Below are positions 1-64,000 of a stretch of 64,000 nucleotides of DNA, piece after piece. Origin of the DNA: Bacteroidales bacterium. Lineage in GTDB: Bacteria; Bacteroidota; Bacteroidia; Bacteroidales; UBA3663. Position numbers and translations under genes: made by a program. Under the pieces are notes generated by a model, which saw only the letters and a list, made by a program, of their open reading frames with translations, had not been told where the DNA came from and made no database searches. Where the stretch lies: assembly GCA_016293065.1 (NCBI GenBank), contig JAEDEY010000001.1, positions 7,156 to 71,155 on the forward strand. The letters run 5' to 3'. Position 1 is the stretch's first letter; the number at the start of each line of letters is the position of its first letter.

Positions 1-1
1 C

Positions 2-1060
2 TTTGACTTTGGCCATCTCGTCGCCGTGCCATCGGATCAATTCCTTCAGGCAGTAGCCGAGGCAGAGTCGGCCGAACCTTGCGAGTTTGCTGCGTGGTAT
101 AGGCTGCGTCTGCAACTCTCGCTTAGAGCCCTGCCTTATCACATCAGCGAACATCTCTATACTTTCGTTCCTTCTGAAGAGCAACAGATTTCGCAATTCG
201 ATTATGTCAATCCTCGCAACCGCAATGTCCAGCTCGAATGCGAACGTGTGTTTACCGCCTATCTGAAACGTTTTGGCGCATGGACCGATCATAAGCTGAT
301 GCAGCCTGCTACACCTCTCGATTCACATTCTCGGGTTGTGGCATCTGTGGTCATTCCTGCCTTCAATAGAGTCAAAACAATACGCGATGCCGTCACTTCG
401 GCACTGTCTCAGCAATGCAGCTTCTCGTTTAATGTCATTGTCGTAGATAACCACTCGACAGATGGTACGACCGAAGTGCTTCAAGAGATGGCAAAGGCCG
501 ATGTGAGTCTGGTTCATATTGTTCCTGAAGAACTGTCGCTCAAGATTGGCGGTTGCTGGAACAAGGCTGTCGAGAGCGAGATGTGCGGCGACTATGTAGT
601 GCAGCTCGACAGCGACGACATCTATAGTGGCAACGACACACTCCAGCGCATGGTCGATGCTTTCAACCAACAAGATTGCATGGCTGTGGTAGGCAGCTAT
701 AGGCTGACCGATTTCGATCTTCAGGAGTTGCCTCCAGGCATCATCGACCACCGCGAATGGACTCCAGAGAACGGCATGAACAATGCCCTTCGCATCAATG
801 GGTTGGGAGCTCCTCGTGGTTTCCGTCGCGACCTCCTGCGACAGCATCCATTGCCCAATACCAGTTATGGCGAAGACTATGCTGCCATGTTGCGCATCTG
901 CCGCCAATATCGCATTGGCCGTATCTACGATTCTCTTTACGATTGCCGCCGATGGTCGGGCAATAGCGATGCGTCACTCTCGCGCGAAAGACTCAATCGC
1001 AACAATCTCTACAAAGACCGCATCCGCAGCATCGAACTCCTTGCCCGAAAAAGAAAATAA
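2..1060 (+). CDS. Glycosyltransferase family 2 (N-terminus probably outside the window)
   Basis: The frame is open from base 2, with no stop upstream of the GTG at 26. GT-A/GT2 signature 'VVIPAFNRVKTIRDAVTSALSQ...NVIVVDNHSTDGT' and DxD motif 'QLDSDD'. Stop TAA at 1058-1060. Confidence 0.85.
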   Translation, partial: FDFGHLVAVPSDQFLQAVAEAESAEPCEFAAWYRLRLQLSLRALPYHISEHLYTFVPSEEQQISQFDYVNPRNRNVQLECERVFTAYLKRFGAWTDHKLMQPATPLDSHSRVVASVVIPAFNRVKTIRDAVTSALSQQCSFSFNVIVVDNHSTDGTTEVLQEMAKADVSLVHIVPEELSLKIGGCWNKAVESEMCGDYVVQLDSDDIYSGNDTLQRMVDAFNQQDCMAVVGSYRLTDFDLQELPPGIIDHREWTPENGMNNALRINGLGAPRGFRRDLLRQHPLPNTSYGEDYAAMLRICRQYRIGRIYDSLYDCRRWSGNSDASLSRERLNRNNLYKDRIRSIELLARKRK

Positions 1061-1069
1061 TGTCAAGAC

Positions 1070-3151
1070 ATGAATATCGAAAGTTTTTTTGTTGAGCAGC
1101 TGAATGTATGGAGCGAGTGCCGCCAGCGATATGAAGCTTTGTTGCGGGCGCAGCGCAAGGATGTCGTCGTCGATGGACGTAGATACATTCTTGTTCATAA
1201 TCCGAGCCGTATCGTGAGTGCCACAGCCCGCATCGAAAGCGGTAAGGTGGAACGCCCTTGTTTCTTGTGTCAGACAAACCGTCCGTCAGAGCAGTTGGCT
1301 CATCACGTCGTCACTCTGCCTCATCGCCATGAATACGACATCTTGGTAAATCCATATCCGATACTCGATAGGCATTTCACCATCGTGTGCAGCGAACATA
1401 CGCCACAGGCAATCAAAGACCGTATATGGGATATGGCATATTTTGCTGATCTGATGACTGATTATCTGATTTTCTTCAACGGAGCCTGTTCGGGCGCATC
1501 TGCTCCCGACCACATGCATTTCCAGGCAGTGCCCAAGTCGCTTGTACCAATCGCCTCATGGTCGAAAGAGGCTCAGCTTGAAGCAGGAGTGACCGACAGG
1601 ATGCCTCATATCTCCGATTCAGACTATAAGAACATCGTCGCATGGACCGACGGCGAACGTTCGCTGTGGTGTGTTATCGATCGCAGACAGCATCGTCCGT
1701 GGCAGTATAATGCCGAAGGAGCCGACCGTTGTCTGATCAGTCCCGCATCGCTTGAGTTCTGTGGCATTGTGCCTTTGGCTCGCCAAGAGGATTTTGACAA
1801 GATGGATGCAGCTCTGCTTAGCGACATCCTGGGCCAGTGCCAGCGACGTGAGCCTCTCATTAAGGTGGGGGTGGTTGATGCCGGGCAGATCTTCTTTTCG
1901 GCTGAAGAACGTGTTCATGCGATGACTTATCTCGACGAAGACCGCATCCTCGATGTGATGGACTACAGCACCAATCGTTCAGAGAAACGAAAGATCAGCG
2001 AATACTGGACTCATTCACAGCCTTTCACTATCGAGGGAGTCACTATTGGCAAGGACTTCCATTGGGAACAGAACGAGACGCAGATCTTCAATGGTTCGCT
2101 TCATGTGATTGCTCGTCAAGGCTCGCTTCATGCCATCAACCTTGTGCCCGTCGAAGAATATCTCAAGAGTGTCATCTCAAGTGAGATGTCGGCTTCAAAT
2201 AACCTTGAGCTACTTAAGACTCATGCTATCATCTCTCGCTCATGGGTGTTGCGACAGATCGAGAATGCCAAGCTGAAGGACACAAGTCATGAGGGTCAAG
2301 ATACTGCTCAGGTTTTTGCGCCTACATATATTAATAATGTATATGACAATGCCGACCAACAGTTGTTTGGCGATGTAGCGTCGGATGACATTGTTGTGAA
2401 ATGGTGGGATCATGATCAGCACACACTATATGATGTCTGTGCCGACGATCATTGCCAGCGTTATCAAGGCATAACACGTCAGGTTTCGCCTCTTGTGGCA
2501 CTGGCAGTTGAAGAGACGAGGGGAGAGGTGCTTCTTGACCGAGATGGCAATATCTGTGATGCGCGTTTCTCGAAGTGCTGTGGCGGAGTCACCGAATCGT
2601 TCGACACCTGTTGGCAAGACGAAGAGTATCACTATCTGCAGCCAGTCGAAGATCCGTATTGCAACACTACCGACAGTGATGTGCTCAAGCTTGTCCTGAA
2701 CGACTACGATCTGAAGACTCATGATTTCTATCGTTGGACTGTCACTTTCACTCAAGAAGAGATTTCTGCTTTGTTTGAGAAGAAGACTGGACTCAAAGTT
2801 GGATTGATACTCGAACTCATCCCGCTCAAGCGAGGAGCATCGGGCAGGATAGAGTATCTCAAGGTCGTTGGCTCTGAGCGGACAGTAGTGATTGGCAAGG
2901 AACTCTTCATTCGCAAGGCTTTCTCTGAGTCACATCTCTATAGCTCTGCTTTCGACATCACGACAGACATCGAGAATGATGACAGGATGTCGCAACGTCA
3001 GCAAAAGACCTTTACCTTCAGCGGCAAAGGCTGGGGTCATGGCGTAGGATTGTGCCAGATAGGTTCGGCTTGCATGAGTATCAAGGGTTTCTCCCACACC
3101 GAGATTCTGAGTCATTATTTTGCTTCTGCAACTATCCACAAGATATATTGA
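1070..3151 (+). CDS. Two-domain protein: N-terminal DUF4922-like HIT/GalT-type nucleotidyltransferase/phosphorylase domain fused to C-terminal SpoIID/LytB domain
   Basis: 693 aa. The N-terminal half carries 'APDHMHFQAVP' (H-x-H-x-Q, the motif type of GalT / Apa1-2 / GDP-L-galactose phosphorylase enzymes). The C-terminal half starts 'IKVGVV' and ends 'GKGWGHGVGLCQIGSACMSIKG...ILSHYF', typical of SpoIID/LytB. No signal peptide or TM segment is visible. Confidence 0.75.
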   Translation: MNIESFFVEQLNVWSECRQRYEALLRAQRKDVVVDGRRYILVHNPSRIVSATARIESGKVERPCFLCQTNRPSEQLAHHVVTLPHRHEYDILVNPYPILDRHFTIVCSEHTPQAIKDRIWDMAYFADLMTDYLIFFNGACSGASAPDHMHFQAVPKSLVPIASWSKEAQLEAGVTDRMPHISDSDYKNIVAWTDGERSLWCVIDRRQHRPWQYNAEGADRCLISPASLEFCGIVPLARQEDFDKMDAALLSDILGQCQRREPLIKVGVVDAGQIFFSAEERVHAMTYLDEDRILDVMDYSTNRSEKRKISEYWTHSQPFTIEGVTIGKDFHWEQNETQIFNGSLHVIARQGSLHAINLVPVEEYLKSVISSEMSASNNLELLKTHAIISRSWVLRQIENAKLKDTSHEGQDTAQVFAPTYINNVYDNADQQLFGDVASDDIVVKWWDHDQHTLYDVCADDHCQRYQGITRQVSPLVALAVEETRGEVLLDRDGNICDARFSKCCGGVTESFDTCWQDEEYHYLQPVEDPYCNTTDSDVLKLVLNDYDLKTHDFYRWTVTFTQEEISALFEKKTGLKVGLILELIPLKRGASGRIEYLKVVGSERTVVIGKELFIRKAFSESHLYSSAFDITTDIENDDRMSQRQQKTFTFSGKGWGHGVGLCQIGSACMSIKGFSHTEILSHYFASATIHKIY

Positions 3152-3158
3152 TTCTGAT

Positions 3159-4103
3159 ATGACTGACATCCCAATGATAACAATTGTAGGTCCAACGGCT
3201 TGTGGCAAGACACGCTTGGCGGTCGATGTAGCCCTCGCTTACGACACTGAGGTGATAAGCGCCGACAGTCGGCAGTTCTATCGTGGCATGACCTTAGGCA
3301 CGGGCAAGGACCTAGACGACTATGTGGTGCGCGATGAACAGGGCAACATCGTCGGTGAGGTGCCATATCATCTCATCGACATACGCGAGCCTGGCTACAA
3401 GTACAGCATATATGAGTATCAGAGCGACTTCCACCGTGTCTATGACGACATGGTAGCACGAGGCAAAATCCCAGTGCTCTGCGGAGGCAGTGGACTATAT
3501 GTCGAATCTGTACTTCGCGGCTATGAGATGCACGAGGTGCCAGAGAATCCTGAGTTGCGCCGACAGCTCGAAGGCAAAAGCCTTGCCGAACTTGAAGCCA
3601 TACTAAAGACCTATAAGACGCTCCACAACACCACCGACACCGACACAGCCAAACGTGCCATACGCGAGATAGAGATATGCGACTACTACCGCACTCATGC
3701 CCAGCAGCTCACTGGTTATCCTGCGGTGAAGAGTCTGGTTGTCGGCATCAACATCGACCGTGATGTGAGGCGCGAACGTATTACCAAGCGACTCTATGAA
3801 CGTCTTGAAGCTGGCATGATCGACGAGGTGAGAGGTTTGCTTGACCGAGGCCTGCAGCCCGACGATCTCATCTACTACGGACTGGAGTACAAGTACCTTA
3901 CGCTCCATGTCATCGGCAAGCTCTCGTATCAGGAGATGTTCGACCAACTCGAGATTGCCATCCATCAGTTTGCCAAGCGACAGATGACATGGTTCAGGGG
4001 CATGGAACGACGCGGAACCAAGATACATTGGATAGATTATTCCGAGCCGCGCGAAAAAAAAATCGCCATCGTTAGACAACTTTATGACGAATTTAAGGCA
4101 TAA
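3159..4103 (+). CDS. miaA: tRNA dimethylallyltransferase
   Basis: P-loop 'ITIVGPTACGKTRLAVDVA' followed by 'ISADSRQFYRGMTLGTGK', both classic MiaA. ATG 3159 is chosen over the ORF-track start 3120, which overlaps the upstream gene's stop at 3151. Confidence 0.9.
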   Translation: MTDIPMITIVGPTACGKTRLAVDVALAYDTEVISADSRQFYRGMTLGTGKDLDDYVVRDEQGNIVGEVPYHLIDIREPGYKYSIYEYQSDFHRVYDDMVARGKIPVLCGGSGLYVESVLRGYEMHEVPENPELRRQLEGKSLAELEAILKTYKTLHNTTDTDTAKRAIREIEICDYYRTHAQQLTGYPAVKSLVVGINIDRDVRRERITKRLYERLEAGMIDEVRGLLDRGLQPDDLIYYGLEYKYLTLHVIGKLSYQEMFDQLEIAIHQFAKRQMTWFRGMERRGTKIHWIDYSEPREKKIAIVRQLYDEFKA

Positions 4104-4214
4104 ACAGATACCACTAACGTCTCAAAAATGCGTGATAATAATGAAATAATGCACTTTTTTTGGAATCTGCCAAAAATAATGCAATTTAGACTTTGCAGTT
4201 TAATTCAAAATTAT

Positions 4215-4222
4215 TATCTTTG
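4215..4222 (+). promoter_or_regulatory. Bacteroidetes -7 box TATCTTTG (followed by CGCC), with TTTG about 20 nt upstream
   Basis: TAnnTTTG match 48 nt upstream of the 4270 start. TTTG at 4192-4195 sits at -33-like spacing. Confidence 0.6.
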
Positions 4223-4269
4223 CGCCGTATTTATTCTTAATGACCAAACCATTAAATAATTGAAGTAAA

Positions 4270-5454
4270 GTGGATACTTTTTTTAGGACTCATAAGTACT
4301 TGGTTGAACATGTTTACAGCCCCGTACGCCGAGAATTGATGGAAGAGATCAAATGGACAAGCCGTTTGATCGGAATCAAAGGTAGCCGAGGAGTCGGCAA
4401 GACCACGTTCCTTCTCCAATATGCATTGGAGAAGTATGGTCCGGACGATAGAAGATGTTTGTATATCAATATGAACCACTTCTACTTTTTCACTCACACA
4501 CTCCGCGAATTTGTGAGTGCGTTCCAGCAGCAGGGTGGCCGCACCTTGCTCATCGACGAGATATTCAAATATCCGGGCTGGAGCGAAGAGTTAAAGTTTA
4601 TTTACGACCAGTTCCCTCGCATTCAGATCATCTTTGCGGGCTCGACAGTTATGCGCCTCAAGGATGCTAATCCTGTGCTCAATGGCATTGTTGATTCTTA
4701 TAATCTCCGAGGTTTCTCTTTCCGCGAATACATCAACCTTGTGGCTGGCACTAACTTCCGACCTTATTCTTATCAGCAGATTATCACCAACCATCAGCAG
4801 ATAGCCTCTGATATTTGTCAGTCTATCAAACCTCTCAATTATTTCAAGGATTATATCCACCATGGTTTCTATCCGTTCTTCCTCGAAAAGAAGAACTATA
4901 GTGAGATGCTCATTAAGAACATGAATACTATGCTCGAGGTAGATATTCTCTTCCTCAAGGAGATTGAGCTCAGCTATCTGCCAAAGCTCAAGAAGCTGCT
5001 TCACATACTGGCGCAGGAAGCTCCTTGTTCGCCGAATGTCAGCCTTTTGGCAAAGAGCATTGAAACCAGCCGTGCCACGGTGGTCAACTATCTCAGCTAT
5101 CTCAAGGAGGCTCGTCTCATCAACATGCTTTATTCTGTCGATGAGCAGTTCCCAAAGAAGCCAGCTGTGGTATATATGCACAACACCAATATCTTGTATC
5201 CGACATGTCTCAACGAAGTGGAGCCACGCCAGTTGCGCGAGACTTTCTTCTACAACATGCTGCATAAAGATAACCGTTTGAACAAGTCGAACGAACGCAA
5301 CGTACAGTTCCTCATCAACCAGACCGACCGTTTCCGCGTCTGCGACTGGGTGGTTCGTACCAAGAACAATCCTGAGTATTATTATGCTATCGACAATCTT
5401 GAGATTGGTCACGACAACGTGATTCCTCTCTGGTTGTTCGGATTCCTATATTGA
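4270..5454 (+). CDS. AAA-family ATPase (COG1373-like, ATPase plus C-terminal DUF4143/wHTH-type region)
   Basis: Walker A 'GSRGVGKTTFLL' and Walker B-like 'TLLIDEIFKY'. 394 aa. GTG start per the ORF track. Confidence 0.65.
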   Translation: MDTFFRTHKYLVEHVYSPVRRELMEEIKWTSRLIGIKGSRGVGKTTFLLQYALEKYGPDDRRCLYINMNHFYFFTHTLREFVSAFQQQGGRTLLIDEIFKYPGWSEELKFIYDQFPRIQIIFAGSTVMRLKDANPVLNGIVDSYNLRGFSFREYINLVAGTNFRPYSYQQIITNHQQIASDICQSIKPLNYFKDYIHHGFYPFFLEKKNYSEMLIKNMNTMLEVDILFLKEIELSYLPKLKKLLHILAQEAPCSPNVSLLAKSIETSRATVVNYLSYLKEARLINMLYSVDEQFPKKPAVVYMHNTNILYPTCLNEVEPRQLRETFFYNMLHKDNRLNKSNERNVQFLINQTDRFRVCDWVVRTKNNPEYYYAIDNLEIGHDNVIPLWLFGFLY

Positions 5455-5506
5455 TACGATTTTAATCCTTTATAGTTTTAATTAATTCTTTTTATTCAAT
5501 TTCACA

Positions 5507-8500
5507 ATGGCAAAAAAATTCATGACATGTGATGGTAATACAGCTGCGGCACATATCGCGTATATGTTCTCGGAGGTAGCTGCTATCTACCCAATCACTC
5601 CATCATCTCCGATGGCTGAAAATGTCGACGAATGGGCTGCACAGGGCCGTAAGAACATCTTCGGTGAAACAGTCCTTGTTCAGGAAATGCAGTCTGAAGG
5701 TGGTGCTGCCGGTGCAGTTCACGGTTCACTTCAGGCAGGCGCACTCACTACTACATTTACCGCATCACAGGGCCTTCTCCTGATGATCCCTAATATGTAC
5801 AAGATTGCAGGTGAGCTCATCCCATCTGTGTTCCATGTTTCTGCTCGTACATTGGCTTCTCATGCTCTTTGTATCTTTGGTGACCACCAGGACGTAATGG
5901 CTTGCCGCCAGACTGGTTTCGCAATGCTCGCCGAGGGTTCTGTTCAGGAAGTAATGGATATCTCAGCTGTAGCACACCTCGCTACTCTCACCAGCCGTGT
6001 TCCATTCCTCAACTTCTTCGATGGTTTCCGTACTTCTCACGAGTATCAGAAGATTGAGGTTGTTGACCAGGAGGATCTCCGTCCACTCGTTGACTGGGAT
6101 GCTGTCAAGGCTTTTCGTGAGCGTGCTCTCTCTCCTGAGCATCCTGAGATGCGTGGTATGGCCGAGAACCCAGATGTGTTCTTCGCTCACCGCGAGTCTT
6201 CTAATCCTTACTACGATGCAGTGCCAGATATCGTAGCCAAGTACATGGATCAGGTTTCTGCCATCACTGGTCGCAAGCACCGTCCATTCGACTACTACGG
6301 AGCACCAGATGCCGAGAACATCATCGTCGCTATGGGTTCTGCTACCGAGTGTATCAAGGAGGTTATCGACTATAAGGTTGCACAGGGCGAGAAGGTAGGT
6401 TTGATCAGCGTTCACCTCTACCGTCCATTCTCTCTCAAGTACCTCAAGGAGGCTCTTCCTGCTTCTGTCAAGAAGGTTTGCGTCCTCGATCGTACAAAGG
6501 AGCCAGGTGCTAACTCTGAGCCTCTCTACCTCGACGTTGTTGACGCTCTCACCGAGCTTGGCCTCATCGGTCAGATTAAGGTTGTTGGCGGTCGTTATGG
6601 TCTTGGTTCTAACGATACTACTCCTGCTCAGATCATCGCTGTCTATGACAACCTCGCAATGGCAGAGCCTAAGAACCACTTCACTCTCGGTATCGTAGAT
6701 GATGTTACATTCACTTCTCTTCCAGTAGGTGAGGAGGTTTCTGTAGCTCCTGCAGGCACATTCCAGGCTAAGTTCTATGGTCTCGGTGCTGACGGTACAG
6801 TAGGTGCTAACAAGAACTCTGTAAAGATCATCGGTGAGACAACTGACAAGTATTGCCAGGCATATTTCTCTTACGACTCTAAGAAGTCTGGTGGTTTCAC
6901 TTGCTCTCACCTCCGTTTCGGCGATACTCCAATCCAGTCAACTTATCTCGTGACTACTCCTAACTTCGTTGCATGTCACCAGCAGGCTTACCTCAACATG
7001 TACGATGTGACTCGTGGTATCCAGAAGGGCGGTACATTCCTTCTCAATACTATCTGGGACGGTGAGGAACTTGTCAACAACATCCCTAACAAGGTGAAGG
7101 CAGTTCTCGCTAAGCAGGATGTCAAGGTTTACTACATCAATGCAACTAAGATTGCTCAGGAGATTGGTCTCGGCAACCGTACCAACACTATCCTCCAGTC
7201 GGCATTCTTCCGCATCACAGGTGTCATCCCTGTAGAGCAGGCAGTTGAAGAGATGAAGCACTTCATCGTCAAGTCTTATGGCAAGAAGGGTGAAGACGTT
7301 GTCAACAAGAACTATGCTGCTGTCGATCGTGGTGGCGAATACAAGGAGCTTGCTGTCGATCCAGTATGGGCTTCACTTGAGGCTGAGCCAAAGGTTTATA
7401 CCGATGGTGACGACTTCATCAACAAGGTAGTTCGCCCAATCAACGCACAGGATGGTGACCTTCTCCCAGTTTCTTCATTCAAGGGTATTGAGGATGGTAC
7501 TTGGGCTGCAGGTACAGCTAAGTTCGAGAAGCGTGGTGTAGGTGCCTTTGTTCCACAGTGGGATCCTGAGAAGTGTATCCAGTGTAACAAGTGTGCTTAT
7601 GTTTGTCCTCACGCTTGTATCCGTCCATTCGTAATGACAGCCGACGAGAAGGCAGGCTTTGCAGATGCTACTATCGAGATGAAGGCTCCAGCTGCAATGA
7701 AGGGTATGTTCTTCCGCATCCAGGTTGGTGTTAAGGATTGTCTCTCTTGCGGCAACTGTGCTGATGTCTGCCCAGGCAATCCAAAGCTCGGTGGTCCAGC
7801 TCTCAAGATGGTTCCTTACGACGATACTTCAGCTGAGGCTGCTCAGCAGGCTGCTAACTGGAAGTACTGCGTTGAGAACGTTACTTCTAAGCAGGATCTC
7901 GTTGACATCACAGCTAATGTCAAGAACTCTCAGTTCGCTCAGCCACTCTTCGAGTTCTCTGGTGCTTGCGCAGGTTGCGGTGAGACTCCTTACGTTAAGT
8001 TGATCTCTCAGCTCTTCGGCGACCGTGAGATCGTTGCCAACGCTACTGGTTGCTCTTCAATCTACTCTGGTTCTGTTCCTTCTACACCTTATACTAAGAA
8101 TGCTAAAGGTCAGGGTCCTGCTTGGGCTAACTCACTCTTCGAGGACTTCTGCGAATTCGGTCTCGGTATGGCTATTGCCAACAAGAAGATGAAGCAGCGT
8201 CTCACTCGTCTCATGACCGAGGCTCAGTCTTGCACTTGCTGCTCTGCTGAACTCAAGGCATTGATGCAGCAGTGGATCGAGAATCAGGAGGATGCTGCTC
8301 AGACCAAGGCTCTCGCTCCTCAGATTGTAGCTGCTTGTGAGGCTTGTGGTTGTGACACTTGCAAGGAGATTCTCACTTACAAGGATCACCTCGTTAAGCG
8401 CAGCCAGTGGATCATCGGTGGTGACGGTGCTTCTTACGACATCGGCTACGGAGGTCTCGACCATGTGATTGCTTCTGGCGAAGACGTTAACATCTTCGTA

Positions 8501-9055
8501 ATCGATACTGAGGTTTATTCTAATACTGGTGGTCAGTCTTCTAAGGCAACACCACTCGGTGCTATCGCTAAGTTCGCTGCTTCTGGTAAGCGCGTTCGCA
8601 AGAAGGATCTTGGTATGATTGCTACAACTTACGGCTATGTATATGTAGCTCAGATTGCAATGGGAGCTGACCAGGCTCAGACTCTCAAGGCTCTCAAGGA
8701 AGCTGAGGCTTACCACGGACCATCTCTCGTCATTGCTTATGCTCCATGTATCAACCATGGTCTTAAGGCAGGTATGGGCAAGAGCCAGGCAGAGGAAGCT
8801 AAGGCTGTCGAGTGTGGTTACTGGCATCTCTGGCGCTTCAACCCAGAGCTCGAGGCACAGGGCAAGAACCCATTCACTCTCGATTCTAAGGAGCCACAGT
8901 GGGAGAAGTTCCAGGACTTCCTCAAGGGCGAGGTTCGCTACGCTTCTGTAATGAAGCAGTTCCCTGCTGAGGCTGCCGAACTCTTCGGTCAGGCAGAGGA
9001 AATGGCTAAGAAGCGTTATGCATCTTACGTTCGTCAGACTAAGCTTGAGTACTAA
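5507..9055 (+). CDS. nifJ: Pyruvate:ferredoxin (flavodoxin) oxidoreductase
   Basis: 1182 aa single-chain PFOR. N-terminus 'MTCDGNTAAAHIAY', two ferredoxin motifs 'CIQCNKCAYVCP' and 'CLSCGNCADVCP', and TPP region 'GGDGASYDIGYGGLDH'. Confidence 0.97.
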   Translation: MAKKFMTCDGNTAAAHIAYMFSEVAAIYPITPSSPMAENVDEWAAQGRKNIFGETVLVQEMQSEGGAAGAVHGSLQAGALTTTFTASQGLLLMIPNMYKIAGELIPSVFHVSARTLASHALCIFGDHQDVMACRQTGFAMLAEGSVQEVMDISAVAHLATLTSRVPFLNFFDGFRTSHEYQKIEVVDQEDLRPLVDWDAVKAFRERALSPEHPEMRGMAENPDVFFAHRESSNPYYDAVPDIVAKYMDQVSAITGRKHRPFDYYGAPDAENIIVAMGSATECIKEVIDYKVAQGEKVGLISVHLYRPFSLKYLKEALPASVKKVCVLDRTKEPGANSEPLYLDVVDALTELGLIGQIKVVGGRYGLGSNDTTPAQIIAVYDNLAMAEPKNHFTLGIVDDVTFTSLPVGEEVSVAPAGTFQAKFYGLGADGTVGANKNSVKIIGETTDKYCQAYFSYDSKKSGGFTCSHLRFGDTPIQSTYLVTTPNFVACHQQAYLNMYDVTRGIQKGGTFLLNTIWDGEELVNNIPNKVKAVLAKQDVKVYYINATKIAQEIGLGNRTNTILQSAFFRITGVIPVEQAVEEMKHFIVKSYGKKGEDVVNKNYAAVDRGGEYKELAVDPVWASLEAEPKVYTDGDDFINKVVRPINAQDGDLLPVSSFKGIEDGTWAAGTAKFEKRGVGAFVPQWDPEKCIQCNKCAYVCPHACIRPFVMTADEKAGFADATIEMKAPAAMKGMFFRIQVGVKDCLSCGNCADVCPGNPKLGGPALKMVPYDDTSAEAAQQAANWKYCVENVTSKQDLVDITANVKNSQFAQPLFEFSGACAGCGETPYVKLISQLFGDREIVANATGCSSIYSGSVPSTPYTKNAKGQGPAWANSLFEDFCEFGLGMAIANKKMKQRLTRLMTEAQSCTCCSAELKALMQQWIENQEDAAQTKALAPQIVAACEACGCDTCKEILTYKDHLVKRSQWIIGGDGASYDIGYGGLDHVIASGEDVNIFVIDTEVYSNTGGQSSKATPLGAIAKFAASGKRVRKKDLGMIATTYGYVYVAQIAMGADQAQTLKALKEAEAYHGPSLVIAYAPCINHGLKAGMGKSQAEEAKAVECGYWHLWRFNPELEAQGKNPFTLDSKEPQWEKFQDFLKGEVRYASVMKQFPAEAAELFGQAEEMAKKRYASYVRQTKLEY

Positions 9056-9077
9056 TCAACAGTACGACAAATATCAA

Positions 9078-9108
9078 AAGGGAAGGCAATCAGCCTTCCC
9101 TTTTTTGT
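9078..9108 (+). terminator. Rho-independent terminator of nifJ
   Basis: Stem GGGAAGGC (9080-9087), loop AATCA, stem GCCTTCCC (9093-9100), then TTTTTT. Confidence 0.85.
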
Positions 9109-9261
9109 TTTATTCTCAAATGCTTGTTAGTTGCCCTTAATATCAAAAATATTAGTTGTACTTACCATATTATATTATTATGTTCCGTAAATATATTGAT
9201 TAGCCAAGAATAGGAGGTAAGTGGTGTGAGTTGTAACCATTTCATAGCTCTACGATAGTCA

Positions 9262-11373
9262 TCACAACGTGTAACTGCAACCGCGTGTTTCTTTGCTCTT
9301 GTATAGGTTTTTGTCGGCGATGCTGTATAGTTGGTCGAACGTGCAATCCGAGCCGTCACAGCGTGCAATACCCATGCTGATAGCTACGCGATAGTTTGGG
9401 TCGGCCTTGAGGTGAATGCCATGCACACGATTGAAAAACTTCTCTATCAAAGCCTCAAGTAGTTTTTGGTCGATGTTCTTGATGAAGATAGCAAACTCGT
9501 CACCACCCAGACGCATCACTATATTGCCTGAGAATTGCTTCTTGGCAGCAGCCGCGAGTTTGGCGAGACACTCGTCGCCTGAGGTATGTCCAAGTTCATC
9601 GTTGATAACCTTGAACTTGTCTATGTCGAATAGGCAGAAATAGCCTTTCGTGTTTCTGGCAAGCTGTTCGCGTATCTTGCTCTCGCCTCCAAAGCGATTG
9701 TTCACCTTGGTCAGATGGTCGTGTTTCGACGTGTGGTTGGCATTGATGAGCCAGACGAAGAGAATAGTTATCGTGATCACGGCACAAAGGATAAGTACGA
9801 TGTTGACTGTCGTGTGAGCCTTTTCTTGTTCGGCTTTGATGACAAGCATCCATTGTGCTTCCTTGTTTTCGCTTATCAGTTTCTCTACAGGGTCGATATA
9901 TCGGCGGTTGGCAATCAGATAGCCATTCGACGCATAGTTTTCATTGTCCTGTCGATATAGGCGAGAGCATATCACTATCGTGTCGCCATAACCCAATGCG
10001 TTGTCGTGTTTGAATGCCACGCTGTCATAGTCGGCAAGGTTATAGACCATGAGCGATTCGTCGCCCATCTCGAGTTCTGCCATGAGGAAAAGGCTGTCGC
10101 CCAACACATGGCGGTAGCCGATAATCACACCAGAGATGTTGTAGGCTTTTTCCGAAAACTCCCTGTCGCCCAATGTGCTGCAGATGCTATCTGCCTCGAA
10201 TGTGTTGATGACGCTCTCCTGTGCAGCCAGATTGTCAGAGGCAGAGGCAAAGCCTAACGACGGCACTATCGAGAGAAGTGCAATAAGCATCCATTGCGCA
10301 AAGTTGAAACTTCGCTTCTCGTTGTCCTGATCTACCAGAGTCAGGCAACATCCTTTGTGCTGCTTGCTCTCATACAGGCCTTTGTCGGCACGGATGTACA
10401 GGCTGTCGTAGTTGTCTTGTTTTGAGCCATTGTAGTATGTTGCTCCAGCACTTGATGTAATCTGCAGTTCTGAAAAACTGTCAATCTTGATATTTACCAC
10501 ATCGGCAAAGAATCTGTCAATGCGCTTGTGCAGAGTCGTTTCGTCGATACCTTCTATATAAATAGCAAACTCGTCGCCACCCATGCGCATGGTGATGTCG
10601 TCGGGAAAGTGTCTCTTGATAGTTTGTGCGAACTTGATGAGCAGCACATCGCCTGTGTCGTGACCATATCGGTCGTTGACACTCTTGAACTTATCGAGGT
10701 CGAGGATTATGAAATAGCCAGCTATTCGCGAGTTGATGGAATAGTTGAAATGCGCTTCGCCTCCCGATCGGTTGAAGAGCTTGGTGAGATAGTCTTGTTC
10801 CGAGCGCTTCGAAAGCGAATAAGCCCAGAAGATGAGGATGATGAACAATATGCCAGTGGCTATCACCATAATGCGCGTGAGGGTATTCTGTTGCGCCTTG
10901 TGCTGGTCGGTGGCAATCATCTGCCACTTCTGGTCGTGAGCCACGGCAAGAAGTTCGGGAGTGGGGTTCTTGTACTTTTTTAGCGAAATAAGATAGCCGT
11001 AATATGATGAGGCAATGCTGTCGTAGTTTTCAAGCCTTGTTCTAACCACCACCGTGTCGCCCACTCTGAGGTCATAGAAATGTTCGAAAGCAAGACTGTC
11101 GATGTTGGCCAGACGATAGAGGTAGAATATGCCGTTGTCGCAGATGATGTCGGCATTGACGAGCTTCAATCCGTGCATTGCCCTCACTACACCCGTGATG
11201 ACGCCTTCAACGTCGTATGTGTCTTTGGTGATTGTCCCACTGTCAAGTGTTTGGCACACGTTAATAGCTTCTTGTGCTGTAATGACTTTTGAGTATGAAT
11301 TGGAGAATACTGACAGCATAAGGCTCGCAATCAGTATCTGTATCAGTGTATGTGTGTGTTTCAGACGTTGCAT
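9262..11373 (-). CDS. Tandem-duplicated membrane sensor diguanylate cyclase: two [signal/TM - ~140 aa extracytoplasmic domain - TM - GGDEF] units in one ORF
   Basis: 703 aa with two GGDEF domains ('RMGGDEFAIYIEG' and 'RLGGDEFAIFIKN'). Each follows a hydrophobic helix and a similar N-terminal domain. The second unit starts at an internal Met (ATG at 10288-10290) with a signal-peptide-like 'MLIALLSIVPSLGFASA'. Confidence 0.8.
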   Translation of the reverse strand: MQRLKHTHTLIQILIASLMLSVFSNSYSKVITAQEAINVCQTLDSGTITKDTYDVEGVITGVVRAMHGLKLVNADIICDNGIFYLYRLANIDSLAFEHFYDLRVGDTVVVRTRLENYDSIASSYYGYLISLKKYKNPTPELLAVAHDQKWQMIATDQHKAQQNTLTRIMVIATGILFIILIFWAYSLSKRSEQDYLTKLFNRSGGEAHFNYSINSRIAGYFIILDLDKFKSVNDRYGHDTGDVLLIKFAQTIKRHFPDDITMRMGGDEFAIYIEGIDETTLHKRIDRFFADVVNIKIDSFSELQITSSAGATYYNGSKQDNYDSLYIRADKGLYESKQHKGCCLTLVDQDNEKRSFNFAQWMLIALLSIVPSLGFASASDNLAAQESVINTFEADSICSTLGDREFSEKAYNISGVIIGYRHVLGDSLFLMAELEMGDESLMVYNLADYDSVAFKHDNALGYGDTIVICSRLYRQDNENYASNGYLIANRRYIDPVEKLISENKEAQWMLVIKAEQEKAHTTVNIVLILCAVITITILFVWLINANHTSKHDHLTKVNNRFGGESKIREQLARNTKGYFCLFDIDKFKVINDELGHTSGDECLAKLAAAAKKQFSGNIVMRLGGDEFAIFIKNIDQKLLEALIEKFFNRVHGIHLKADPNYRVAISMGIARCDGSDCTFDQLYSIADKNLYKSKETRGCSYTL

Positions 11374-11406
11374 AAGTTTGTTGGCTAATTGTGCTGTAAT
11401 TCAATG

Positions 11407-11414
11407 CAAATATA
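11407..11414 (-). promoter_or_regulatory. -7 box TATATTTG (minus strand) upstream of the GGDEF gene
   Basis: The plus strand reads CAAATATA, 34 nt upstream of start 11373. Confidence 0.5.
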
Positions 11415-11540
11415 AGTATAATATTTAAGATGACAATCAACATCAATCTTATTTTTACAAAAATACCATAAATTTTTTTTGTTTTATTAATTTTTGGCTC
11501 TAAATCACACTTATTGTAAGCAATTTATCAAGAAAAACGA

Positions 11541-11574
11541 TAAAAAAAGCACGCCCAAAAAACAGAGCGTGCTT
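11541..11574 (-). terminator. Rho-independent terminator of pfp
   Basis: On the minus strand: stem AAGCACGC, 12-nt loop, stem GCGTGCTT, then a T-run (plus-strand A-run 11541-11548). It lies 24 nt after the pfp stop. Confidence 0.8.
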
Positions 11575-11597
11575 GATGTTTATCTCAGTCGAGGAGA

Positions 11598-13238
11598 TTA
11601 CTCCTGCTCGAGAGTCAGAGTTAGAGTTGGACGGTCGCAAACCTCTGATGGACCGAAGTACTGGATAGGACCAGGATATACGAAGTCGGTGTTGCGAGCC
11701 CACTCTGTGCGGTGACGCACGAAATACTTGTATGGCTTGCCTCCGAGCTCTACGAGAGCCTTGCGGATTACTGGCTTCATCTCGCCATTTCGCTTCTCCA
11801 TGTTCATCATCATAGTGATAGGAATACCACCTGCTACCCATTCGTCAACAGGCTTGAAGGTGTTCTTGATTGATGACATGTAACCAGTCTTGCCTGCAGC
11901 AATCAGCATTGATGCGTTGAAGCCGAGGCTGTAGCAGTAGTCAGCATCCCAGTTTGAAGGAGCTGCGCAGCGGCCTTCATAGCCGAAGAAGTGGTGCTGA
12001 GTAGCGAACTTGCCAGTGAAGATGCCGTCCTTCTTCCAGTCAGCGAGCTTCTTGGCAACCATCTCAGCGAGGAGCTGCTCTGTCTCGATGAGCGATACCT
12101 GTACGTTGCCGTGTGGGTCGCGCTCGAGGGCGAGCTGGCGTGATACTGAGAGTGGGAGGCTGCGGAAGATAGCAGCGTTCTCGTCAGAGAGGTGAGCAAG
12201 AACGTAGTCGATCTTGTGGTCGTCTGATACGAGGTCGAAGTCTGCCTGGTTGGCAGCGAGCATATCGTTGAGCTCTGCGATGAGCTTCTTGATGGCTGGG
12301 ATAAACTCGATGAGGCCTTCTGGAACGAGGACAACACCATAGTTCATGCCGAGGTTTGCACGGTCGCAAACTGCCTCTGCGATGTATGTTACAACGTCGT
12401 CGAGAGTCTGGTTCTTTGCCTCAACCTCCTCACCGATGAGGGTGATGTTAGGGTGAGTCTGGAGTGCACACTCGAGTGTAACGTGTGAAGCCGAACGACC
12501 CATGAGCTTAACGAAGTGCCAGTACTTCTTGGCTGAGTTACAGTCGCGCATGATGTTGCCGATAACCTCAGAATATACCTTAGTAGCTGTGTCGAAACCG
12601 AATGAAGCCTCGATAGCGTCGTTCTTCAAGTCACCGTCGATAGTCTTAGGACAGCCGATTACCTGTACGCCAGCACCAATCTGGGCATAGTACTCAGCGA
12701 GCACGCAAGCGTTGGTGTTCGAGTCGTCACCACCGATGATTACGAGAGCCTTGATGTCGAGAGCCTGAAGGATCTCAAGACCCTTGTCAAACTGAGCCTT
12801 CTTCTCGAGCTTTGTACGGCCAGAACCGATGATGTCGAAACCGCCAGTGTTGCGGTATTCGTCGATGATTTCGGCAGTGAGCTCCATGTACTTGTGGTCA
12901 ACGAGACCGCCAGGACCGAGAAGGAAGCCGTAGAGCTTGTTCTTAGGATTGAGCTTCTTGATACCGTCGAAGAGACCAGAGATGACGTTGTGTCCGCCAG
13001 GAGCCTGACCACCCGAGAGGATTACGCCGACGTTCATCTGTGTGTTGGCCATTGCCTCGTCTGTTGGCTCAAACTTGAGGTATGGCATACCGTATGTGTT
13101 AGGGAAGAGCTTCTGTACCTCTTCCTGATCTGCAACTGACTGTGTAGGTTCACCCTCTACAGCCTTGAGTGCGCCACGCAAAGCGATTGGGAGCTTTGGC
13201 TGATAAGCAGCGCGAGCGATTTGCAATGCACTTTTCAT
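11598..13238 (-). CDS. pfp: Diphosphate--fructose-6-phosphate 1-phosphotransferase (PPi-dependent phosphofructokinase)
   Basis: Motifs 'GGQAPGGHNVI', 'IIGGDDSNTNA' and 'PKTIDGDL', with the length class of long PPi-PFKs. The start is placed at the internal Met 'MKSALQIARAAY' (ORF-track arithmetic) rather than the TTG at 13280. Confidence 0.9.
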   Translation of the reverse strand: MKSALQIARAAYQPKLPIALRGALKAVEGEPTQSVADQEEVQKLFPNTYGMPYLKFEPTDEAMANTQMNVGVILSGGQAPGGHNVISGLFDGIKKLNPKNKLYGFLLGPGGLVDHKYMELTAEIIDEYRNTGGFDIIGSGRTKLEKKAQFDKGLEILQALDIKALVIIGGDDSNTNACVLAEYYAQIGAGVQVIGCPKTIDGDLKNDAIEASFGFDTATKVYSEVIGNIMRDCNSAKKYWHFVKLMGRSASHVTLECALQTHPNITLIGEEVEAKNQTLDDVVTYIAEAVCDRANLGMNYGVVLVPEGLIEFIPAIKKLIAELNDMLAANQADFDLVSDDHKIDYVLAHLSDENAAIFRSLPLSVSRQLALERDPHGNVQVSLIETEQLLAEMVAKKLADWKKDGIFTGKFATQHHFFGYEGRCAAPSNWDADYCYSLGFNASMLIAAGKTGYMSSIKNTFKPVDEWVAGGIPITMMMNMEKRNGEMKPVIRKALVELGGKPYKYFVRHRTEWARNTDFVYPGPIQYFGPSEVCDRPTLTLTLEQE

Positions 13239-13320
13239 CGAAATGTTATTGTTAATTAATTTTGGTTTAATGATAGTCAATTTTGTTTTGTATCGACGTG
13301 TTTTCTGATAAAACAGTGTG

Positions 13321-13328
13321 CAAATATA
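13321..13328 (-). promoter_or_regulatory. -7 box TATATTTG (minus strand) upstream of pfp
   Basis: The plus strand reads CAAATATA, in the divergent spacer between pfp and the ABC-F gene. Confidence 0.55.
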
Positions 13329-13423
13329 ATAAATTATTATTACCTTGCTATTGTTATTGCAAAATAAATGCGTTTTTCATCAAATATTTGTCTATTGTGT
13401 AATCTAAACTGAGAAAAAAATAT

Positions 13424-13431
13424 TATCTTTG
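13424..13431 (+). promoter_or_regulatory. -7 box TATCTTTG (followed by CGCGC) upstream of the ABC-F gene
   Basis: TAnnTTTG match 31 nt upstream of ATG 13462. Confidence 0.6.
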
Positions 13432-13461
13432 CGCGCATTTTATAATATCAAAGTATATCTA

Positions 13462-15246
13462 ATGGCAATATCATATCTGCAGGTCGATGGTCTCACCAAG
13501 TCGTTTGGCGATCTTGTGCTGTTCGAGAAGATCTCGCTCGGCATCAGTGAGGGCGACCGCGTGGGGCTTATCGCCAAGAACGGTGCAGGCAAGACCACGC
13601 TGCTCAGCATCCTTGCAGGCGACGAGGGTTACGACGAGGGCAGCGTCATCTATCGCAACGACCTCAGGGTCGAATATCTGAGCCAGGACCCGCAGTTTCC
13701 CGAGGGAGCTACGGTGGCTGATGTGTGCAACCAGGCTTCTGCCGAACTCGAACGCATTCTGACCAAGCTCAAGATCACCGACATGCACCAGCCAGTGAGC
13801 CAGATGAGCGGTGGTCAGCGCAAGCGTCTGGCTCTCGCTCACGTGCTCATCGATCAGCCTCAGCTGCTCATCCTCGACGAGCCTACCAACCACCTCGACC
13901 TCGAGATGGTGGAGTGGCTCGAAGACTATCTCAACCACACGTGCATGACGATCCTGATGGTGACCCACGACCGATACTTCCTCGACAACGTGTGCAACAG
14001 GATTGTCGAACTTGCAGACCGCACGCTCTATACCTACAAGGGCAACTATGCCTATTATCTTGAGAAACGTGAGGAGCGTATTGCCGTGCAGAACTCCAAT
14101 ATCGACCGTGCCAACAACCTCCTGCGAAAGGAGCTCGACTGGATGCGCCGCCAGCCTCAGGCTCGTGGCCACAAGAGCCGCAGCCGCATCGAGGCTTTCT
14201 ACGAACTCAAAGAGCGTGCCAAGCGCCGTCGCGAGCAGATGGAGGTGCGTCTTGCAACTCGCAGTTCATACATTGGCTCAAAGATCTTCACTGCCAAGAA
14301 TGTATATAAGAGTTTCGAGAGCCATACACCAGGACAGCCTGACAAGGTCATCCTGAAAGACTATAACTACATGTTCGCTCGTTATGAGAAGATGGGTATC
14401 ATTGGAAATAACGGCACGGGCAAATCCACTTTCCTGAAGCTGCTCCTCGGACAGATAGCTCCCGACAAGGGGCATTTCGACATTGGCGAGACTGTGCACT
14501 TCGGCTATTACTCGCAGGATGGCATGACGTTCGACAACCAGAAGAAGGTGATCGATGTGGTGCGCGACATTGCCGAATATGTCCAGATGAGCGATGGCTC
14601 GAAGATGGGTGTCTCGCAGTTCCTCCAGAACTTCCTCTTTCCGCCCGAGAAACAATATAATTATGTGTATAAGCTGTCGGGAGGAGAGAAGCGCCGCCTC
14701 TATCTCTGCACCGTGCTGATGCGTTCGCCAAATTTCCTCATTCTCGATGAGCCGACCAACGACCTAGACATCGTGACGCTCAATGTGCTCGAAGAGTATC
14801 TTGCCAATTTCGGCGGCTGCGTCATAGTGGTGAGCCACGACCGCTATTTTATGGACAAGGTGGTCGATCATCTGCTTGTGATGAAGGGCGATGGCGAACT
14901 TCAGGACTATCCAGGCAACTACTCCGACTATCGCGAGTGGCGCGAACTGAAAGAGGCTGAGGCTAAAGGCTTGCCCGACAAGACGGAGAAGTTGGCCGAG
15001 ACCAAAACCGTGAAGATAAAGACTGAGAAAGCCCCGAAACTCACGTTCAAGGAGAAGGAGGAGCTGAAACAACTCGAAATCGACCTGCCAAAGCTCGAAG
15101 CAGAGAAGGCTGAGCTCGAAGCTGCCATGTCGAGCGGAACACTCTCTACTGACGAGCTCTTGGCCAAAGGACAGCGTATGCAGGAGGTCATCGACTTGCT
15201 CGACGAAAAGGAGATGCGATGGCTCGAACTTTCTGAGATTTCTTAA
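13462..15246 (+). CDS. ABC-F family ATPase (soluble, two ABC domains)
   Basis: Two Walker A motifs ('AKNGAGKTT', 'GNNGTGKST') and two signatures ('MSGGQRKRLAL', 'LSGGEKRRLYL'). No TM domain. K/E-rich coiled-coil tail. ATG 13462 begins 'MAISYLQVDGLTKSF'. Confidence 0.9.
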   Translation: MAISYLQVDGLTKSFGDLVLFEKISLGISEGDRVGLIAKNGAGKTTLLSILAGDEGYDEGSVIYRNDLRVEYLSQDPQFPEGATVADVCNQASAELERILTKLKITDMHQPVSQMSGGQRKRLALAHVLIDQPQLLILDEPTNHLDLEMVEWLEDYLNHTCMTILMVTHDRYFLDNVCNRIVELADRTLYTYKGNYAYYLEKREERIAVQNSNIDRANNLLRKELDWMRRQPQARGHKSRSRIEAFYELKERAKRRREQMEVRLATRSSYIGSKIFTAKNVYKSFESHTPGQPDKVILKDYNYMFARYEKMGIIGNNGTGKSTFLKLLLGQIAPDKGHFDIGETVHFGYYSQDGMTFDNQKKVIDVVRDIAEYVQMSDGSKMGVSQFLQNFLFPPEKQYNYVYKLSGGEKRRLYLCTVLMRSPNFLILDEPTNDLDIVTLNVLEEYLANFGGCVIVVSHDRYFMDKVVDHLLVMKGDGELQDYPGNYSDYREWRELKEAEAKGLPDKTEKLAETKTVKIKTEKAPKLTFKEKEELKQLEIDLPKLEAEKAELEAAMSSGTLSTDELLAKGQRMQEVIDLLDEKEMRWLELSEIS

Positions 15247-15257
15247 TTTTTATTTTT

Positions 15258-15289
15258 GGAGATAACACAATCTAACTCTCATTAACTCC
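15258..15289. repeat. Intergenic hairpin built from family words GGAGATAAC ... TTAACTCC
   Basis: GGAGATAA (15258-15265) pairs with TTAACTCC (15282-15289) with one mismatch. It lies 12 nt after the ABC-F stop. Confidence 0.6.
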
Positions 15290-15308
15290 CTAAAAATAAA
15301 CAGAATAT

Positions 15309-16904
15309 ATGAAAAAGATAACTTTGTTCTTCCTTGCCTTGGTTCTTGTCGCTGCTATGCCCCTGAACCTTGACGCAAAGAAGAAAAGCAAGAAGGAAAA
15401 AGAAACTGCTGTGTTCGATGGCAAGGCTGAGTTCCGTGGCGCGTGGATCCAGACGGCTTGGCAAGACCGCTACCAGCGCATGACACCCGATCAGTGCAAG
15501 GCCTATCTCACCTCGTTGGTCGATATGCTTCATCAGACGGGCTTCAATGCCGTGATCTTCCAGGTTCGCCCCGAGGGCGATGCTTTCTACCAGAGCCACT
15601 ACGAGCCGTGGAGCCGTTTTCTCACAGGCAAGCAGGGCAAAGCACCTGTGCCTCTGTGGGATCCGATGGACTATATGATCAAGCTCTGCCACGACCGTCA
15701 GATGGAGTTCCATGCGTGGATCAACCCATATCGCGTCTCGACCTCCAAGAGTCTCACGATGGATCGTCAGCACATCTATCGCCAGCATCCCGAATGGTTT
15801 GTCGAGTATGACAACAAGCTCTATTTCAACCCAGGATTGCCCGAGAGCCGTGCGTTCATCCGTTCGGTGGTCAAGGATATTGTCAGTCGCTACGATGTCG
15901 ATGCCATCCACATGGACGATTATTTCTATCCTTATCCAGTGGCAGGCAAGGTGTTCGACGACCAAAGGGCTTTTCAGACCTATGCTCCCGAATTGGGCAT
16001 CGACACCACTCAGCCCGACGCTCTGAGCAATTTCCGCCGCCGTAATGTCGATATCCTCATCAAGACAGTCAACGAAGACATCAAGTTCCTGAAGCCGTGG
16101 GTGCGCTTCGGCATCAGTCCGTTCGGCATCTATCGCAACAAAGGCTCGTGGGAAGGCGGTTCAGAGACAGGCGGCACTCAGTGCTACGACGACCTCTATG
16201 CCGATGTGCTTCTGTGGGCTCGCAGCGGCTGGGTCGATTATCTCATCCCTCAGGTCTATTGGGAGATTGGCCACAGGCTTGCCGACTATAGCACTTTAGT
16301 CAAGTGGTGGAGCGACAATGTGCCTGCGTCTTGCCACCTCTATATCGGCCAAAGCATCGAACGTTCGCTCGATGGCGCTGCCAGCAGTGCCAATACGCCG
16401 AGCCTCAGTCAGAGCCACAATCAGTTCGCCAATAAGCTGAGTTTGGCATACAGCTCGGGCAAGGTCAGGGGCAACTGCTACTGGTATGCCTATCAGATCG
16501 AAGATAATCAGTTTGGCGTGCGCGACTATCTGTGCCAAAGTGTCTTCGTCAACAAGGCTCTGCTCCCTGCCTACGCCAATCTCGACAAGAAGGCTCCCGG
16601 GAAAGTGAAGAAAATCGATGCGACTCTTGCCAACCATCAACTGACACTGACTTGGACTGTTGACGAGACCGACGATTATGCTCAAAGGCCTCATTACTTC
16701 AATGTCTATCGCTTTGTCAAGGGCGAGAAGGCGAAGGTCAAGGATTGCTCACATCTGATCGGACAGACCAACGAGCCTTGCTTTGTCGATGCTACCATCG
16801 AGATTCCTCAGACCTATACCTATGTCATCACTGCTGTCGATGCTTTCAACAACGAGGGTAGTGGCGCAAAGAAGGCATTCAAACTAAAACGTAGCAAGAA
16901 ATGA
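15309..16904 (+). CDS. Secreted glycosyl-hydrolase-like family 10 (GHL10/DUF187, YngK-like) protein
   Basis: Signal peptide 'MKKITLFFLALVLVAAMP'. Motifs 'FRGAWIQTAW', 'FNAVIFQVRPEGDAFY' and 'FHAWINPYR'. C-terminal beta-sandwich-like tail. Confidence 0.7.
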   Translation: MKKITLFFLALVLVAAMPLNLDAKKKSKKEKETAVFDGKAEFRGAWIQTAWQDRYQRMTPDQCKAYLTSLVDMLHQTGFNAVIFQVRPEGDAFYQSHYEPWSRFLTGKQGKAPVPLWDPMDYMIKLCHDRQMEFHAWINPYRVSTSKSLTMDRQHIYRQHPEWFVEYDNKLYFNPGLPESRAFIRSVVKDIVSRYDVDAIHMDDYFYPYPVAGKVFDDQRAFQTYAPELGIDTTQPDALSNFRRRNVDILIKTVNEDIKFLKPWVRFGISPFGIYRNKGSWEGGSETGGTQCYDDLYADVLLWARSGWVDYLIPQVYWEIGHRLADYSTLVKWWSDNVPASCHLYIGQSIERSLDGAASSANTPSLSQSHNQFANKLSLAYSSGKVRGNCYWYAYQIEDNQFGVRDYLCQSVFVNKALLPAYANLDKKAPGKVKKIDATLANHQLTLTWTVDETDDYAQRPHYFNVYRFVKGEKAKVKDCSHLIGQTNEPCFVDATIEIPQTYTYVITAVDAFNNEGSGAKKAFKLKRSKK

Positions 16905-17755
16905 GAATACTGATAGCCGATAGCGGAAGCACCAAGACCTCGTGGATGCTGGTCGAGGTCAGTCAGGACGCGCCCACAGTGCAGCGTGCCTACCATACGA
17001 TGGGACTCAACCCCTTGTTCACCAAGCCCAAACAGATCTCAGGCACATTGTCCGAGGTGCTGTCAGCCTTTGGTATCGACACTGTCGATGCCCTCTATTT
17101 CTATGGTGCCGGCTGCCGCGACCAACGCTGCTCGATTGTCCGGAAGTCGCTCGCCTCTGTCTTGCCATCGTCAGCGGTTGTCAAGGTCGCAAGCGATATC
17201 GAGGGAGCTTGTCGCGCCATGGGCGACGGGATATGCTGCATCATGGGCACTGGCTCAGTCGCAGCCTTCTTCGAAGCCGAAACCGACACTGTGTGCAATT
17301 TCCTTTCCTTAGGCTATATCCTTGGCGATGAGGGTAGTGGCGCATATTTCGGACGTCAGGTTTTGTCCGACTATCTGAAATCTGAAATGCCTCGTAAAGT
17401 TCGCAAGGTGTTTGAAGAAGATTTCGGAGAGATCTCTCATCAGGAAGCCATTGCTCATGTCTATCAGGGTCAGTTCCCCAATCGCTATCTCGCCTCATTC
17501 GCCCCTTTCATAGGCCGCCATCTTTCTCTTGGCTATTGCCATAAGGTTGCGCTCCAAGGCATCAGGGCGTTCTTCAAGCGTAACGTCATGCACCTTCATC
17601 CCAAACCCACCGACCGCATCTCTTTTGTCGGCTCTGTGGCATTCCATCTCCAGGATGTCATCCGCGAAGTGGCTTCATGCTACCGACTTCAGGTAGGCAC
17701 CTTCCTCCAAAACCCAATCGACGGACTTGTGGAATATCATAAGATTAATCATTAG
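16901..17755 (+). CDS. BadF/BadG/BcrA/BcrD-type ATPase (N-acetylglucosamine-kinase-like)
   Basis: N-terminal 'ILIADSGSTKTSW' phosphate-1 motif, 'GTGS' and 'LGDEGSG'. The 4-nt ATGA overlap with the upstream gene suggests an operon. Confidence 0.7.
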   Translation: MRILIADSGSTKTSWMLVEVSQDAPTVQRAYHTMGLNPLFTKPKQISGTLSEVLSAFGIDTVDALYFYGAGCRDQRCSIVRKSLASVLPSSAVVKVASDIEGACRAMGDGICCIMGTGSVAAFFEAETDTVCNFLSLGYILGDEGSGAYFGRQVLSDYLKSEMPRKVRKVFEEDFGEISHQEAIAHVYQGQFPNRYLASFAPFIGRHLSLGYCHKVALQGIRAFFKRNVMHLHPKPTDRISFVGSVAFHLQDVIREVASCYRLQVGTFLQNPIDGLVEYHKINH

Positions 17756-17779
17756 GAGTTAGCTTCCATCAACACCCCC
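17755..17779. repeat. Single repeat unit GGAGTTAGC-N8-AACACCCCC
   Basis: The same 23-nt unit occurs in inverted orientation at 41385-41407 (reverse complement GGAGTTAGCGGAAGATAACACCC). Confidence 0.55.
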
Positions 17780-17792
17780 AATAATAAATAAT

Positions 17793-18164
17793 ATGCGTGC
17801 TTTATTGACAGTCGTTTTTCTGATCATTTCGAATGTCTTCATGACCTTCGCCTGGTATGGCAACCTCAAGCTCCAGCAGTTGCATCCTTCGGTCAAAGAC
17901 TGGCCGCTGATCCTCGTCATCCTCATGAGCTGGGGAATGGCTCTGCTCGAATATTCCTTCATGATTCCAGCCAACCGTATAGGCTCCCAGATTAATGGCG
18001 GCCCCTATTCGCTGATGCAGCTCAAGATCATTCAGGAGGCTGTCTCGCTCATCGTCTTCACCGTCATCGTCGCCACCGTCTTCAAGGGCGAACCCATCCA
18101 CTGGAATCACCTTGTAGCCTTCGTATTAGTCCTCTTAGCCGTCTTCTTCGCTTTCCTGAAATAA
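17793..18164 (+). CDS. Small DMT-superfamily membrane protein (DUF486-like)
   Basis: 123 aa with four predicted TM helices. The N-terminus 'LLTVVFLIISNVFMTFAWYGNLK' is typical of this family as I recall it. Confidence 0.6.
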   Translation: MRALLTVVFLIISNVFMTFAWYGNLKLQQLHPSVKDWPLILVILMSWGMALLEYSFMIPANRIGSQINGGPYSLMQLKIIQEAVSLIVFTVIVATVFKGEPIHWNHLVAFVLVLLAVFFAFLK

Positions 18165-18169
18165 GTTGA

Positions 18170-18215
18170 AACCAGCTGTCTTTGCAAGGTGCAAGGGCAG
18201 CTGGTTTTAGATTTC
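18170..18215 (+). terminator. Hairpin terminator candidate after the DMT gene
   Basis: AACCAGCTG (18170-18178) pairs with CAGCTGGTT (18198-18206), followed by the T-rich TTAGATTTCTTTG. Confidence 0.5.
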
Positions 18216-18232
18216 TTTGTCGAATACTATGA

Positions 18233-18381
18233 AAGGTTATGGTGTTAAGGTGTTCATTGCCACTACATAAAACTCTGCACAAGACAAAAACTCTGCTGAA
18301 GACCTTGAACACCTTAACACCTTCACAAGCTCAGTGCCTTAACACCTTCACACCTTAACATCATCACGCCTTCACGTCTCA
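18233..18381. repeat. Composite repeat: 16-bp perfect inverted repeat plus an array of CCTTNACA octamers
   Basis: GGTGTTAAGGTGTTCA (18241-18256) is the exact reverse complement of TGAACACCTTAACACC (18306-18321). The 16-mer CCTTAACACCTTCACA occurs twice (18312-18327, 18337-18352). Further CCTTAACA / CCTTCAC copies run up to the ATG at 18384. Confidence 0.85.
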
Positions 18382-18383
18382 CG

Positions 18384-18596
18384 ATGAAACAGAAACTCGC
18401 ACTCGCCTCATGGGTCGTAGCCGTAATCCTCTCGGTCGTAGCCTTACTGCTGCCGCCCACTGGAGTCATCGACCATTCGGTCATCATCCTCGTCGCTCAG
18501 TTCCTTCTTCTCTGTGCCACTTTCCTCGGTGTCGATAGCTACGTCAACATGATCAAGTCGCACCATGGCAAATCTGAGGAGAATCGACTACAGTAG
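18384..18596 (+). CDS. Hypothetical 70-aa two-TM membrane protein with a charged C-terminal tail
   Basis: ATG-started ORF with two hydrophobic helices ('LALASWVVAVILSVVALLL', 'VIILVAQFLLLCATFLGV') and the tail 'KSHHGKSEENRLQ'. A strong terminator follows. No family is recognised. Confidence 0.45.
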   Translation: MKQKLALASWVVAVILSVVALLLPPTGVIDHSVIILVAQFLLLCATFLGVDSYVNMIKSHHGKSEENRLQ

Positions 18597-18622
18597 TTGT
18601 AGTTGTTGTATCTAATAAATGG

Positions 18623-18668
18623 TTATTGGCTAAGATGTATGCTGTTTTTAGCCAATAATCTTTTTTTA
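18623..18668 (+). terminator. Rho-independent (potentially bidirectional) terminator
   Basis: 11-bp perfect stem TTATTGGCTAA (18623-18633) / TTAGCCAATAA (18648-18658), followed by TCTTTTTTT. It lies between convergent genes. Confidence 0.8.
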
Positions 18669-19679
18669 TATCACTTTCTTTGCGCCTGGAATGAGGCGAA
18701 TCAGCCATGCGTTGAGGAAAGACACTATGGCAGTAGCCACGCCGATGAACAGGAATTTGGCGAAAGCACCCATCCACAGACCATCGCACAGATATTGTAT
18801 GCCGAGCATCAGGGGCAAGTGGAAGACGTAGGCTCCATAGCTCTGTTGGGCGAGCCATTGCATCACGGCGTTCTCCTTGTTGGCATATTGGCGGAAGATC
18901 CAAAGCAATCCGAAGCTGATAAAGACGCACATGAGCGACTCATAGACACCGAACCATTGCCACACGAGTTCGTCCCATGGGAAGGTGCCACGCAGATAGT
19001 GGTCGAGGGCAAGGAGGAGACCGATTGCCAATGCCGTTGCCCCTGTCTTGTTGTTCATCTTATCAAGCCAGTCGAAGCGATAGGCAAGAATACCGAGCAC
19101 GAACATCATCACATACTGAAGATAGTGGGCAGGCTCGAGGACCAGAACCCATAGCGAAATCCAGTGATCCTGAGGACTTGCTTCCCTGATGATCCAACTG
19201 CCAAATCCCATGATGAGAGCTGCGGCAGTCAGTCCGATGATTGTTGGACGCGAATTGCATTGATTGTCGATAGGCTTGGCTGCCAGTCGGAATAAGGCAT
19301 ATAGGATGCAGAAGAATAGCAGGTTCTCGACAAACCACATGTGCGCCAGTTCGAACTTGCCGGTGCAGAAAGAGATGACAGAGCCCATCGCGACGAGCGG
19401 TACTCCAAGTCGGAGCAGTTTCTTCTTGATGAATGTGGCGAAGCCCTGATGGTCGAAGCTGCGTGGGATGAAATAGCCCGAGATGAAGAAGTAGAGTCCC
19501 ATGAAGAACGAAGCATTTACGGCGAAGAAATGCCATATCCATGGTAAGAATTCGTCGTTGTTGGATGGAGTATATGGCCAACCTCCTCCTTGTCCGTAAG
19601 CCTGTCCGGCATGATGGAAAATCACTAAAAGGGTCAACATCACTTTGATGTTGTCAAGATAAGTAAGTCTCTGTTTCAT
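18666..19679 (-). CDS. Acyltransferase family 3 (OafA/YrhL-like) membrane protein
   Basis: N-terminus 'YLDNIKVMLTLLVIFHHAGQAY' and about 10 TM helices. 337 aa. Confidence 0.8.
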   Translation of the reverse strand: MKQRLTYLDNIKVMLTLLVIFHHAGQAYGQGGGWPYTPSNNDEFLPWIWHFFAVNASFFMGLYFFISGYFIPRSFDHQGFATFIKKKLLRLGVPLVAMGSVISFCTGKFELAHMWFVENLLFFCILYALFRLAAKPIDNQCNSRPTIIGLTAAALIMGFGSWIIREASPQDHWISLWVLVLEPAHYLQYVMMFVLGILAYRFDWLDKMNNKTGATALAIGLLLALDHYLRGTFPWDELVWQWFGVYESLMCVFISFGLLWIFRQYANKENAVMQWLAQQSYGAYVFHLPLMLGIQYLCDGLWMGAFAKFLFIGVATAIVSFLNAWLIRLIPGAKKVI

Positions 19680-19764
19680 AATGTCAGCATTTTTCTTTTA
19701 TTCTTGTAAATGTTGTTAGCATGATATTGATTAGCCGTATCTGGCAGAGGTAATGTCAAATGGC

Positions 19765-20169
19765 TCAATCTGCCAAATCCTTCATTTTCGACAATATCTC
19801 GTCTCTGATACGTCGGAACTGTGGCAAAACCTCATCCTCCGATCCCTTGAAAGAATCTGGATCTTCGAACCCTATGTGCAGGCGCTTGCTCACCTTGCCT
19901 GAGAATACAGGACAAGACTCTTTTGCTCCGCCACACACTGTAATGACATAGTCCCATTCCTGACCTGTGTATTGGTCGAGCGATTTTGGATAGTGTTGGC
20001 TGATGTCTATTCCAATTTCGCCCATCACCTTGATTGCCAAAGGGTGTACCTCGTTTGCAGGTTTAGTTCCCGCAGAACATACATTCCAGTCGGGGTGGAG
20101 CGATTGGAGTATTCCGTGAGCCATCTGGCTACGGCAACGATTGCCTGTGCAAATTACTAAACAGTTCAT
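19765..20169 (-). CDS. arsC: Arsenate reductase / low-molecular-weight phosphotyrosine phosphatase family
   Basis: 'MNCLVICTGNRCRSQMAHG' carries the CX5R(S) P-loop. The start is taken at internal ATG 20169, because the ORF-track extension to 20280 runs through the tRNA promoter region. Confidence 0.8.
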   Translation of the reverse strand: MNCLVICTGNRCRSQMAHGILQSLHPDWNVCSAGTKPANEVHPLAIKVMGEIGIDISQHYPKSLDQYTGQEWDYVITVCGGAKESCPVFSGKVSKRLHIGFEDPDSFKGSEDEVLPQFRRIRDEILSKMKDLAD

Positions 20170-20261
20170 CAAAAAGACAAATTTGAAGGATATTTGTAGA
20201 AATATTGAATAAAAATTCAAAAAAAGTGCATTGATAATTTGGAAATGTGAAATTCTTTCAT

Positions 20262-20269
20262 TATCTTTG
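20262..20269 (+). promoter_or_regulatory. -7 box TATCTTTG directly upstream of the tRNA
   Basis: TAnnTTTG match ending 16 nt before tRNA position 1. Confidence 0.55.
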
Positions 20270-20285
20270 CAAAAAATCATAGATT

Positions 20286-20357
20286 GGTCCTATCGAATAT
20301 CGGTTAGTTCGTCAGATTTTCATTCTGAAAAGCCGGGTTCGACTCCCGGTAGGACTA
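20286..20357 (+). tRNA. tRNA-Glu (anticodon UUC), 72 nt, CCA not encoded
   Basis: Manual cloverleaf. Acceptor GGTCCTA/TAGGACT (G1-U72 wobble). D arm GAAT-ATCGGTTA-GTTC (GG in loop, U13-G22). Anticodon arm TCAGA-TTTTCAT-TCTGA (U33, TTC, A37). 4-nt variable loop. T arm CCGGG-TTCGACT-CCCGG. Discriminator A. Confidence 0.75.
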
Positions 20358-20362
20358 CAATT

Positions 20363-21109
20363 TCACTCAAATAATCGTTCGATCAGCAGCAAGGTCATGA
20401 ACCCGATGAGCAGAGCATAGGTAGCCTGCTTCTGATGTCCATGAGCATGTGTCTCGGGAATCATCTCATCACTTGTCACATAGAGCATCGCACCGCCAGC
20501 GAATCCGAGCATTACAGGCAATAATGTCTGTGATATGTTGCCCATGCCAAAGCCAATCCACACACCGACAATCTCGAGCAGACCGATGACTACGGATATG
20601 ACGAACGTGCGCAGAGGCTTGACTCCAGCGAGAAGCAACGGAGCGATGATGACCATGCCTTCGGGCACATTCTGCAATGCAATGCCTATGCTTACTGTCC
20701 ACGATGCTGTCTGGGCATCGCTGATGCTCACACCTGCAGCCATTCCTTCGGGAAGTTTATGCAAGGCGATAGCCATGACAAAGAGAAGCACATGGTTGAG
20801 CTTGGCATTGTTGTGATGTTCGGCTTCGTCAAGGCCTGTCACATGATGAAGATGGGGTGTGACAAGGTCGAGCACATTGAGAAACATAGCTCCAATCATC
20901 ACGCCTGCAACTACCCACCACCACTGAGAAGAGAGATCGAAAGCTGGTACTATAAGACCAATAGTCGAAGCAGCAAGCATGACACCTGCACAAAAGCCAA
21001 GGATGGTGTCGTTGGCCTTGTGGGGAAGATCCTTGATAAGGAAGCCTATTATACTGCCAATTACGGATGCCACGCATAGTCCCGCAGCGCTAATCCAAAT
21101 ATGATGCAT
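20363..21109 (-). CDS. ZIP family divalent-metal transporter (ZupT-like)
   Basis: Eight TM helices with 'HKLPEGMAAG' and 'ALQNVPEGM' motifs and a His-rich loop 'HLHHVTGLDEAEHHNN'. Confidence 0.85.
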   Translation of the reverse strand: MHHIWISAAGLCVASVIGSIIGFLIKDLPHKANDTILGFCAGVMLAASTIGLIVPAFDLSSQWWWVVAGVMIGAMFLNVLDLVTPHLHHVTGLDEAEHHNNAKLNHVLLFVMAIALHKLPEGMAAGVSISDAQTASWTVSIGIALQNVPEGMVIIAPLLLAGVKPLRTFVISVVIGLLEIVGVWIGFGMGNISQTLLPVMLGFAGGAMLYVTSDEMIPETHAHGHQKQATYALLIGFMTLLLIERLFE

Positions 21110-21125
21110 AGCAATTAATGTGGAT

Positions 21126-21773
21126 TTACTCGATAAATGAGAACGTCACATCTTCGAATTCGTTCATATAATCGATGAGCTTGGATGTTGACACGTCTCG
21201 ACGCACTTTCATTTCGATCTTTGCCTCGAAGATGATGCCATGGGAGGTGTGACGGTCTTTTAGTTCGTAAGAGAGGAGTTCAAGACATTCTTCCTTGATC
21301 TGGGCAATTACGGTCTTTATGCTTTCCTTGTTGGACGAAGAGAATGTCAATGCCACGGCAGTTGCACCAACACGAGGAATGAAGATATTGAGCACCTCAA
21401 GACCGACTAACACCAATGCAGTGGCGATGACTGCCATCAGCAACATTCCAGCACCACAGGCTAATCCGATGGCGGCTGTGACCCAAAGACCTGCGGCTGT
21501 GGTCAGTCCTCGTATGACATTCTTCTGGAAGATGATCATGCCTGCACCAAGAAATCCTATGCCCGATACTACTTGAGCAGCAACGCGTGAGGCATCTTTC
21601 ATCTCTTCTCCAAAGCCATATTGTGACACGACACAGAACAATGCACTACCAACGCTCACAAGAAAATGAGTGCGAAAGCCAGCAGCTTTAGCACGGAACT
21701 CACGCTCGATGCCGATGAGACCGCCTAACAGCAATGCGACTACTAAACGAATTGAAAGATCTAAGACATCCAT
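21126..21773 (-). CDS. MgtC/SapB family membrane protein
   Basis: 'LVVALLLGGLIGIEREFRAKAAGFRTHFLV' N-terminal MgtC domain plus a soluble ACT-like C-terminal domain. Confidence 0.85.
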   Translation of the reverse strand: MDVLDLSIRLVVALLLGGLIGIEREFRAKAAGFRTHFLVSVGSALFCVVSQYGFGEEMKDASRVAAQVVSGIGFLGAGMIIFQKNVIRGLTTAAGLWVTAAIGLACGAGMLLMAVIATALVLVGLEVLNIFIPRVGATAVALTFSSSNKESIKTVIAQIKEECLELLSYELKDRHTSHGIIFEAKIEMKVRRDVSTSKLIDYMNEFEDVTFSFIE

Positions 21774-21775
21774 AA

Positions 21776-23044
21776 TTACAAAAGAGACTTCAGCAATGAA
21801 CGAAGTTCGTCGGCAGTGATTGCCGAACCTACAATCTTGCCCTCAGGACACACTACATAGAAAGCAGGAATCCAGTGGAGCTTATATGCCTGATATGTAG
21901 GGTCTTCGCGAGTGTTATTGAGGTTACTGACCTGAGGCCATTCGAACTGTTCCTTGTCGAGAAGGGCAAGCCAAGCTTCGCGCTTGAAGTCGAACGACAC
22001 GCTGAGGAACTCTATTGGGAGCTGTTCCTTTCCGACCTTCCAGTCGCGAGACTCAGTATATAGCTCCTTGAGCGCAGGAATTTCGCGACGACAGTCGCCA
22101 CACCATGATGCCCAGAAGTCGATAACGACGTACTTCCCCTTGTAGTCGGCCAATGAGATAGTCTTGCCCTCTGGTGTCGGTGCAGAAAGCTCAGGTGCTG
22201 TTTCGCCTCGCTTGAGTTCAGGAGCATAGGCCATCTTGGCGAGATAGAACTTGACGATGAGGTCGGAGATGCTGTCAAGCGACTGAGAGAATCCATGGTC
22301 TTCGCCAGGGAGATAGTGGTATTCTGAGAGCGGATAGATCTTGTGGTAGCGTTCGCCATAGGTGTAAGGTACAACTTTGTCGTTGTTGCCATGGAAGATG
22401 GCAGCAGGCCCCTGATAGCCAGCAGCAGTTTCGTAAATTGGGAGGCTGAATGCAGTCTTGATATAGTTCTTGCCAAGCTTCAACCCGCCGAACAGTTCGA
22501 CATCTTCTGTGAGGGTAAGAGGGTCGTACACTTTGCCGAAAGTATTGCCACGTATGGCATCTTCGCGAAGGACAGCAGCAGGAGCCATGAGCACGAGTGC
22601 CGACACCTTGTCGTCGCCAAGTTCGCCTGCAGCCATGCTTGCCACTACGCCACCCTGAGAGTGTCCGAGGAATCCGATCTTAGAAACGAAAGGAAGAGAC
22701 GACACATACTCATATATAGCCTTAGCATCTTCTATCTCGTTGGGCACAGTCATGTTCTGGAAGAGGCCTTCGCTCTCGCCATGACCATTGAAATCGAAGC
22801 GCACGGAAGCGACTTTGCTATTTACGAGTTTGTTAGCAATCAGTTCATGCATTCCACCTTTATTGCCACAAAAACCATGCATCTGTATTACTACAGGACA
22901 TTTCTGACCTTCCTTCAAAGTAGGCTGTTCGACAATGACAGAGAGTTTGCCCATCGAGCCTTGAACGGTGGTCTGGGTTGTAATCTTCTGTGCGAAAAGA
23001 TTGCTGGCAATGAAAGCCAGAGAAAAAATTAGAAACTTTTTCAT
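21776..23044 (-). CDS. Secreted fusion protein: alpha/beta-hydrolase domain plus TlpA-like thioredoxin domain
   Basis: Signal peptide 'MKKFLIFSLAFIASNLFAQ', nucleophile elbow 'GHSQGG', and C-terminal 'VIDFWASWCGDCRREIPAL' (CxxC thioredoxin fold). Confidence 0.75.
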   Translation of the reverse strand: MKKFLIFSLAFIASNLFAQKITTQTTVQGSMGKLSVIVEQPTLKEGQKCPVVIQMHGFCGNKGGMHELIANKLVNSKVASVRFDFNGHGESEGLFQNMTVPNEIEDAKAIYEYVSSLPFVSKIGFLGHSQGGVVASMAAGELGDDKVSALVLMAPAAVLREDAIRGNTFGKVYDPLTLTEDVELFGGLKLGKNYIKTAFSLPIYETAAGYQGPAAIFHGNNDKVVPYTYGERYHKIYPLSEYHYLPGEDHGFSQSLDSISDLIVKFYLAKMAYAPELKRGETAPELSAPTPEGKTISLADYKGKYVVIDFWASWCGDCRREIPALKELYTESRDWKVGKEQLPIEFLSVSFDFKREAWLALLDKEQFEWPQVSNLNNTREDPTYQAYKLHWIPAFYVVCPEGKIVGSAITADELRSLLKSLL

Positions 23045-23074
23045 GACGATATAATAATAAAATGCTAATCAGAA

Positions 23075-24397
23075 TTATTGATATGCTTTGCGGTCGAGCT
23101 TGCCATTGTATGTGCGTTTGATTGCATCGACGAGTTCAATGCTTTGTGGCACCTTGTAGTTCTCGAGTCGCGCTGCTATATGCTGAACGAGCTGTTGCTT
23201 ATCGAACGAGTCGGCATCTTTTGGCACTATGAGCAGACGCACTATATTGCCCATCACTGGATGGGACTTTGGCAGGCAGATACAGTCGGAGACAGCAGGG
23301 AAGGCGAGGGCTACGCTTTCGACTTCGGAAGGAGAGACCTTCAGTGCTCCAACGTTGATGACATCTCCGTCGCGTCCTTCGATGACAAGCATTCCGTCGT
23401 CGTCGATGTGAGCTAAATCGTTGGTATATATCTTACCGTCTTTCAATACATTGGCTGTGAGTTCTGGAGCATTGACATAACAGCTCATCTGTCCACCGTT
23501 CTGGCACACTACCTTGCCATCGACAATCTCGAACGACGCATGTTTCATCGGCGTGCCACAGCAAGAGTTCTTGTGCTTGCCATCGTTGAAGTTGTAGGTG
23601 CAAATCATTCCACACTCCGACGAAGCATAGGTGTTGAAAAGTCGTGTGTGGGGTAAAGTCTCGGCAAGCATCTGCATATCGGCTGACGATATGGGAGCTC
23701 CTCCTGTCTCGATGAAATCGATCTTTTCGCACAATGCAGCCAAGCGCTTGCGTGACAGGAGCAGCAGCATACGGATGCTGGCTGGTACAAGGAAGCAAGC
23801 CGTCTTGTGTGGACCATAACCCATAGCGTCGAAGAAGAGATTGACATCCTTCATGTCTTCGAGCACATAGAGCGTTGCACCAACCATCATTGTAGGAATA
23901 ACTTTCGACCAGTTGCCCGAGTGGTTGATTGGTCCAGTGATGACAAAGGTGAGGTCAGACTTGAATCCAAGAGCGAAGACTAGATTCTCGCCATTGCAGA
24001 GGATGGCTCTACGGCTGATTAGCACTCCCTTAGACACACCTGTCGTGCCTGTGGTATAAAGGATGTCGGAATCGGTCTTAGGGTTGAATTTCAAGCCATG
24101 GACATCTCTGCTGATTTGAAGGAAACGTTGATCGGATACACCTTTTTCGAGCGGACAAACAACAGCGCCGAGATAATGTATGGCGAAATAGGTGACAAGA
24201 TAGTCGAGCGACTGTTGCGAACGTGTCACATAGACATCGCCAGCCGACAACCCCTCGCGACGCAGTGCCTCGGCTCGTTTCAGGATTAGACTCCACAGCC
24301 TGGCATAGGTTGTTGCCTTGCCTTGTGCCACTATGGCAATCTTGTCGGGTGTATTGAGCGAATGCTCGAAGATATATTGTTCGAGGCTTTGTTTCAT
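23075..24397 (-). CDS. Adenylate-forming (ANL superfamily) carrier-protein ligase / acyl- or aminoacyl-AMP ligase
   Basis: Core motifs 'YTTGTTGVSKGV' (A3), 'NTYASSECG' (A5), 'GRDGDVINVGALKVSPSEVE' (A8) and 'NGKLDRKA' (A10). 440 aa, short and DltA-sized. The start overlaps the ACP stop by 4 nt. Confidence 0.8.
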   Translation of the reverse strand: MKQSLEQYIFEHSLNTPDKIAIVAQGKATTYARLWSLILKRAEALRREGLSAGDVYVTRSQQSLDYLVTYFAIHYLGAVVCPLEKGVSDQRFLQISRDVHGLKFNPKTDSDILYTTGTTGVSKGVLISRRAILCNGENLVFALGFKSDLTFVITGPINHSGNWSKVIPTMMVGATLYVLEDMKDVNLFFDAMGYGPHKTACFLVPASIRMLLLLSRKRLAALCEKIDFIETGGAPISSADMQMLAETLPHTRLFNTYASSECGMICTYNFNDGKHKNSCCGTPMKHASFEIVDGKVVCQNGGQMSCYVNAPELTANVLKDGKIYTNDLAHIDDDGMLVIEGRDGDVINVGALKVSPSEVESVALAFPAVSDCICLPKSHPVMGNIVRLLIVPKDADSFDKQQLVQHIAARLENYKVPQSIELVDAIKRTYNGKLDRKAYQ

Positions 24398-24621
24398 TGT
24401 TTCTCAGCAAGTTTCTTTTCGACAAGGGCAACAAGAGAATCGAGCGACTTGAGGTTCTTGGGAGTAGCGTATGAGCTGTCGAGATCGATGTCGAAAGCTG
24501 CTGACAACTCCATGAGGATAGTAGTCACGCCAAGCGAGTCAAGTTCGCCGTACAGATGTTCTGATTCAATATCAACAAGTGGTAATGCCTCTTCGAGGAT
24601 CTCTCTTATTCTTTCTTTCAT
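24394..24621 (-). CDS. Acyl/peptidyl carrier protein (75 aa)
   Basis: 'GELDSLGVTTILMEL' carries the DSL phosphopantetheine-attachment serine. Start at internal ATG 24621; the ORF-track extension to 24846 is AT-rich promoter DNA. Confidence 0.8.
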   Translation of the reverse strand: MKERIREILEEALPLVDIESEHLYGELDSLGVTTILMELSAAFDIDLDSSYATPKNLKSLDSLVALVEKKLAEKQ

Positions 24622-24649
24622 ACTATTTTGAATTTTAATAATTAATATG

Positions 24650-24657
24650 CAAAGATA
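24650..24657 (-). promoter_or_regulatory. -7 box TATCTTTG (minus strand) upstream of the ACP-ligase string
   Basis: The plus strand reads CAAAGATA, 29 nt upstream of ATG 24621. Confidence 0.55.
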
Positions 24658-24740
24658 AACATTTATTACAAAATATTGATGAAATAGACTATTAATTGTA
24701 GTATTTGTTGGCAAATATGATAAATAACCCCAATTTTTGT

Positions 24741-24748
24741 TATATTTG
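24741..24748 (+). promoter_or_regulatory. -7 box TATATTTG upstream of the MMPL-like exporter
   Basis: TAnnTTTG match 26 nt upstream of ATG 24774. An A8 run lies in the leader. Confidence 0.55.
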
Positions 24749-24773
24749 CAGAAAAAAAAGCAAAGAAAAGAAT

Positions 24774-27227
24774 ATGAGATTTGTGTTGATAATATACGAA
24801 TATCTGCAAAGGCATCGCTTTTTGTGTTTTGTCTCGCTGATAGCAATCATAAGTGTGCTTGTCATGTCGGCACTTCGTCTTGACTTCAAGGAAGACATCA
24901 CCGACTTTCTGCCAACCGACAAAGACTATCAGGAGTCGATGAAGATCTATCAGGAGGTTGTTGCAGCCGACAAGATCGTGCTACTGTTTTCGTTGGCCGA
25001 TAGTTCACAACATGACCAGCAGAAGATTGTTGATGCTGTGATGAAATTCGGAGATGTTCTGGCAGAGCGCGATACATCTGGATGGATTGCGAACTATGAG
25101 CCGCATGTCGATGCAGGGCAGATTACCGACATCTTTGATTATGTCTATGCCCATCTGCCTTATTATCTGACAGCCGATGATTATTCACGCATCGACTCGC
25201 TGTGGAACGATGATAGCTTCCTTAAAGAAAGAATGAACTGGGTTAAGGAGCAGATAGCGTCACCTGTGAGTGCCTTGTTCGAGCCGATGTATGTGCTCGA
25301 TCCTTTGGGAATGGGCGAAAGCATTGCGACGATGCTCAAAGACTTTCAGCCAGAGACGAGATATAATCAATATAACGGGTTCATTTTCACGGCCGACAAT
25401 AAGAAATGCCTGGTTTCGATAAAATCACCGTTTGGCGGAAGTGAGACCAATCTCAATGCTCAGCTTATCGCTTTGCTCAACGAAGCCAAACAAGAAATAA
25501 ATGCAGATGGGATAGATGTCAGTTTTGTCGGCTCGCCTGTCATTGCTGTTGACAATGCCTCACAAATAAAGCACGACACTATCATAGCAATAGCCGTTTC
25601 GGCTGTGCTGATATTACTGCTTTTGCTCTTCACCTTTCATAATCTTCGTTCGTTGCTTCTCATTGCCATCACTACAGCCTTTGGTTTTCTCTTTGCCTTG
25701 GGAAGTATGGGGCTGTTGCGCAGCGACATTTCGCTCATCGTAGTGGGCATCGCATCTATTATCATAGGCATTGCCGTCAACTATCCTCTTCACTATGTGT
25801 GTCACCTGAAGGAATATGATAACCGACGAACATTGAAAGACCTTGTTGCTCCTTTGCTCATCGGCAATATTACAACTGTTGGCGCCTTCCTCACTCTTGT
25901 TCTTTTGGAAGCTGTTGCTATTCGCGATTTGGGTTTGTTTAGTGCGCTGATGCTCGTGGGCACAATCATCTTTGTCATCATCTTTCTTCCACAGATCAAT
26001 ATTATGAAATCGGGCGTACAGATCGACGATGGTGACAACCACACTTCGGCGATTACGAGACTTGTCGATCGAATCACGGCGAGCAAGATATCGGCAATAG
26101 TGATTGTGGCGTTGAGCATAGTATTCGGTTACTTTAGTCTCGACACGCAGTTCGATACCAATATGAACCACATCAACTTCATGACCGAAGAGCAGAAGAC
26201 GGAAATGGCAGTTCTCGCTTTAATGCGTGGCGAAGCTGACGGAACGACTGTATATGTCACTTCGACAGGTAGCACATACGACGAGGCAAGCCGAGGCTTG
26301 GAGTCTCTGCATGAGGTGATTGAAAAAGAAAAGGAGAGGGGGTGCATCACTCTGGTCAAGAATCCAATACGTCTGCTTCCTTCTGTAACGATGCAGAAAG
26401 AACATCTGAGATTGTGGCACGAGTTCTGGACTAATCATGACGTGAACGATGTGTTGAGAGTTGCACAAGAAGAAGGCTTTACTGACGAAGCATTCGCTGA
26501 GTTTGCCGAAATGGCCAGGATAGACGATTTGCCTGTGCTTGAATGGGAAGAGAACGAGATACTTATTTCGACAGTATTCACGGGCTTTGTGGGTGCTAAT
26601 TCCATAGTAGCGCAGCTGACAGTGCCTGAAGAAAAGGCGGCATTGGTCGAGGATGTGATAGCAAATGCAGGAAATGGAGTTGCAGAAGTCAGGGCATTTG
26701 ACCTTACTTCGCTCAATGGACGCATTGCCAGCACTTTATCGGCTGACTTCAATTATATAGGCATAGCTTGCAGTATCATAGTATTCGTGTTCCTTTGGCT
26801 GTCGTTTGGCAGGATCGAATTAGCCATTGTGGCATTCTTGCCGATGGCATTTGGCTGGTTATGGATTTTGGGAATAATGAATCTTTGCGGAATCAGCTTC
26901 AATATTGTAAATATCATCCTTGCCACTTTCATCTTCGGACAGGGCGACGACTATACCATATTCATCACCGAAGGCTTAATCAAGGACTATCGCAGTGGAG
27001 GCAAGATACTTATTTCATACCAGAAGAGCATCATTCTCTCGGCTCTCATCATGTTTGTCGGCATCGGTTCGCTCATCTTTGCCAAGCATCCAGCCATGCA
27101 TTCGCTTGCCGAAGTGACCATCATAGGCATGGCGGTGGTGGTGCTGATGGCATGGATAGTACCACCAATAGCATTCAACCTCTTTGTCAAATATGACAAG
27201 AGGTTGAGAGAGTATCTTAAGAGATAA
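24774..27227 (+). CDS. MMPL/RND-superfamily predicted exporter (COG4258-like)
   Basis: 817 aa from 'MRFVLIIYEYLQRHRF'. Two blocks of about 5-6 TM helices, each preceded by a large soluble loop, which is the RND/MMPL architecture. Confidence 0.7.
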   Translation: MRFVLIIYEYLQRHRFLCFVSLIAIISVLVMSALRLDFKEDITDFLPTDKDYQESMKIYQEVVAADKIVLLFSLADSSQHDQQKIVDAVMKFGDVLAERDTSGWIANYEPHVDAGQITDIFDYVYAHLPYYLTADDYSRIDSLWNDDSFLKERMNWVKEQIASPVSALFEPMYVLDPLGMGESIATMLKDFQPETRYNQYNGFIFTADNKKCLVSIKSPFGGSETNLNAQLIALLNEAKQEINADGIDVSFVGSPVIAVDNASQIKHDTIIAIAVSAVLILLLLLFTFHNLRSLLLIAITTAFGFLFALGSMGLLRSDISLIVVGIASIIIGIAVNYPLHYVCHLKEYDNRRTLKDLVAPLLIGNITTVGAFLTLVLLEAVAIRDLGLFSALMLVGTIIFVIIFLPQINIMKSGVQIDDGDNHTSAITRLVDRITASKISAIVIVALSIVFGYFSLDTQFDTNMNHINFMTEEQKTEMAVLALMRGEADGTTVYVTSTGSTYDEASRGLESLHEVIEKEKERGCITLVKNPIRLLPSVTMQKEHLRLWHEFWTNHDVNDVLRVAQEEGFTDEAFAEFAEMARIDDLPVLEWEENEILISTVFTGFVGANSIVAQLTVPEEKAALVEDVIANAGNGVAEVRAFDLTSLNGRIASTLSADFNYIGIACSIIVFVFLWLSFGRIELAIVAFLPMAFGWLWILGIMNLCGISFNIVNIILATFIFGQGDDYTIFITEGLIKDYRSGGKILISYQKSIILSALIMFVGIGSLIFAKHPAMHSLAEVTIIGMAVVVLMAWIVPPIAFNLFVKYDKRLREYLKR

Positions 27228-27230
27228 GAA

Positions 27231-27845
27231 TCAGAAGAGGCCGAAGAGTAATCTGTCTATCTTGTCAGTAATGACCGAAAAATCTGAAGGATTCTCTTTG
27301 AAATCAAGATTATCGACATTAATTGTCAAGACCTTGCCCTTGTATTTGTTGAAGATGAAGTCTTCGTACCGCTTATTGAGGTTGGTGAGATATTCGATCG
27401 AGATTGTCTGCTCATAGTCTCTTCCTCGTTTCTGGATATTGGCAACAAGGTGAGGAACTGATGCTTGCAGATATATCATGAAGTCGGGATAATCAACGAG
27501 GTTGGTCATCTGTTCAAACAGTTCCATATATGTGTCGAAATCTCTTTCCGAGAGATTTCCCATTGCCCTGTTGTTGGCAGTGAAGACATATACACCCTCG
27601 TAGATCGAACGGTCTTGAACCACGGTATCCTTATGCTTTGCAATCTCAAGAATATCTCTGAAGCGGTGTTTCAGGAAGAAAATTTCGAGATTGAAGCACC
27701 AGCGCTTCATGTCCTTGTAATAATCTTCGATATAAGGATTGTTGTCTATTTCCTCGAAACGCGGAATCCAGTTATAATGTTTGCAAAGCATCTTGGTTAG
27801 GGTTGTCTTTCCTGACCCGATGTTTCCGGCAATTGCGATGTGCAT
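27231..27845 (-). CDS. Deoxynucleoside kinase
   Basis: 'IAIAGNIGSGKTTLTKML' P-loop, the 'ERS' motif in 'DRSIYEG', and 204 aa, typical of the dAK/dGK family. Confidence 0.85.
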   Translation of the reverse strand: MHIAIAGNIGSGKTTLTKMLCKHYNWIPRFEEIDNNPYIEDYYKDMKRWCFNLEIFFLKHRFRDILEIAKHKDTVVQDRSIYEGVYVFTANNRAMGNLSERDFDTYMELFEQMTNLVDYPDFMIYLQASVPHLVANIQKRGRDYEQTISIEYLTNLNKRYEDFIFNKYKGKVLTINVDNLDFKENPSDFSVITDKIDRLLFGLF

Positions 27846-27853
27846 GGTCGATG

Positions 27854-30034
27854 TTAATTGGCTATTTCAGAAATGAACTTGATACGCACCAAGCGGATTT
27901 CGCGATCTTCATAGACGCTGCCCATCTCCTTGTAAGCTGCTTCAAGGTTATCGTCTTGAGACTCCTTAAAGTACTGATAGAGTTCTTCTACGTCTTCCGG
28001 ATCCATGACATCGGCAAGGAAATAGTCGATATTCAGGCGCGTACCACTTGAGATGATAGCTTCTATCTCGGTAAGCAAGTCATCAAAATCGACGTGCAGC
28101 GATTCTGCAATATCGTCGAGAGGAATACGTCGGTCGATAGATTGAATGATAGATACCTTTATCTTCGACTTATTAGCCACAGTGCGCACACGGAAGTCCT
28201 CTGGACGTTCTATTTCGTTTTCGTCGCAGTGTTTCTTGATGAGGCTGCAGAACTCCTCGCCATATCGCTTTGCCTTTCCTGCTCCCACACCAGGTACATT
28301 CTGAAGTTCCTCGATGGTGATAGGATAGGTGGTAGCCATAGCTTCGAGCGACGGATCCTGGAAGATGACATAAGGAGGCAGGTTGAGACGCTTAGCCACT
28401 TCCTTGCGCAGATCCTTGAGCATACCATAGAGAGCCTCGTCGGCAGCAGCCGAAGCGCCATTGCCCTTGAGTTCTACTTCGTCGGCATCTTCTTCGTCGT
28501 CCGACTCTACTACTATATTGAACGACTTGGGGTTAGACAGGAATCGCTTACCGGCAGCTGTTACCTTGATCAAGCCGTATGACTCAATCTCGCGGTTGAG
28601 ATACTTTGCCACCAAAGCCTGACGGATCACACTATGCCAAAGGTCGGCTGGCTCATCGTTGCCAGTACCGAAACATTCGAGCTGGTCGTGTTTGTTGAAT
28701 GCCACCTCGTCAGTCTTGATACCCTCCATAACCGTCACGATGTAGTCTTGCTTGCATTTCTCTTTTAGCTGCAAAACAGTCTCGAGCACGGCACATAGCA
28801 ATTCTTTTGCCTCGATGTGTTTCTTTGGCTTACGGCAGTTGTCGCAGTTGCCACATTCTTCTTCCTTATAGTCTTCTCCGAAATAGTGGAGGAGAGCCTT
28901 GCGTCGGCACATGCTTGTTTCGGCATAAGCCTGAGTCTCGCGCAGGAGCAACTTGCCAATTTCCTTTTCCGAATCGACCTTGTTTTGCATGAACTTCTCG
29001 AGTTTGAAAAGGTCTTTGTCGCTATAGAAAGAGATACATTCTCCTTCGCCACCGTCGCGGCCGGCTCGACCTGTCTCCTGATAATAGCCTTCGAGACTCT
29101 TTGGCATATCATAATGAATTACATAACGCACATCAGGTTTGTCAATGCCCATGCCGAATGCGATGGTTGCCACTATCACATCGACACGTTCCATGAGGAA
29201 GTCATCCTGATATTGCGTACGGGTGTCGCTGTCCATACCTGCATGATACGGACGGCACGAGATATTGTTGGCAACCAGAACCTCGGCAAGTTCCTCGACT
29301 TTCTTGCGGCTCAGGCAATAGATGATGCCCGATTTGCCAGAATGTTGCTTGATATATTTAATAATGTCTCGATCGATATTGTCTGTCTTATGGCGTACTT
29401 CATAATAAAGGTTCGGACGGTTGAACGAAGACTTGAAAGTAGAAGCCTTCTGGATTCCGAGATTCTTCATGATATCGTGTTGCACCTTGACAGTTGCCGT
29501 TGCAGTGAGAGCAATGACAGGACGTTGTCCAATCTTGTTTATTACAGGACGGATATTTCGGTATTCAGGACGGAAATCGTGCCCCCATTCCGAGATGCAA
29601 TGAGCCTCGTCGATTGCAAAGAACGACACCTTGATAGAACTGAGGAACTCGATGTTTTCAGGCTTGTTGAGAGACTCTGGCGCTACATACAGAAGCTTAG
29701 TCTTGCCCGAAACAATATCGGCCTTGACTTGGTCGATAGCCGTCTTGGTGAGTGAAGAATTAATGAAATGAGCCACATTGTCATCTTCGCTGAAGTTACG
29801 CATTGCATCTACCTGATTTTTCATCAGGGCTATCAGAGGCGATATGACTATGGCTGTACCCTCCATCAACAACGATGGAAGCTGATAACACAAGGATTTG
29901 CCGCCACCGGTAGGCATGAGCACAAATGTGTCGTTGCCATCCATGAGGTTGCGTATGATAGCTTCTTGATTGCCTTTAAAATTGTCAAAACCGAAATGTA
30001 GTTTTAAACTCTGTTGCAAATTTTTATCTGCCAT
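27854..30034 (-). CDS. recQ: ATP-dependent DNA helicase RecQ
   Basis: 'PTGGGKSLCYQ', DEAH box 'FAIDEAHCISEWGHDFRPEY', Zn-binding 'CRRKALLHYFGE...CGNCDNC', and a C-terminal HRDC region. Start at ATG 30034 ('MADKNLQQSL'). Confidence 0.95.
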   Translation of the reverse strand: MADKNLQQSLKLHFGFDNFKGNQEAIIRNLMDGNDTFVLMPTGGGKSLCYQLPSLLMEGTAIVISPLIALMKNQVDAMRNFSEDDNVAHFINSSLTKTAIDQVKADIVSGKTKLLYVAPESLNKPENIEFLSSIKVSFFAIDEAHCISEWGHDFRPEYRNIRPVINKIGQRPVIALTATATVKVQHDIMKNLGIQKASTFKSSFNRPNLYYEVRHKTDNIDRDIIKYIKQHSGKSGIIYCLSRKKVEELAEVLVANNISCRPYHAGMDSDTRTQYQDDFLMERVDVIVATIAFGMGIDKPDVRYVIHYDMPKSLEGYYQETGRAGRDGGEGECISFYSDKDLFKLEKFMQNKVDSEKEIGKLLLRETQAYAETSMCRRKALLHYFGEDYKEEECGNCDNCRKPKKHIEAKELLCAVLETVLQLKEKCKQDYIVTVMEGIKTDEVAFNKHDQLECFGTGNDEPADLWHSVIRQALVAKYLNREIESYGLIKVTAAGKRFLSNPKSFNIVVESDDEEDADEVELKGNGASAAADEALYGMLKDLRKEVAKRLNLPPYVIFQDPSLEAMATTYPITIEELQNVPGVGAGKAKRYGEEFCSLIKKHCDENEIERPEDFRVRTVANKSKIKVSIIQSIDRRIPLDDIAESLHVDFDDLLTEIEAIISSGTRLNIDYFLADVMDPEDVEELYQYFKESQDDNLEAAYKEMGSVYEDREIRLVRIKFISEIAN

Positions 30035-30073
30035 TGTTTCAATATTGCTTTGCTTGCATTTATTTTTATATGG

Positions 30074-30081
30074 CAAATATA
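30074..30081 (-). promoter_or_regulatory. -7 box TATATTTG (minus strand) upstream of recQ
   Basis: The plus strand reads CAAATATA, 40 nt upstream of ATG 30034. Confidence 0.5.
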
Positions 30082-30189
30082 TATATTGTTTTATTTATCT
30101 CCAAATAAAAATTACAAAAAAAATGATTTTAAAAATAAAAAACCGCAAAATCACTTACAATTCTGCGGTATCACTATCAAACGATGATG

Positions 30190-32133
30190 TTATTTGATGT
30201 TTTCGAGCTGTTCAGAAGCCTCCATCCATTGTTCGGTCACGCTTTCGAGTTCCGATCGCAATTCGCTGTGGCGTACATATAGCGTATGGTCGTAACTGCC
30301 TTCTGGATCTATCATCTTCTGCTCAATCTCTGCAATCTTCTGCTCGAGTTTTGCTATTTTTTCTTCGGCATATTTCACCGTTTTCTCAAGCTGGTTTCTA
30401 CGTCGTTTGAGTTCTTTCTGTTCCTCGAAGTTCTTTGCTTCAGCAGGCACATTGTTAATAGAAACCTCTGGCGAATTGCGTTTGCCATCTGAGGGTCTGT
30501 CTTTCTTTTCAAGTTCCTGCAGTGAGTCGAGGTTCTTCTTTTCGAGATAATCGTATATGCCACCAAGGTGTTCCTGTACACGTTGCTTTCCGAACTCATA
30601 TACCTTGGTTACCAATCCGTCGAGGAAGTCTCGGTCGTGACTGACGATGATGGCTGTGCCGTCGAAAGCCTTAATGGCATCTTTGAGCACTTGTTTGCTC
30701 GAAATGTCAAGATGGTTGGTCGGCTCATCAAGAATGAGCAGATTGACGGTTTCGAGCAGAAGACGTATCATCGCCAATCGGCTTCGCTCGCCACCCGACA
30801 ATACCTTCACTTTCTTGTCGATGTTATCGCCACCAAACATGAATGCTCCGAGAATGTCCTTGATGCGTGTGCGAATGTCGCCCACTGCCACACGGTCGAT
30901 GGTGTCGAATACGGTCAATTCCTCGTCGAGAAGCTGAGCCTGATTCTGGGCAAAATAGCCAATCTTGACACCATGCCCGATTTTTAATATACCGTTATAT
31001 GGTATCTGGTCCATTATACATTTCACCAATGTTGACTTTCCCTCACCATTGCGACCGACAAATGCAACTTTCTCGCCTCGACGTATCATAAATTCTACAT
31101 CTTTGAAGATAAGATGGTCGCCATACGACTTTTCGACACCTTCGCATATCACGGGGAAGTCGCCCGATCGAGGTGCTGGAGGGAATTTGAGGTTAAGGCG
31201 AGAGTTATCGACTTCGTCTATCTCGATAGGCACAATCTTTTCAAGTTGTTTGATGCGGCTTTGCACCTGTATCGCTTTGGTAGCCTGATAGCGGAATCGT
31301 TCGATAAATTCACGTGTCTCTTCAATCATCTTCTGCTGATTTTCGTAAGCACGACGCTGTTGTTCAATTCGTTCGGCATGTAGCACCACATACCGGCTGT
31401 AATTCACATTGTAGTCGTGGATTGTACCGCATGTTATCTCGATAGTCCTGTTTGTCACATTGTCGAGAAAAGCTCGGTCGTGACTGATCAGCAAGACCGT
31501 AGAGCTGCTCGTGGTCAAGAATTTTTCGAGCCATTGTATTGACTCGATGTCGAGGTGGTTGGTTGGCTCGTCAAGAAGCAGAAGGTCAGGACGTTGCAAA
31601 AGAATCTTGGCAAGTTCGATACGCATACGCCAACCACCCGAGAATTCGCTCGTTGTGCGATCGAAATCTTTGCGTTCGAAACCGAGACCGAGCAAAGTCT
31701 TTTCTATCTCTGCATCACGGTTGTTTGAATTGATCATTGAGAGCTGTTCGTTGAGATTGGTCATCTCTTCAATCAGCTCCTGATATTCGGCACTTTCATA
31801 GTCAGTTCGGTCGGCAAGCTGCTGGTTCAGGCTGTCTAGGTGCTGTTCGAGTGTGATAGTATCGGAAAACGCTTTTTCAGTCTCCTGTCTAACAGTCAGC
31901 GAGTCGCTAAGCACCATGACCTGAGGAAGATAACCTATTGACAGTTCTTTAGGTTTGCTGACACGTCCGCTGGTAGGTTGTTGCAAACCTGCAATGATTT
32001 TGAGCATAGTGCTTTTGCCCGCACCATTTTTACCGACAAGAGCAATGCGATCATGACGGTTTATTACATAAGAAACATCGGTGAAAAGAGGTTTGACACC
32101 AAATTCCACCGAAAGTTTATCAATTAAAATCAT
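30190..32133 (-). CDS. ABC-F family ATPase (second paralogue in the window)
   Basis: Walker A 'GKNGAGKST' and 'GRNGEGKST', signatures 'FSGGWRMRIELA' and 'LSGGERSRLAM'. No TM domain. Coiled-coil C-terminus. Confidence 0.9.
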   Translation of the reverse strand: MILIDKLSVEFGVKPLFTDVSYVINRHDRIALVGKNGAGKSTMLKIIAGLQQPTSGRVSKPKELSIGYLPQVMVLSDSLTVRQETEKAFSDTITLEQHLDSLNQQLADRTDYESAEYQELIEEMTNLNEQLSMINSNNRDAEIEKTLLGLGFERKDFDRTTSEFSGGWRMRIELAKILLQRPDLLLLDEPTNHLDIESIQWLEKFLTTSSSTVLLISHDRAFLDNVTNRTIEITCGTIHDYNVNYSRYVVLHAERIEQQRRAYENQQKMIEETREFIERFRYQATKAIQVQSRIKQLEKIVPIEIDEVDNSRLNLKFPPAPRSGDFPVICEGVEKSYGDHLIFKDVEFMIRRGEKVAFVGRNGEGKSTLVKCIMDQIPYNGILKIGHGVKIGYFAQNQAQLLDEELTVFDTIDRVAVGDIRTRIKDILGAFMFGGDNIDKKVKVLSGGERSRLAMIRLLLETVNLLILDEPTNHLDISSKQVLKDAIKAFDGTAIIVSHDRDFLDGLVTKVYEFGKQRVQEHLGGIYDYLEKKNLDSLQELEKKDRPSDGKRNSPEVSINNVPAEAKNFEEQKELKRRRNQLEKTVKYAEEKIAKLEQKIAEIEQKMIDPEGSYDHTLYVRHSELRSELESVTEQWMEASEQLENIK

Positions 32134-32157
32134 ATCTTGAGAAACAATTCATAATCA

Positions 32158-34086
32158 TTATTTCGACATAGCCGAGAGGAGAAGCTCTTCGTTGTTTTCT
32201 GTACGTGAGAGCAGCTTCGACAATTCCTCCATTGCCTCGACTGAAGTATGTTCGGCGAGGTGTCGGCGAAGGATCCACATACGACGAGATATTGCATCGT
32301 CGAGGAGAAGGTCGTCGCGACGTGTGCTCGAAGCCAGCAGATCGACGGCAGGGAAGATGCGCTTGTTGGCAATCTTTCGGTCGAGCACCAGTTCCATGTT
32401 GCCTGTGCCCTTGAACTCCTCGAAGATAACCTCGTCCATCTTTGATCCTGTTTCGATGAGAGCTGTTGCGATGATGGTGAGAGAACCTCCATTCTCGATG
32501 TTTCTTGCTGCACCAAAGAAACGTTTTGGTTTCTGGAGTGCGTTGGCCTCTACACCACCTGAAAGAACTTTTCCCGACGACGGCGAAACGGTGTTGTATG
32601 CGCGGGCAAGACGAGTGATAGAGTCGAGAAGAATCACTACATCATGTCCACATTCTGTCAGACGCTTAGCTTTCTCAATTACCATATCAGCCACCTTGAC
32701 ATGGCGATCGGCTGGTTCGTCGAACGTAGAAGCGATGACTTCTGCATTAACACTTCGTTGCATGTCGGTTACTTCCTCTGGACGTTCGTCGATGAGCAGA
32801 ATGATCATATAGACTTCTGGATGATTGTAGCTGATGGCATTAGCTATCTCTTTGAGCAATACTGTCTTACCAGCTTTTGGAGGAGCCACAATCAACGCTC
32901 GTTGTCCCTTGCCGATAGGTGCAAACATATCTATGACACGGCAAGAATGGCTGTCGTTATGACCCTTGCATAATTTGAATTTCTCGTCAGGGAAGAGAGG
33001 TGTGAGATGTTCGAACGATATACGGTCGCGCACGAACTCCACAGTACGGCCGTTGATACTTGTAATGTCAACAAGAGGATAGTTGTGTTCACCAGCGTGA
33101 GGTGGACGGATAGGACCCTCGATCACATCACCCTGCTTGAGGTTATTCTGTTTGATCTGCTGCTGAGACACATAGATGTCATCAGGAGAGGCAAAATAAT
33201 TGTAATCGCTCGAACGGAGGAAGCCAAATCCATCAGGCATTATTTCCAAAACGCCACATGCAGTCAGTACACCGTCAAATTCTTCTGGCTTTGCTCCATA
33301 GTCTTCAGCAAGGATATCTTCGTATTCTTCTTCTGTATCTGCATCTGCAGTGTTTGTCTCTACTATCTTCTGAGGTTCAGTCTCAACAACCGGTTTGGTT
33401 TCGACAGGTGCAGGGGTATTCTGTTGATTATTATTGTTTTTTGATTTATTTTTCTTCTGCCTATTCTGCTTTTCTTTTTTATAATTGTTGCGGCTCGATG
33501 AGTTATTGCCAAAGAGGTCGGCAAAAGCGTTCTTGTTCTGCTCAATAAGTTGTTGAGTAGCATAGATGTCGTCTTCAGGATATGCTGGCTGAGCAGCCTC
33601 TTCGACAACTGGCTCTTCATAATAATCATCCTCTGCTGGTTCAAGTCCTTCTTCGGCAGGATAGTATGGCATATCCTGGTAAGCCATTTCTTCTTCAGGA
33701 TAATAATCATTATACCCTTCGTTTAAAGCCTCATCAGGCTGATTGTTGTCGGCAGGTTGTTCATCTGTGTTGTTCTGCTCCACAACATCTTCATCTCCTT
33801 CTTCTGTAGGAGATTGAGTTTGAATCAATGCCAAATCGCCATTTGATATTTTATTTTCTAAATCAGCCACATACGACAGATATTGTTCGGCATCCATGAC
33901 AGCACGAGACTTACGTCCTCGACCACGGGGAGCCGAGACAACCTTCTCCAGTTCGGAGATACGTTCGAGAATTTGATGGATGAAGTGTTCTTGATCGTTG
34001 TGATCAGCGTTTCTTACCTTGATGTTATTTGCCAAATTGAGAAGCTCCATGACATCGATGGAGTTCAATGTTTCGAATGAAACCAT
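32158..34086 (-). CDS. rho: Transcription termination factor Rho with a large N-terminal insertion
   Basis: CSD-like '[15 protein letters not shown]', Walker A '[11 protein letters not shown]', '[10 protein letters not shown]' and '[12 protein letters not shown]'. About 210 aa of acidic and N/K/Q-rich low-complexity sequence lie between the N-terminal helix bundle and the RNA-binding domain. Confidence 0.95.
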
Positions 34087-34232
34087 AAAGAGTATTTGTT
34101 GTTATTTCCTACAATCTATTATACACACTTTTCAAAACAGAGATTGTGAGGACGAAAAGACAATAAAATATAATGTGATTTGCAAAACAGAAATAAGAGA
34201 ATCATCAATGGTATATTATCTGCTTTGCGGTG

Positions 34233-34240
34233 CAAATATA
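34233..34240 (-). promoter_or_regulatory. -7 box TATATTTG (minus strand) upstream of rho
   Basis: The plus strand reads CAAATATA, about 147 nt upstream of the rho ATG, implying a long leader. Confidence 0.5.
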
Positions 34241-34271
34241 CGGATAATCTCGATTTTTACCAAATTTTTGG

Positions 34272-37200
34272 TTATTTTTTTTCAATTTTTTTCTTATTTT
34301 CTGTCATTTTTTTCCAAAACAACAGTTCTTTTATTGTTTTGAAATCTTTTCGCACGATGAATCCTATGCCTTGTGTAGTCAAGGCATTGTTGATCGAGTA
34401 GTCTCGTTCGTTGTAATGGCTGTATGCTTTGGCACGCAGCGAACCGCTGGTATTGATTAGGAATTCGACATCGAAATCTCCGATAAACGAATTGGTATTG
34501 TTATGGAGACCCACACGGTTGGCAGGGTCGCGATAGCCGAGATTGCCATTCAGAATTAGTCGGTCGCCCCATAGGCGTGTCGATAGTGACAGATCCATCT
34601 CCATATCGGAGAAGTCACCCTTGTCGGAACGGAAGTTTGTGCCGAGGGTGAAGTTGTCGCTCACATGTCCGAGGAGATTGTTGAGCTGAGAGGTAAGCGA
34701 AGAACTGGCGAACGATGACAACTGCGAACCCGCATTGTTCTGTGAAGCCGTTGCATATTCAGGCGTATAGAATCGGTTGAAGAGCAGCAGATATAATACC
34801 TCGCGGTTGAGCATCTCTTGCGTGCCTATGAGATTATGCACCAGAGCCTGCACATCATCGCTTGTGTTCTTTACTTCGATGTCGAATTCAATCTGTGGCG
34901 AAGAGAGCTGTCCGGTGACAGCCAGCTTGCAATCAACTGGGAGGGTCGTTCGGTTCATGCTTGCCATAGTCGCAAAGCTTTCGTCAAGATCGCGCAGGTT
35001 GACCGATGGGATGCCATAGACGGCATTGATGTTCAGTTCTGCATTGCTGAAGTTTCCGGGGAAAGTAACTCGACTGCCATTCTGTATCTTGAACTCCTTG
35101 TTCATCAAGTCTCCTCTCATTGTGATGAGATAGTTGCCTGAAGTGATGTTGTATTCTCCTCCGATGGTGATGTCATGTCGAGGGTCATAGTGGAGCGAGA
35201 TATTGCCTGTGCCTCGGCAGATGAGTCGGTCTTCTGCCAATGGATCCATCTGCACATACACCTGACAGTTTTCGGTAGCTTGTGCCTGAAGCGACAATTC
35301 TATATATGTGTCGTTGTCGGTATGATTGTCGAAAATGGCATTGACATCTGTATAGTCAAGACTCTCAGACTGTTCGAATGCCTTTTTATCGCGGAAAGTA
35401 AGGAAGTTATATCCATTGTCGGAATAGTGTTCTTCTCCAGGGGAGAGGTTGAAATACGACTTCTTCTCGGTACGCACACCCACATCTACGCGATGTTTGC
35501 CGTCGCCACCTCGCAACATAACTGTGCCTGAGGTATAGAGTTGTCCCCAATAAGTCTCATTATTGAAATGTGTTGGCTTATCAAAAAGCAGGAAGCCATT
35601 GCTACTGCTTGGCATATCTATTTGAACGTCATAGTTATACTTGAGCAGATATTTATGCTTTATTGAAGCATTTACATTGGCCATCTGCCCGAATTTGTCA
35701 TATATCTTGACATTGTTCATTGATATGTGTCCATTTTCGAGCGATTCGTCGGCTGTGAGCATGAGACTGTCGCGCAGGTTAAATCGAGAGCCGACCAGAT
35801 TATTGGTGAAAGAGGCGTCGAGATAAGGATTGCCCACGAGGTTCAAGCGGCGTGCAGGTCCAAAGAGACGCAGCTGACCGGTCATATTACCTCTGAAATC
35901 ATGCAAGAATCGATTTAGCCAGTGGCTCAAGAAGTCGATACGCATGGTATTAGCGTCAAAGGTCAGGTCAAGCGAATCGATTTTTCCCCTTTTGACATAA
36001 CCAGATATCCGCGAATGGTCTTCTCGATTGGCAGAAATGATATCTGCATCGAGTTCGATTAAGTCGCTTTTCAGATCATAGAATGCTTCAAGATGAGTAT
36101 CGCCGATGACGCCAGATAGATAGCTGAAATCTTTTATGAATAGTTGATTAGTCTTGACATGAGCAACGCTGTCGGTCGAATAGACAATATCGCCTGTGCC
36201 GATTCCTCCAAATCGAAGATAGGTCTTGCCAAGCATATTAAACAGAGAGTCAAGTTCAAGATTCTCAATATGCAGCAGCAGATTATTATTACCTTCGGTA
36301 GATAATGTTCCCTCGGCATTGATTCGCTGTTCGTTGCAGCATAAATCAAACTTCTGGAGGTCGTAGGTATTATTATCGATCTTGGCAATCTTGATGCCAT
36401 TGCATTCTATCAGCGAATCGTTGAGCTGGAACAGGCATGGCTTGACATCGATTGTCAAGGGCGACTGAGTGGAAGAGGCTTTGAGCAGAGTCGAGAATCG
36501 AGCCTTTGGAGAAATGAAGTCGAAACTGAGATTGTGTTTCAGATAGTCGCTTTCGGCTTCGGTAGTTAGCATTGTTTTTATTCTGTTGCCCGAATAATCA
36601 GCCTCTGCAATATTGATATAGGCATTTCTAATATGCTTATCCTCATTCAGTTCAACCACAAAATCCGACTCTTGTAATATCGCTATTGGCAATGACAATA
36701 TCTCCGACAGTTGCTTTTCTTCATTGACAAAACCTTTGATGATCGCAGACGAATTTTCTTCGACGTATGTCACATCAAACAATGACGACTTGATGTTGGC
36801 TGTGTAAATGCTTTCTTCTTTTGTCGCATTAGCTGACAGGACTGGTATCATAAGTTTGTTCTCGCTCTTGTTCAGCAGAAGAGAATCGAGAGTTATGGAG
36901 CCCCAAAACTTATTGTTATCGACTAAATGAACATCGGCAGTGATTGTCGAGATAATAAAATTCACATTGTCGAAGTTACTCAGTTTGGTGAGATTCAAGG
37001 TATAAGGTGAAAAATTGGCAACATGAGCTTTCAGTCGAGCAGTCTTGTCGGGATGAAAGCAATCCACTTGACCCTGAACATCCACGTTGCAAGAAGCATC
37101 GTCAACAGTCAGATGTCCTGTAAATCCTTTCTCGGTGAATTGTCCATCCACTGTGAGAAGATCATAGTTGTGGTCTTTATATAGCAGATTTGAGATACTT

Positions 37201-38357
37201 GCATCTATATTGCAATCATACGGATTGTCGCTTTTGTATGAGCCTTGCGCTTTGGTGTCCAATATAGTCTTGCCCGATGTATTCAGAAACAAGGCATAGT
37301 CAAAGGCTTCGATGTCGCCCTCTGCCTTGGCATTGAAAGTCATATCATCGATCTGGCAGAGTTGCGTCGAAGCCAAGTCAGGGAGTTGGTCAATGTGCTT
37401 CAACAAGAGGTATTGCAGTCCATCGGTAGAAACATATCCTTCGCTGAGATTAACTTCGAACGACATAGGATGATGTTTTGATAAAGCATCTGCCAAAGAG
37501 CCTTCTGCCTTGATGTTCAGCATTGTTGGTACATTAACAACAAGGTGCTCAATGTCGGCGTTGACTTGTTGGTTGGAATATGTAGCCTTGCCGCTAAGAT
37601 TTATGTCGGCAAGATATTGGTGGTCTATTGTCTGCTGGCATTCAACAGTTAGGCCGTCCAGGGTGAGTTGTTCCTGTTGGGAGTCGAGAGAAAGCTGAGC
37701 CGACAATTTCTTTACGCTCAGTCCTGACTCTTCTTCGAAGGCAAGTCTCTTGATCTTGACATTCAGACCCTCATGCTTCGAACTCGATATCTTCAAATTC
37801 GAACTAATGTTGTTTAACTGTAGGTGGTTTGGGTCAATGATATATTTGTTTTGAGGCTTATGATAATTGTCAAACGACACCGAACCATTGCGCATCAGGA
37901 TAGAGTTTATGCTGATGGCATCGAGTCTGCTATTGTCGCTTTCTGAATTGGCGAGCAGATCGATGATGAATTTATAGTTTGGGGCAGAGATAGAGTCTTT
38001 TTGCGAGAGATTAATATCAAAGTCGATGAATTGAATTGAGTATATCTCCAGTCTCCTTTTCAAAAGTGGAAGAAGGTTGAACGATACCTTAGCTCGTCGG
38101 GCAAAGAGAAGTGTGTCTGCATCGAGGTCTTTGACAAGGAGTTGTTCGAGCACTATCTGGTTGAAGACATCCACTTCGGCATTATCCACTTGCACCTCTG
38201 TGCCAAGATAATTCGACAAATCTTCTGACAAGACGTTTTTGACTAAGTATCCACTTAGGTTGTAATGTGCCGCAACATACAGACATACGAAAACTAGCGA
38301 CACAATGACTGCTATTGTGCGCAACGAGTTTTTGAATATCGATATTAGCGAACGCAT
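34272..38357 (-). CDS. tamB: Translocation and assembly module protein TamB (DUF490/AsmA-like)
   Basis: 1361 aa with an N-terminal membrane anchor 'TIAVIVSLVFVCLYVAA', a long beta-rich repetitive body, and a C-terminal DUF490-like region ('LSLSTRLWGDRLILNGNLGYR'). Confidence 0.8.
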   Translation of the reverse strand: MRSLISIFKNSLRTIAVIVSLVFVCLYVAAHYNLSGYLVKNVLSEDLSNYLGTEVQVDNAEVDVFNQIVLEQLLVKDLDADTLLFARRAKVSFNLLPLLKRRLEIYSIQFIDFDINLSQKDSISAPNYKFIIDLLANSESDNSRLDAISINSILMRNGSVSFDNYHKPQNKYIIDPNHLQLNNISSNLKISSSKHEGLNVKIKRLAFEEESGLSVKKLSAQLSLDSQQEQLTLDGLTVECQQTIDHQYLADINLSGKATYSNQQVNADIEHLVVNVPTMLNIKAEGSLADALSKHHPMSFEVNLSEGYVSTDGLQYLLLKHIDQLPDLASTQLCQIDDMTFNAKAEGDIEAFDYALFLNTSGKTILDTKAQGSYKSDNPYDCNIDASISNLLYKDHNYDLLTVDGQFTEKGFTGHLTVDDASCNVDVQGQVDCFHPDKTARLKAHVANFSPYTLNLTKLSNFDNVNFIISTITADVHLVDNNKFWGSITLDSLLLNKSENKLMIPVLSANATKEESIYTANIKSSLFDVTYVEENSSAIIKGFVNEEKQLSEILSLPIAILQESDFVVELNEDKHIRNAYINIAEADYSGNRIKTMLTTEAESDYLKHNLSFDFISPKARFSTLLKASSTQSPLTIDVKPCLFQLNDSLIECNGIKIAKIDNNTYDLQKFDLCCNEQRINAEGTLSTEGNNNLLLHIENLELDSLFNMLGKTYLRFGGIGTGDIVYSTDSVAHVKTNQLFIKDFSYLSGVIGDTHLEAFYDLKSDLIELDADIISANREDHSRISGYVKRGKIDSLDLTFDANTMRIDFLSHWLNRFLHDFRGNMTGQLRLFGPARRLNLVGNPYLDASFTNNLVGSRFNLRDSLMLTADESLENGHISMNNVKIYDKFGQMANVNASIKHKYLLKYNYDVQIDMPSSSNGFLLFDKPTHFNNETYWGQLYTSGTVMLRGGDGKHRVDVGVRTEKKSYFNLSPGEEHYSDNGYNFLTFRDKKAFEQSESLDYTDVNAIFDNHTDNDTYIELSLQAQATENCQVYVQMDPLAEDRLICRGTGNISLHYDPRHDITIGGEYNITSGNYLITMRGDLMNKEFKIQNGSRVTFPGNFSNAELNINAVYGIPSVNLRDLDESFATMASMNRTTLPVDCKLAVTGQLSSPQIEFDIEVKNTSDDVQALVHNLIGTQEMLNREVLYLLLFNRFYTPEYATASQNNAGSQLSSFASSSLTSQLNNLLGHVSDNFTLGTNFRSDKGDFSDMEMDLSLSTRLWGDRLILNGNLGYRDPANRVGLHNNTNSFIGDFDVEFLINTSGSLRAKAYSHYNERDYSINNALTTQGIGFIVRKDFKTIKELLFWKKMTENKKKIEKK

Positions 38358-38359
38358 AT

Positions 38360-39520
38360 TTATTCTTTATAAATTAGATATTTCTGTCGCTTTTGACGAT
38401 AGGCTGCAAGGTCTTCCTGCCAAGAGCTTCGGATTTCTGTCTGACTCTTTCCTTCGGTGATCAGTTTTCTCAGTTGGTCGGTTCCTGCCAGACGGTCGAA
38501 GAAACTCACCGATGTGATGAAGCCATTGCCCAATTGACGATGTGCATTGAGCAGATAGTCGAGACGAAAACCCGACAATCGTCCGATGTTCTTCAGATTT
38601 TCTCCATAGCAAGTCTTGCCATTTTGCAGTGGATACTCATTCGATGCCGAAGGGCGTGGAGTGAAGCAATAATCGCCCTTCATGTCAGGATGTCCATATA
38701 TCTCAAATGGCCGACCAGTGCCTCTGCCCACACTCACTTGTGTTCCCTCGAACAAGCATAGACTCGGATACAGATTGATGGCATGAGCATTTGGCAGGTT
38801 AGGAGAAGGTGCTATCGGACAAGCGTATTCCTGTCCATGGCTCCATCCGCTGCATGGAACGACAATCAAAGGCTTGGCGATGGCAGCCCATTCTTCACCA
38901 ACTATCATCTGTGCCAGTTCTCCAAGTGTGCAGCCATGAAGCAAAGGAATGGGGATTACGCCAACAAACGAACTGTATTTCATGTCAAGCACTGGGCCAT
39001 CAATGGTGTCGTTGGGATTTGGCCGGTCGAGTATCATCAGCTGCTTGTCACACTCACTACATGCCTCGATCACGTTCTTCATGGTCGAGAGATAGGTGTA
39101 GAAACGCGCACCTACATCCTGAATGTCAAACACCACTATGTCAAGGTCCTGCAGCCACTCTGGCTGAGGCTTCCTTGTCTTGCCATAGAGGGAATATATC
39201 TTCAGTCCGGTCTTGGCATCATCGGAGGTCGAGATATGCTCTCCAGCACCTGCTGCACCATAATAGCCATGTTCGGGAGCCATAATGCAGCGCACATCTA
39301 CACCTCTGTGCAGTAGCGAATCGGGGAGAAGCACAAGAACACCATCGGGCGAGGCAATGACGCTGGTCTGATTGACCACCAGCCCAACGCGCTTACCTTC
39401 GAGAATGGGCAGATATTCTTCAAGCCTGTCAGCGCCAGTGCGCACGGTTTGCCCACTCATTCCAAGGGGAATGAAGGCAAACATAAGGAAAAACGAACAA
39501 AAAATTGAAATATTTTTCAT
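38360..39520 (-). CDS. DUF1343 family protein (NamZ-like exo-beta-N-acetylmuramidase)
   Basis: Signal peptide, then 'GKRVGLVVNQTSV'. 386 aa, typical of DUF1343. Its stop lies 2 nt before the tamB start. Confidence 0.75.
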   Translation of the reverse strand: MKNISIFCSFFLMFAFIPLGMSGQTVRTGADRLEEYLPILEGKRVGLVVNQTSVIASPDGVLVLLPDSLLHRGVDVRCIMAPEHGYYGAAGAGEHISTSDDAKTGLKIYSLYGKTRKPQPEWLQDLDIVVFDIQDVGARFYTYLSTMKNVIEACSECDKQLMILDRPNPNDTIDGPVLDMKYSSFVGVIPIPLLHGCTLGELAQMIVGEEWAAIAKPLIVVPCSGWSHGQEYACPIAPSPNLPNAHAINLYPSLCLFEGTQVSVGRGTGRPFEIYGHPDMKGDYCFTPRPSASNEYPLQNGKTCYGENLKNIGRLSGFRLDYLLNAHRQLGNGFITSVSFFDRLAGTDQLRKLITEGKSQTEIRSSWQEDLAAYRQKRQKYLIYKE

Positions 39521-39548
39521 TTATTGTGTATGTCAAAAATAAAAGTGC

Positions 39549-39556
39549 TATTTTTG
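39549..39556 (+). promoter_or_regulatory. -7 box TATTTTTG upstream of the HD-domain gene
   Basis: TAnnTTTG match 53 nt upstream of ATG 39609. Confidence 0.5.
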
Positions 39557-39562
39557 CAAGCG

Positions 39563-39570
39563 CAAATATA
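39563..39570 (-). promoter_or_regulatory. -7 box TATATTTG(CGC) on the minus strand upstream of the DUF1343-tamB pair
   Basis: The plus strand reads GCGCAAATATA, 43 nt upstream of start 39520, back-to-back with the plus-strand box. Confidence 0.5.
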
Positions 39571-39608
39571 ATTCAAATTATCGAATTGACAAATTATTCA
39601 TCGCAAAA

Positions 39609-40175
39609 ATGATAAATGCACTGCAAATCATCGATTATTTCTATCCAGAAGAATCGTCTTTGAAGACATTATTGCTCAGACATAGCAATCAAGTCAAGGA
39701 CAAAGCTCTCGATATTTTAAGCCACATTCCTGAATTATCAGCCAAAATGAATATTGAAACCGTAGTCAATGGAGCCCTTTTGCATGATGTGGGCATAAGG
39801 GAATGTAATGCTCCTGACATCCATTGTCACGGCACAAGACACTACATAGCCCATGGAACGATAGGTGCAGAGATGCTGAGAGATTATGGTCGGAACCACT
39901 GCCTGGACCTTGAAGCTATTGCGCGAATTTGCGAACGGCATACCGGTTGTGGTCTCACCGCTGCAGAGATTCGTCAGCAACGTCTCCCTATCCCCGAACG
40001 AGACTTTCTGCCCTTAACTCTTGAAGAGAAAATCGTGTGTCTTGCCGATAAGTTCTTCTCGAAATCGGGTAGTATGAAGGAAAAAGACATCGAGAAAGTT
40101 CGTAAGTCTATGATGAAACATGGAACTGCCACAATGGAACGTTTTGATGCAATGTGCGCACTTTTTCACATTTAA
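39609..40175 (+). CDS. HD-domain phosphohydrolase
   Basis: 'ALLHDVGI' provides the HD dyad, with additional His residues ('HCHGTRHYIAHG'). 188 aa. Confidence 0.7.
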   Translation: MINALQIIDYFYPEESSLKTLLLRHSNQVKDKALDILSHIPELSAKMNIETVVNGALLHDVGIRECNAPDIHCHGTRHYIAHGTIGAEMLRDYGRNHCLDLEAIARICERHTGCGLTAAEIRQQRLPIPERDFLPLTLEEKIVCLADKFFSKSGSMKEKDIEKVRKSMMKHGTATMERFDAMCALFHI

Positions 40176-40200
40176 TATTTGCTTATTTATTTAAATGTAT

Positions 40201-40208
40201 TAATTTTG
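40201..40208 (+). promoter_or_regulatory. -7 box TAATTTTG (followed by CGCG) upstream of dnaJ
   Basis: TAnnTTTG match 16 nt upstream of ATG 40224. Confidence 0.45.
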
Positions 40209-40223
40209 CGCGTGTCAAAAAGT

Positions 40224-41345
40224 ATGAAAATGGAAAAACAAGATTATTATGAGGTATTGGGCGTGAACAAAAACGCCACTGACGACGAAATTAAAAAAGC
40301 ATATCGAAGACTGGCTGTCAAATATCATCCTGACAAAAATCCTGGTGACAAGACAGCTGAGGAGATGTTCAAGAAGGTCGCTGAGGCATACGAGGTGTTG
40401 AGCGACCCGCAGAGAAGACAGAACTACGACCAGTTTGGTTTCGATGGCCCTCAAGCGAGTGGCTTTGGGGGAGGTGGATTCAATCCTTTCGACATCTTCA
40501 ACTCCTTCTTTGGTGGAAGTGGCGGCTTTTCGGGATTTGACGACGAAGGACCTCATTCGCGAGGAACGAATATCCGCGTGAGGGTGAAAGTCTCTCTTCA
40601 GGATATTGCCAATGGCGTAGAGAAACATATCAAGATCAAGAAATATGTAGAGTGTGAACACTGTCATGGCACTGGCGCCAAGGATGGAACTGCCTATGAG
40701 ACTTGCGGCAAGTGCAAGGGACGCGGTCGAGTGATTCAGACAGTCAATAGCCTCTTCGGGAGAATGCAGACCGAGTCGGTTTGTCCTGACTGCCACGGCA
40801 CTGGAAAGAAGATTAAGACCCGCTGCTCGCATTGCAATGGTCAAGGCGTTGTGATGGGCGAGGAGGTGATAGATGTTAAGATACCTGCAGGCGTTGCCGA
40901 GGGTATGCAGCTGTCGATGTCGGGCTATGGCAATGCCGCTCCTAACGGCGGACGACCAGGCGACCTCTTCATACTGATTGATGAGGAAAAGCAGGAAAAG
41001 TTCATCCGTGCCGATAACAACCTCATCTACAACCTGCTCCTTGATTTCCCTACTGCCGCACTCGGAGGAGAGGTAGAGGTGCCTCTCGTCGAAGGAACAG
41101 AGAAGGTGAAGATTCCTGCAGGAACACAGCCTAACACTCAGATACGTTTGGCAGGCAAGGGCTTGCCTACTGTCAACCGCTATGGCAAGGGCGATATCAT
41201 CATCAACATCTCGGTCTATGTGCCTGAGTCGCTCGACAATGACGAGAAGAAAATTATCGAGAGTCTTCGCGACCGTAAGAACTTCGGAGCCAACAAGTCG
41301 GCATTCGAAAAGTTCATCAACAAGATCAAGAATAGTTTCTCTTAA
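40224..41345 (+). CDS. dnaJ: Molecular chaperone DnaJ
   Basis: J domain 'DYYEVLGV...[10 protein letters not shown]', a G/F-rich linker, and four CxxCxGxG motifs ([32 protein letters not shown]). The start could be ATG 40224 or 40230. Confidence 0.95.
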
Positions 41346-41384
41346 TATATTATCAGGAACTATTGGGACTTATAGCTTAGCTTA

Positions 41385-41416
41385 GGGTGTTATCTTCCGC
41401 TAACTCCTTTTATCTC
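41385..41416. repeat. Intergenic repeat unit (inverted orientation): GGGTGTTATCTTCCGCTAACTCC plus TTTTATCTC
   Basis: The reverse complement reads GAGATAAAAGGAGTTAGCGGAAGATAACACCC, matching the words at 17755 and 44351-44370. Confidence 0.6.
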
Positions 41417-41438
41417 TTACAAAATTAACAATACTATT

Positions 41439-42956
41439 ATGCTAAAGAAATTACGAGTAGCATTAGCCTCTGTCTTTCTTTTGGGACTGACTTGGCTGTT
41501 TCTTGACTTCACCGGCACGGCACAGTTGTGGTTCGGATGGATGGCAAAGCTGCAGTTCCTGCCAGCTGTATTGGCTGTCAATGTGGGAGTAGTGGTGCTC
41601 CTTGTCGCACTAACCATTATCTTTGGACGTATCTACTGTAGTGTGATATGTCCATTGGGAGTGTTTCAGGACATCGTCTCATGGATAAGTGCGAAGGCCC
41701 ACACCAAGCAGAAAGCCGGACGCTTCAATTATAGTCCTAATCACAAGATCCTCCGCATCTCGGTGCTGGTGGTCTTCGTCATCGCTCTTCTTGCAGGTGC
41801 CGGCTCGTTTGTCCAGATTCTTGCCCCATACAGTGCATTTGGCCGAATGGTGACGATGCTCCTTCAGCCTCTCTATATGCTGGCCAACAATTTCTTTGCC
41901 TATCTTGCTGAACGATACGACAGCTATGCTTTCTATAGTGTCAATGTCTGGATGCGCTCACTTCCAGTGCTCATCATCGCCAGCGTAACCTTCGTAGTGC
42001 TAGTGATTTTGGCGTGGATGCACGGTCGTACCTATTGCAACAACATTTGTCCTGTGGGCACCGTGCTCGGAGCATTGTCTCACCGCTCGCTCTTTGGCAT
42101 ACGCATTGACGAGACCAAGTGCAACGGCTGCAGCCTTTGTTCGCGCAACTGCAAGGCTGCTGCCATTGACTTCAAGAACCATAAGGTCGATCTCTCTCGC
42201 TGTGTCGATTGCTTCGACTGCATCGAAAAGTGCAAGAAACAGGCAATCACTTATAGCCTTGCGAAGAAACCATCGGGCAATGTGACATCATCTGCTAAAG
42301 ATATCAAGCAGCCGACTCGTCGTGCCTTCCTTACAGCCACAGCAGCTGTAACCGTAGGTGCAGCTCTCAAGGCTCAGGAGAAGACCACAGATGGCGGATT
42401 TGCTGCCATCCTCGACAAGGAGGTCATCAAGCGTCAGACCAAGATCGTTCCTCCAGGAGCCATCTCTCTCCGCAATATGGCACAGCATTGCACAGGCTGT
42501 CAGCTCTGTGTCTCAGAATGTCCAAATGGAGTGCTCCGTCCTTCTGGCGGGCTCCTCGACATGATGCAGCCAGTGGCATCCTACGAACGAGGCTACTGCC
42601 GTCCTGAATGCACCCGTTGCTCGGATGTGTGCCCTGCTGGCGCGATCAAGCCTTTCGCTGCCGATCATGAGGAAGCCAAGGCCATCAAGGCAAGCACCAA
42701 GATTGGACGTGCTGTCTGGGTAGAGAAGAACTGCATCCCACTCACCGATGGCAAGAACTGTGGAAACTGCGCTCGTCATTGTCCTTCTGGTGCCATCACC
42801 ATGGTTCCTTCCGACCCTAATAATCCGAAATCGCTCAAGATTCCTGTGGTCAATGATGAGCAATGCATAGGCTGTGGCGCATGCGAGAACCTCTGTCCTG
42901 CACGCCCATTCTCAGCCATCTATGTCGAAGGTATTGAAGTTCACCGTACACTTTAA
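41439..42956 (+). CDS. Membrane-bound polyferredoxin: NapH-like polytopic domain fused to a NapG-like multi-[4Fe-4S] domain
   Basis: N-terminal TM helices with two CX3CP motifs ('CSVICPLG', 'CNNICPVG'). Cluster motifs 'CNGCSLCSRNC' and 'CVDCFDCIEKC'. Internal 'QPTRRAFLTATAAVTVGAAL'. Then 'CTGCQLCVSECP', 'CTRCSDVCP', 'CGNCARHCP' and 'CIGCGACENLCP'. Confidence 0.75.
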   Translation: MLKKLRVALASVFLLGLTWLFLDFTGTAQLWFGWMAKLQFLPAVLAVNVGVVVLLVALTIIFGRIYCSVICPLGVFQDIVSWISAKAHTKQKAGRFNYSPNHKILRISVLVVFVIALLAGAGSFVQILAPYSAFGRMVTMLLQPLYMLANNFFAYLAERYDSYAFYSVNVWMRSLPVLIIASVTFVVLVILAWMHGRTYCNNICPVGTVLGALSHRSLFGIRIDETKCNGCSLCSRNCKAAAIDFKNHKVDLSRCVDCFDCIEKCKKQAITYSLAKKPSGNVTSSAKDIKQPTRRAFLTATAAVTVGAALKAQEKTTDGGFAAILDKEVIKRQTKIVPPGAISLRNMAQHCTGCQLCVSECPNGVLRPSGGLLDMMQPVASYERGYCRPECTRCSDVCPAGAIKPFAADHEEAKAIKASTKIGRAVWVEKNCIPLTDGKNCGNCARHCPSGAITMVPSDPNNPKSLKIPVVNDEQCIGCGACENLCPARPFSAIYVEGIEVHRTL

Positions 42957-42958
42957 AT

Positions 42959-44341
42959 ATGAATATTATGGAAAAGAACATTGACAGACGTGAGTTTTTG
43001 AAGCGTATGGGAGCTGGAGCTGCTGTGATAGGTGCGACTTCGGCATTGAATAGCTGCTCTGGTGGTGCAGGCTATGCTATGATCGAAAACATCGATCCCG
43101 CTGGTTCGGGTACCAAGCCAATCGGTGATATGACCTACCGTATCAATCATGAATGTGGCGACAAGGTCTCTATCCTTGGTTATGGTTGTATGCGTTGGCC
43201 AAATGACCCAAAGACAGGCGTGATTGATCAGGAGACTGTGAACCGTCTCGTAGATACTGCCATCGAACATGGCGTGAACTATTTCGACACGAGTCCTGCC
43301 TATCTTCGCGGACTTTCTGAACGTTCTACAGGCATCGCACTCAAGCGTCATCCTCGCGACAAGTATTTCATCGCTACCAAGCTGTCGAACTTCGCAGAAC
43401 AGCAGAAGAGCCGTGAGGCATCGATTGCCTTGTACAATAAGTCATTTACCGAACTTCAGGTCGATTATATCGACTATATGCTTCTCCACAGCATCGGAGG
43501 CAGCATGGAGGACTTCAACAAGCGATATATCCGCAACGGCATTCTCGATTTCCTTGTCGGAGAGAAGAAGAAAGGCAAGATCCGCAACCTCGGCTTCTCT
43601 TATCATGGCGACAACATGGTGTTCGACCATGTGATGAAGATGCACGATGAGGGACAGTATCACTGGGACTTCGTTCAGATCCAGATGAACTATGTCGATT
43701 GGATCACTGGCAACTGCCGCTATCTCTATGAGGAGCTTACCAAGCGCAATATCCCTATCATCATCATGGAGCCATTGCTTGGTGGACGACTCTCGAAACT
43801 GCCCAACCATGTGATTGCCCATTTCAAGCAGCGCCGTCCCAACGACAGTGCGGCATCGTGGGCTTTCCGTTTCCTCGGCACATATCCTAACATCCTCACC
43901 GTGCTTTCGGGCATGACATATATGGAGCACCTCGAAGACAATCTTCGCACCTATTGTCCGCTCGAACCTTTGACCGACGGGGATATGAAGTATCTTGAAG
44001 AGGCAGCACATCTCATCTTGAAGTACCCTACCATACCGTGCAATGACTGCAAGTACTGCATGCCTTGCCCTTATGGTCTCGACATCCCTGGCATTCTCCT
44101 GCATTATAACAAGTTTGTCAACGAGGGCACAATGCCAAACGAACAGGGTGATGAGAACTACAAGCGGCTCCGTCGCAATTACCTTATCAGCTACAACCGT
44201 ACCATCCCTGCGTTGCGTCAGGCCGACCATTGCATCCATTGTAATGCTTGCCTTTCGCATTGTCCGCAGAAGATCAATATCCCTCAGGAGCTCGAAAAGA
44301 TAGGCAACTTCATCGAACAGCTCAAGAGGGAAGGAAGATGA
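42959..44341 (+). CDS. Tat-signal (lipo)protein aldo/keto reductase with C-terminal 4Fe-4S ferredoxin domain
   Basis: N-terminus 'DRREFLKRMGAGAAVIGATSALNSC' (twin-arginine motif plus a lipobox-like Cys). AKR core ('YFDTSPAY', 'ATKL', 'DYIDYMLLH', 'GFSYHG'). C-terminal 'CNDCKYCMPCP' and 'CIHCNACLSHCP'. Confidence 0.75.
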   Translation: MNIMEKNIDRREFLKRMGAGAAVIGATSALNSCSGGAGYAMIENIDPAGSGTKPIGDMTYRINHECGDKVSILGYGCMRWPNDPKTGVIDQETVNRLVDTAIEHGVNYFDTSPAYLRGLSERSTGIALKRHPRDKYFIATKLSNFAEQQKSREASIALYNKSFTELQVDYIDYMLLHSIGGSMEDFNKRYIRNGILDFLVGEKKKGKIRNLGFSYHGDNMVFDHVMKMHDEGQYHWDFVQIQMNYVDWITGNCRYLYEELTKRNIPIIIMEPLLGGRLSKLPNHVIAHFKQRRPNDSAASWAFRFLGTYPNILTVLSGMTYMEHLEDNLRTYCPLEPLTDGDMKYLEEAAHLILKYPTIPCNDCKYCMPCPYGLDIPGILLHYNKFVNEGTMPNEQGDENYKRLRRNYLISYNRTIPALRQADHCIHCNACLSHCPQKINIPQELEKIGNFIEQLKREGR

Positions 44342-44349
44342 TTATTTAT

Positions 44350-44485
44350 GGGAGATAACAGGAGTTAGCTGGGGTTATTAGGAGATAACGGACAATAGTT
44401 GTCCTACAGTTGGAGTGCATTGGGTTCGACAAATCTACATTCGTCCTTTATCACCCGCTATCTCCCTTTTAACACCAGCTAACCC
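44350..44485. repeat. Largest composite palindromic intergenic element of the GGAGATAAC/GGAGTTAGC family
   Basis: Left arm GGGAGATAACAGGAGTTAGCTGGGGTTATTAGGAGATAACGG (44350-44391). Right arm TATCACCCGCTATCTCCCTTTTAACACCAGCTAACCC (ends 44485). The outer words (GTTAGCTGG/CCAGCTAAC) and inner words (GGAGATAACGG/CCGCTATCTCC) pair in hairpin order. A small central hairpin reads GGACAATAGTTGTCC. Confidence 0.8.
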
Positions 44486-44512
44486 AAAATAACAATAATA
44501 ATTAATTTACAA

Positions 44513-45352
44513 ATGTTTATTGAAGTTAAGAACGTAAGCAAGCAGTATTCAGGTCATGTTGCCTTGAATAACGTAAGCCTTGAGGTTCCAGATGGTTCAA
44601 TCTACGGACTGTTGGGTCCTAATGGAGCCGGAAAGACCAGTCTTATCCGTATCATCAACCGCATCACTCATGCCGACAGCGGAGAGGTGCTGATGAACGG
44701 AAAGGTAATGACCGATGCCGACATCACCAAGATCGGCTATCTGCCAGAGGAACGTGGTCTTTACAAGAAGATGAAGGTGGGAGAACAGATTGTGTATCTT
44801 GCTCGTCTGCATGGCATGACAAAGCAGGATGCTAAGTTGAGGATGAAGGAATGGCTCGAGAGATTTGAGCTCACCGAATGGGAGAACAAAAAGCTTGAAG
44901 CCCTGTCGAAAGGCATGGCTCAGAAAGTTCAGTTCATCGCTACTGTGATACATCGTCCACCACTGCTGATTTTTGACGAACCATTCTCAGGTTTCGACCC
45001 TGTGAATGCCGAGATTCTCAAGAAAGAGATCATCCGTCTGAAGGATGAAGGCTCGGTAGTGCTTTTCTCGACCCACAACATGTCGTCGGTCGAGGAGGTC
45101 TGTGACGAGATTTCGCTTATCAATCATTCGGAGATAGTGCTCCAGGGTAAGGTGAAGGATATCCGTCAGAAATACAAGAAAGGTATCTTTGAGGTCAATC
45201 TCACAGATGGCACGACCTTCGAATACAAGGTGCCTGAGGGAATGAGCAATCACGATGCCATCGCCAAACTCAACGAGGAATACGACCTGTTCGGCTTCCA
45301 CGAGATTTTGCCGTCGATGCATGAAATTTTCGTACAAACCGTTAGCGAATAA
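44513..45352 (+). CDS. ABC transporter ATP-binding protein (ABC-2 type)
   Basis: Walker A 'GLLGPNGAGKTS', signature 'LSKGMAQKVQF', Walker B 'LLIFDEPFSGFD'. Confidence 0.9.
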   Translation: MFIEVKNVSKQYSGHVALNNVSLEVPDGSIYGLLGPNGAGKTSLIRIINRITHADSGEVLMNGKVMTDADITKIGYLPEERGLYKKMKVGEQIVYLARLHGMTKQDAKLRMKEWLERFELTEWENKKLEALSKGMAQKVQFIATVIHRPPLLIFDEPFSGFDPVNAEILKKEIIRLKDEGSVVLFSTHNMSSVEEVCDEISLINHSEIVLQGKVKDIRQKYKKGIFEVNLTDGTTFEYKVPEGMSNHDAIAKLNEEYDLFGFHEILPSMHEIFVQTVSE

Positions 45353-45357
45353 GAATT

Positions 45358-46710
45358 ATGAGCAGATTAGGACTTATCATTCAGCGTGAATATATGCAGA
45401 TTGTAGCCAAGAAGTCGTTTATTTTCACTACAATCCTTCTACCTATACTTATGGTTGCACTCGTTGCTATCCTGCCGGCTTTCCTTGCCAATGTGAAGAG
45501 CGATGAGAAGAAAAATGTCGCAATCATCGACAACAATCCAGGTGCTGTCTATGCTGCAGCTATCCAAGACACCGAAGACTATCATTTCGTCAAGGTAAGT
45601 GAGAATCTTGAGGGTACGGATTTGTACTCTTATTTCCAAAACGAAAAGGAAGGACAGGGGCTTAGTGCCATTGTCCAGATTCCAGCCGACCTTTCGACCA
45701 GCACCACTTTCTACGTCTATTCTGATCAGGCCATCAACTCTTCTCTCGAACGCGACATCAAGTCCGCGCTTCGTCCGATGCTTGAGCAGGAACGCATACA
45801 GTCGTATGGCATCGACAGTCTTGCCGACATCATCGATCAGTGCAAGGTCAGCCTCTCGTCGAAGAGCGTGAAGTGGGGCGAAGAGGGTGAAGAGAAAGTG
45901 TCGTCGGCCATGCTTGGCGAGATAATCGGATTGGGTCTGTCGTTCCTCACTTATATGTTTGTGCTTATGTATGGCGCAATGATCATGAACGGCGTAATCG
46001 AAGAGAAGACCAACCGCATTGTCGAAGTCATCGTTTCTTCATGCAAGCCTATGGAGCTCATGCTCGGAAAGATCATCGGTGTTGCCTTGGTCGGTTTCAC
46101 TCAGATCATCATCTGGGCAGTATTGCTCGGCATTGCAGGCACAATACTTGGTGCAAGTGCTTTCATAAGTGGTCCGACCGATCCTGCAGCACTCTCAGCT
46201 GCTATGAGTCAGAACCCAGAGATGGTCAACGAAGCAATGGCTCAGATGCAGGAGTCAAATGAGCTTGCCGAGATCATCCAGATGATACTCAGTGTCAACT
46301 ACATGCAGATACTAACCTTCTTCGTGCTATACTTCATTGGCGGCTACCTGCTCTATGCTGCCCTCTTCGCAGCATTCGGAAGTGCAGTTGATCAGCCAAG
46401 CGACGCATCGCAGTTCATGACACCTATCATGATCATCATGGTCTTTTCCATCTATGCTGCTATGTTCAGCATCGAGAATCCCGATGGACCACTTGCTTGG
46501 TGGTGCAGCATCATTCCATTCACATCGCCAATAGTGATGATGATCCGTCTGCCTTACGATGTGCCATTCTGGGAAATGCTTCTTAGCATCGCACTTCTCT
46601 ATGGTTGTGCATTCGGCATCCTCTACATCGCAGGCAAGATTTATCGCACAGGCATACTCATGTATGGAAAGAAAGTCTCGATCAAGGAGATTGTCAAGTG
46701 GATTAAATAA
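45358..46710 (+). CDS. ABC-2 family transporter permease
   Basis: An N-terminal TM helix, a large extracytoplasmic loop, then 5 C-terminal TM helices. It starts 5 nt after the ATPase gene. Confidence 0.8.
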   Translation: MSRLGLIIQREYMQIVAKKSFIFTTILLPILMVALVAILPAFLANVKSDEKKNVAIIDNNPGAVYAAAIQDTEDYHFVKVSENLEGTDLYSYFQNEKEGQGLSAIVQIPADLSTSTTFYVYSDQAINSSLERDIKSALRPMLEQERIQSYGIDSLADIIDQCKVSLSSKSVKWGEEGEEKVSSAMLGEIIGLGLSFLTYMFVLMYGAMIMNGVIEEKTNRIVEVIVSSCKPMELMLGKIIGVALVGFTQIIIWAVLLGIAGTILGASAFISGPTDPAALSAAMSQNPEMVNEAMAQMQESNELAEIIQMILSVNYMQILTFFVLYFIGGYLLYAALFAAFGSAVDQPSDASQFMTPIMIIMVFSIYAAMFSIENPDGPLAWWCSIIPFTSPIVMMIRLPYDVPFWEMLLSIALLYGCAFGILYIAGKIYRTGILMYGKKVSIKEIVKWIK

Positions 46711-46737
46711 AACTATATATAATAAAATGAGATGATG

Positions 46738-46759
46738 GGAGATAATGGGAGTTATCTCC
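46738..46759. repeat. Family hairpin GGAGATAA-TGGGAG-TTATCTCC (terminator-like)
   Basis: Perfect 8-bp stem, 28 nt after the permease stop, followed by TATTATTTCC. Confidence 0.6.
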
Positions 46760-46803
46760 TATTATTTCCTTTACAAACAATTTAATACATTACCTATCAA
46801 TCA

Positions 46804-49347
46804 ATGAAAAGGATCACATTATTTTGCATGTCAGCACTTCTTCTAACGGCATGTAGTGAAACGTCACAGGTTGGCAATCCAGACCTGAAGATCAATGAAC
46901 TCGAATATTTTGAGGGCACTGGTGTCAATGTGCTTGTCTATAGCAACACCTTCAACGGAGGCTTCAACGACGAGAAGAATTCTGGCATCGAGATCATCCA
47001 CCATGGTGTACGCACAGTTCAGGGTGGTGCGGTGCGTCTGAACAAGACTCCTGAACAATGGGATCTTGTGCCTACCACTACATCGCGCACAGTCGATGCC
47101 GAGAACAGCAGCATCGAGGTGGCTCTCAACTACGCGGATTATGACTTCGATTCGCGCATTGTGGTGACAGGCAAGGGCAAGGCCGTTGAAATAGCGGTTT
47201 ATCTCGATGAGCCTTTGCCAGCTTTCCTTGAAGGTAAAGCAGGTTTCAACATAGAGTTCCTGCCTTCGCAGTATTGGCAGAAGACCTTCATCATGGATGG
47301 CAAGCTCGACCGTCTGCCTCGCTATACTTCCAGCGAGACGACTGCCGAACCAAACAGCGAGAAGCCAAAGCAGTTCAAGGGCTTTAAGACCTACGACGAC
47401 CGAGGCACTGGCAAGTTTGTCGATCCAAAGCCTCTCGCTACAGGCCATCACATCATACTTGCTTCCGACACTCCTGAACGCATGGTCACCGTCACTTCAG
47501 CCGATGCCGACCTCGAACTCTACGACGGACGTGTGCTTGCCCAGAACGGCTGGTACGTGCTTCGCAGCCCTCTTCCTGCTGGCAAGACTGGCAAGGTGCT
47601 CACATGGACAGTCGAGCCAAACGAGATTCCTAACTGGGTGCGTGAGCCAAACATTGGTTTCTCACAGGTGGGCTATATCCCTTCACAGCCAAAGATTGCC
47701 GTCATCGAGCTCGACAAGAACGACAAGGTTCAGTCGTCGGCTTCGCTCTACAGAATCAATCCTGATGGTTCGAGCACCAGGGCTTTCTCAGGAGCAACAA
47801 AGGAATGGGGTAGATATTATAAATACAATTATGCGCATTTCGACTTCTCGGCTGTCACTGAGCCTGGCATCTATTACATCCAGTATGGTGATACCAAGAC
47901 CAATAACTTCATCATCGACGAAAATGTCTATGACAAGATCACTGATGCCACGACCGACGTGTGGATTCCTATCCACATGAATCACATGGCAGTCAACGAA
48001 GGCTATCGTATGTGGCATGGCGAGCCTTTCAAGGAAGGTTATCTGCAAGCACCTCCCAGCGATCATTTCGACTTGCACTTTCAGGGTCCTGAGACAGAGA
48101 CTCGCTATAAGCCTTATGAACTGATTCCAGGACTTAATGTAGGTGGTTTCTTCGATGCGGGCGACTATGACATCGAGACCGATTCCAACATCGGAGTAGT
48201 GCAGAATCTCATCCGTGCATGGCGTCTCTTCCGTTCCGACCGCGACCAGACCTTCGTCAGCGAGGAACAGCGATATGTCGATCTGCATCGTCCTGACGGA
48301 ACACCCGACATCCTGCAGTTCATCGAACATGGTATGCTCAACCTTCTTGCTCAATCGGAGAAGATCGGTCACATGGCTTCGACATTGTCAAATGGTGTGC
48401 TCGACAACTATCATCATCTTGGCGACATCTCAGCCATCACCGATGGCTTGCACTACGACTCAAAGCTGAAGCCTTATACCAAGAGTGCCGATGGCAAGTC
48501 GAGTGGAGTGAACGATGATCTCTGGGCTTTCACTACCCGCAATCCTCGTCTCGACGCTCAGGCAGCAACGGTGTTTGCAGCTGCAAGCAAGGTGCTCGCA
48601 GACTATGACCCAGCTCTCGCCAAGCGTGCGTTGTCGGAGTCAAAGCGACTGATGAAAGAGAGTGAGGAACTGATGAAGAAAATGCCTACTCCTCCTATGA
48701 GCAACAGAGCATGGATGAGTATAGGTAATCTCGGCACAAACCTTGAGTTGTATGTGGCAACGGGCGAACAGTCTTATCTCGATGCGTTCAACGCACAGAT
48801 CTTCAAGGCTCTTGACCGCAATGTCTATTTCACTCTGCAGACAGCCCTCGATGCCGTGCCTTATCTTGGCGATGACTACAAGAACCAGCTTCGTCCGTAT
48901 GTCGAGCAATATAAGTCGTATATAGATAGTCTCGCATATCAGAATCCTTATGGCGTGCCTATTGGCCTCGGCAACTGGGCAGGAGGTGGACAGGTCACCA
49001 ACTTCGGCACTACCGTATGCTATGCACACCAGTATTTCCCCGACATTGTGCCAATGGATTGTGCCTACAAGACTGCTGCCTATATCTTTGGCTGTCACCC
49101 ATACCACAACTACTCGCTCGTAGCTGCAGTTGGTGCTGCTCGTCCGAAGGCTGTGTTCTATGGCAACAACCGTGCTGACTTCTCGTTCATTCCTGGTAAC
49201 ATGGCTCCTGGCATCCTCTTCCGTTATCCCGACCATTTCGAGAATTACGACGATTGGCCGTTCCTTTGGGGTCAGAACGAAGGCACCATAGCAGGCAATG
49301 TCGGTTATCTCATCTTTGGCTCGGCATTCAAGTCGATGGCTAAGTGA
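46804..49347 (+). CDS. Glycoside hydrolase family 9 lipoprotein (with N-terminal Ig-like domain)
   Basis: Lipoprotein signal 'MSALLLTACS'. GH9-type 'GGFFDAGDYDIETD' (DAGD motif) and the C-terminal catalytic region 'WGQNEGTIAGN'. 847 aa. Confidence 0.7.
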   Translation: MKRITLFCMSALLLTACSETSQVGNPDLKINELEYFEGTGVNVLVYSNTFNGGFNDEKNSGIEIIHHGVRTVQGGAVRLNKTPEQWDLVPTTTSRTVDAENSSIEVALNYADYDFDSRIVVTGKGKAVEIAVYLDEPLPAFLEGKAGFNIEFLPSQYWQKTFIMDGKLDRLPRYTSSETTAEPNSEKPKQFKGFKTYDDRGTGKFVDPKPLATGHHIILASDTPERMVTVTSADADLELYDGRVLAQNGWYVLRSPLPAGKTGKVLTWTVEPNEIPNWVREPNIGFSQVGYIPSQPKIAVIELDKNDKVQSSASLYRINPDGSSTRAFSGATKEWGRYYKYNYAHFDFSAVTEPGIYYIQYGDTKTNNFIIDENVYDKITDATTDVWIPIHMNHMAVNEGYRMWHGEPFKEGYLQAPPSDHFDLHFQGPETETRYKPYELIPGLNVGGFFDAGDYDIETDSNIGVVQNLIRAWRLFRSDRDQTFVSEEQRYVDLHRPDGTPDILQFIEHGMLNLLAQSEKIGHMASTLSNGVLDNYHHLGDISAITDGLHYDSKLKPYTKSADGKSSGVNDDLWAFTTRNPRLDAQAATVFAAASKVLADYDPALAKRALSESKRLMKESEELMKKMPTPPMSNRAWMSIGNLGTNLELYVATGEQSYLDAFNAQIFKALDRNVYFTLQTALDAVPYLGDDYKNQLRPYVEQYKSYIDSLAYQNPYGVPIGLGNWAGGGQVTNFGTTVCYAHQYFPDIVPMDCAYKTAAYIFGCHPYHNYSLVAAVGAARPKAVFYGNNRADFSFIPGNMAPGILFRYPDHFENYDDWPFLWGQNEGTIAGNVGYLIFGSAFKSMAK

Positions 49348-49387
49348 GGCAACCGTATCTGAGACTTATTGCTCTGAGAGCTGAAGC

Positions 49388-50341
49388 TTACACCTTCAAA
49401 GCTCTCAGGGCATTGCATACGGCGAGAATCATGATACCGGTGTCGGCAAACACTGCGAGCCACATGCTGGTGAAGCCGAATGCACTCAGAATGAGTACAA
49501 CGATCTTGACACCTATGGCAGCTATGATGTTCTGCCATACGATACTCATGCAACGCTGAGCAATTTTCTTAGCAATATCAAGTCGAGAAGGGTCATCGTC
49601 AGCAAAAGCTATCTCATCGCTTGGGATAGAGCCTCGGCTGAGCTGTTCGAGACCGCAACCATCGGTAATGAGAATGCCGTGCGAGCTGGCATTGATGATA
49701 GAGGCAAAGAAAGTCATAGGGATACTGATGACCAGTGCACAAGGACAACTGATGACGAGGAAGGTGAGTGCGCGATAGAGCCAGGTGTTCCATTCTGCCT
49801 CACAACCTAAAGCCATGTTGATCATGGGAACTCCAATTAACAGCAACAAGGAACCAAGACAGACAAAAGGTGTATAGACCTTGGCAAAACGGGTGATAAA
49901 TGCCTCGGAACGTGATGACTGACGCGAGCCCTCGTGTTTCGCTATGCCGAGTTCTCTGATTTTCTTCATGCTCTTGATGCTTGCATAGCCTTGGAAATAC
50001 TCACCAATGCGGAAGAAAAGAATTACCGAGATGGCCTCTCCATAGTCGCCTGATCCCTCGATAATGGCAAGCGCAAAGACACCTAATGTGGCCACTGCCA
50101 TAAGAAAATACTCGTCGAACCATTGGCCGTGGACAATGCCCCTGATGGCTTTCCATAGCACATCGATGCCTACAAAGAGATAGACTGCGACATAGACCAA
50201 AAGCTTTGACGACGCGGAGTCAATGTGGTCTGACAGTAGATTGGCCGCAAGGTATAGCACTGAAGCAACTACGATACGGACGAGGTCACCATGCGAAGCC
50301 GCATGATGGTGATGATGGTGGTTATGTTGATTGTCGGACAT
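49388..50341 (-). CDS. P1B-type heavy-metal ATPase homologue reduced to its membrane domain (no actuator, phosphorylation or nucleotide-binding domains)
   Basis: 317 aa from 'MSDNQHNHHHHHHAASHG'. It keeps 'FITRFAKVYTP', 'FLVISCPCALVISIP...GILITDGCGLEQL' and C-terminal 'MWLAVFADTGIMILAVCNALRAL', all close to ZntA/CadA-type pumps. No TGES, DKTGT or GDGxND motifs are present. Confidence 0.75.
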   Translation of the reverse strand: MSDNQHNHHHHHHAASHGDLVRIVVASVLYLAANLLSDHIDSASSKLLVYVAVYLFVGIDVLWKAIRGIVHGQWFDEYFLMAVATLGVFALAIIEGSGDYGEAISVILFFRIGEYFQGYASIKSMKKIRELGIAKHEGSRQSSRSEAFITRFAKVYTPFVCLGSLLLLIGVPMINMALGCEAEWNTWLYRALTFLVISCPCALVISIPMTFFASIINASSHGILITDGCGLEQLSRGSIPSDEIAFADDDPSRLDIAKKIAQRCMSIVWQNIIAAIGVKIVVLILSAFGFTSMWLAVFADTGIMILAVCNALRALKV

Positions 50342-50370
50342 TTTTTTATAATTTACCCAATTTGGAGTGG

Positions 50371-50378
50371 CAAAGATA
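50371..50378 (-). promoter_or_regulatory. -7 box TATCTTTG (minus strand) upstream of the truncated P1B homologue
   Basis: The plus strand reads CAAAGATA, 30 nt upstream of ATG 50341. Confidence 0.55.
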
Positions 50379-50430
50379 GAAAAAAAACAACAAATAGCGA
50401 AATTTATTAGGTAAATATGAATAAATATCA

Positions 50431-50438
50431 TAACTTTG
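50431..50438 (+). promoter_or_regulatory. -7 box TAACTTTG upstream of the CotH-family gene
   Basis: TAnnTTTG match 26 nt upstream of ATG 50464. Confidence 0.5.
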
Positions 50439-50463
50439 TACAAAAATTATTACCTATTTCATC

Positions 50464-52845
50464 ATGAAAAGAATATTTACCTTTTTGATGGCACTATCTC
50501 TGTGGGTCATCCCTAGTGAAGCGCAAGTGGTGATTAATGAGTTCATGCAATCAAATATCGATTGTGTAATGGACGATTTGAACGACTTTCCAGACTCGTG
50601 GGTGGAGTTGTACAATGCTGGTTCTGCTCCTGTCGATATGTCGGAATTCAGCATCGGTACATCGAGAAAAGCGAACAAGGCCTACAAGTTGCCGAAGCAG
50701 ACTCTCAATGCCAATGATTATGTACTGGTGTATTGTGACAAAGAAGAGAAGTCTTGGCATACATCTTTTAGACTTGAGTCGGGCAAGGGCTGCACCATCT
50801 ATCTGTTCCATGGTAGTGAGATTGAAGACTCTATACCATCGGGACTAAAAAAACAACCTGCTCCAAACATCGCATATGGACGCAAGACTGACGCTTCGGA
50901 CAAATGGGGATATATGGCAGTTCCAACACCAAAGGCCGCCAACTGCGGCACTATTTACAGTAAGATATTAGACAACCCTATGTTCAGCATTCCAGGCATG
51001 GTATATGCTGACAAGGCTAAACCTCTGACATTGGAAATCTCACTACCAGAAGGCTCTCCCGAAGGAACCGTGATACGATATACGACCGATGGAAAAGAAC
51101 CTACCGAGACAAGCAAGAGATATACGGCCCCTATCTCTTTTTCAACTACGACAGTGGTCAGAGCAAAGCTCTTCTGCGACGGATACATGTCGCCACGATC
51201 GACCACACATTCCTACATCATGTTAGGCAGAAAGGCCGACCTAGCTGTCGTATCGGTAGTGTCGGATGCCAAATATTTTACCGATAGCAAGATTGGCATC
51301 TTTTCTGATTCAAAGTCTTTTGATGGCACAGAAAACTACAAACACAACTGGCGTCGTCCGATCAACTATGAGTTGTTTGAGACCAATGGTGAAGAAAGCA
51401 AGCTGAATCAGCTGTGCGAGGCACGTGTCACTGGAGGCGCTTCTCGCGGTTGTGCACTAAAGTCGATGGGGCTCTATGCCAACAAGCGTTTCGGCGAGAA
51501 GCGTTTCAACTATGAGTTCTTTCCCGACCAGCGTCAAGGGATCACTGATTTCAAGTCGGTAATGATGCGCAACGCTGGCAACGACTTCGATTATCTCTAT
51601 ATGCGTGATGCGGTGATACAGCGTATCATGTCAGAGAATGTCGATATAGACTGGCAGGCATGGCGACCAGCCATTTTCTTCCTCAATGGACAATACAAGG
51701 GCATACTCAACATACGTGAACGTAGTAACGAAGACAATATATACACCAACTACGACGGACTCGAAGATATTGACATGGTTGAGAACTGGTATGAGCTGAA
51801 GGAAGGTGACTATGATGAGTGGAAGGCTTTCATGGATTTCTATCAGGCTCATGGTCACAGCTATGAGGAATATGACAAGATAATGGACGTAAGTGAGTTT
51901 ATGAATGTCATGATACTCAATCTCTTCTTCTGCAATCTCGATTTCCCTGGCAACAATATAGTGTGGTGGAAGCCGCAGGCAGAGGGCGGTCGATGGCGTG
52001 TCATTGTCAAGGATACCGACTTCGGATTGGGTCTCTATGGACGCAGTGTGAGCTACAATACCATCAAGTGGCTGTATGACCCTAACTATGACAAAGACAA
52101 TGCCTGGGCCAACAGGTATGAGCACACGCGCCTGTTCCGCCGACTGATGGAGGATGAGCGCTTCAGTCGTGAGTTCATCGACCGCTGTGCGATATATATG
52201 GGCGACTTCATGAACCTCGACCGCACATGGGAGATATGGGAGCCGATGTATAACCTCATTCGCAACGAGTATCCTATTCACCGCAAACTCTACAACGAGT
52301 GGTGGCCAAACTACAACACCGAATTGTCGAATGCAAAAACCTGGCTCAAGAACCGTCCGGCAATATTCTACAAGCATATCAGTGATTACTATAAAGTCGG
52401 GACTCCAGTTAATTTGGCGATTAACCAGTCGCTGTCATCGGCTGATCTCAGCCGTATTGAAGTGTCGTTCAATGGTGTCAAGCTTACCCGTTCAAAATTC
52501 GACGGCAAGTTCTTTGCAGGTCGTTCGGTTGTGCTGACCGGCGAGAATGTCGTTGGTTGGAGAGTCTGCGAGACTACATCGTCGGGCGAACTGAAGACAA
52601 GAGATGTCGAGGGCTCGACTCTCACATTGACTATGCCAAATGCCACCAGTGTAGCAATCACGGCAAAGGTGGGCGATGCGGATGGCATAGGGCAGATTAC
52701 CGGTGCTGATACAGAATCGGCAATAGTAGATATCTATGACCCAGCGGGAATGAAGCGCGAAGCAGTAGGACAAGGCTACAACATAGTTCGCACAGAAGAT
52801 GGCAAGGCTAAGAAGATATGGCAATCAACGGTTAGTGCGGAATAA
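50464..52845 (+). CDS. Secreted CotH-family (atypical kinase fold) protein with N-terminal lamin-tail domain
   Basis: Signal peptide. LTD-like 'VVINEFMQSN...DSWVELYNAGSAPVDMSEFSI'. Chitobiase/FN3-associated-like 'IRYTTDGKEPTETSKRYTAPI'. CotH core 'MMRNAGNDFDYLYMRDAV...LNGQYKGILNIRE'. Confidence 0.7.
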   Translation: MKRIFTFLMALSLWVIPSEAQVVINEFMQSNIDCVMDDLNDFPDSWVELYNAGSAPVDMSEFSIGTSRKANKAYKLPKQTLNANDYVLVYCDKEEKSWHTSFRLESGKGCTIYLFHGSEIEDSIPSGLKKQPAPNIAYGRKTDASDKWGYMAVPTPKAANCGTIYSKILDNPMFSIPGMVYADKAKPLTLEISLPEGSPEGTVIRYTTDGKEPTETSKRYTAPISFSTTTVVRAKLFCDGYMSPRSTTHSYIMLGRKADLAVVSVVSDAKYFTDSKIGIFSDSKSFDGTENYKHNWRRPINYELFETNGEESKLNQLCEARVTGGASRGCALKSMGLYANKRFGEKRFNYEFFPDQRQGITDFKSVMMRNAGNDFDYLYMRDAVIQRIMSENVDIDWQAWRPAIFFLNGQYKGILNIRERSNEDNIYTNYDGLEDIDMVENWYELKEGDYDEWKAFMDFYQAHGHSYEEYDKIMDVSEFMNVMILNLFFCNLDFPGNNIVWWKPQAEGGRWRVIVKDTDFGLGLYGRSVSYNTIKWLYDPNYDKDNAWANRYEHTRLFRRLMEDERFSREFIDRCAIYMGDFMNLDRTWEIWEPMYNLIRNEYPIHRKLYNEWWPNYNTELSNAKTWLKNRPAIFYKHISDYYKVGTPVNLAINQSLSSADLSRIEVSFNGVKLTRSKFDGKFFAGRSVVLTGENVVGWRVCETTSSGELKTRDVEGSTLTLTMPNATSVAITAKVGDADGIGQITGADTESAIVDIYDPAGMKREAVGQGYNIVRTEDGKAKKIWQSTVSAE

Positions 52846-54090
52846 TATAGTGCAAAGTACTGCCAATCCAATGCCGAGTGGGTAGTAGAGATATTGGCAG
52901 ATAGACAATGGACTAAGCAATGCACCCGATGTTGCAGCCAGACCAGTTGCTGTGATGATTTGGGCACTATAAGGAATAAGTCCCTGCAGGCAGCAACTGG
53001 CAGTGTCGAGAATGCTGGCACTGCGACGTGGCGATATGCTGTAACGGGTGGCTATGTCTTTGGCAATAGGCCCTGTGGTGATAATCGAGACTGTATTGTT
53101 GGCAGTGCATATTACGACTAATCCGACGAGTGTGGCTATTGACATTTCTGCACCACGCCGGCCAGAGATATTGCGTGTAAGCTTGTCTATAAGGAAGTCG
53201 ATGCCACCGTTGTGACGTATCATCTCGAGCATACCAGCAGCGAGGATAGCCATGACGATGAGATCGCCCATCGAGACGATGCCATTGCCCATGCTTCCCA
53301 TCCATTGGAACACATTGTAGCTGCCATCTATCATGCCAATGATGCCTGTAGAGACAATGCCGAGCAGGAGTACCATCATGACATTCAGGCCACAGATAGC
53401 AGTGAAGATGACGAGCATGTAGGGTATGATCTTCCACCAGAGCACCTCAGGAATTTCCTGAGTGATGTTGACATCACGTCCCAAACAATAATATACAATA
53501 ATCATGACCAATGCCACAGGCATGACTAATGCAAAGTTGGCCTTGAACTTATCGTTCATCTTGCAGCCCTGAGTCTGGGTGGCAGAGATGGTGGTGTCGC
53601 TGATGAACGACAGATTGTCGCCGAAGAAAGCTCCTCCTACGACAATGGCCACCATAAGAGGGAGCGTGATGTTGCTCTCCTGCGCTAAGCCCACTGCCAC
53701 TGGAGTGAGTGCTGCCACTGTGCCTACCGATGTGCCAATGGCGAGTGAGATGAAACAGGCTGCAAGGAAGATGCCTGGCATAATTAGAGAGGCAGGGAGA
53801 AGGTCGAGCGTGAGATTGACAGTAGCATCGACAGCACCCATGGCTTTGGCAGAAGCAGCAAAAGCGCCTGCAAGGACATATATCCAGACCATGAGTAATA
53901 CATTCTCGCTGCCTGCTCCACGAGAGAAGACTCTGACACGGTCGTCTATTTTGCCCTTAGTGATAGCAACGGCATATATGCCTGCGATGAGAAAGGCTAT
54001 GGTGACAGGCACTTTGTAGAAGTCGCCTGCGATGATGCTGACTCCGAGATAGAGGGCAAGAAACAGGAATAGTGGTGATAGAGCTTTCAT
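52825..54090 (-). CDS. NhaC-family Na+/H+ antiporter-like membrane transporter
   Basis: 421 aa from ATG 54090 ('MKALSPLFLFLALYLGV'), about 11-12 TM helices. The ORF-track N-terminal extension (to 54615) overlaps the divergent gene and lacks hydrophobic helices, so it is rejected. Confidence 0.6.
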   Translation of the reverse strand: MKALSPLFLFLALYLGVSIIAGDFYKVPVTIAFLIAGIYAVAITKGKIDDRVRVFSRGAGSENVLLMVWIYVLAGAFAASAKAMGAVDATVNLTLDLLPASLIMPGIFLAACFISLAIGTSVGTVAALTPVAVGLAQESNITLPLMVAIVVGGAFFGDNLSFISDTTISATQTQGCKMNDKFKANFALVMPVALVMIIVYYCLGRDVNITQEIPEVLWWKIIPYMLVIFTAICGLNVMMVLLLGIVSTGIIGMIDGSYNVFQWMGSMGNGIVSMGDLIVMAILAAGMLEMIRHNGGIDFLIDKLTRNISGRRGAEMSIATLVGLVVICTANNTVSIITTGPIAKDIATRYSISPRRSASILDTASCCLQGLIPYSAQIITATGLAATSGALLSPLSICQYLYYPLGIGLAVLCTILFRTNR

Positions 54091-54109
54091 TTTTGTTATT
54101 TTTATCGCG

Positions 54110-54117
54110 CAAAGATA
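54110..54117 (-). promoter_or_regulatory. -7 box TATCTTTG(CGCG) on the minus strand upstream of the NhaC-like gene
   Basis: The plus strand reads CGCGCAAAGATA, 20 nt upstream of ATG 54090. Confidence 0.55.
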
Positions 54118-54208
54118 AAGAAAAGTTTTTATACATTCGAAAAAAACGGCAGTCATCTTGCTCATTGGTTGAGAATTTTGAATATCTTCGCGCCAAATTT
54201 CAGACATA

Positions 54209-55171
54209 ATGAAAAAGTTGAAGAAGTTTTTTCGCGACTGGAAGCTGCCTATTTCGATGACTTTGGGTGTCATTGCGTATTTTGCGTTCAGGGCTCTGCC
54301 TTTGTCTGCCGAGGCAAGGCAATTCTCGTTTGTGGCTGTATCGAGGTGGATACAGCCAATATTGTTGTTCATGATGCTTTTCCTCTCGTTTATCAAGGTT
54401 AAACCCACAGAGCTGCGTCCACATCGCTGGCATCTACGTGTTCTCGGCGAACAGGCAATGTGGTTTGTGGTGTTCTCGGTTTTAGCAATGATGGCATCAA
54501 GTGAAGGATTGAAGGTGCTATGTGAGGGAGCGATGTTGGCGTTCATCTGTCCGACAGCCACTGCATCTGCCGTGATCACTGGCAAACTGGGAGGCTCCAC
54601 ATCGGGAGTCGTCACCTATCTCTTGCTTTGCAATCTAATGGTTTCGCTGCTTGCACCGGCTTTCCTCACACTTGTCGAGCCTCATGCAGAGTCGTCGTTT
54701 CTCACGTCGCTGTTTATGATCATGGGCAAGGTGTTCCCGTTGTTGCTAAGCCCGCTCATCATAGCATGGGTAGTGAGGTATCTGTTGCCAGAATTTCACC
54801 GCTGGCTGCTGAAGTTTCCAGACTTGGCATTCAACATCTGGTTTGTGTCACTTGCCCTAGCCATTACCGTGACTGTGCGAAGCATCATGCATAGTAATGT
54901 CTCATACTGGTATCTTGTCGGCTTAGCGATAGTGTCGTGTGTGTGCTGTCTTGTTCAGTTCTGGCGAGGAAGGAAGATAGGCGGAAAGTATGGCCACGAA
55001 TCGTCAGTGACGGCGGGACAAGCCTTCGGACAAAAAAACACGGTCTTCATCATTTGGTTGGGTCTCGTCTTCCTCAATCCTGTCACATCGGTAGTAGGCG
55101 GCTTCTATAGCGTATGGCACAACACAGTCAACAGCTGGCAGCTGTATAAAGTGCGAAAAAAAGACAGTTAA
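54209..55171 (+). CDS. Polytopic membrane transporter, possibly SBF-like (bile acid:sodium symporter superfamily)
   Basis: 320 aa with about 9-10 TM helices. 'FICPTATASAVITGKLGG' resembles SBF-like proteins as I recall them. The assignment is tentative. Confidence 0.4.
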   Translation: MKKLKKFFRDWKLPISMTLGVIAYFAFRALPLSAEARQFSFVAVSRWIQPILLFMMLFLSFIKVKPTELRPHRWHLRVLGEQAMWFVVFSVLAMMASSEGLKVLCEGAMLAFICPTATASAVITGKLGGSTSGVVTYLLLCNLMVSLLAPAFLTLVEPHAESSFLTSLFMIMGKVFPLLLSPLIIAWVVRYLLPEFHRWLLKFPDLAFNIWFVSLALAITVTVRSIMHSNVSYWYLVGLAIVSCVCCLVQFWRGRKIGGKYGHESSVTAGQAFGQKNTVFIIWLGLVFLNPVTSVVGGFYSVWHNTVNSWQLYKVRKKDS

Positions 55172-55236
55172 GGTCATTTTGCAATGATTTTGTTGTGATT
55201 TTTAACATAAAAATGTGAAACGACTGAATAATTTGC

Positions 55237-55244
55237 TATATTTG
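55237..55244 (+). promoter_or_regulatory. -7 box TATATTTG (followed by CGCC)
   Basis: TAnnTTTG match 23 nt upstream of ATG 55267. Confidence 0.55.
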
Positions 55245-55266
55245 CGCCATAAAAATACACGAAATT

Positions 55267-56577
55267 ATGCTTAGCAAAATCGAAAGCAACAAGATTCTGG
55301 CACTTCTTAAGAAAGAAGTAGTTCCTGCAATGGGCTGTACAGAACCTATGGCAGTGGCATTAGCTACAGCCAAGGCTACAGAATTATTGGGCGAAATACC
55401 CGACATGGTCATTGCTCACATCAGCGCCAACATCATTAAGAACGCTATGGGAGTGGGCATTCCTGGTTCTGAAGGCATGGTAGGACTGCCAGCAGCCATA
55501 GCCCTTGCGGTTTTGGCGGGCAAGTCGGAGTATAGCCTCGAAGTATTGAAAGACGTCAATCATGAAGATGTTGAGCGTGCCAAGGCATTTATCGAATCAC
55601 GCAAGTTCATGGTGATACAGGCACGCGATACGCAAGAGATCCTCTATGTTGAGATAGAGGCGCGCAAAGATGAAAAGAAATCGAAAGTCATCATTGCCCG
55701 CAACCATACCAATTTTGTGTATCTACAGAGTCCCAAAGCAATCCTGCTCGACAATCGTGACATGCTGAACAATACTGTCGCATCGGAGCATGAGACCTCG
55801 CTGACCATGGCAAAGGTGTATGAATTTGCCACTACCATGCCATTGGCTAACCTGCGCTTCATCCTGGATTCTGCCACTATGAACAAGAGTGTTTCACAAC
55901 TTGCTTTCAGTGGTGACTATGGACTCAATCTTGGTAAATCGCTGCTTGGCGGAGGCTTCGAACAACGAATGTTGGGCTACACAACGATGCCGAAGATCGT
56001 TATTTACACATGTGCGGCTTGTGACGTGAGGATGAGCGGTGCACAGGTGCCAGTGATGACTAATTCGGGAAGTGGCAACCAAGGCATAGCGGCAACGATA
56101 CCTGTGGTTGTCTTTGCCGAAGACACACAAGCCACAGAGTCTAAGCTGATACGTGCCCTCACACTTAGCCATCTCACTGTGATATACATCAAGCAGCTGC
56201 TCGGACGGTTGTCGGCACATTGCGGATGCGTCATTGCAGCCACAGGTTCAGCTTGCGGCATTACATACCTCATGGGTGGTGACTATAACCATGTGTGCTA
56301 TGCTATTAAGAATCAGATTGCGGCATTGACAGGAATGGTGTGCGATGGTGCTAAGCCAAGCTGTTCGCTCAAAATCAGCAGTGCCGTGAGTAGTGCATTC
56401 CAGGCAGCACTTCTTTCGATGGATAATATCTGTGTATCGTCGAACGACGGCATCATAGAGCAAGACGTTGATAAGAGCATTAGGAACCTTGCCGACATCG
56501 GACGCGATGCTATGCATGAGGTGGACAATATCGTCCTTAAAATCATGGTAAATAAAGATAATCCCAGTTGCGAATAA
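55267..56577 (+). CDS. UPF0597 / YhaM (CyuA)-family protein, serine dehydratase alpha-like (putative L-cysteine desulfidase)
   Basis: 436 aa. N-terminal 'VVPAMGCTEPMAVALA' and 'NSGSGNQG', with a Cys-rich C-terminal half ('HCGCVIAATGSACG', 'MVCDGAKPSCS'), typical of this family. Confidence 0.7.
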   Translation: MLSKIESNKILALLKKEVVPAMGCTEPMAVALATAKATELLGEIPDMVIAHISANIIKNAMGVGIPGSEGMVGLPAAIALAVLAGKSEYSLEVLKDVNHEDVERAKAFIESRKFMVIQARDTQEILYVEIEARKDEKKSKVIIARNHTNFVYLQSPKAILLDNRDMLNNTVASEHETSLTMAKVYEFATTMPLANLRFILDSATMNKSVSQLAFSGDYGLNLGKSLLGGGFEQRMLGYTTMPKIVIYTCAACDVRMSGAQVPVMTNSGSGNQGIAATIPVVVFAEDTQATESKLIRALTLSHLTVIYIKQLLGRLSAHCGCVIAATGSACGITYLMGGDYNHVCYAIKNQIAALTGMVCDGAKPSCSLKISSAVSSAFQAALLSMDNICVSSNDGIIEQDVDKSIRNLADIGRDAMHEVDNIVLKIMVNKDNPSCE

Positions 56578-56599
56578 ATATTATAATCTATACAGCTCA

Positions 56600-57286
56600 A
56601 TGATGTATGACCTTATGCTCGAGCTCCCTGTCTTTCAGGGATTGAGCTATGAACAGTTGACGACAATTATCGAGAAGGTACCTTTCCACTTCAAGAAATA
56701 CAAGTCGAACGATTATCTCATCCGCAATGGAGAACAATGTGACGAGATTGTATTTCTGTTGTCGGGAAGGGTGCGCGTATTGACACCTTCATTTAAAGAC
56801 TCGATAATCATTGCCGAGGACTTCGAAGCCCCACACACTATCAGCTTCTACAACCTTTTTGGACGTGACACTACGACCAGAAGCAGTATATATGCTCAGG
56901 GAGCCGTGGGAGTGATGTCGCTCAATAAAGAGAATTTCCTGCACATGATAAGCGACAACAAACTTATGCTCATCAACGTTCTCAATATCCTATCATCACA
57001 CGCCCAGAAGCAGCACATGGTACTCGATACGATGGGAATAGAGGAGCCTGAGTTGAGACTTGGGTCGTTCATAGTGGCATATACATCTCAACGTGCCAAG
57101 AACGTGATAATTGATGCTGAGCCAAGCGATTGGTGCAGCATGTTGCGACTGGAGCAGAAAGAACTTGCCGAAGCCATTCAGTCGTTGATCGACAAAGGCT
57201 TTGTAGAAAACCAAGAAGGCAAATTAAAATTGACAGATAGATATGGCTTACGAATGTATCTGAGCCACAATTTCGCCCAAAAATAA
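56600..57286 (+). CDS. Crp/Fnr family transcriptional regulator
   Basis: N-terminal cNMP-binding-like beta-roll ('LPVFQGLSYEQL...GEQCDEIVFLLSGRV') and a C-terminal HTH region. Confidence 0.7.
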   Translation: MMYDLMLELPVFQGLSYEQLTTIIEKVPFHFKKYKSNDYLIRNGEQCDEIVFLLSGRVRVLTPSFKDSIIIAEDFEAPHTISFYNLFGRDTTTRSSIYAQGAVGVMSLNKENFLHMISDNKLMLINVLNILSSHAQKQHMVLDTMGIEEPELRLGSFIVAYTSQRAKNVIIDAEPSDWCSMLRLEQKELAEAIQSLIDKGFVENQEGKLKLTDRYGLRMYLSHNFAQK

Positions 57287-57311
57287 TAATTTTGGGCTTT
57301 CTTGTTTTTTG
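57275..57311 (+). terminator. Rho-independent terminator
   Basis: Stem GCCCAAAA (57275-57282) / TTTTGGGC (57290-57297), with the stop codon in the loop, then TTTCTTGTTTTTTG. Confidence 0.75.
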
Positions 57312-57327
57312 AGTAATACAAATTTAT

Positions 57328-57335
57328 TATATTTG
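57328..57335 (+). promoter_or_regulatory. -7 box TATATTTG (followed by CGCGC) upstream of lysS
   Basis: TAnnTTTG match 93 nt upstream of ATG 57428. Confidence 0.55.
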
Positions 57336-57427
57336 CGCGCATTTGTATGACTATTGTTGCAATTTAGCGTCTTTGTAACAACATCATCATAAGCATTGAA
57401 AAAGTTAAAAAATAAAAACATACAGTT

Positions 57428-59188
57428 ATGAATTTTTTAGAATTGAGTGAGCAGGAGATCGTGCGTCGTAATTCGCTTGATGAACTACGCCGCATCGGCA
57501 TTGAGCCATATCCTGCTGCAGAGTACGTAGTGACAGGTTACTCAGACGATATCAAGGCTAACTTCGTGGATATCGCTGAGGGAGAAGATCCTGCAGTGGT
57601 GGGTCGTCAGGTGAGCATTGCCGGACGTATCATGAGCCGCCGCATCATGGGTAAAGCTGCCTTCATGGAGTTGCTGGATTCGAAGGGTCGTGTACAGGTT
57701 TATGTGTCGCGCGATGCTCTTTGTCCTGATCCTGAGAATACGGTGATGTACAATACAGTGTTCAAGAAGCTTCTCGATATCGGAGACTTTGTTGGTGTGA
57801 AGGGTTATGTGTTCCGCACGCAGACTGGTGAGATCAGTGTTCACTGTTCGGAGCTTACTGTCCTCTCAAAGTCAATCCGTCCGCTTCCTATCGTGAAATA
57901 CAAGGATGGCGTGGCATACGACGGCTTCAACGATCCTGAACTTCGTTATCGTCAGCGTTATCTTGACCTCATTGTAAACGATGGTGTAAAGGATGTATTC
58001 CTGAAGCGTGCCAAGATAGTAAGCACTATGCGCAAGGTCTTTGACGAGGCTGGCTTCACAGAGGTTGAGACGCCTATCCTCCAGCAGATTGCAGGTGGTG
58101 CAAGTGCTCGTCCGTTCATCACGCATCACAATGCTCTCGACGTTGACCTCTATCTCCGTATTGCTACTGAACTTTATCTCAAGCGACTCATAGTGGGTGG
58201 TTTCGAGGGCGTATATGAGATTGGCCGTAACTTCCGCAACGAAGGTATGGACCGTAGCCATAACCCTGAGTTCACCTGCATGGAGCTCTATGTATCATAT
58301 AAGGATTACAACTGGATGATGTCGTTCACCGAGCAACTGATCGAGAAGATCTGCATTGCAGTCAATGGCACAACAGAAGTCAAGATAGGCGACAATATCG
58401 TGAACTTCAAGGCTCCATATCGCCGACTTCCAATCCTCGATGCCATCAAGGAAAAGACCGGTTACGACCTGTCGGAGATGTGCGAGGACGAGATGCGTGA
58501 GGTGGCAAAGAAATGTGGAGTTGAGGTAGATGACACTATGGGCAAGGGCAAACTCATCGACGAGATCTTTGGCGAGACTTGCGAAGGCTCGTTCATACAG
58601 CCAACCTTCATCATCGACTATCCTGTCGAGATGTCGCCACTCACCAAGATGCACCGAAGCAAGCCTGGTCTCACCGAGCGTTTTGAACTCATGGTAAACG
58701 GTAAGGAACTTGCCAACGCTTATTCTGAACTTAACGACCCTATCGACCAATATAATCGCTTTGTAGAGCAGATGAAGCTTGCAGACAAGGGTGACGACGA
58801 AGCAATGATCATCGATCAGGATTTCGTGCGTGCCCTCGAATATGGTATGCCTCCAACATCAGGCATCGGCATCGGTATTGACCGACTCTGCATCCTCATG
58901 ACAGGTCAGCCAACGATACAGGAAGTGCTCCTCTTCCCAACTATGAAGCCAGAGAAGGTGGGTCCAAAGGACAAGGAAGACAAGTATGTGGCACTCGGCA
59001 TCCCAGCAGAGTGGGTGCCGGTGGTACAGAAGGCTGGATACAATACAGTAGAGAGTCTGCGTGGAGTGAAGCCAGGAAAACTCTTTCAGGAGCTACTTGA
59101 CATAAAGAAGAAATATCGTGACTATCTTGCTGACCTCCAGAATCCTACTCAGCAGGATGTTGCCGAATGGATAGAAATACTCGGATAA
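57428..59188 (+). CDS. lysS: Lysine--tRNA ligase (class II) with C-terminal extension
   Basis: OB anticodon-binding domain, motif 2 'EIGRNFRNEGMDRSHNPEFTCMELY' and motif 3 'GIGIGIDRL', plus about 80 extra C-terminal residues as is usual in Bacteroidetes. Confidence 0.95.
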   Translation: MNFLELSEQEIVRRNSLDELRRIGIEPYPAAEYVVTGYSDDIKANFVDIAEGEDPAVVGRQVSIAGRIMSRRIMGKAAFMELLDSKGRVQVYVSRDALCPDPENTVMYNTVFKKLLDIGDFVGVKGYVFRTQTGEISVHCSELTVLSKSIRPLPIVKYKDGVAYDGFNDPELRYRQRYLDLIVNDGVKDVFLKRAKIVSTMRKVFDEAGFTEVETPILQQIAGGASARPFITHHNALDVDLYLRIATELYLKRLIVGGFEGVYEIGRNFRNEGMDRSHNPEFTCMELYVSYKDYNWMMSFTEQLIEKICIAVNGTTEVKIGDNIVNFKAPYRRLPILDAIKEKTGYDLSEMCEDEMREVAKKCGVEVDDTMGKGKLIDEIFGETCEGSFIQPTFIIDYPVEMSPLTKMHRSKPGLTERFELMVNGKELANAYSELNDPIDQYNRFVEQMKLADKGDDEAMIIDQDFVRALEYGMPPTSGIGIGIDRLCILMTGQPTIQEVLLFPTMKPEKVGPKDKEDKYVALGIPAEWVPVVQKAGYNTVESLRGVKPGKLFQELLDIKKKYRDYLADLQNPTQQDVAEWIEILG

Positions 59189-59200
59189 TACAGTTTTGAT

Positions 59201-60199
59201 ATGATTATTCCAGGAAGAGTAGCCATACTCGGCAGCGGTAGTTGGGCTACAGCAGTGGCAAAGATAGTGCAGCAGAATGGTGCCGATATGTATTGGTACA
59301 TGCGAAATGCCGATCGAATTGAGCAGTTCAAGACTTTCGGACATAATCCTGCCTATCTGTCGAGTGTGCGTTTCGATGTGTCGCGTATCAATTTCACAAC
59401 CGACATCAACGAAGCTGTACGTCACAGCGACATGGTGATTTTTGCAATGCCTTCGCCATATCTGAAGATGCACGCCGAGAAGATCGAGGCATCGTTCAGG
59501 AACAAAGTAGTGATATCGGTCATCAAGGGTATTGTGGCCGATGATAACATCACTATAACGGAATATTTGAAGTCAAAGTTCAGACTTGAGGACTATCAGG
59601 TAGCGACACTCAGCGGACCAAGCCATGCCGAGGAGGTCGCATACGAACGACTGACCTATTTGACCGTGGGCTGCAAGGACGATGACATAGCTGAAGAACT
59701 TGCCGATTTTTTCGGAAACTACTATGTTCATACTACTACGTCTCAAGATATCATCGGTATCCAGTATGCAGGTGTACTGAAGAATATCTATGCCATTGCA
59801 TCAGGTATCATTGGTGGCTTGAAATATGGTGACAATTTCCATGCCGTATTGACAGCTAATGCCATCCGCGAGATGAACAATTTCATCAGCAAACTGGCAC
59901 CAATGCCTGATCGTCAGATTGTAGAATCGGTCTATACAGGAGACCTTTTGGTTACTTCTTATTCGAAGTTCAGCCGCAACCATCTGTTTGGTACCATGAT
60001 AGGCAAGGGCTATAGCGTAAAGACAGCGCAGCTTGAAATGGAGATGGTGGCAGAAGGCTATTACGGCACAAAATGTATCAAGGAGATCAACCAGAAATAT
60101 GGTGTCTCGATACCTATTGTTGATTGTGTGTATAACATTCTATATAAGCGCATGAGTCCGTTTGTCGAAATCAAGCTATTAAGCGATCTATTAAGATAA
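59201..60199 (+). CDS. gpsA: NAD(P)H-dependent glycerol-3-phosphate dehydrogenase
   Basis: Rossmann 'VAILGSGSWATAVA' and 'LSGPSHAEEV'. 332 aa. Confidence 0.9.
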   Translation: MIIPGRVAILGSGSWATAVAKIVQQNGADMYWYMRNADRIEQFKTFGHNPAYLSSVRFDVSRINFTTDINEAVRHSDMVIFAMPSPYLKMHAEKIEASFRNKVVISVIKGIVADDNITITEYLKSKFRLEDYQVATLSGPSHAEEVAYERLTYLTVGCKDDDIAEELADFFGNYYVHTTTSQDIIGIQYAGVLKNIYAIASGIIGGLKYGDNFHAVLTANAIREMNNFISKLAPMPDRQIVESVYTGDLLVTSYSKFSRNHLFGTMIGKGYSVKTAQLEMEMVAEGYYGTKCIKEINQKYGVSIPIVDCVYNILYKRMSPFVEIKLLSDLLR

Positions 60200-60220
60200 A
60201 ACCATAAACCCTCAAAAAAT

Positions 60221-61552
60221 ATGAAACTTTGTATTGAAAAAGCACAATGCTTTGTTCCTGCTGGCAGCTTTGCAGCTGTAGCAGCACAGACAGCTCCTTG
60301 TAACGAGCTCCTTGAGAGCGGCAAGGGCGCAGGTAACGATTTCCTTGGATGGGTTCACCTCCCATCAAGCATCACAGATGAGTTCCTCGCTGAAGTACAG
60401 GCAACTGCCGATCTTCTCCGTTCGAAGGCAGAGATCATAGTAGTGGCAGGTATCGGTGGTTCATATCTTGGTCCACGTGCCGTCAACGAGGCTCTCGACC
60501 ACACATTCGGTCTCAATGGCAACAACCCACGTGTAGTATATGCTGGAAATAATATCGGAGAGGACTATCTCGCTGACCTCATGGAGCTCCTCGATGGTAA
60601 GACATTCGCCATCATCAATATCTCTAAGTCTGGTACAACTACCGAGACTGCTCTCGCTTTCCGTCTTTTGAAGACTAAGCTCGAAGCTCAGGTAGGCAAG
60701 GAGGCTGCAAAGGATCTCATCGTGGCTGTTACCGACAAGGAGAAGGGTGCAGCTCGCAAGCTCGCAACCAAGGAAGGCTACAAGACGTTCGTCATTCCTG
60801 ACAATGTCGGCGGTCGCTTCTCTGTTCTTACTCCTGTAGGTCTCCTCGCTATCGCATGCGCTGGCCACGACATCAAGGCGCTGGTAAAGGGCGCTCAGGA
60901 TATGGAGAAGGTAACAGGTGTTGACGTTCCTTATGAACATAATCCTGCAGCACAGTATGCAGCAATTCGTAACGCACTCTATCAGTATGGCAAGAAGACT
61001 GAGATTCTTGTCAACTACCAGCCAAAGCTTCATTACATGATGGAGTGGTGGAAGCAGCTTTTCGGCGAGTCAGAGGGTAAGGATCACAAGGGTATTTATC
61101 CTGCTTCTGTAGATTTCACTACCGACCTTCACTCTATGGGTCAGTGGATTCAGGAAGGTGAGCGCACAATCTTCGAGACAGTAGTATCAGTAGAGAAGGC
61201 CAAAAAGACAGTACTCTTCCCATTCGATGAGGAGAACCTCGACGGACTCAACTTCCTCGCAGGTAAGCGTGTTGATGATGTTAATAAGATGGCAGAACTT
61301 GGCACACAACTTGCTCATGTCGATGGTGGAGTGCCAAACATCAAGATTACTATTCCAGTGCTCGATGAGTACAACCTCGGCCAGCTCATATATTTCTTTG
61401 AGCGTGCTTGCGGTATCTCAGGCTACATCCTTGGCGTTAATCCATTCAATCAGCCAGGTGTAGAGGCTTATAAGAAGAATATGTTTGCTCTTCTTGAGAA
61501 GCCAGGTTACGAAGAGGCAACCAAGGCTATCAAGGCTCGTCTGGCTGAATAA
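60221..61552 (+). CDS. pgi: Glucose-6-phosphate isomerase
   Basis: '[13 protein letters not shown]', '[11 protein letters not shown]' and '[10 protein letters not shown]'. 443 aa short-type PGI. Confidence 0.92.
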
Positions 61553-62262
61553 TGGTCAAAGCCTTTCTATTTGACATGGACGGCGTGCTCTTCGACAGCA
61601 TGAAGCATCACGCCGAAGCATGGTATAAGGTCATGGGTGAACGATATGGTTTCACCTGTGACCGTTCTGAATTCTATCTGTATGAAGGAAGCACAGGCGG
61701 ACAGACCATCGATGCTTTCTTCGTCGAGCAGAAAGGTCGTCATGCCACCGACGACGAGTGGCGGCAGATATATAAGGAGAAGTCTGATGTATTTGCTTCA
61801 TTTGGCGAGGCTTTGCCTATGGCGGGTGCAGCCGACGTGTTGCGCAAAGTAGGAGAGATGGGACTGACGCGAGTGCTCGTCACTGGCTCAGGTCAGGCAA
61901 GTCTAATAGGTCGTCTTGACAAAGCCTATCCAGGAGTCTTCGATGATGCGCACATGGTGACAGGCAACGATTGCCCCATAGGAAAAGGCAAGCCTCATCC
62001 GTATCCGTATCTCAAGGGCCTTGAAAAGGCTGGAAATATCAGCCCTGAAGAGGCTATTGTTGTGGAAAACGCACCGTTAGGCGTCAGAGCAGCCAAGACC
62101 GCTGGTATCTTTACTGTAGCAGTAAATACAGGTCCGCTCGACCCTCAAGTACTTAAAGATGCAGGAGCCGACATTGTCTTAGGTAGCATGTCTGAGCTTG
62201 CTGAGAAAGTTGTCGCGATAGCTTCCTCCCACAGGGATACTGACACCAGCCACGGTCACTGA
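61552..62262 (+). CDS. HAD-superfamily hydrolase (beta-phosphoglucomutase-like subfamily IA)
   Basis: Motif I 'FLFDMDGVLFDS', motif II 'VTGS', motif III 'GKGKPHP' and 'VENAPLGVRAAKTAG'. The start overlaps the pgi stop by 1 nt. The last ~28 codons overlap the convergent LytTR gene. Confidence 0.8.
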   Translation: MVKAFLFDMDGVLFDSMKHHAEAWYKVMGERYGFTCDRSEFYLYEGSTGGQTIDAFFVEQKGRHATDDEWRQIYKEKSDVFASFGEALPMAGAADVLRKVGEMGLTRVLVTGSGQASLIGRLDKAYPGVFDDAHMVTGNDCPIGKGKPHPYPYLKGLEKAGNISPEEAIVVENAPLGVRAAKTAGIFTVAVNTGPLDPQVLKDAGADIVLGSMSELAEKVVAIASSHRDTDTSHGH

Positions 62263-62940
62263 CATTGTTCCCACTTCAGAGATGTTATTAATCGACACTA
62301 TATAACTCTTATGTACGCGGGCGAATAGATCTGACGGTAACTGTTCTTCAAGACTCTTGAGCGAATAGAGAGCCGTGATGCGTTTGGTAGTTGTATAGAA
62401 AGAGACATATTCACGCTGACCTTCAATATATAGAAGGTCGGCGTAGTTTATTTTATACATCTTATAATCTGCTTTCACCATGATGTAGTCGCGTGTTTTC
62501 GGCTGGTCGGTCTTGTCTTCGCCCATATTTGCGTTGTCTGAGCCTCGCACGACAGAATCTTCATTGCCAGTTGCCAGTAAACCGTTGATTTTCATCTTTG
62601 CCTTGTCGATAGCCTTCTGGAAACGCGAAAAGGCGATAGGCTTCAGCAGATAATCGACAGCATCTGCCTCGAAACTTTCAAGAGCATGTTCGCTGTAGGC
62701 AGTTGTGAATATGATGGCAGGTACCGAAACACATGACTTGGCAAAATCCAGTCCGTTTAAGTCGGGCATGTGAATATCGAGCAGCAGTATATCCACCTTA
62801 TTTTCTTTCACCAAGCTGAATGCTTCGAAGGCATTGGCTGCAGTGCCCACCACATTCATGTCATCCATTTTCTCCAGATAGCTCAGCAGCAGTTTGCGAG
62901 CCAAGAATTCATCATCTACAATCAATACGTTGAATTTCAT
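62179..62940 (-). CDS. LytR/AlgR (LytTR) family response regulator
   Basis: Receiver domain ('VLIVDDEFLARK', 'LLLDIHMPDLNG') and C-terminal LytTR DNA-binding domain ('RVHKSYIVSINNI'). Confidence 0.9.
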   Translation of the reverse strand: MKFNVLIVDDEFLARKLLLSYLEKMDDMNVVGTAANAFEAFSLVKENKVDILLLDIHMPDLNGLDFAKSCVSVPAIIFTTAYSEHALESFEADAVDYLLKPIAFSRFQKAIDKAKMKINGLLATGNEDSVVRGSDNANMGEDKTDQPKTRDYIMVKADYKMYKINYADLLYIEGQREYVSFYTTTKRITALYSLKSLEEQLPSDLFARVHKSYIVSINNISEVGTMSVTVAGVSIPVGGSYRDNFLSKLRHAT

Positions 62941-62951
62941 AAGATTTTAAT

Positions 62952-63082
62952 GGGAGTTAACGGGAGTGAAGATGTTAAGGCGCTACGCTTGTTGAGATGA
63001 TTAAGGTATTCAGTAGTGTCTTGTCTGTGTAGTGTCAAACAACATCTTCACACCATTACATCTTCACATCCTCATTAACTCC
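62952..63082. repeat. Imperfect ~30-bp-arm palindromic element of the same repeat family, between the kinase and regulator genes
   Basis: Left arm GGGAGTTAACGGGAGTGAAGATGTTAAGG (62952-62980). The reverse complement of the right arm (63041-63082) reads GGAGTTAATGAGGATGTGAAGATGTAATGGTGTGAAGATGTT. Confidence 0.75.
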
Positions 63083-63093
63083 ATGATAAAAAA

Positions 63094-64000
63094 TTAAACA
63101 TTAATAGTAAGTTTTGTCTTATACACACATTCTGTCTCAGAGATCTCGAACGAGTAGTCATCGCCGAAGATGAGGTTGAGTCGCTGGCGCACATTATTTA
63201 TGCCGATGCCAGTGCGTTCGTCATCCTCCTGCTGATATGGGTTATGATGCTTTGAGTTTTCGGTCTCGAACACCACACGTTTGTCTTCTTGCAGCAGATA
63301 GATACGTATAAAGGCGTTTGGATCGTCGATGATACGGCTATGCTTGAAACAGTTTTCAACCATAGGCTGGAACACCATAGGCGGTATCTCTAAGCTATTG
63401 TTCTCAATTTTACAATCGAAAGTCAGATTAGGCTCATTCTCCATCCTTATTTTCTGGAAATCGATATAATTCTGGATATATGCCACTTCTTTTGCTATTG
63501 GCACCATATCGGCACGGCAGTCATCGATTACAAATCTGAGCATTTCTGAAAGTTTCATGACGCTATCAGGGGCTTTCTCATCCTGAATCAGAGTCAGCGA
63601 ATAGATGCAGTTGAGTGCGTTGAAGAGGAAATGAGGGTTGATCTGAGCCCTCAGGTATTTCAGTTCCTGTATCATGCTCTGCACTTTTGTCTCCTGTTCG
63701 AGTCGTTTGGTCTCATCGAGCATGTGAGAGATGGTTACGACAGCAAAGGTGATTGAGAGAAGGATGAGATATTTGGTATAAAGTATATCCTTGCCCACTC
63801 TTTCTTCTATTATTGCCAACCGTATCACCATATCTTCTGGCAGGTTCACTAAGTTATGACTGAACAGATAGGCATAGATGTGTGTATCTATTGACACCAC
63901 AACAGTAGATAGAAGTAGGATGGTGATGAAACTGTAGAGGTAGTACCAAATACGTGATTTCTGAAGGAATCGCGGTATGAGCACACGGCGCAGCAGTTCG
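63094..64000 (-). CDS. LytS/YehU-type sensor histidine kinase (N-terminus runs off the window)
   Basis: TM helices, then 'QINPHFLFNALN' (His_kinase H-box) and the ATPase region 'QPMVENCFKHS...GIGINNVRQRL'. The frame stays open from 63984 to the window end. Confidence 0.85.
   Translation of the reverse strand, partial: ELLRRVLIPRFLQKSRIWYYLYSFITILLLSTVVVSIDTHIYAYLFSHNLVNLPEDMVIRLAIIEERVGKDILYTKYLILLSITFAVVTISHMLDETKRLEQETKVQSMIQELKYLRAQINPHFLFNALNCIYSLTLIQDEKAPDSVMKLSEMLRFVIDDCRADMVPIAKEVAYIQNYIDFQKIRMENEPNLTFDCKIENNSLEIPPMVFQPMVENCFKHSRIIDDPNAFIRIYLLQEDKRVVFETENSKHHNPYQQEDDERTGIGINNVRQRLNLIFGDDYSFEISETECVYKTKLTINV

Follow-up and report, generated by a model that had tools for sequence, protein, structure and literature searches.

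Why should an aldo/keto reductase (AKR) be encoded directly behind a membrane polyferredoxin, with a twin-arginine (Tat)-like segment in both proteins? This question is raised by two genes within a 64,000-nucleotide stretch of Bacteroidales DNA (the window), one encoding a polyferredoxin (ORF1, PFD) and the other an AKR (ORF2). As the original prediction had placed them, both lie on the + strand and are separated by 2 nt, the TAA stop codon of ORF1 occupying positions 42954-42956 and the ATG of ORF2 starting at 42959 (Table 1). A Tat-like pattern, scored as RR-x-hydrophobic-hydrophobic with a stretch of 12 or more uncharged residues behind it, was found among the 88 six-frame ORFs of the window (at least 100 aa) in these two mutual neighbours only, and it arises in 0.7% (ORF1) and 0.4% (ORF2) of composition-preserving shuffles. 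The genes around the pair encode NamZ, an HD protein, DnaJ, an ABC transporter and GH9. The neighbourhood scan revealed no nap, nos or mau genes near the pair, the 64-kb window holds no tatA or tatC, and TM1506 and a 5-TM gene are absent from this locus. From their sequences, ORF1 and ORF2 look like a dedicated, previously uncharacterised extracytoplasmic redox module.

Table 1. Features of the PFD-AKR gene pair, numbered from the first letter of the window.
Feature	Position	Strand	Description and basis
ORF1 (PFD gene)	41439..42956	+	fused NapH-like/NapG-like polytopic polyferredoxin, 505 aa; ORF list
NapH-like membrane domain	41457..42014	+	TM1 aa 7-25, TM2 44-62, TM3 107-125, TM4 174-192; Kyte-Doolittle
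Segment after TM4, predicted cytoplasmic	42036..42233	+	second CX3CP C200/C204 (CNNICP) and two CX2CX2CX3C (C228-C238, C255-C265)
Internal RR motif T293-R-R-A-F-L with 15-residue Ala/Thr-rich h-region (predicted fifth, Tat-dependent TM)	42315..42374	+	conservation, hydropathy, NapG alignment
L310-K-A312·Q313, conserved (L/V/A)-x-A·Q-E site past the h-region	42366..42377	+	orthologue counts
NapG-like domain, predicted extracytoplasmic	42489..42896	+	four [4Fe-4S]-type motifs C351-361, C387-398, C432-448, C476-486
ORF2 (AKR gene)	42959..44341	+	Tat-signal, lipobox-bearing AKR with C-terminal Fe-S domain, 460 aa; ORF list, Pfam
Tat-type lipoprotein signal D-R10-R11-E-F-L-K-R, h-region, L-N-S-C33	42959..43057	+	orthologue conservation
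AKR (beta/alpha)8 core, aa 73-349	43175..44005	+	Pfam Aldo_ket_red, conserved tetrad and motifs
C-terminal Fe-S domain C361-x2-C-x2-C-x2-C370-P and C425-x2-C-x2-C-x3-C435-P	44039..44263	+	Pfam, invariant Cys

Architecture of the polyferredoxin and the aldo/keto reductase

ORF1 had been read as a fusion of NapH and NapG with CX3CP motifs of the CSVICPLG/CNNICPVG type, and Pfam and NCBIfam matches agree with this reading at the level of domains. The protein matches Fer4_5 and several Fer4 families, the NCBIfam NapH model aligns to aa 171-275, and positions 4-198 of the NapG model, the NapG signal region included, align to aa 287-488. Scores against the NapH/MauN models are 79.0 bits for a cut-off of 234 (NF007013) and 77.2 for 213.05 (TIGR02163), and those against NapG/MauM are 62.8 for 269 (NF007012) and 61.7 for 178.85 (TIGR00397), so that no cut-off is reached. 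ORF1 was thus rejected as a true member of the NapH/NapG families, its scores being far under the equivalog cut-offs, its modules fused and no nap/mau/nos cluster being at hand. Judged by these matches, its NapH-like part is a homologous domain and not a NapH equivalog, and with scores this low quinol oxidation by PFD cannot be assumed. More than 8000 PFD homologues exist, with '4Fe-4S binding protein' as their sole annotation. In an 18-sequence alignment, 28/28 Cys together with R294, R295 and F297 are invariant, with 16 invariant Cys distributed over the four motifs of the NapG-like domain.

TM1-TM4 reach hydropathy values of 1.9-2.9 in a Kyte-Doolittle scan, and the first CX3CP (C67/C71, CSVICP) follows TM2. 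Since the N-terminus and the TM2-TM3 loop are K/R-rich, an N-in topology of the membrane domain is indicated, on the basis of hydropathy and the positive-inside rule only. The helices of the AF2 model coincide with TM1-TM4 in a low-confidence, unreliable model (pLDDT 46). The internal Tat-like segment 'QPTRRAFLTATAAVTVGAAL', with its RR at 294-295, lies at the place originally proposed (aa 290-312, nt 42306-42374); the number of TM helices before it is even (four), and it aligns to the part of the NapG model that covers the N-terminal signal. PFD orthologues carry RR in 72/75 cases and KR in the other 3/75; the second R and the F are conserved at 100% and the first R at 96%, within a linker conserved at 20-30%. 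The fifth segment is less hydrophobic than TM1 and TM2 (KD15 of 1.68 versus 2.74 and 2.81) and is followed by a mean of 2.3 K/R within 12 residues past the h-region. In the h-region flank, 61 PFD sequences display Ala at position -1 of the A·Q-E site (59/61), L/V/A/I at -3 (57/61) and Gln at +1 (50/61), which makes it a possible signal peptidase I site, at which the protein may be cleaved, or else a positively charged 'Sec-abort' flank.

The N-terminus of ORF2, 'DRREFLKRMGAGAAVIGATSALNSC', displays DRREFLKR, a 17-residue h-region and LNSC33, in agreement with the Tat lipoprotein consensus used here (S/T-R-R-x-F-L-K, an uncharged h-region and the lipobox [LVI]-x-[GAS]-C). The 'RREFLK' motif and lipobox Cys pointed out in the original prediction are kept among AKR orthologues, an RR-type motif being present in 84/84 (83 RR, 1 KR) and the Cys in 83/84; C33 is invariant in alignment A1, and distant Tat-type AKRs (35-58% identity) retain the RR. 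The predicted AKR core is matched by Aldo_ket_red (PF00248) at E 3.9e-39 (134.9 bits versus a Pfam gathering threshold of 24). The tetrad D110, Y115, K141 and H177 is invariant in A1, at positions that agree with AKR alignments, and the conserved EPLLGGRL and LSGMTxxEHLxDN align with cofactor-site motifs of AKR11C1 and AKR14A1, while the canonical S-N is replaced by S-Y/F-H in the ORF2 family. Conservation of the tetrad and of the C-terminal cofactor-site motifs counts in favour of catalytic competence. A single-sequence search with the C-terminal half alone returned no PDB match. The two expected C-terminal Cys clusters (C361/364/367/370 and C425/428/431/435) have all eight Cys invariant and match the dicluster families Fer4_9, Fer4_8 and Fer4_17, and the domain therefore probably binds two [4Fe-4S] clusters. 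In the AF2 model, the core superimposes on solved AKRs with a target-normalised TM-score (TMt) of 0.7-0.8, residues 1-44 are disordered and the C-terminal Fe-S domain is of low confidence; no solved structure of an AKR with such a domain was found. At least 8000 AKR homologues were found.

Gene neighbourhoods and tat linkage

PFD adjoins AKR in 76/80 species-representative genomes (upstream in 75, downstream in 1), with flanks that differ, and reciprocally PFD has AKR as its next downstream gene in 75/80 metagenome loci. The pair is conserved across gut Bacteroidales. It is adjacent in reversed order on a Selenomonas-like contig, where the internal RR is kept, and in another locus beyond Bacteroidales (L086) the two genes are two genes apart. 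A Tat-AKR without nearby PFD was seen at L014, L031, L068 and L084, and a PFD without nearby AKR at L117, L130 and L147. Canonical tatA-tatC genes are located 0-3 genes downstream of the pair in 19/80 related loci, and they also adjoin the distant Tat-AKR of L084. Signal-less AKR-FeS proteins (about 370-380 aa; Aldo_ket_red with Fer4_9/Fer4_17) have the AKR core and both Cys motifs in common with ORF2 at 36-41% identity; they make up a group of their own, lack a signal peptide, run about 80 aa shorter than the Tat-AKRs and are likewise uncharacterised. In the two contexts sampled, these relatives have no adjacent PFD and sit among sugar-metabolism genes (GH94, SDRs, HPr, sugar isomerase-like). 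Adjacency, conservation of both RR segments, tatA-tatC linkage and the signal-less AKRs without PFD together support the view that PFD and AKR are a real, coupled system. The original prediction had turned on RR segments retained in the orthologues of both genes and on a pair kept together, and this is what was found, across Bacteroidales and beyond. The linkage to tatA-tatC is support beyond what that prediction had to hand.

In roughly one locus out of three, AKR is followed by TM1506 and by a 170-aa, ECF-S-like membrane protein; at most loci neither TM1506 nor the 5-TM gene accompanies the pair. In one protein, P0122, the parts occur naturally fused as Tat-AKR-FeS-TM1506. Some loci have a gene for a TonB-dependent receptor inserted among the others, and a minority show recurrent flavodoxin-family genes close to the pair. 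The neighbourhoods examined yielded no FMN-binding or ApbE gene, no consistently linked cytoplasmic partner gene and no substrate hint. We found no report of a polyferredoxin-AKR-Tat linkage in the literature.

Proposed mechanism and direction of electron flow

The best explanation, which we hold to be moderately probable, is that the pair constitutes a dedicated extracytoplasmic redox module, in which a dual Sec/Tat PFD docks a Tat-exported AKR. Sec would insert the four NapH-like helices with the N-terminus inside, so that both CX3CP motifs and the ferredoxin domain with its two clusters stay on the cytoplasmic side. The NapG-like domain would gain four [4Fe-4S] clusters in the cytoplasm before being translocated by TatAC via the internal S/T-R-R-x-F-L motif, the weakly hydrophobic fifth segment becoming an anchor or being cleaved. 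AKR would fold in the cytoplasm, where it would be loaded with two Fe-S clusters and probably with a nicotinamide cofactor that it binds tightly; Tat would export it, Cys33 would be lipidated, and in the periplasm it would dock on the NapG-like domain. Up to eight clusters in a row would then join the AKR active site to the membrane (menaquinone) or to a cytoplasmic electron pool, and the AKR substrate would be a small periplasmic molecule undergoing carbonyl/alcohol redox chemistry. Electrons would most likely flow outward to a reductase, the donor being either menaquinol or a low-potential cytoplasmic carrier.

AKRs work by hydride transfer from NAD(P)H, and the potentials concerned are about -74 mV for menaquinol, about -200 mV for simple carbonyls and -320 mV for NAD(P)+. 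Menaquinol-driven reduction of ordinary carbonyls by AKR is thermodynamically doubtful, and since menaquinol is too weak, a 'quinol-dependent carbonyl reductase' in the literal sense of the original prediction would work only with a substrate of high potential, with a cytoplasmic donor of low potential or in reverse. The extracellular aldehydes or ketones proposed there as substrates, and the respiratory or detoxifying role, are conjectural. Pfam and NCBIfam detected no flavin-binding domain in PFD or AKR, hence there is no obvious converter of one-electron Fe-S transfer to hydride transfer. Less probably, AKR could instead be a periplasmic dehydrogenase of an alcohol, aldose or polyol, whose electrons would reach menaquinone via PFD and feed fumarate respiration. 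Thermodynamics would favour this direction, since menaquinone lies at a far less negative potential than alcohol/aldose couples and NAD(P)H; in both sequence and fold, L-galactose dehydrogenases are the closest relatives of AKR with a solved structure, and the sugar-metabolism surroundings of the signal-less relatives point the same way. NapH-like modules have also been proposed to be able to accept electrons from oxidases, e.g. alcohol oxidase (Meheust et al. 2021, PMC8238504). Nevertheless, the outward direction is by analogy the most likely, because NapGH, NosGH/NosR and PceC-type NapH-like proteins send electrons outward to periplasmic enzymes (PMC5449189, PMC8238504); besides, a dehydrogenase would face the same lack of an evident flavin for hydride to one-electron coupling, and the pair neighbourhoods offer no clue to its substrate. 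The problem of reducing carbonyls or bound NAD(P)+ would disappear if PFD were a transmembrane conduit and not a quinol dehydrogenase, with ferredoxin or flavodoxin (e.g. from pyruvate:ferredoxin oxidoreductase) reducing the dicluster domain and low-potential electrons reaching AKR. The invariance of the cytoplasmic dicluster domain and both CX3CP motifs, the NapH equivalog score (79 vs 234 bits) and the flavodoxin-family genes of some loci are in line with such a conduit. We regard it as rather unlikely, however, as the loci show no consistent linkage to a gene for a cytoplasmic partner and the membrane domain of characterised NapH is regarded as the quinol-oxidising part (PMC5449189, PMC8238504).

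For TM1506-AKR-5TM operons, Iyer et al. 2011 (PMC3239186) proposed a sensory role, whereby AKR, resembling Kv-beta, would mainly sense redox state through bound NAD(P) or serve as a regulatory subunit, and not as a metabolic enzyme, controlling transport with TM1506 (DUF1893) and the 5-TM protein. The loci with TM1506 and the ECF-S-like protein, the interleaved TonB-dependent receptors and the P0122 fusion would suit this role, but the window and most loci lack both partner genes, the full catalytic tetrad is invariant, and sensing alone would scarcely call for a ten-cluster electron path; sensing as the main function thus appears improbable. We consider it highly improbable that the RR segments are non-functional as Tat signals, with the Fe-S domains and AKR cytoplasmic and the AKR N-terminus a membrane anchor or irrelevant. 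The window indeed holds no tat genes, yet RR and F are kept inside otherwise variable segments, the lipobox Cys is conserved, tatAC is linked to the pair, the signal-less paralogues form their own, shorter population, and PFD is homologous to a class whose Tat dependence has been shown by experiment (PMC5449189). In agreement with this, the predicted topology does not place the C-terminal Fe-S domain or AKR in the cytoplasm.

Relation to known systems

With the pair read as an extracytoplasmic redox module, the likeness to dual Sec/Tat polyferredoxins drawn in the original prediction turned out to be exact. Tooke et al. 2017 (PMC5449189) described a NapH-NapG fusion polyferredoxin (Q1NSB0 of delta proteobacterium MLMS-1) as a dual Sec/Tat protein and demonstrated its Tat dependence with reporter fusions; the passages on this family name Chloroflexi, Nitrospirae and Euryarchaeota as hosts and list a cytoplasmic RR, a last TM of low hydrophobicity and subsequent positive charges as features of the Sec-to-Tat handover. 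ORF1 displays the same NapH-like domain fused to a NapG-like domain with four cluster motifs, and its RR after TM4 directly precedes a last, weakly hydrophobic segment and then positive charges, hydrophobicity being given as KD15 here and on the Hessa delta-G scale by Tooke et al. The polyferredoxin part belongs to a class already described and experimentally tested, and is not novel as a class. What differs is that the ORF1 family is Bacteroidales-wide, tightly paired with a Tat-signal AKR and endowed with a conserved A·Q-E site that suggests possible cleavage. The polyferredoxin passages of PMC5449189, to whose description ORF1 is likened, name no partner enzyme or Bacteroidetes member.

Meheust et al. 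2021 (PMC8238504) reported NapH-like (PF12801) membrane Fe-S modules (PceC, NosR and others) beside varied extracytosolic oxidoreductases; these modules expose an ApbE-flavinylated FMN-binding domain outside, where ORF1 has a NapG-like polyferredoxin domain instead. The operons of Iyer et al. 2011 (PMC3239186) share their TM1506 and 5-TM neighbours with loci seen in Bacteroidetes and Firmicutes, whereas polyferredoxin, Tat signals and tatAC are unmentioned there and the AKR Cys motifs, read here as Fe-S, were taken as a Zn ribbon.

Both modules are shared with NapGH (E. coli, Wolinella succinogenes), MauMN and NosGH, which combine a four-TM CX3CP protein bearing a cytoplasmic dicluster with a Tat-exported four-cluster ferredoxin; by analogy to NapGH, the presumed common role would be to link an enzyme in the periplasm with the electron pool of the membrane. 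Unlike in these systems, the modules are fused in one polypeptide in ORF1, and the partner is an AKR and not a molybdo-, copper- or quinoprotein. Export of a nicotinamide-dependent oxidoreductase has a precedent in Zymomonas mobilis GFOR, which is Tat-exported with NADP bound and thus shows how AKR could work where free NAD(P)H is absent; GFOR itself has a Gfo/Idh/MocA fold without Fe-S clusters and regenerates its cofactor in a ping-pong mechanism with two substrates, not through an electron wire. Altogether, the pair is a NapGH-type module whose terminal enzyme is novel.

Architecture and export signals of the two proteins

The sequence elements listed by the original prediction for the 505-aa polyferredoxin (ORF1) and for the aldo/keto reductase with a C-terminal Fe-S domain (AKR-FeS, ORF2) were all recovered in place (see table). 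ORF1 matches Fer4_5 and many Fer4 families in Pfam and, among the NCBIfam models, NapH over aa 171–275 and NapG over aa 287–488, with scores far under the equivalog cut-offs (79 versus 234 bits for NapH; 63 versus 269 bits for NapG). Because the NapG match spans model positions 4–198, the internal RR segment aligns with the N-terminal signal region of NapG. Conservation was followed in 75 full-length sequences, the window protein and its orthologues at 49–62% identity: [S/T]-R-R-x-F-[L/I/M] occurs in 72/75 and K-R in 3/75; conservation reaches 100% at the second Arg and the Phe and 96% at the first Arg, while column conservation in the linker before the RR is only 15–30%. In an alignment of 18 sequences all 28 Cys are invariant. 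The conservation of the internal RR supports the original prediction.

K/R residues abound at the N-terminus of ORF1 (MLKKLR) and in the loop between TM2 and TM3, pointing to an N-in orientation; with four transmembrane segments before it, the RR would then be cytoplasmic and the next segment would cross from inside to outside. This topology places the four-cluster NapG-like domain, by prediction, outside the membrane. The best 15-residue Kyte-Doolittle mean of the fifth segment is 1.68, versus 2.74 for TM1 and 2.81 for TM2, and Lys residues come after it. An AF2 model has helices at the same five positions and is otherwise unusable (pLDDT 46). Tooke et al. 2017 (PMC5449189) describe a Sec-to-Tat handover governed by low hydrophobicity and trailing positive charge, equate the 'polytopic polyferredoxin' explicitly with a NapH-NapG fusion, and used fusions to the reporters MBP and AmiA to show that it depends on Tat. 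Since ORF1 shares this architecture and these handover features, the supposed likeness to dual Sec/Tat-inserted polyferredoxins stands, and ORF1 can be counted as a new member of an experimentally supported class. Directly 3' of the Tat-type h-region, (L/V/A)-x-A|Q-E is conserved (A312|Q313 in ORF1), with Ala at position -1 in 59/61 orthologues. The region resembles a signal peptidase I site, and a cut at A312|Q313 would convert the fusion into separate NapH-like and NapG-like proteins; A|Q-E may also be just the charged flank for the Sec-to-Tat handover.

The Tat signal and lipobox attributed to the AKR likewise recur, with an RR-type motif in 84/84 sequences (83 RR, 1 KR) and a lipobox-type Cys ([LMIVF]-x-[GAS]-C) 12–45 residues after it in 83/84, consistent with export of a lipid-anchored enzyme. 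Its catalytic tetrad (D110, Y115, K141, H177) and eight C-terminal Cys are all invariant. By sequence and predicted fold, the core is nearest to L-galactose dehydrogenases and the AKR11-14 families; in the AF2 model (pLDDT 66 overall) the core is usable and the Fe-S domain poor. Sequence searches of our PDB copy found no solved structure of an Fe-S-domain AKR or of a NapH/NapG-type protein, and when only the C-terminal half of the AKR core was queried there was no PDB match and only weak profile matches. A Tat-like pattern defined as RR-x-hydrophobic-hydrophobic, then at least 12 uncharged residues, arose in 0.7% (ORF1) and 0.4% (ORF2) of protein shuffles; six-frame translation of the window gives 88 ORFs of 100 aa or longer, and these two alone have it. 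Conservation is a stronger argument against chance than the shuffles.

Positions of the features discussed (unprefixed nucleotide ranges refer to the window; L-numbers are related loci in other genomes or metagenome contigs)
Feature	Position	Strand	Remark
ORF1, 505 aa	41439-42956	+	same strand as ORF2, 2-nt gap
ORF1 hydrophobic segments	aa 7-25, 44-62, 107-125, 174-192		four, strong
ORF1 CX3CP motifs	C67/C71; C200/C204		directly after segment 2; directly after segment 4
ORF1 classical ferredoxin motifs	C228-C238, C255-C265		after the CX3CP sites
ORF1 internal Tat-like segment	RR = 294-295		TRRAFLTATAAVTVGAAL; after a variable linker
ORF1 candidate cleavage site	42366-42377, aa L310-Q313
ORF1 four further cluster-type Cys motifs	up to C486		3' of the RR segment
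ORF2, 460 aa	42959-44341	+	N-terminus DRREFLKRMGAGAAVIGATSALNSC
ORF2 Aldo_ket_red domain	aa 73-349		Pfam, E 3.9e-39
ORF2 two C-terminal Cys motifs			read as a dicluster domain by Pfam
TM1506 and ECF-S-like region	L002 9416-10393; L064 7377-8326
tatA/tatC region	L064 8372-9341
tatA/tatC region	L028 7578-8606
tatA/tatC region	L060 7505-8478
tatA/tatC region	L082 7435-8383
tatA/tatC region	L015 8380-9385
tatA/tatC region	L084 7273-8239		adjoins a distant Tat-type AKR
Orphan polyferredoxin	L117 3992-5512
tRNA-Glu (anticodon ttc)	20286-20358	+
DnaJ ORF	40179-41345	+	mechanical start TTG
Antisense ORF, 132 aa	42953-43351	-
Antisense ORF, 272 aa	43442-44260	-
GH9/CelD_N gene	46804-49347	+
351-aa ORF	49388-50443	-
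LTD/CotH protein	50464-52845	+

Recurrence of the pair and its linkage to tat genes

A genome scan with the AKR profile, using one genome per GTDB species, returned 80 Bacteroidales loci from Bacteroides, Phocaeicola, Parabacteroides, Alistipes, Prevotella, Muribaculaceae, Rikenellaceae and others. The polyferredoxin gene lies directly upstream of the AKR in 75 of them (gap 9–211 nt) and directly downstream in one; it is absent from the flank examined in four, one of which is cut by a contig end. In the reciprocal scan, with the polyferredoxin profile on metagenome contigs, the AKR directly follows the polyferredoxin in 75 of 80 loci, the other five being two truncated loci and three orphan polyferredoxins. 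The anticipated co-occurrence of the genes across Bacteroidales therefore holds in 76/80 genome and 75/80 metagenome loci, and the pair is near-universal in the order. Because the flanks vary widely among genome loci, the adjacency is more than frozen gene order; the differing flanks, a sometimes inverted order and recurrence of the pair in another phylum speak against chance or shared synteny alone as its cause. The orphan polyferredoxins (L117, L130, L147) keep the internal RR (DTSRRTFLIGVAVAM) with no AKR within 4 kb downstream, and Tat-type AKRs occur with no polyferredoxin nearby in L014, L031 and L068. Extra AKRs in L005, L053, L069 and L076, considered as polyferredoxin-sharing paralogues, proved to be ordinary AKRs lacking Fe-S and Tat features.

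Searching 1.8 billion cluster representatives resolved two AKR-FeS populations. Members of one (~450–470 aa, 35–58% identity) align from the signal onward, and those sampled with a complete N-terminus retain the RR-type motif; the other (~370–380 aa) lacks the N-terminal 60–70 residues. A Selenomonas-like contig carries a distant Tat-type AKR directly followed by a polyferredoxin with an internal MTRRELLGTATLAVG, and another Tat-type AKR has a polyferredoxin two genes upstream, while two sampled signal-less members have sugar-metabolism neighbours and no polyferredoxin nearby. On this small sample, the polyferredoxin accompanies the exported form of the AKR, as a transmembrane electron supply predicts. 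Fusions of the signal-less relatives (to a TPP enzyme, a histidine phosphatase or a methyltransferase) were too heterogeneous to serve as a clue to function, and only a TM1506 fusion was informative.

A TatC gene (Pfam E 7e-65) lies 0–3 genes downstream of the AKR in 19/80 genome loci, preceded where checked by a canonical TatA ORF (MFGIGTPELIFI...LLFGGKKIPELMKGLGKG), and the tatA-tatC linkage also occurs in 11/80 metagenome loci. In an unrelated lineage, a Tat-type AKR (37% identity) is convergent with tatC-tatA, with no polyferredoxin nearby. The linkage provides independent genomic support for the pair as Tat clients and suggests that it may rank among the important ones in these organisms. 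Also 3' of the AKR, each in about a third of loci, are TM1506/DUF1893 (E 2.6e-49; sometimes overlapping the AKR stop by 4 nt) and a 170-aa ECF-S-like membrane protein; a TonB-dependent receptor, a secreted Flavodoxin_4 and a DUF362 lipoprotein are occasional neighbours. TM1506 itself lacks a signal peptide, and the Salinivirgaceae protein P0122 is a natural Tat-AKR-FeS-TM1506 fusion, with TM1506 at the C terminus (aa 474–602). These two features suggest that TM1506 travels and acts together with the AKR, possibly as a co-exported subunit.

No tat gene, TM1506, ECF-like gene or Flavodoxin_4 was found in the 64-kb window, where the pair is flanked by NamZ/HD/DnaJ on one side and an ABC transporter and the GH9 gene on the other. 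For the DnaJ ORF the internal Met at 40227, a few residues before the DnaJ domain, is the more likely start than TTG. The GH9 hydrolase, with CelD_N, adjoins a large protein with lamin-tail (LTD), CHB_HEX_C/Fn3-associated and CotH kinase domains. The N-terminus of the 351-aa ORF is poly-His (HNHHHHHH), and the ORF has a partial E1-E2_ATPase match only; it resembles a heavy-metal P-type ATPase without most of the phosphorylation and nucleotide domains, and may be a remnant or truncated variant. Two antisense ORFs lie inside the AKR gene, and similar ORFs in related higher-GC loci were rejected as genes, being spurious shadow ORFs. Rfam searches for a riboswitch or RNA leader 5' of the pair, in the window and 11 related loci, found only tRNAs, the tRNA-Glu being the only Rfam or ARAGORN match in the 64 kb. 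A scan for sigma-70 promoters and terminators, uninformative for Bacteroidetes, gave no more matches than the shuffled expectation.

Proposed cofactor and direction of electron flow

The best-supported reading is that the pair would form a NapGH-like module. The AKR active site would be linked with a membrane or cytoplasmic electron pool through the CX3CP sites and a chain of at most eight [4Fe-4S] clusters, of which two are cytoplasmic, four belong to the NapG-like domain and two to the AKR. By analogy with NapGH, NosGH/NosR and PceC, electrons would by default flow outward to a reductase. With a potential of about -74 mV, menaquinol is poorly suited to reduce ordinary carbonyls (about -200 mV) or NAD(P)+ (-320 mV), and therefore the literal 'quinol-dependent carbonyl reductase' of the original prediction needs one of three conditions. 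One is a substrate of high potential, for example a quinone, a dicarbonyl or something like dehydroascorbate. Electrons might instead come from a low-potential cytoplasmic donor through the cytoplasmic dicluster domain, or flow in reverse, the AKR being a periplasmic dehydrogenase that feeds menaquinone. Each of the three stands as a possible rival.

Invariant EPLLGGRL and LSGMTxxEHLxDN motifs of the AKR align with motifs of AKR11C1 and AKR14A1 that in AKRs border the site for the pyrophosphate and adenosine of NAD(P)H, which makes a bound nicotinamide cofactor plausible. The periplasm lacks an NAD(P)H pool, so this cofactor would need to be exported in the bound state, for which the GFOR of Zymomonas is a precedent, and then recycled in place. 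The main mechanistic gap is how one-electron Fe-S clusters would recycle nicotinamide without a flavin. We consider it unlikely that all of the following hold together: that the AKR-FeS lipoprotein is a new AKR class in which an Fe-S wire takes the place of exchangeable NAD(P)H in driving the active site, either directly or via permanently bound nicotinamide; that the module is a principal Tat client in Bacteroidales, explaining tatAC in the same operon in many species; that the polyferredoxin precursor is cut at A|Q-E after Tat transport, so that one gene gives both a membrane subunit like NapH and a free periplasmic ferredoxin like NapG; and that TM1506/DUF1893 is an NAD/ADP-ribose-binding subunit hitch-hiking out with the AKR.

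Significance and relation to known systems

Bacteroidales dominate the human and animal gut and, to our knowledge, their extracytoplasmic redox chemistry and Tat clients are poorly known. If the model holds, the pair would give NapGH-like electron modules a new type of terminal enzyme, and an AKR working without a free nicotinamide pool would be a mechanistic puzzle. The pair is found in a Bacteroides ovatus genome, and dual Sec/Tat insertion would then have a natural, abundant case in a cultured species whose genus is already served by genetic tools. The pair could matter for the metabolism in the gut of carbonyls or polyols of dietary, host or drug origin, or for how cofactors are handled in the envelope.

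Public annotation of the two proteins is generic only ('4Fe-4S binding protein', 'aldo/keto reductase'). Full-text literature searches turned up nothing that couples an AKR to a NapGH-type protein or polyferredoxin, and no account of a periplasmic, Tat-exported or Fe-S AKR or of tatAC linkage. Both the class of polyferredoxin and the association of TM1506 with an AKR have been published before. TM1506-AKR-5TM operons were described by Iyer et al. 2011 (PMC3239186), who suggested NAD or ADP-ribose as the ligand of TM1506, interpreted the Cys motifs as a zinc ribbon, and mentioned neither the polyferredoxin nor Tat. Set against these systems, we rate the pair as a putative extracytoplasmic electron module of the NapGH type whose terminal enzyme has no reported precedent.

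Follow-up and report, generated by a model that had tools for sequence, protein, structure and literature searches.

A selectively maintained membrane protein in Bacteroidales derived from a Zn/Cd-type P-type ATPase and lacking its cytoplasmic catalytic domains

The minus-strand gene at 49388..50341 of the window, the 64,000-nucleotide stretch of Bacteroidales DNA analysed here, almost certainly specifies a functional, selectively maintained, domain-less membrane protein whose ancestor was a P-type ATPase of the Zn/Cd type (P1B-2). A selected "membrane-domain-only" protein had been proposed by the sequence-only reading, and it is the right reading because orthologues are common, dN/dS is far below 1 and the similarity to the P1B membrane helices is real, with sequence, signature motifs and fold in agreement. 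What defines a P-type ATPase is that its membrane ion pathway is tightly coupled to a phosphorylation motor; in the literature searched we found no description of a natural protein in which the pathway persists and the entire motor is gone.

The ORF list and translation give a product of 317 aa, with an ATG at 50341 and a TAA at 49388-49390; the complete gene, including its stop codon, was assigned as a domain-less P1B-2 homologue from the ORF list, a three-block match to ZntA and an AF2 model. Gene callers often extend this ORF upstream to 347-351 aa. Since the extension overlies the promoter region and shows mostly radical amino-acid changes relative to the orthologue in L017, the ATG at 50341 is likely the true start. 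The peptides quoted in the sequence-only reading (HNHHHHHH, ILFFRIGEYFQGYA, FITRFAKVYTP, FLVISCPCALVISIP, GILITDGCGLEQL and the C-terminal helices) are all found in the translation. The His run HNHHHHHH (aa 6-13; 50303..50326) is predicted to be cytoplasmic and disordered, with pLDDT <50 at residues 1-11. The orthologues L001, L002 and L030 have His-rich N-termini too, as does the L003 full-length Bacteroidaceae pump.

When compared with the PDB using phmmer the protein matched Shigella ZntA (4umv, 732 aa) in three collinear blocks with an E value of 6e-31, which bears out the collinearity with ZntA/CadA-type pumps claimed earlier. The blocks pair residues 48-139 with ZntA 154-239, 138-237 with 336-430, and 260-316 with 674-730; ZntA ~240-335 (the A domain) and ~431-660 (the P/N domains) therefore have no counterpart. 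Pfam matches the protein only to the last third of the E1-E2_ATPase profile (positions 104-179 out of 181), over helices M3 and M4, and Pfam Hydrolase (PF00702) does not match it. The NCBIfam P1B models match in three stretches with scores far below their cut-offs. The values for the curated P-type ATPase families are TIGR01494 (superfamily, HAD-IC; 22.3, cut-off 62.3), TIGR01525 (115.7, cut-off 346), TIGR01512 (118, cut-off 313.5) and NF008262 (144.5, cut-off 1005). In alignments with full-length pumps the first of the two in-frame domain losses has its junction at aa 131-143 (nt 49913-49951) and the second at aa ~236-243 (nt ~49613-49636), which agrees with the nucleotide ranges that had been proposed for them.

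Reading from the N-terminus, helices MA, MB, M1 and M2 (aa 17-130; 49952..50293; model helices H17-36, H43-70, H77-95 and H101-130) are followed by a 13-residue linker, LGIAKHEGSRQSS (aa 131-143; 49913..49951), which in alignments with full-length pumps replaces the ~100-aa actuator domain. This linker has the lowest pLDDT of the body of the protein (62-74) and is its least conserved segment, with 54% identity to the 75% group. The next two helices, M3 and M4 (aa 144-220; 49682..49912; model H144-177, H184-197 and H201-220) contain FITRFAKVYTP and the metal-binding helix, M4 being broken in the AF2 model at the CPC motif between H184-197 and H201-220. The motif itself, C199-P200-C201 (49739..49747), is part of CPC(x)4SxP and is invariant in 60/60 aligned sequences. 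Next comes a cytoplasmic stub of 31 residues, HGILITDGCGLEQLSRGSIPSDEIAFADDDP (aa 221-251; 49589..49681), which retains vestiges of the opening and closing strands of the P domain and has 74% identity to the 75% group. The model shows two strands (223-225 and 244-246) and a helix (228-235) here; everything from DKTGT through GDGxNDxP has been lost between roughly residues 236 and 243. The protein ends with M5 and M6 (aa 252-317; 49391..49588; model H252-287 and H293-315), which correspond to the third ZntA block and carry N271(x)7K279 and D300-x-G302. All of these features lie on the minus strand.

The alignment with full-length pumps runs from LEQLSRG straight to IPSDEIAFADDDP, with no DKTGT between them; the nucleotide-binding domain and the GDGxNDxP hinge motif are also absent from it, and the TGE(S) actuator loop between M2 and M3 is missing from both the alignment and the Pfam match. 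Judged by its sequence, the protein is incapable of phosphorylation or ATP hydrolysis. The AF2 model (pLDDT 88.3, pTM 0.82), which bears on the fold and is silent on gating, possesses the eight transmembrane helices of a P1B-ATPase membrane domain, with M4 unwound at CPx (break at residues 198-200). In a Foldseek comparison ZntA, a Cd pump and CopA came out best, and the top PDB entries are ZntA 4umw/4umv (E 2e-8, TM-score 0.65 on the query).

The P1B-2 signature motifs CPC(x)4SxP (M4), N(x)7K (M5) and DxG (M6), as defined in work cited in PMC6305203, are all present. They stand at C199-P-C201...S206-x-P208, N271...K279 and D300-x-G302 and are invariant in the 60 sequences; the invariant residues are E102, C199, P200, C201, S206, P208, N271, K279, D300 and G302. 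The phmmer alignment equates M81, E102, F110, E114, C199, C201, K279 and D300 with ZntA M187, E202, F210, E214, C392, C394, K693 and D714, respectively. In ZntA, E202 belongs to the exit pathway and E214 to the entry funnel (PMC6305203); the roles of E202, C392, C394, K693 and D714 are described in PMC6305203 and PMC10246665.

Orthologues with the same architecture (315-340 aa, 56-95% identity) occur in at least eight Bacteroidales lineages, so that the check for a common ~320-aa form suggested earlier was answered positively, and the reading frame is intact in every orthologue found. Elsewhere there are about ten further 50%-identity clusters of domain-less forms, one of them in Oscillospiraceae. 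The suggested dN/dS check gave 0.051 for L002 vs L026 (dS 0.45), 0.08 for the window gene vs L017 and 0.137 for L001 vs L014. The window's allele cluster has 54 members; the 15 listed are all intact, at 317 or 347 aa, and occur on up to 191 contigs. Taken together, intact copies of this allele group are present on hundreds of contigs.

Domain-less forms are also found in Clostridia-type lineages, where they group with different full-length pumps. At L023/L024 the short gene lies two genes from its parental full-length pump, with which it shares 82% identity over the first 137 aa. The grouping of the Clostridia-type forms with different pumps, together with this one case beside a parent, points to at least three independent origins on sequence grounds. 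A single origin of all short forms appeared in 0/300 bootstrap trees, the plain NJ tree being without resolution. A profile search with the non-Bacteroidales short forms returned almost exclusively full-length Clostridia pumps, so this set was not enlarged. Degenerate intermediates were encountered as well: P0204/P0289 (409-410 aa), P0140 (387 aa) and P0123 (390 aa) resemble the 317-aa protein in lacking the A and N domains and in sharing its membrane motifs, but unlike it they keep 60-100 residues of P-domain remnant with ruined motifs (in P0204 DKTGT is replaced by SENGK). They group with another full-length pump, P0137, at 100% bootstrap.

The pattern of constraint was assessed at 59 columns which are ≥90% conserved in 147 full-length pumps, a cell being one short lineage at one column. 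At the 49 membrane columns the pump residue is kept in 92% of cells, vs only 40% at the ten cytoplasmic-coupling columns; the pump-conserved stub residues K226, G227, D243, V245 and D249 are relaxed across the short lineages. CPC is kept in 14/14 short lineages, and the entry-funnel E114, exit E102 and counter-ion K279 in 13-14/14. This pattern suggests that selection acts on the ion pathway. Given an intact metal pathway, strong selection and what seem to be several origins, the membrane part of the pump probably works without ATP.

The neighbourhoods of the short genes vary between lineages, and a conserved partner gene was therefore rejected; a 631-aa gene without Pfam matches lies upstream in L001/L014-16 and is absent from the other loci. 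None of the Bacteroidales members, the window gene among them, has a metal-related gene next to it (the neighbours are GH9, CotH, GH92, ABC-F and GH2 genes), and the window contains no full-length P1B pump. More distant members do have a metal-related context. In L018 the short gene is preceded, at a distance of 8 nt, by the gene for an ArsR/SmtB regulator with a DxHx10Hx2E motif, and has a CDF gene alongside; in L025 a 72-aa HMA protein is specified upstream and is translationally coupled to the short gene. Several members carry His-rich inserts in their cytoplasmic linkers. A link to cobalt or corrinoids, hinted at by neighbours in L020, L023 and L025, is weakened because in L023 the cobalamin riboswitch is found after the short gene, at the head of the following operon. 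The FMN riboswitch of L030 and the lysine riboswitch of L025 belong to other genes, and none of the short genes at the loci examined has a riboswitch ahead of it.

The A and P/N domains have been lost in frame from a P1B-2 pump, leaving the eight-helix membrane domain with its entry-funnel Glu, gating Met/Phe, Cys-Pro-Cys/Asp high-affinity site, Lys counter-ion and exit Glu, plus the His-rich cytoplasmic tail and the 31-residue stub connecting M4 and M5. In the mechanism that we favour, the selected activity would be the binding of a divalent transition metal (Zn2+, possibly Cd2+/Co2+) and its translocation through the old pump pathway without ATP. Thermal switching would turn the membrane domain from inward-facing to outward-facing and back, making it a facilitator or uniporter, and the His tail would take up or pass on metal at the cytoplasmic side. 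From the sequence evidence, some ATP-independent translocation of metal is a serious possibility that we would place just below an even chance. ZntA-type pumps carry out electrogenic uniport and do not counter-transport protons (PMC10246665), and a motor-free membrane domain would therefore most simply be a uniporter as well. Because the membrane potential is inside-negative, plain uniport would mean uptake, and export would require proton coupling; the former is doubtful as a specific proposal and the latter decidedly unlikely.

The metal-related context of L018, L025 and L023/L024 speaks for translocation. Against it, a Cys2/Asp high-affinity site lacking the E2P power stroke may release metal too slowly, and the Bacteroidales members are devoid of metal-related neighbours. 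The single regulatory clue, the ArsR/SmtB-type operon of L018, is also unfavourable: such operons are typical of genes induced by metal excess, which fits an exporter or sink and not a potential-driven importer, though the arrangement may merely have been inherited from a parental cadC-cadA-like operon. We propose only tentatively, with slightly less assurance than for translocation itself, that the family is a new class of ATP-independent heavy-metal transporters made repeatedly by gut anaerobes (Bacteroidales and Clostridia), which would have cut the A, P and N domains out of Zn/Cd pumps.

The alternative which survives best is that the protein binds metal without net translocation, its task being to sense metal, to buffer or chaperone it at the membrane, or to regulate a full-length P1B pump or another transporter as its partner. 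The proximity of the L023/L024 gene to its closest full-length relative and that of the L018 gene to a CDF gene under an ArsR/SmtB-type regulator are in keeping with such a role, His-rich tails and loops would suit binding or sensing, and the high-affinity site may not turn over without an ATP-driven cycle. Binding or docking would, however, not obviously need E114, E102 and K279, most loci have no pump or transporter neighbour, and the protein possesses no output domain; we regard this role as rather unlikely. Much less probable is a pump in pieces, in which separate soluble proteins supply the A and P/N domains in trans and ATP-driven export is kept. Nothing supports this directly, and the separate, translationally coupled HMA gene of L025 indicates that some splitting of modules occurs. 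A tblastn search of 31 sequences (368 kb) with the A and P/N domains of P0124 found them only inside full-length pumps; there was no A or P/N coding sequence in the window or beside any short gene in this DNA, apart from the complete parental pump of L023/L024. Furthermore, K142, K226, G227, D243 and D249, which contact the lost domains in pumps, are relaxed, and P-type ATPase domains act via covalent linkers to M2, M3, M4 and M5. It is barely credible that a ZntA/CadA gene is here decaying as a pseudogene or has suffered a lesion peculiar to one strain: two large deletions in a pump gene normally suggest inactivation, and P0258 (221 aa) and P0265 (380 aa, its tail frameshifted) do resemble true wreckage, but the breadth of orthologues with an intact ORF of equal length, the dN/dS of 0.05-0.14, the invariant membrane motifs, the conserved promoter box and the full-length allele-cluster members (15 of 54 listed) rule this out, as the earlier reading had argued.

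Among known systems the ZntA/CadA P1B-2 pumps for Zn2+/Cd2+/Pb2+ (4UMV/4UMW) are the best match in both sequence and fold. They have in common with the 317-aa protein the eight-helix membrane domain and the metal-site motifs, including the eight equivalent residues given above; unlike them, it has no actuator domain, P domain core, N domain or phosphoenzyme, and at 317 vs 620-730 aa it is half their size. The full-length His-tailed Cd/Zn pumps of Bacteroidales and Clostridia are likely the parental type. Two of these, the L003 ORF (653 aa) and P0124 (658 aa), show 51-55% identity over the shared helices while keeping all catalytic domains and motifs, and the L003 pump likewise has a His-rich N-terminus where an HMA domain would be.

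There are functional parallels outside this family. The ArsB arsenite carrier works as a secondary carrier alone or as a pump with the ArsA ATPase, and so sets a precedent, in that the membrane part of an ATP-driven metal(loid) exporter can function in the absence of the ATPase; its fold is unrelated, and ArsA is a separate subunit rather than a set of excised domains. ZIP (ZupT) and CDF (ZitB/CzcD) proteins transport divalent metals independently of ATP and have His-rich cytoplasmic segments. The 317-aa protein might share their niche, but it has no sequence or fold relationship to them, Pfam giving the E1-E2_ATPase fragment only. In the palytoxin-opened Na,K-ATPase a P-type membrane domain conducts passively once gating is uncoupled from the catalytic cycle; here a complete P2 pump has been altered by a toxin, and it is not a natural domain-less protein.

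The sequence-only reading knew of no characterised member of such a class, and we likewise found no annotation of, or paper on, a membrane-only P1B class in the literature searched, which leaves out most subscription journals. A conserved and repeatedly evolved motor-less form offers a natural minimal system in which to ask whether a P-type membrane domain binds, gates or leaks, and in which direction. It bears on energy-transport coupling in P-type pumps, and on the old idea that these pumps are a membrane transporter fused to a HAD-type phosphatase. It may also reveal an unannotated route for zinc, cadmium or cobalt in abundant gut Bacteroidales, for which metal competition with the host matters; were it a sensor or partner subunit only, it would still be a new accessory component of metal homeostasis. 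At the level of annotation, genes now recorded as "hypothetical protein", or at risk of dismissal as broken pumps, can be corrected.

Upstream of the gene the candidate Bacteroidetes -7 promoter box pointed out earlier is indeed retained: TATCTTTG lies on the coding strand at 50371-50378, 30 nt from the ATG, and fits TAnnTTTG, which we take to be the Bacteroidetes -7 consensus. The sequence TATCTTTGCC is kept upstream of the orthologues in L017 and L002/L026. A sigma-70 promoter scan, which does not cover Bacteroidetes promoters, gave no matches, and a search for operators, Zur boxes and inverted repeats upstream of ten short genes produced nothing convincing. The sole recurring neighbour is a divergent CotH-family gene (window, L017 and L030). 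The intergenic region which it shares with the 317-aa gene (50342..50463, unstranded) is 83% identical to that of L017, whereas coding synonymous sites differ at pS 0.61. A second TAnnTTTG box, TAACTTTG, is located in it on the plus strand at 50431-50438, facing the CotH gene.

The short P1B gene occupies 49388..50341 on the minus strand of the window, from an ATG at 50341 to a TAA at 49388-49390, and specifies a protein of 317 amino acids that contains every peptide quoted in the sequence-only reading. In gene calls of 347-351 aa the extension covers the promoter region, where the differences from the orthologous locus L017 are mostly radical replacements; the start was therefore taken as ATG 50341. 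The Pfam profile E1-E2_ATPase is matched in its last third only (aa 138-219 = profile 104-179 of 181; E 4e-11), and the Hydrolase domain is not matched. The ZntA/CadA-type NCBIfam models hit three separate stretches with scores far under their cut-offs; the protein scores 144.5 against a cut-off of 1005 for NF008262, and 22.3 against 62.3 for TIGR01494. Its closest sequence match in the PDB is Shigella ZntA (4umv; E 6e-31), which aligns in three collinear blocks: residues 48-139 with ZntA 154-239, 138-237 with 336-430, and 260-316 with 674-730. ZntA residues ~240-335 (actuator or A domain) and ~431-660 (the phosphorylation, P, and nucleotide-binding, N, domains) have no counterpart. The A-domain junction (aa 131-143, nt 49913-49951, minus strand) and the P/N-domain junction (aa ~236-243, nt ~49613-49636, minus strand) both fall within the nucleotide ranges named for the losses in the earlier reading, and Pfam, NCBIfam and the three-block alignment confirm its claim of a membrane-only homolog stripped of the cytoplasmic catalytic domains. 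Since DKTGT, TGE, the N domain and GDGxNDxP are all absent, this protein cannot be a P-type ATPase. It is homologous to, and derived from, the P1B-2 pumps, yet possesses none of the catalytic features by which membership is judged, and should not be filed under the P-type ATPases.

A search of 5.8 billion proteins revealed that the best 120 matches are all 322-355 aa in length with no Pfam domain recorded, their name, where given, being "hypothetical protein [Bacteroidales bacterium]". Most are ~98% identical among themselves and thus stand for a single abundant species, not for 120 lineages. Further searches yielded graded relatives, all of 315-340 aa: P0002 (85% identity), a group from four loci (L001, L014-16; 75%), P0444 from locus L030 (64%), the protein of locus L002 (56%) and P0121 (54%). 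The L002 protein has relatives of its own at 95% (P0438), 72-74% (P0439-41), 57% (P0446) and 56% (P0445) identity. The window's 90% cluster has 54 members, of which 15 of the 15 listed are 317 or 347 aa long, and a single variant can be present on as many as 191 contigs. Values of dN/dS (Nei-Gojobori) were computed for three pairs of short genes: 0.051 for L002 and L026 (95% amino acid identity, dS 0.45), 0.081 for the window and L017 (84%, dS 1.27), and 0.137 for L001 and L014 (99%, dS 0.037). The short genes are under strong purifying selection.

HMMER, run exhaustively over 1.84 billion cluster representatives, added about ten short forms (290-345 aa, 36-54% identity), one of them from an Oscillospiraceae MAG, and three to four "intermediate" forms of 387-410 aa, which lack the A and N domains and retain a ruined P-domain remnant. 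In a bootstrapped neighbor-joining analysis of 75 sequences over 258 shared columns, none of the 300 replicate trees made the short forms monophyletic. Short P0135 grouped with full-length P0296 (91%), P0140/P0204/P0289 with full-length P0137 (100%), P0128 with the 569-aa P0132 (76%), and the Bacteroidales proteins (window, P0002, P0003, L002) with one another (100%). In agreement with this, loci L023/L024 carry a full-length pump two genes upstream of the short gene, the two products sharing 82% identity in the first 137 aa and 67% in the final 89, although gene conversion with the neighboring pump could have inflated the similarity in L023. The deletion boundaries also vary, P0135 keeping ~8 residues from the A domain's first strand and ~15 P-domain residues more than the window protein. 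Taking these three lines together we conclude that the domains appear to have been lost independently at least three times, a count drawn from bootstraps and one syntenic case, for which neighbor-joining on such divergent sequences is not decisive.

The intermediate forms comprise P0204/P0289 (409-410 aa; L022 7001..8233), P0140 (387 aa) and P0123 (390 aa), with P-domain remnants of 60-100 residues in which the motifs are destroyed; P0204 has SENGK in place of DKTGT and GGKAEEGD in place of GDGINDAP. As the P0289 cluster has 17 members on contigs of up to 139 kb, these forms are also maintained. P0258 (221 aa) has an HMA-like N-terminus fused straight to helices M3-M6 and still carries VFDKTGTLT with little else of the P/N domains, while in P0265 (380 aa), a pump, the frame beyond M4 gives way to sequence of low complexity; each is probably genuine wreckage or an assembly error. 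Some short forms have long inserts rich in His or in His and Cys, which in P0127 and P0139 lie exactly at the former A-domain position and in P0166 in the predicted outward-facing M1-M2 loop.

Positions invariant in an alignment of 60 short and full-length sequences include, in window numbering, E102, Y156-T157-P158, C199-P200-C201, S206, P208, N271, K279, D300 and G302. All three P1B-2 signatures, CPC(x)4SxP, N(x)7K and DxG, are present. In the PDB-search alignment C199/C201 and D300 correspond to ZntA C392/C394 and D714, the high-affinity Zn site, and K279 to K693, the built-in counter-ion; E102 corresponds to the exit-pathway E202, E114 to the entry-funnel E214, and M81 and F110 to the capping residues M187 and F210 (PMC6305203, PMC10246665). 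The AlphaFold2 model from the multiple alignment is confident (pLDDT 88.3, pTM 0.82), with eight long helices, M4 broken at CPC, and a small stub at aa 223-246 (two strands, one helix) joining M4 to M5. Its top Foldseek matches in the PDB are ZntA (4umw, E 2e-8; 4umv, E 1.5e-5; query TM-scores 0.65 and 0.63), followed by a Cd pump and CopA. The window protein is thus shown to be a conserved membrane protein of eight helices in which the P1B-2 metal pathway is complete.

Columns conserved to 90% or more across a non-redundant set of 147 full-length pumps were then read in 14 short lineages. The pump residue is kept in 92% of lineage-by-column cells for 49 intramembrane columns, whereas for 10 linker and stub columns in the cytoplasm it is kept in only 40%; because the cells are not independent, the Fisher p-value for this comparison is descriptive only. 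It is lost in 12 of the 14 lineages at K142, in 10 at K226 (the "LIKGG" strand running to DKTGT) and in 8 at G227, and D243, V245 and D249 in the last P-domain strand are relaxed as well. Selection thus still acts on the entry, binding, counter-ion and exit residues, and has ceased on those communicating with the motor. This pattern is our main argument that metal binding is a function the short forms would have retained, and metal passage probably another.

Distant short forms keep traces of pump operons at their loci. In L018 the short gene follows, after a gap of 8 nt, a gene of the ArsR/SmtB family (above the NCBIfam cut-off) whose product has a C-terminus, DDHIETIMKTAAEHIRE, that fits the DxHx10Hx2E zinc-site motif. 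Adjoining this operon is a CDF (Cation_efflux) gene (6894..7496, minus strand) whose 200-aa product matches its profile at 4-199 of 285 positions only; the cytoplasmic domain that normally ends such proteins seems to be missing, and the locus may thus hold two trimmed metal transporters. In L025 the short gene shares one base at its start with a gene whose 72-aa HMA product most resembles the N-terminal domain of ZntA.

We propose that a divalent metal of the Zn/Cd/Co type would bind at the Cys2/Asp site and cross the membrane without ATP, a reading from sequence to which we give slightly less than an even chance. ZntA-type pumps are electrogenic uniporters with no proton counter-transport (PMC10246665), so that the freed membrane domain would most simply be a facilitated uniporter; with the potential negative inside and the cytoplasm buffered, uniport would mean uptake, a direction we hold only tentatively. 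Export would need proton coupling and is unlikely. The ArsR-type operon of L018 suggests induction by metal excess, which speaks against uptake and for export or sequestration, though this could be no more than a legacy of the parent operon. A role as sensor, chaperone or partner is possible, if doubtful. Supply of soluble catalytic domains in trans is most improbable, as the short genes have no free-standing A or P/N domain encoded nearby in the 31 sequences (368 kb) searched for them. A decaying pseudogene, which the sequence-only reading had argued against, is scarcely credible given same-length orthologs in graded lineages and dN/dS of 0.051-0.137. What remains falls to some other explanation. 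Functional analogies might be ArsB without ArsA, ZIP and CDF carriers with His-rich loops, and the palytoxin-opened Na,K-ATPase. Database entries for the short proteins are named "hypothetical", and no description of a membrane-only P1B class was found in the full-text collection searched, most subscription journals lying outside it, or in a recent open-questions review; autonomous transport, if true, would constitute a new transporter class.

In the window the short gene stands alone, with a GH9-family gene (46804..49347, plus strand) converging on it. The TAnnTTTG box TATCTTTG (50371-50378, minus strand), a candidate promoter element, points to it and is conserved upstream of the orthologs in L017 and L002/L026. 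The 122-nt intergenic region, 83% identical to that of L017 and much better conserved than synonymous coding sites, holds a second box in the opposite orientation, TAACTTTG (50431..50438, plus strand), pointing to a CotH-family gene (50464..52845, plus strand). This gene (about 780-790 aa; LTD, CHB_HEX_C_1, Fn3_assoc and CotH domains) is also the divergent upstream neighbor in L017 (1..1326, minus strand) and L030 (1309..3648, minus strand), the short proteins of the three lineages being 64-85% identical; ancestral synteny or a functional link may be responsible. Neighbors at other Bacteroidales loci are GH92, ABC-F, GH2 or a 631-aa gene without Pfam match. The last, seen in the abundant 75% group (L014 6065..7960, plus strand; also L001, L015 and L016), shares the strand of the short gene and stops 40 nt upstream of it; it is absent from the window and the remaining loci.

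Three Clostridia-type short genes have genes related to corrinoids or cobalt nearby: MtaB, B12-binding and CobW-like GTPase (L020 293..3683), URO-D, pterin-binding and B12-binding (L025 1..2787), and a CbiK-domain protein preceded by a cobalamin riboswitch (L023 8189..11815). That riboswitch marks the L023 genes as a separate operon, so the association may be chance. No riboswitch was found preceding a short gene. Directly downstream of the one in L030 is an FMN riboswitch (4815..4929, plus strand; 108 bits) preceding a TonB-dependent receptor gene (5071..7377, plus strand), which suggests a riboflavin-regulated outer-membrane receptor.
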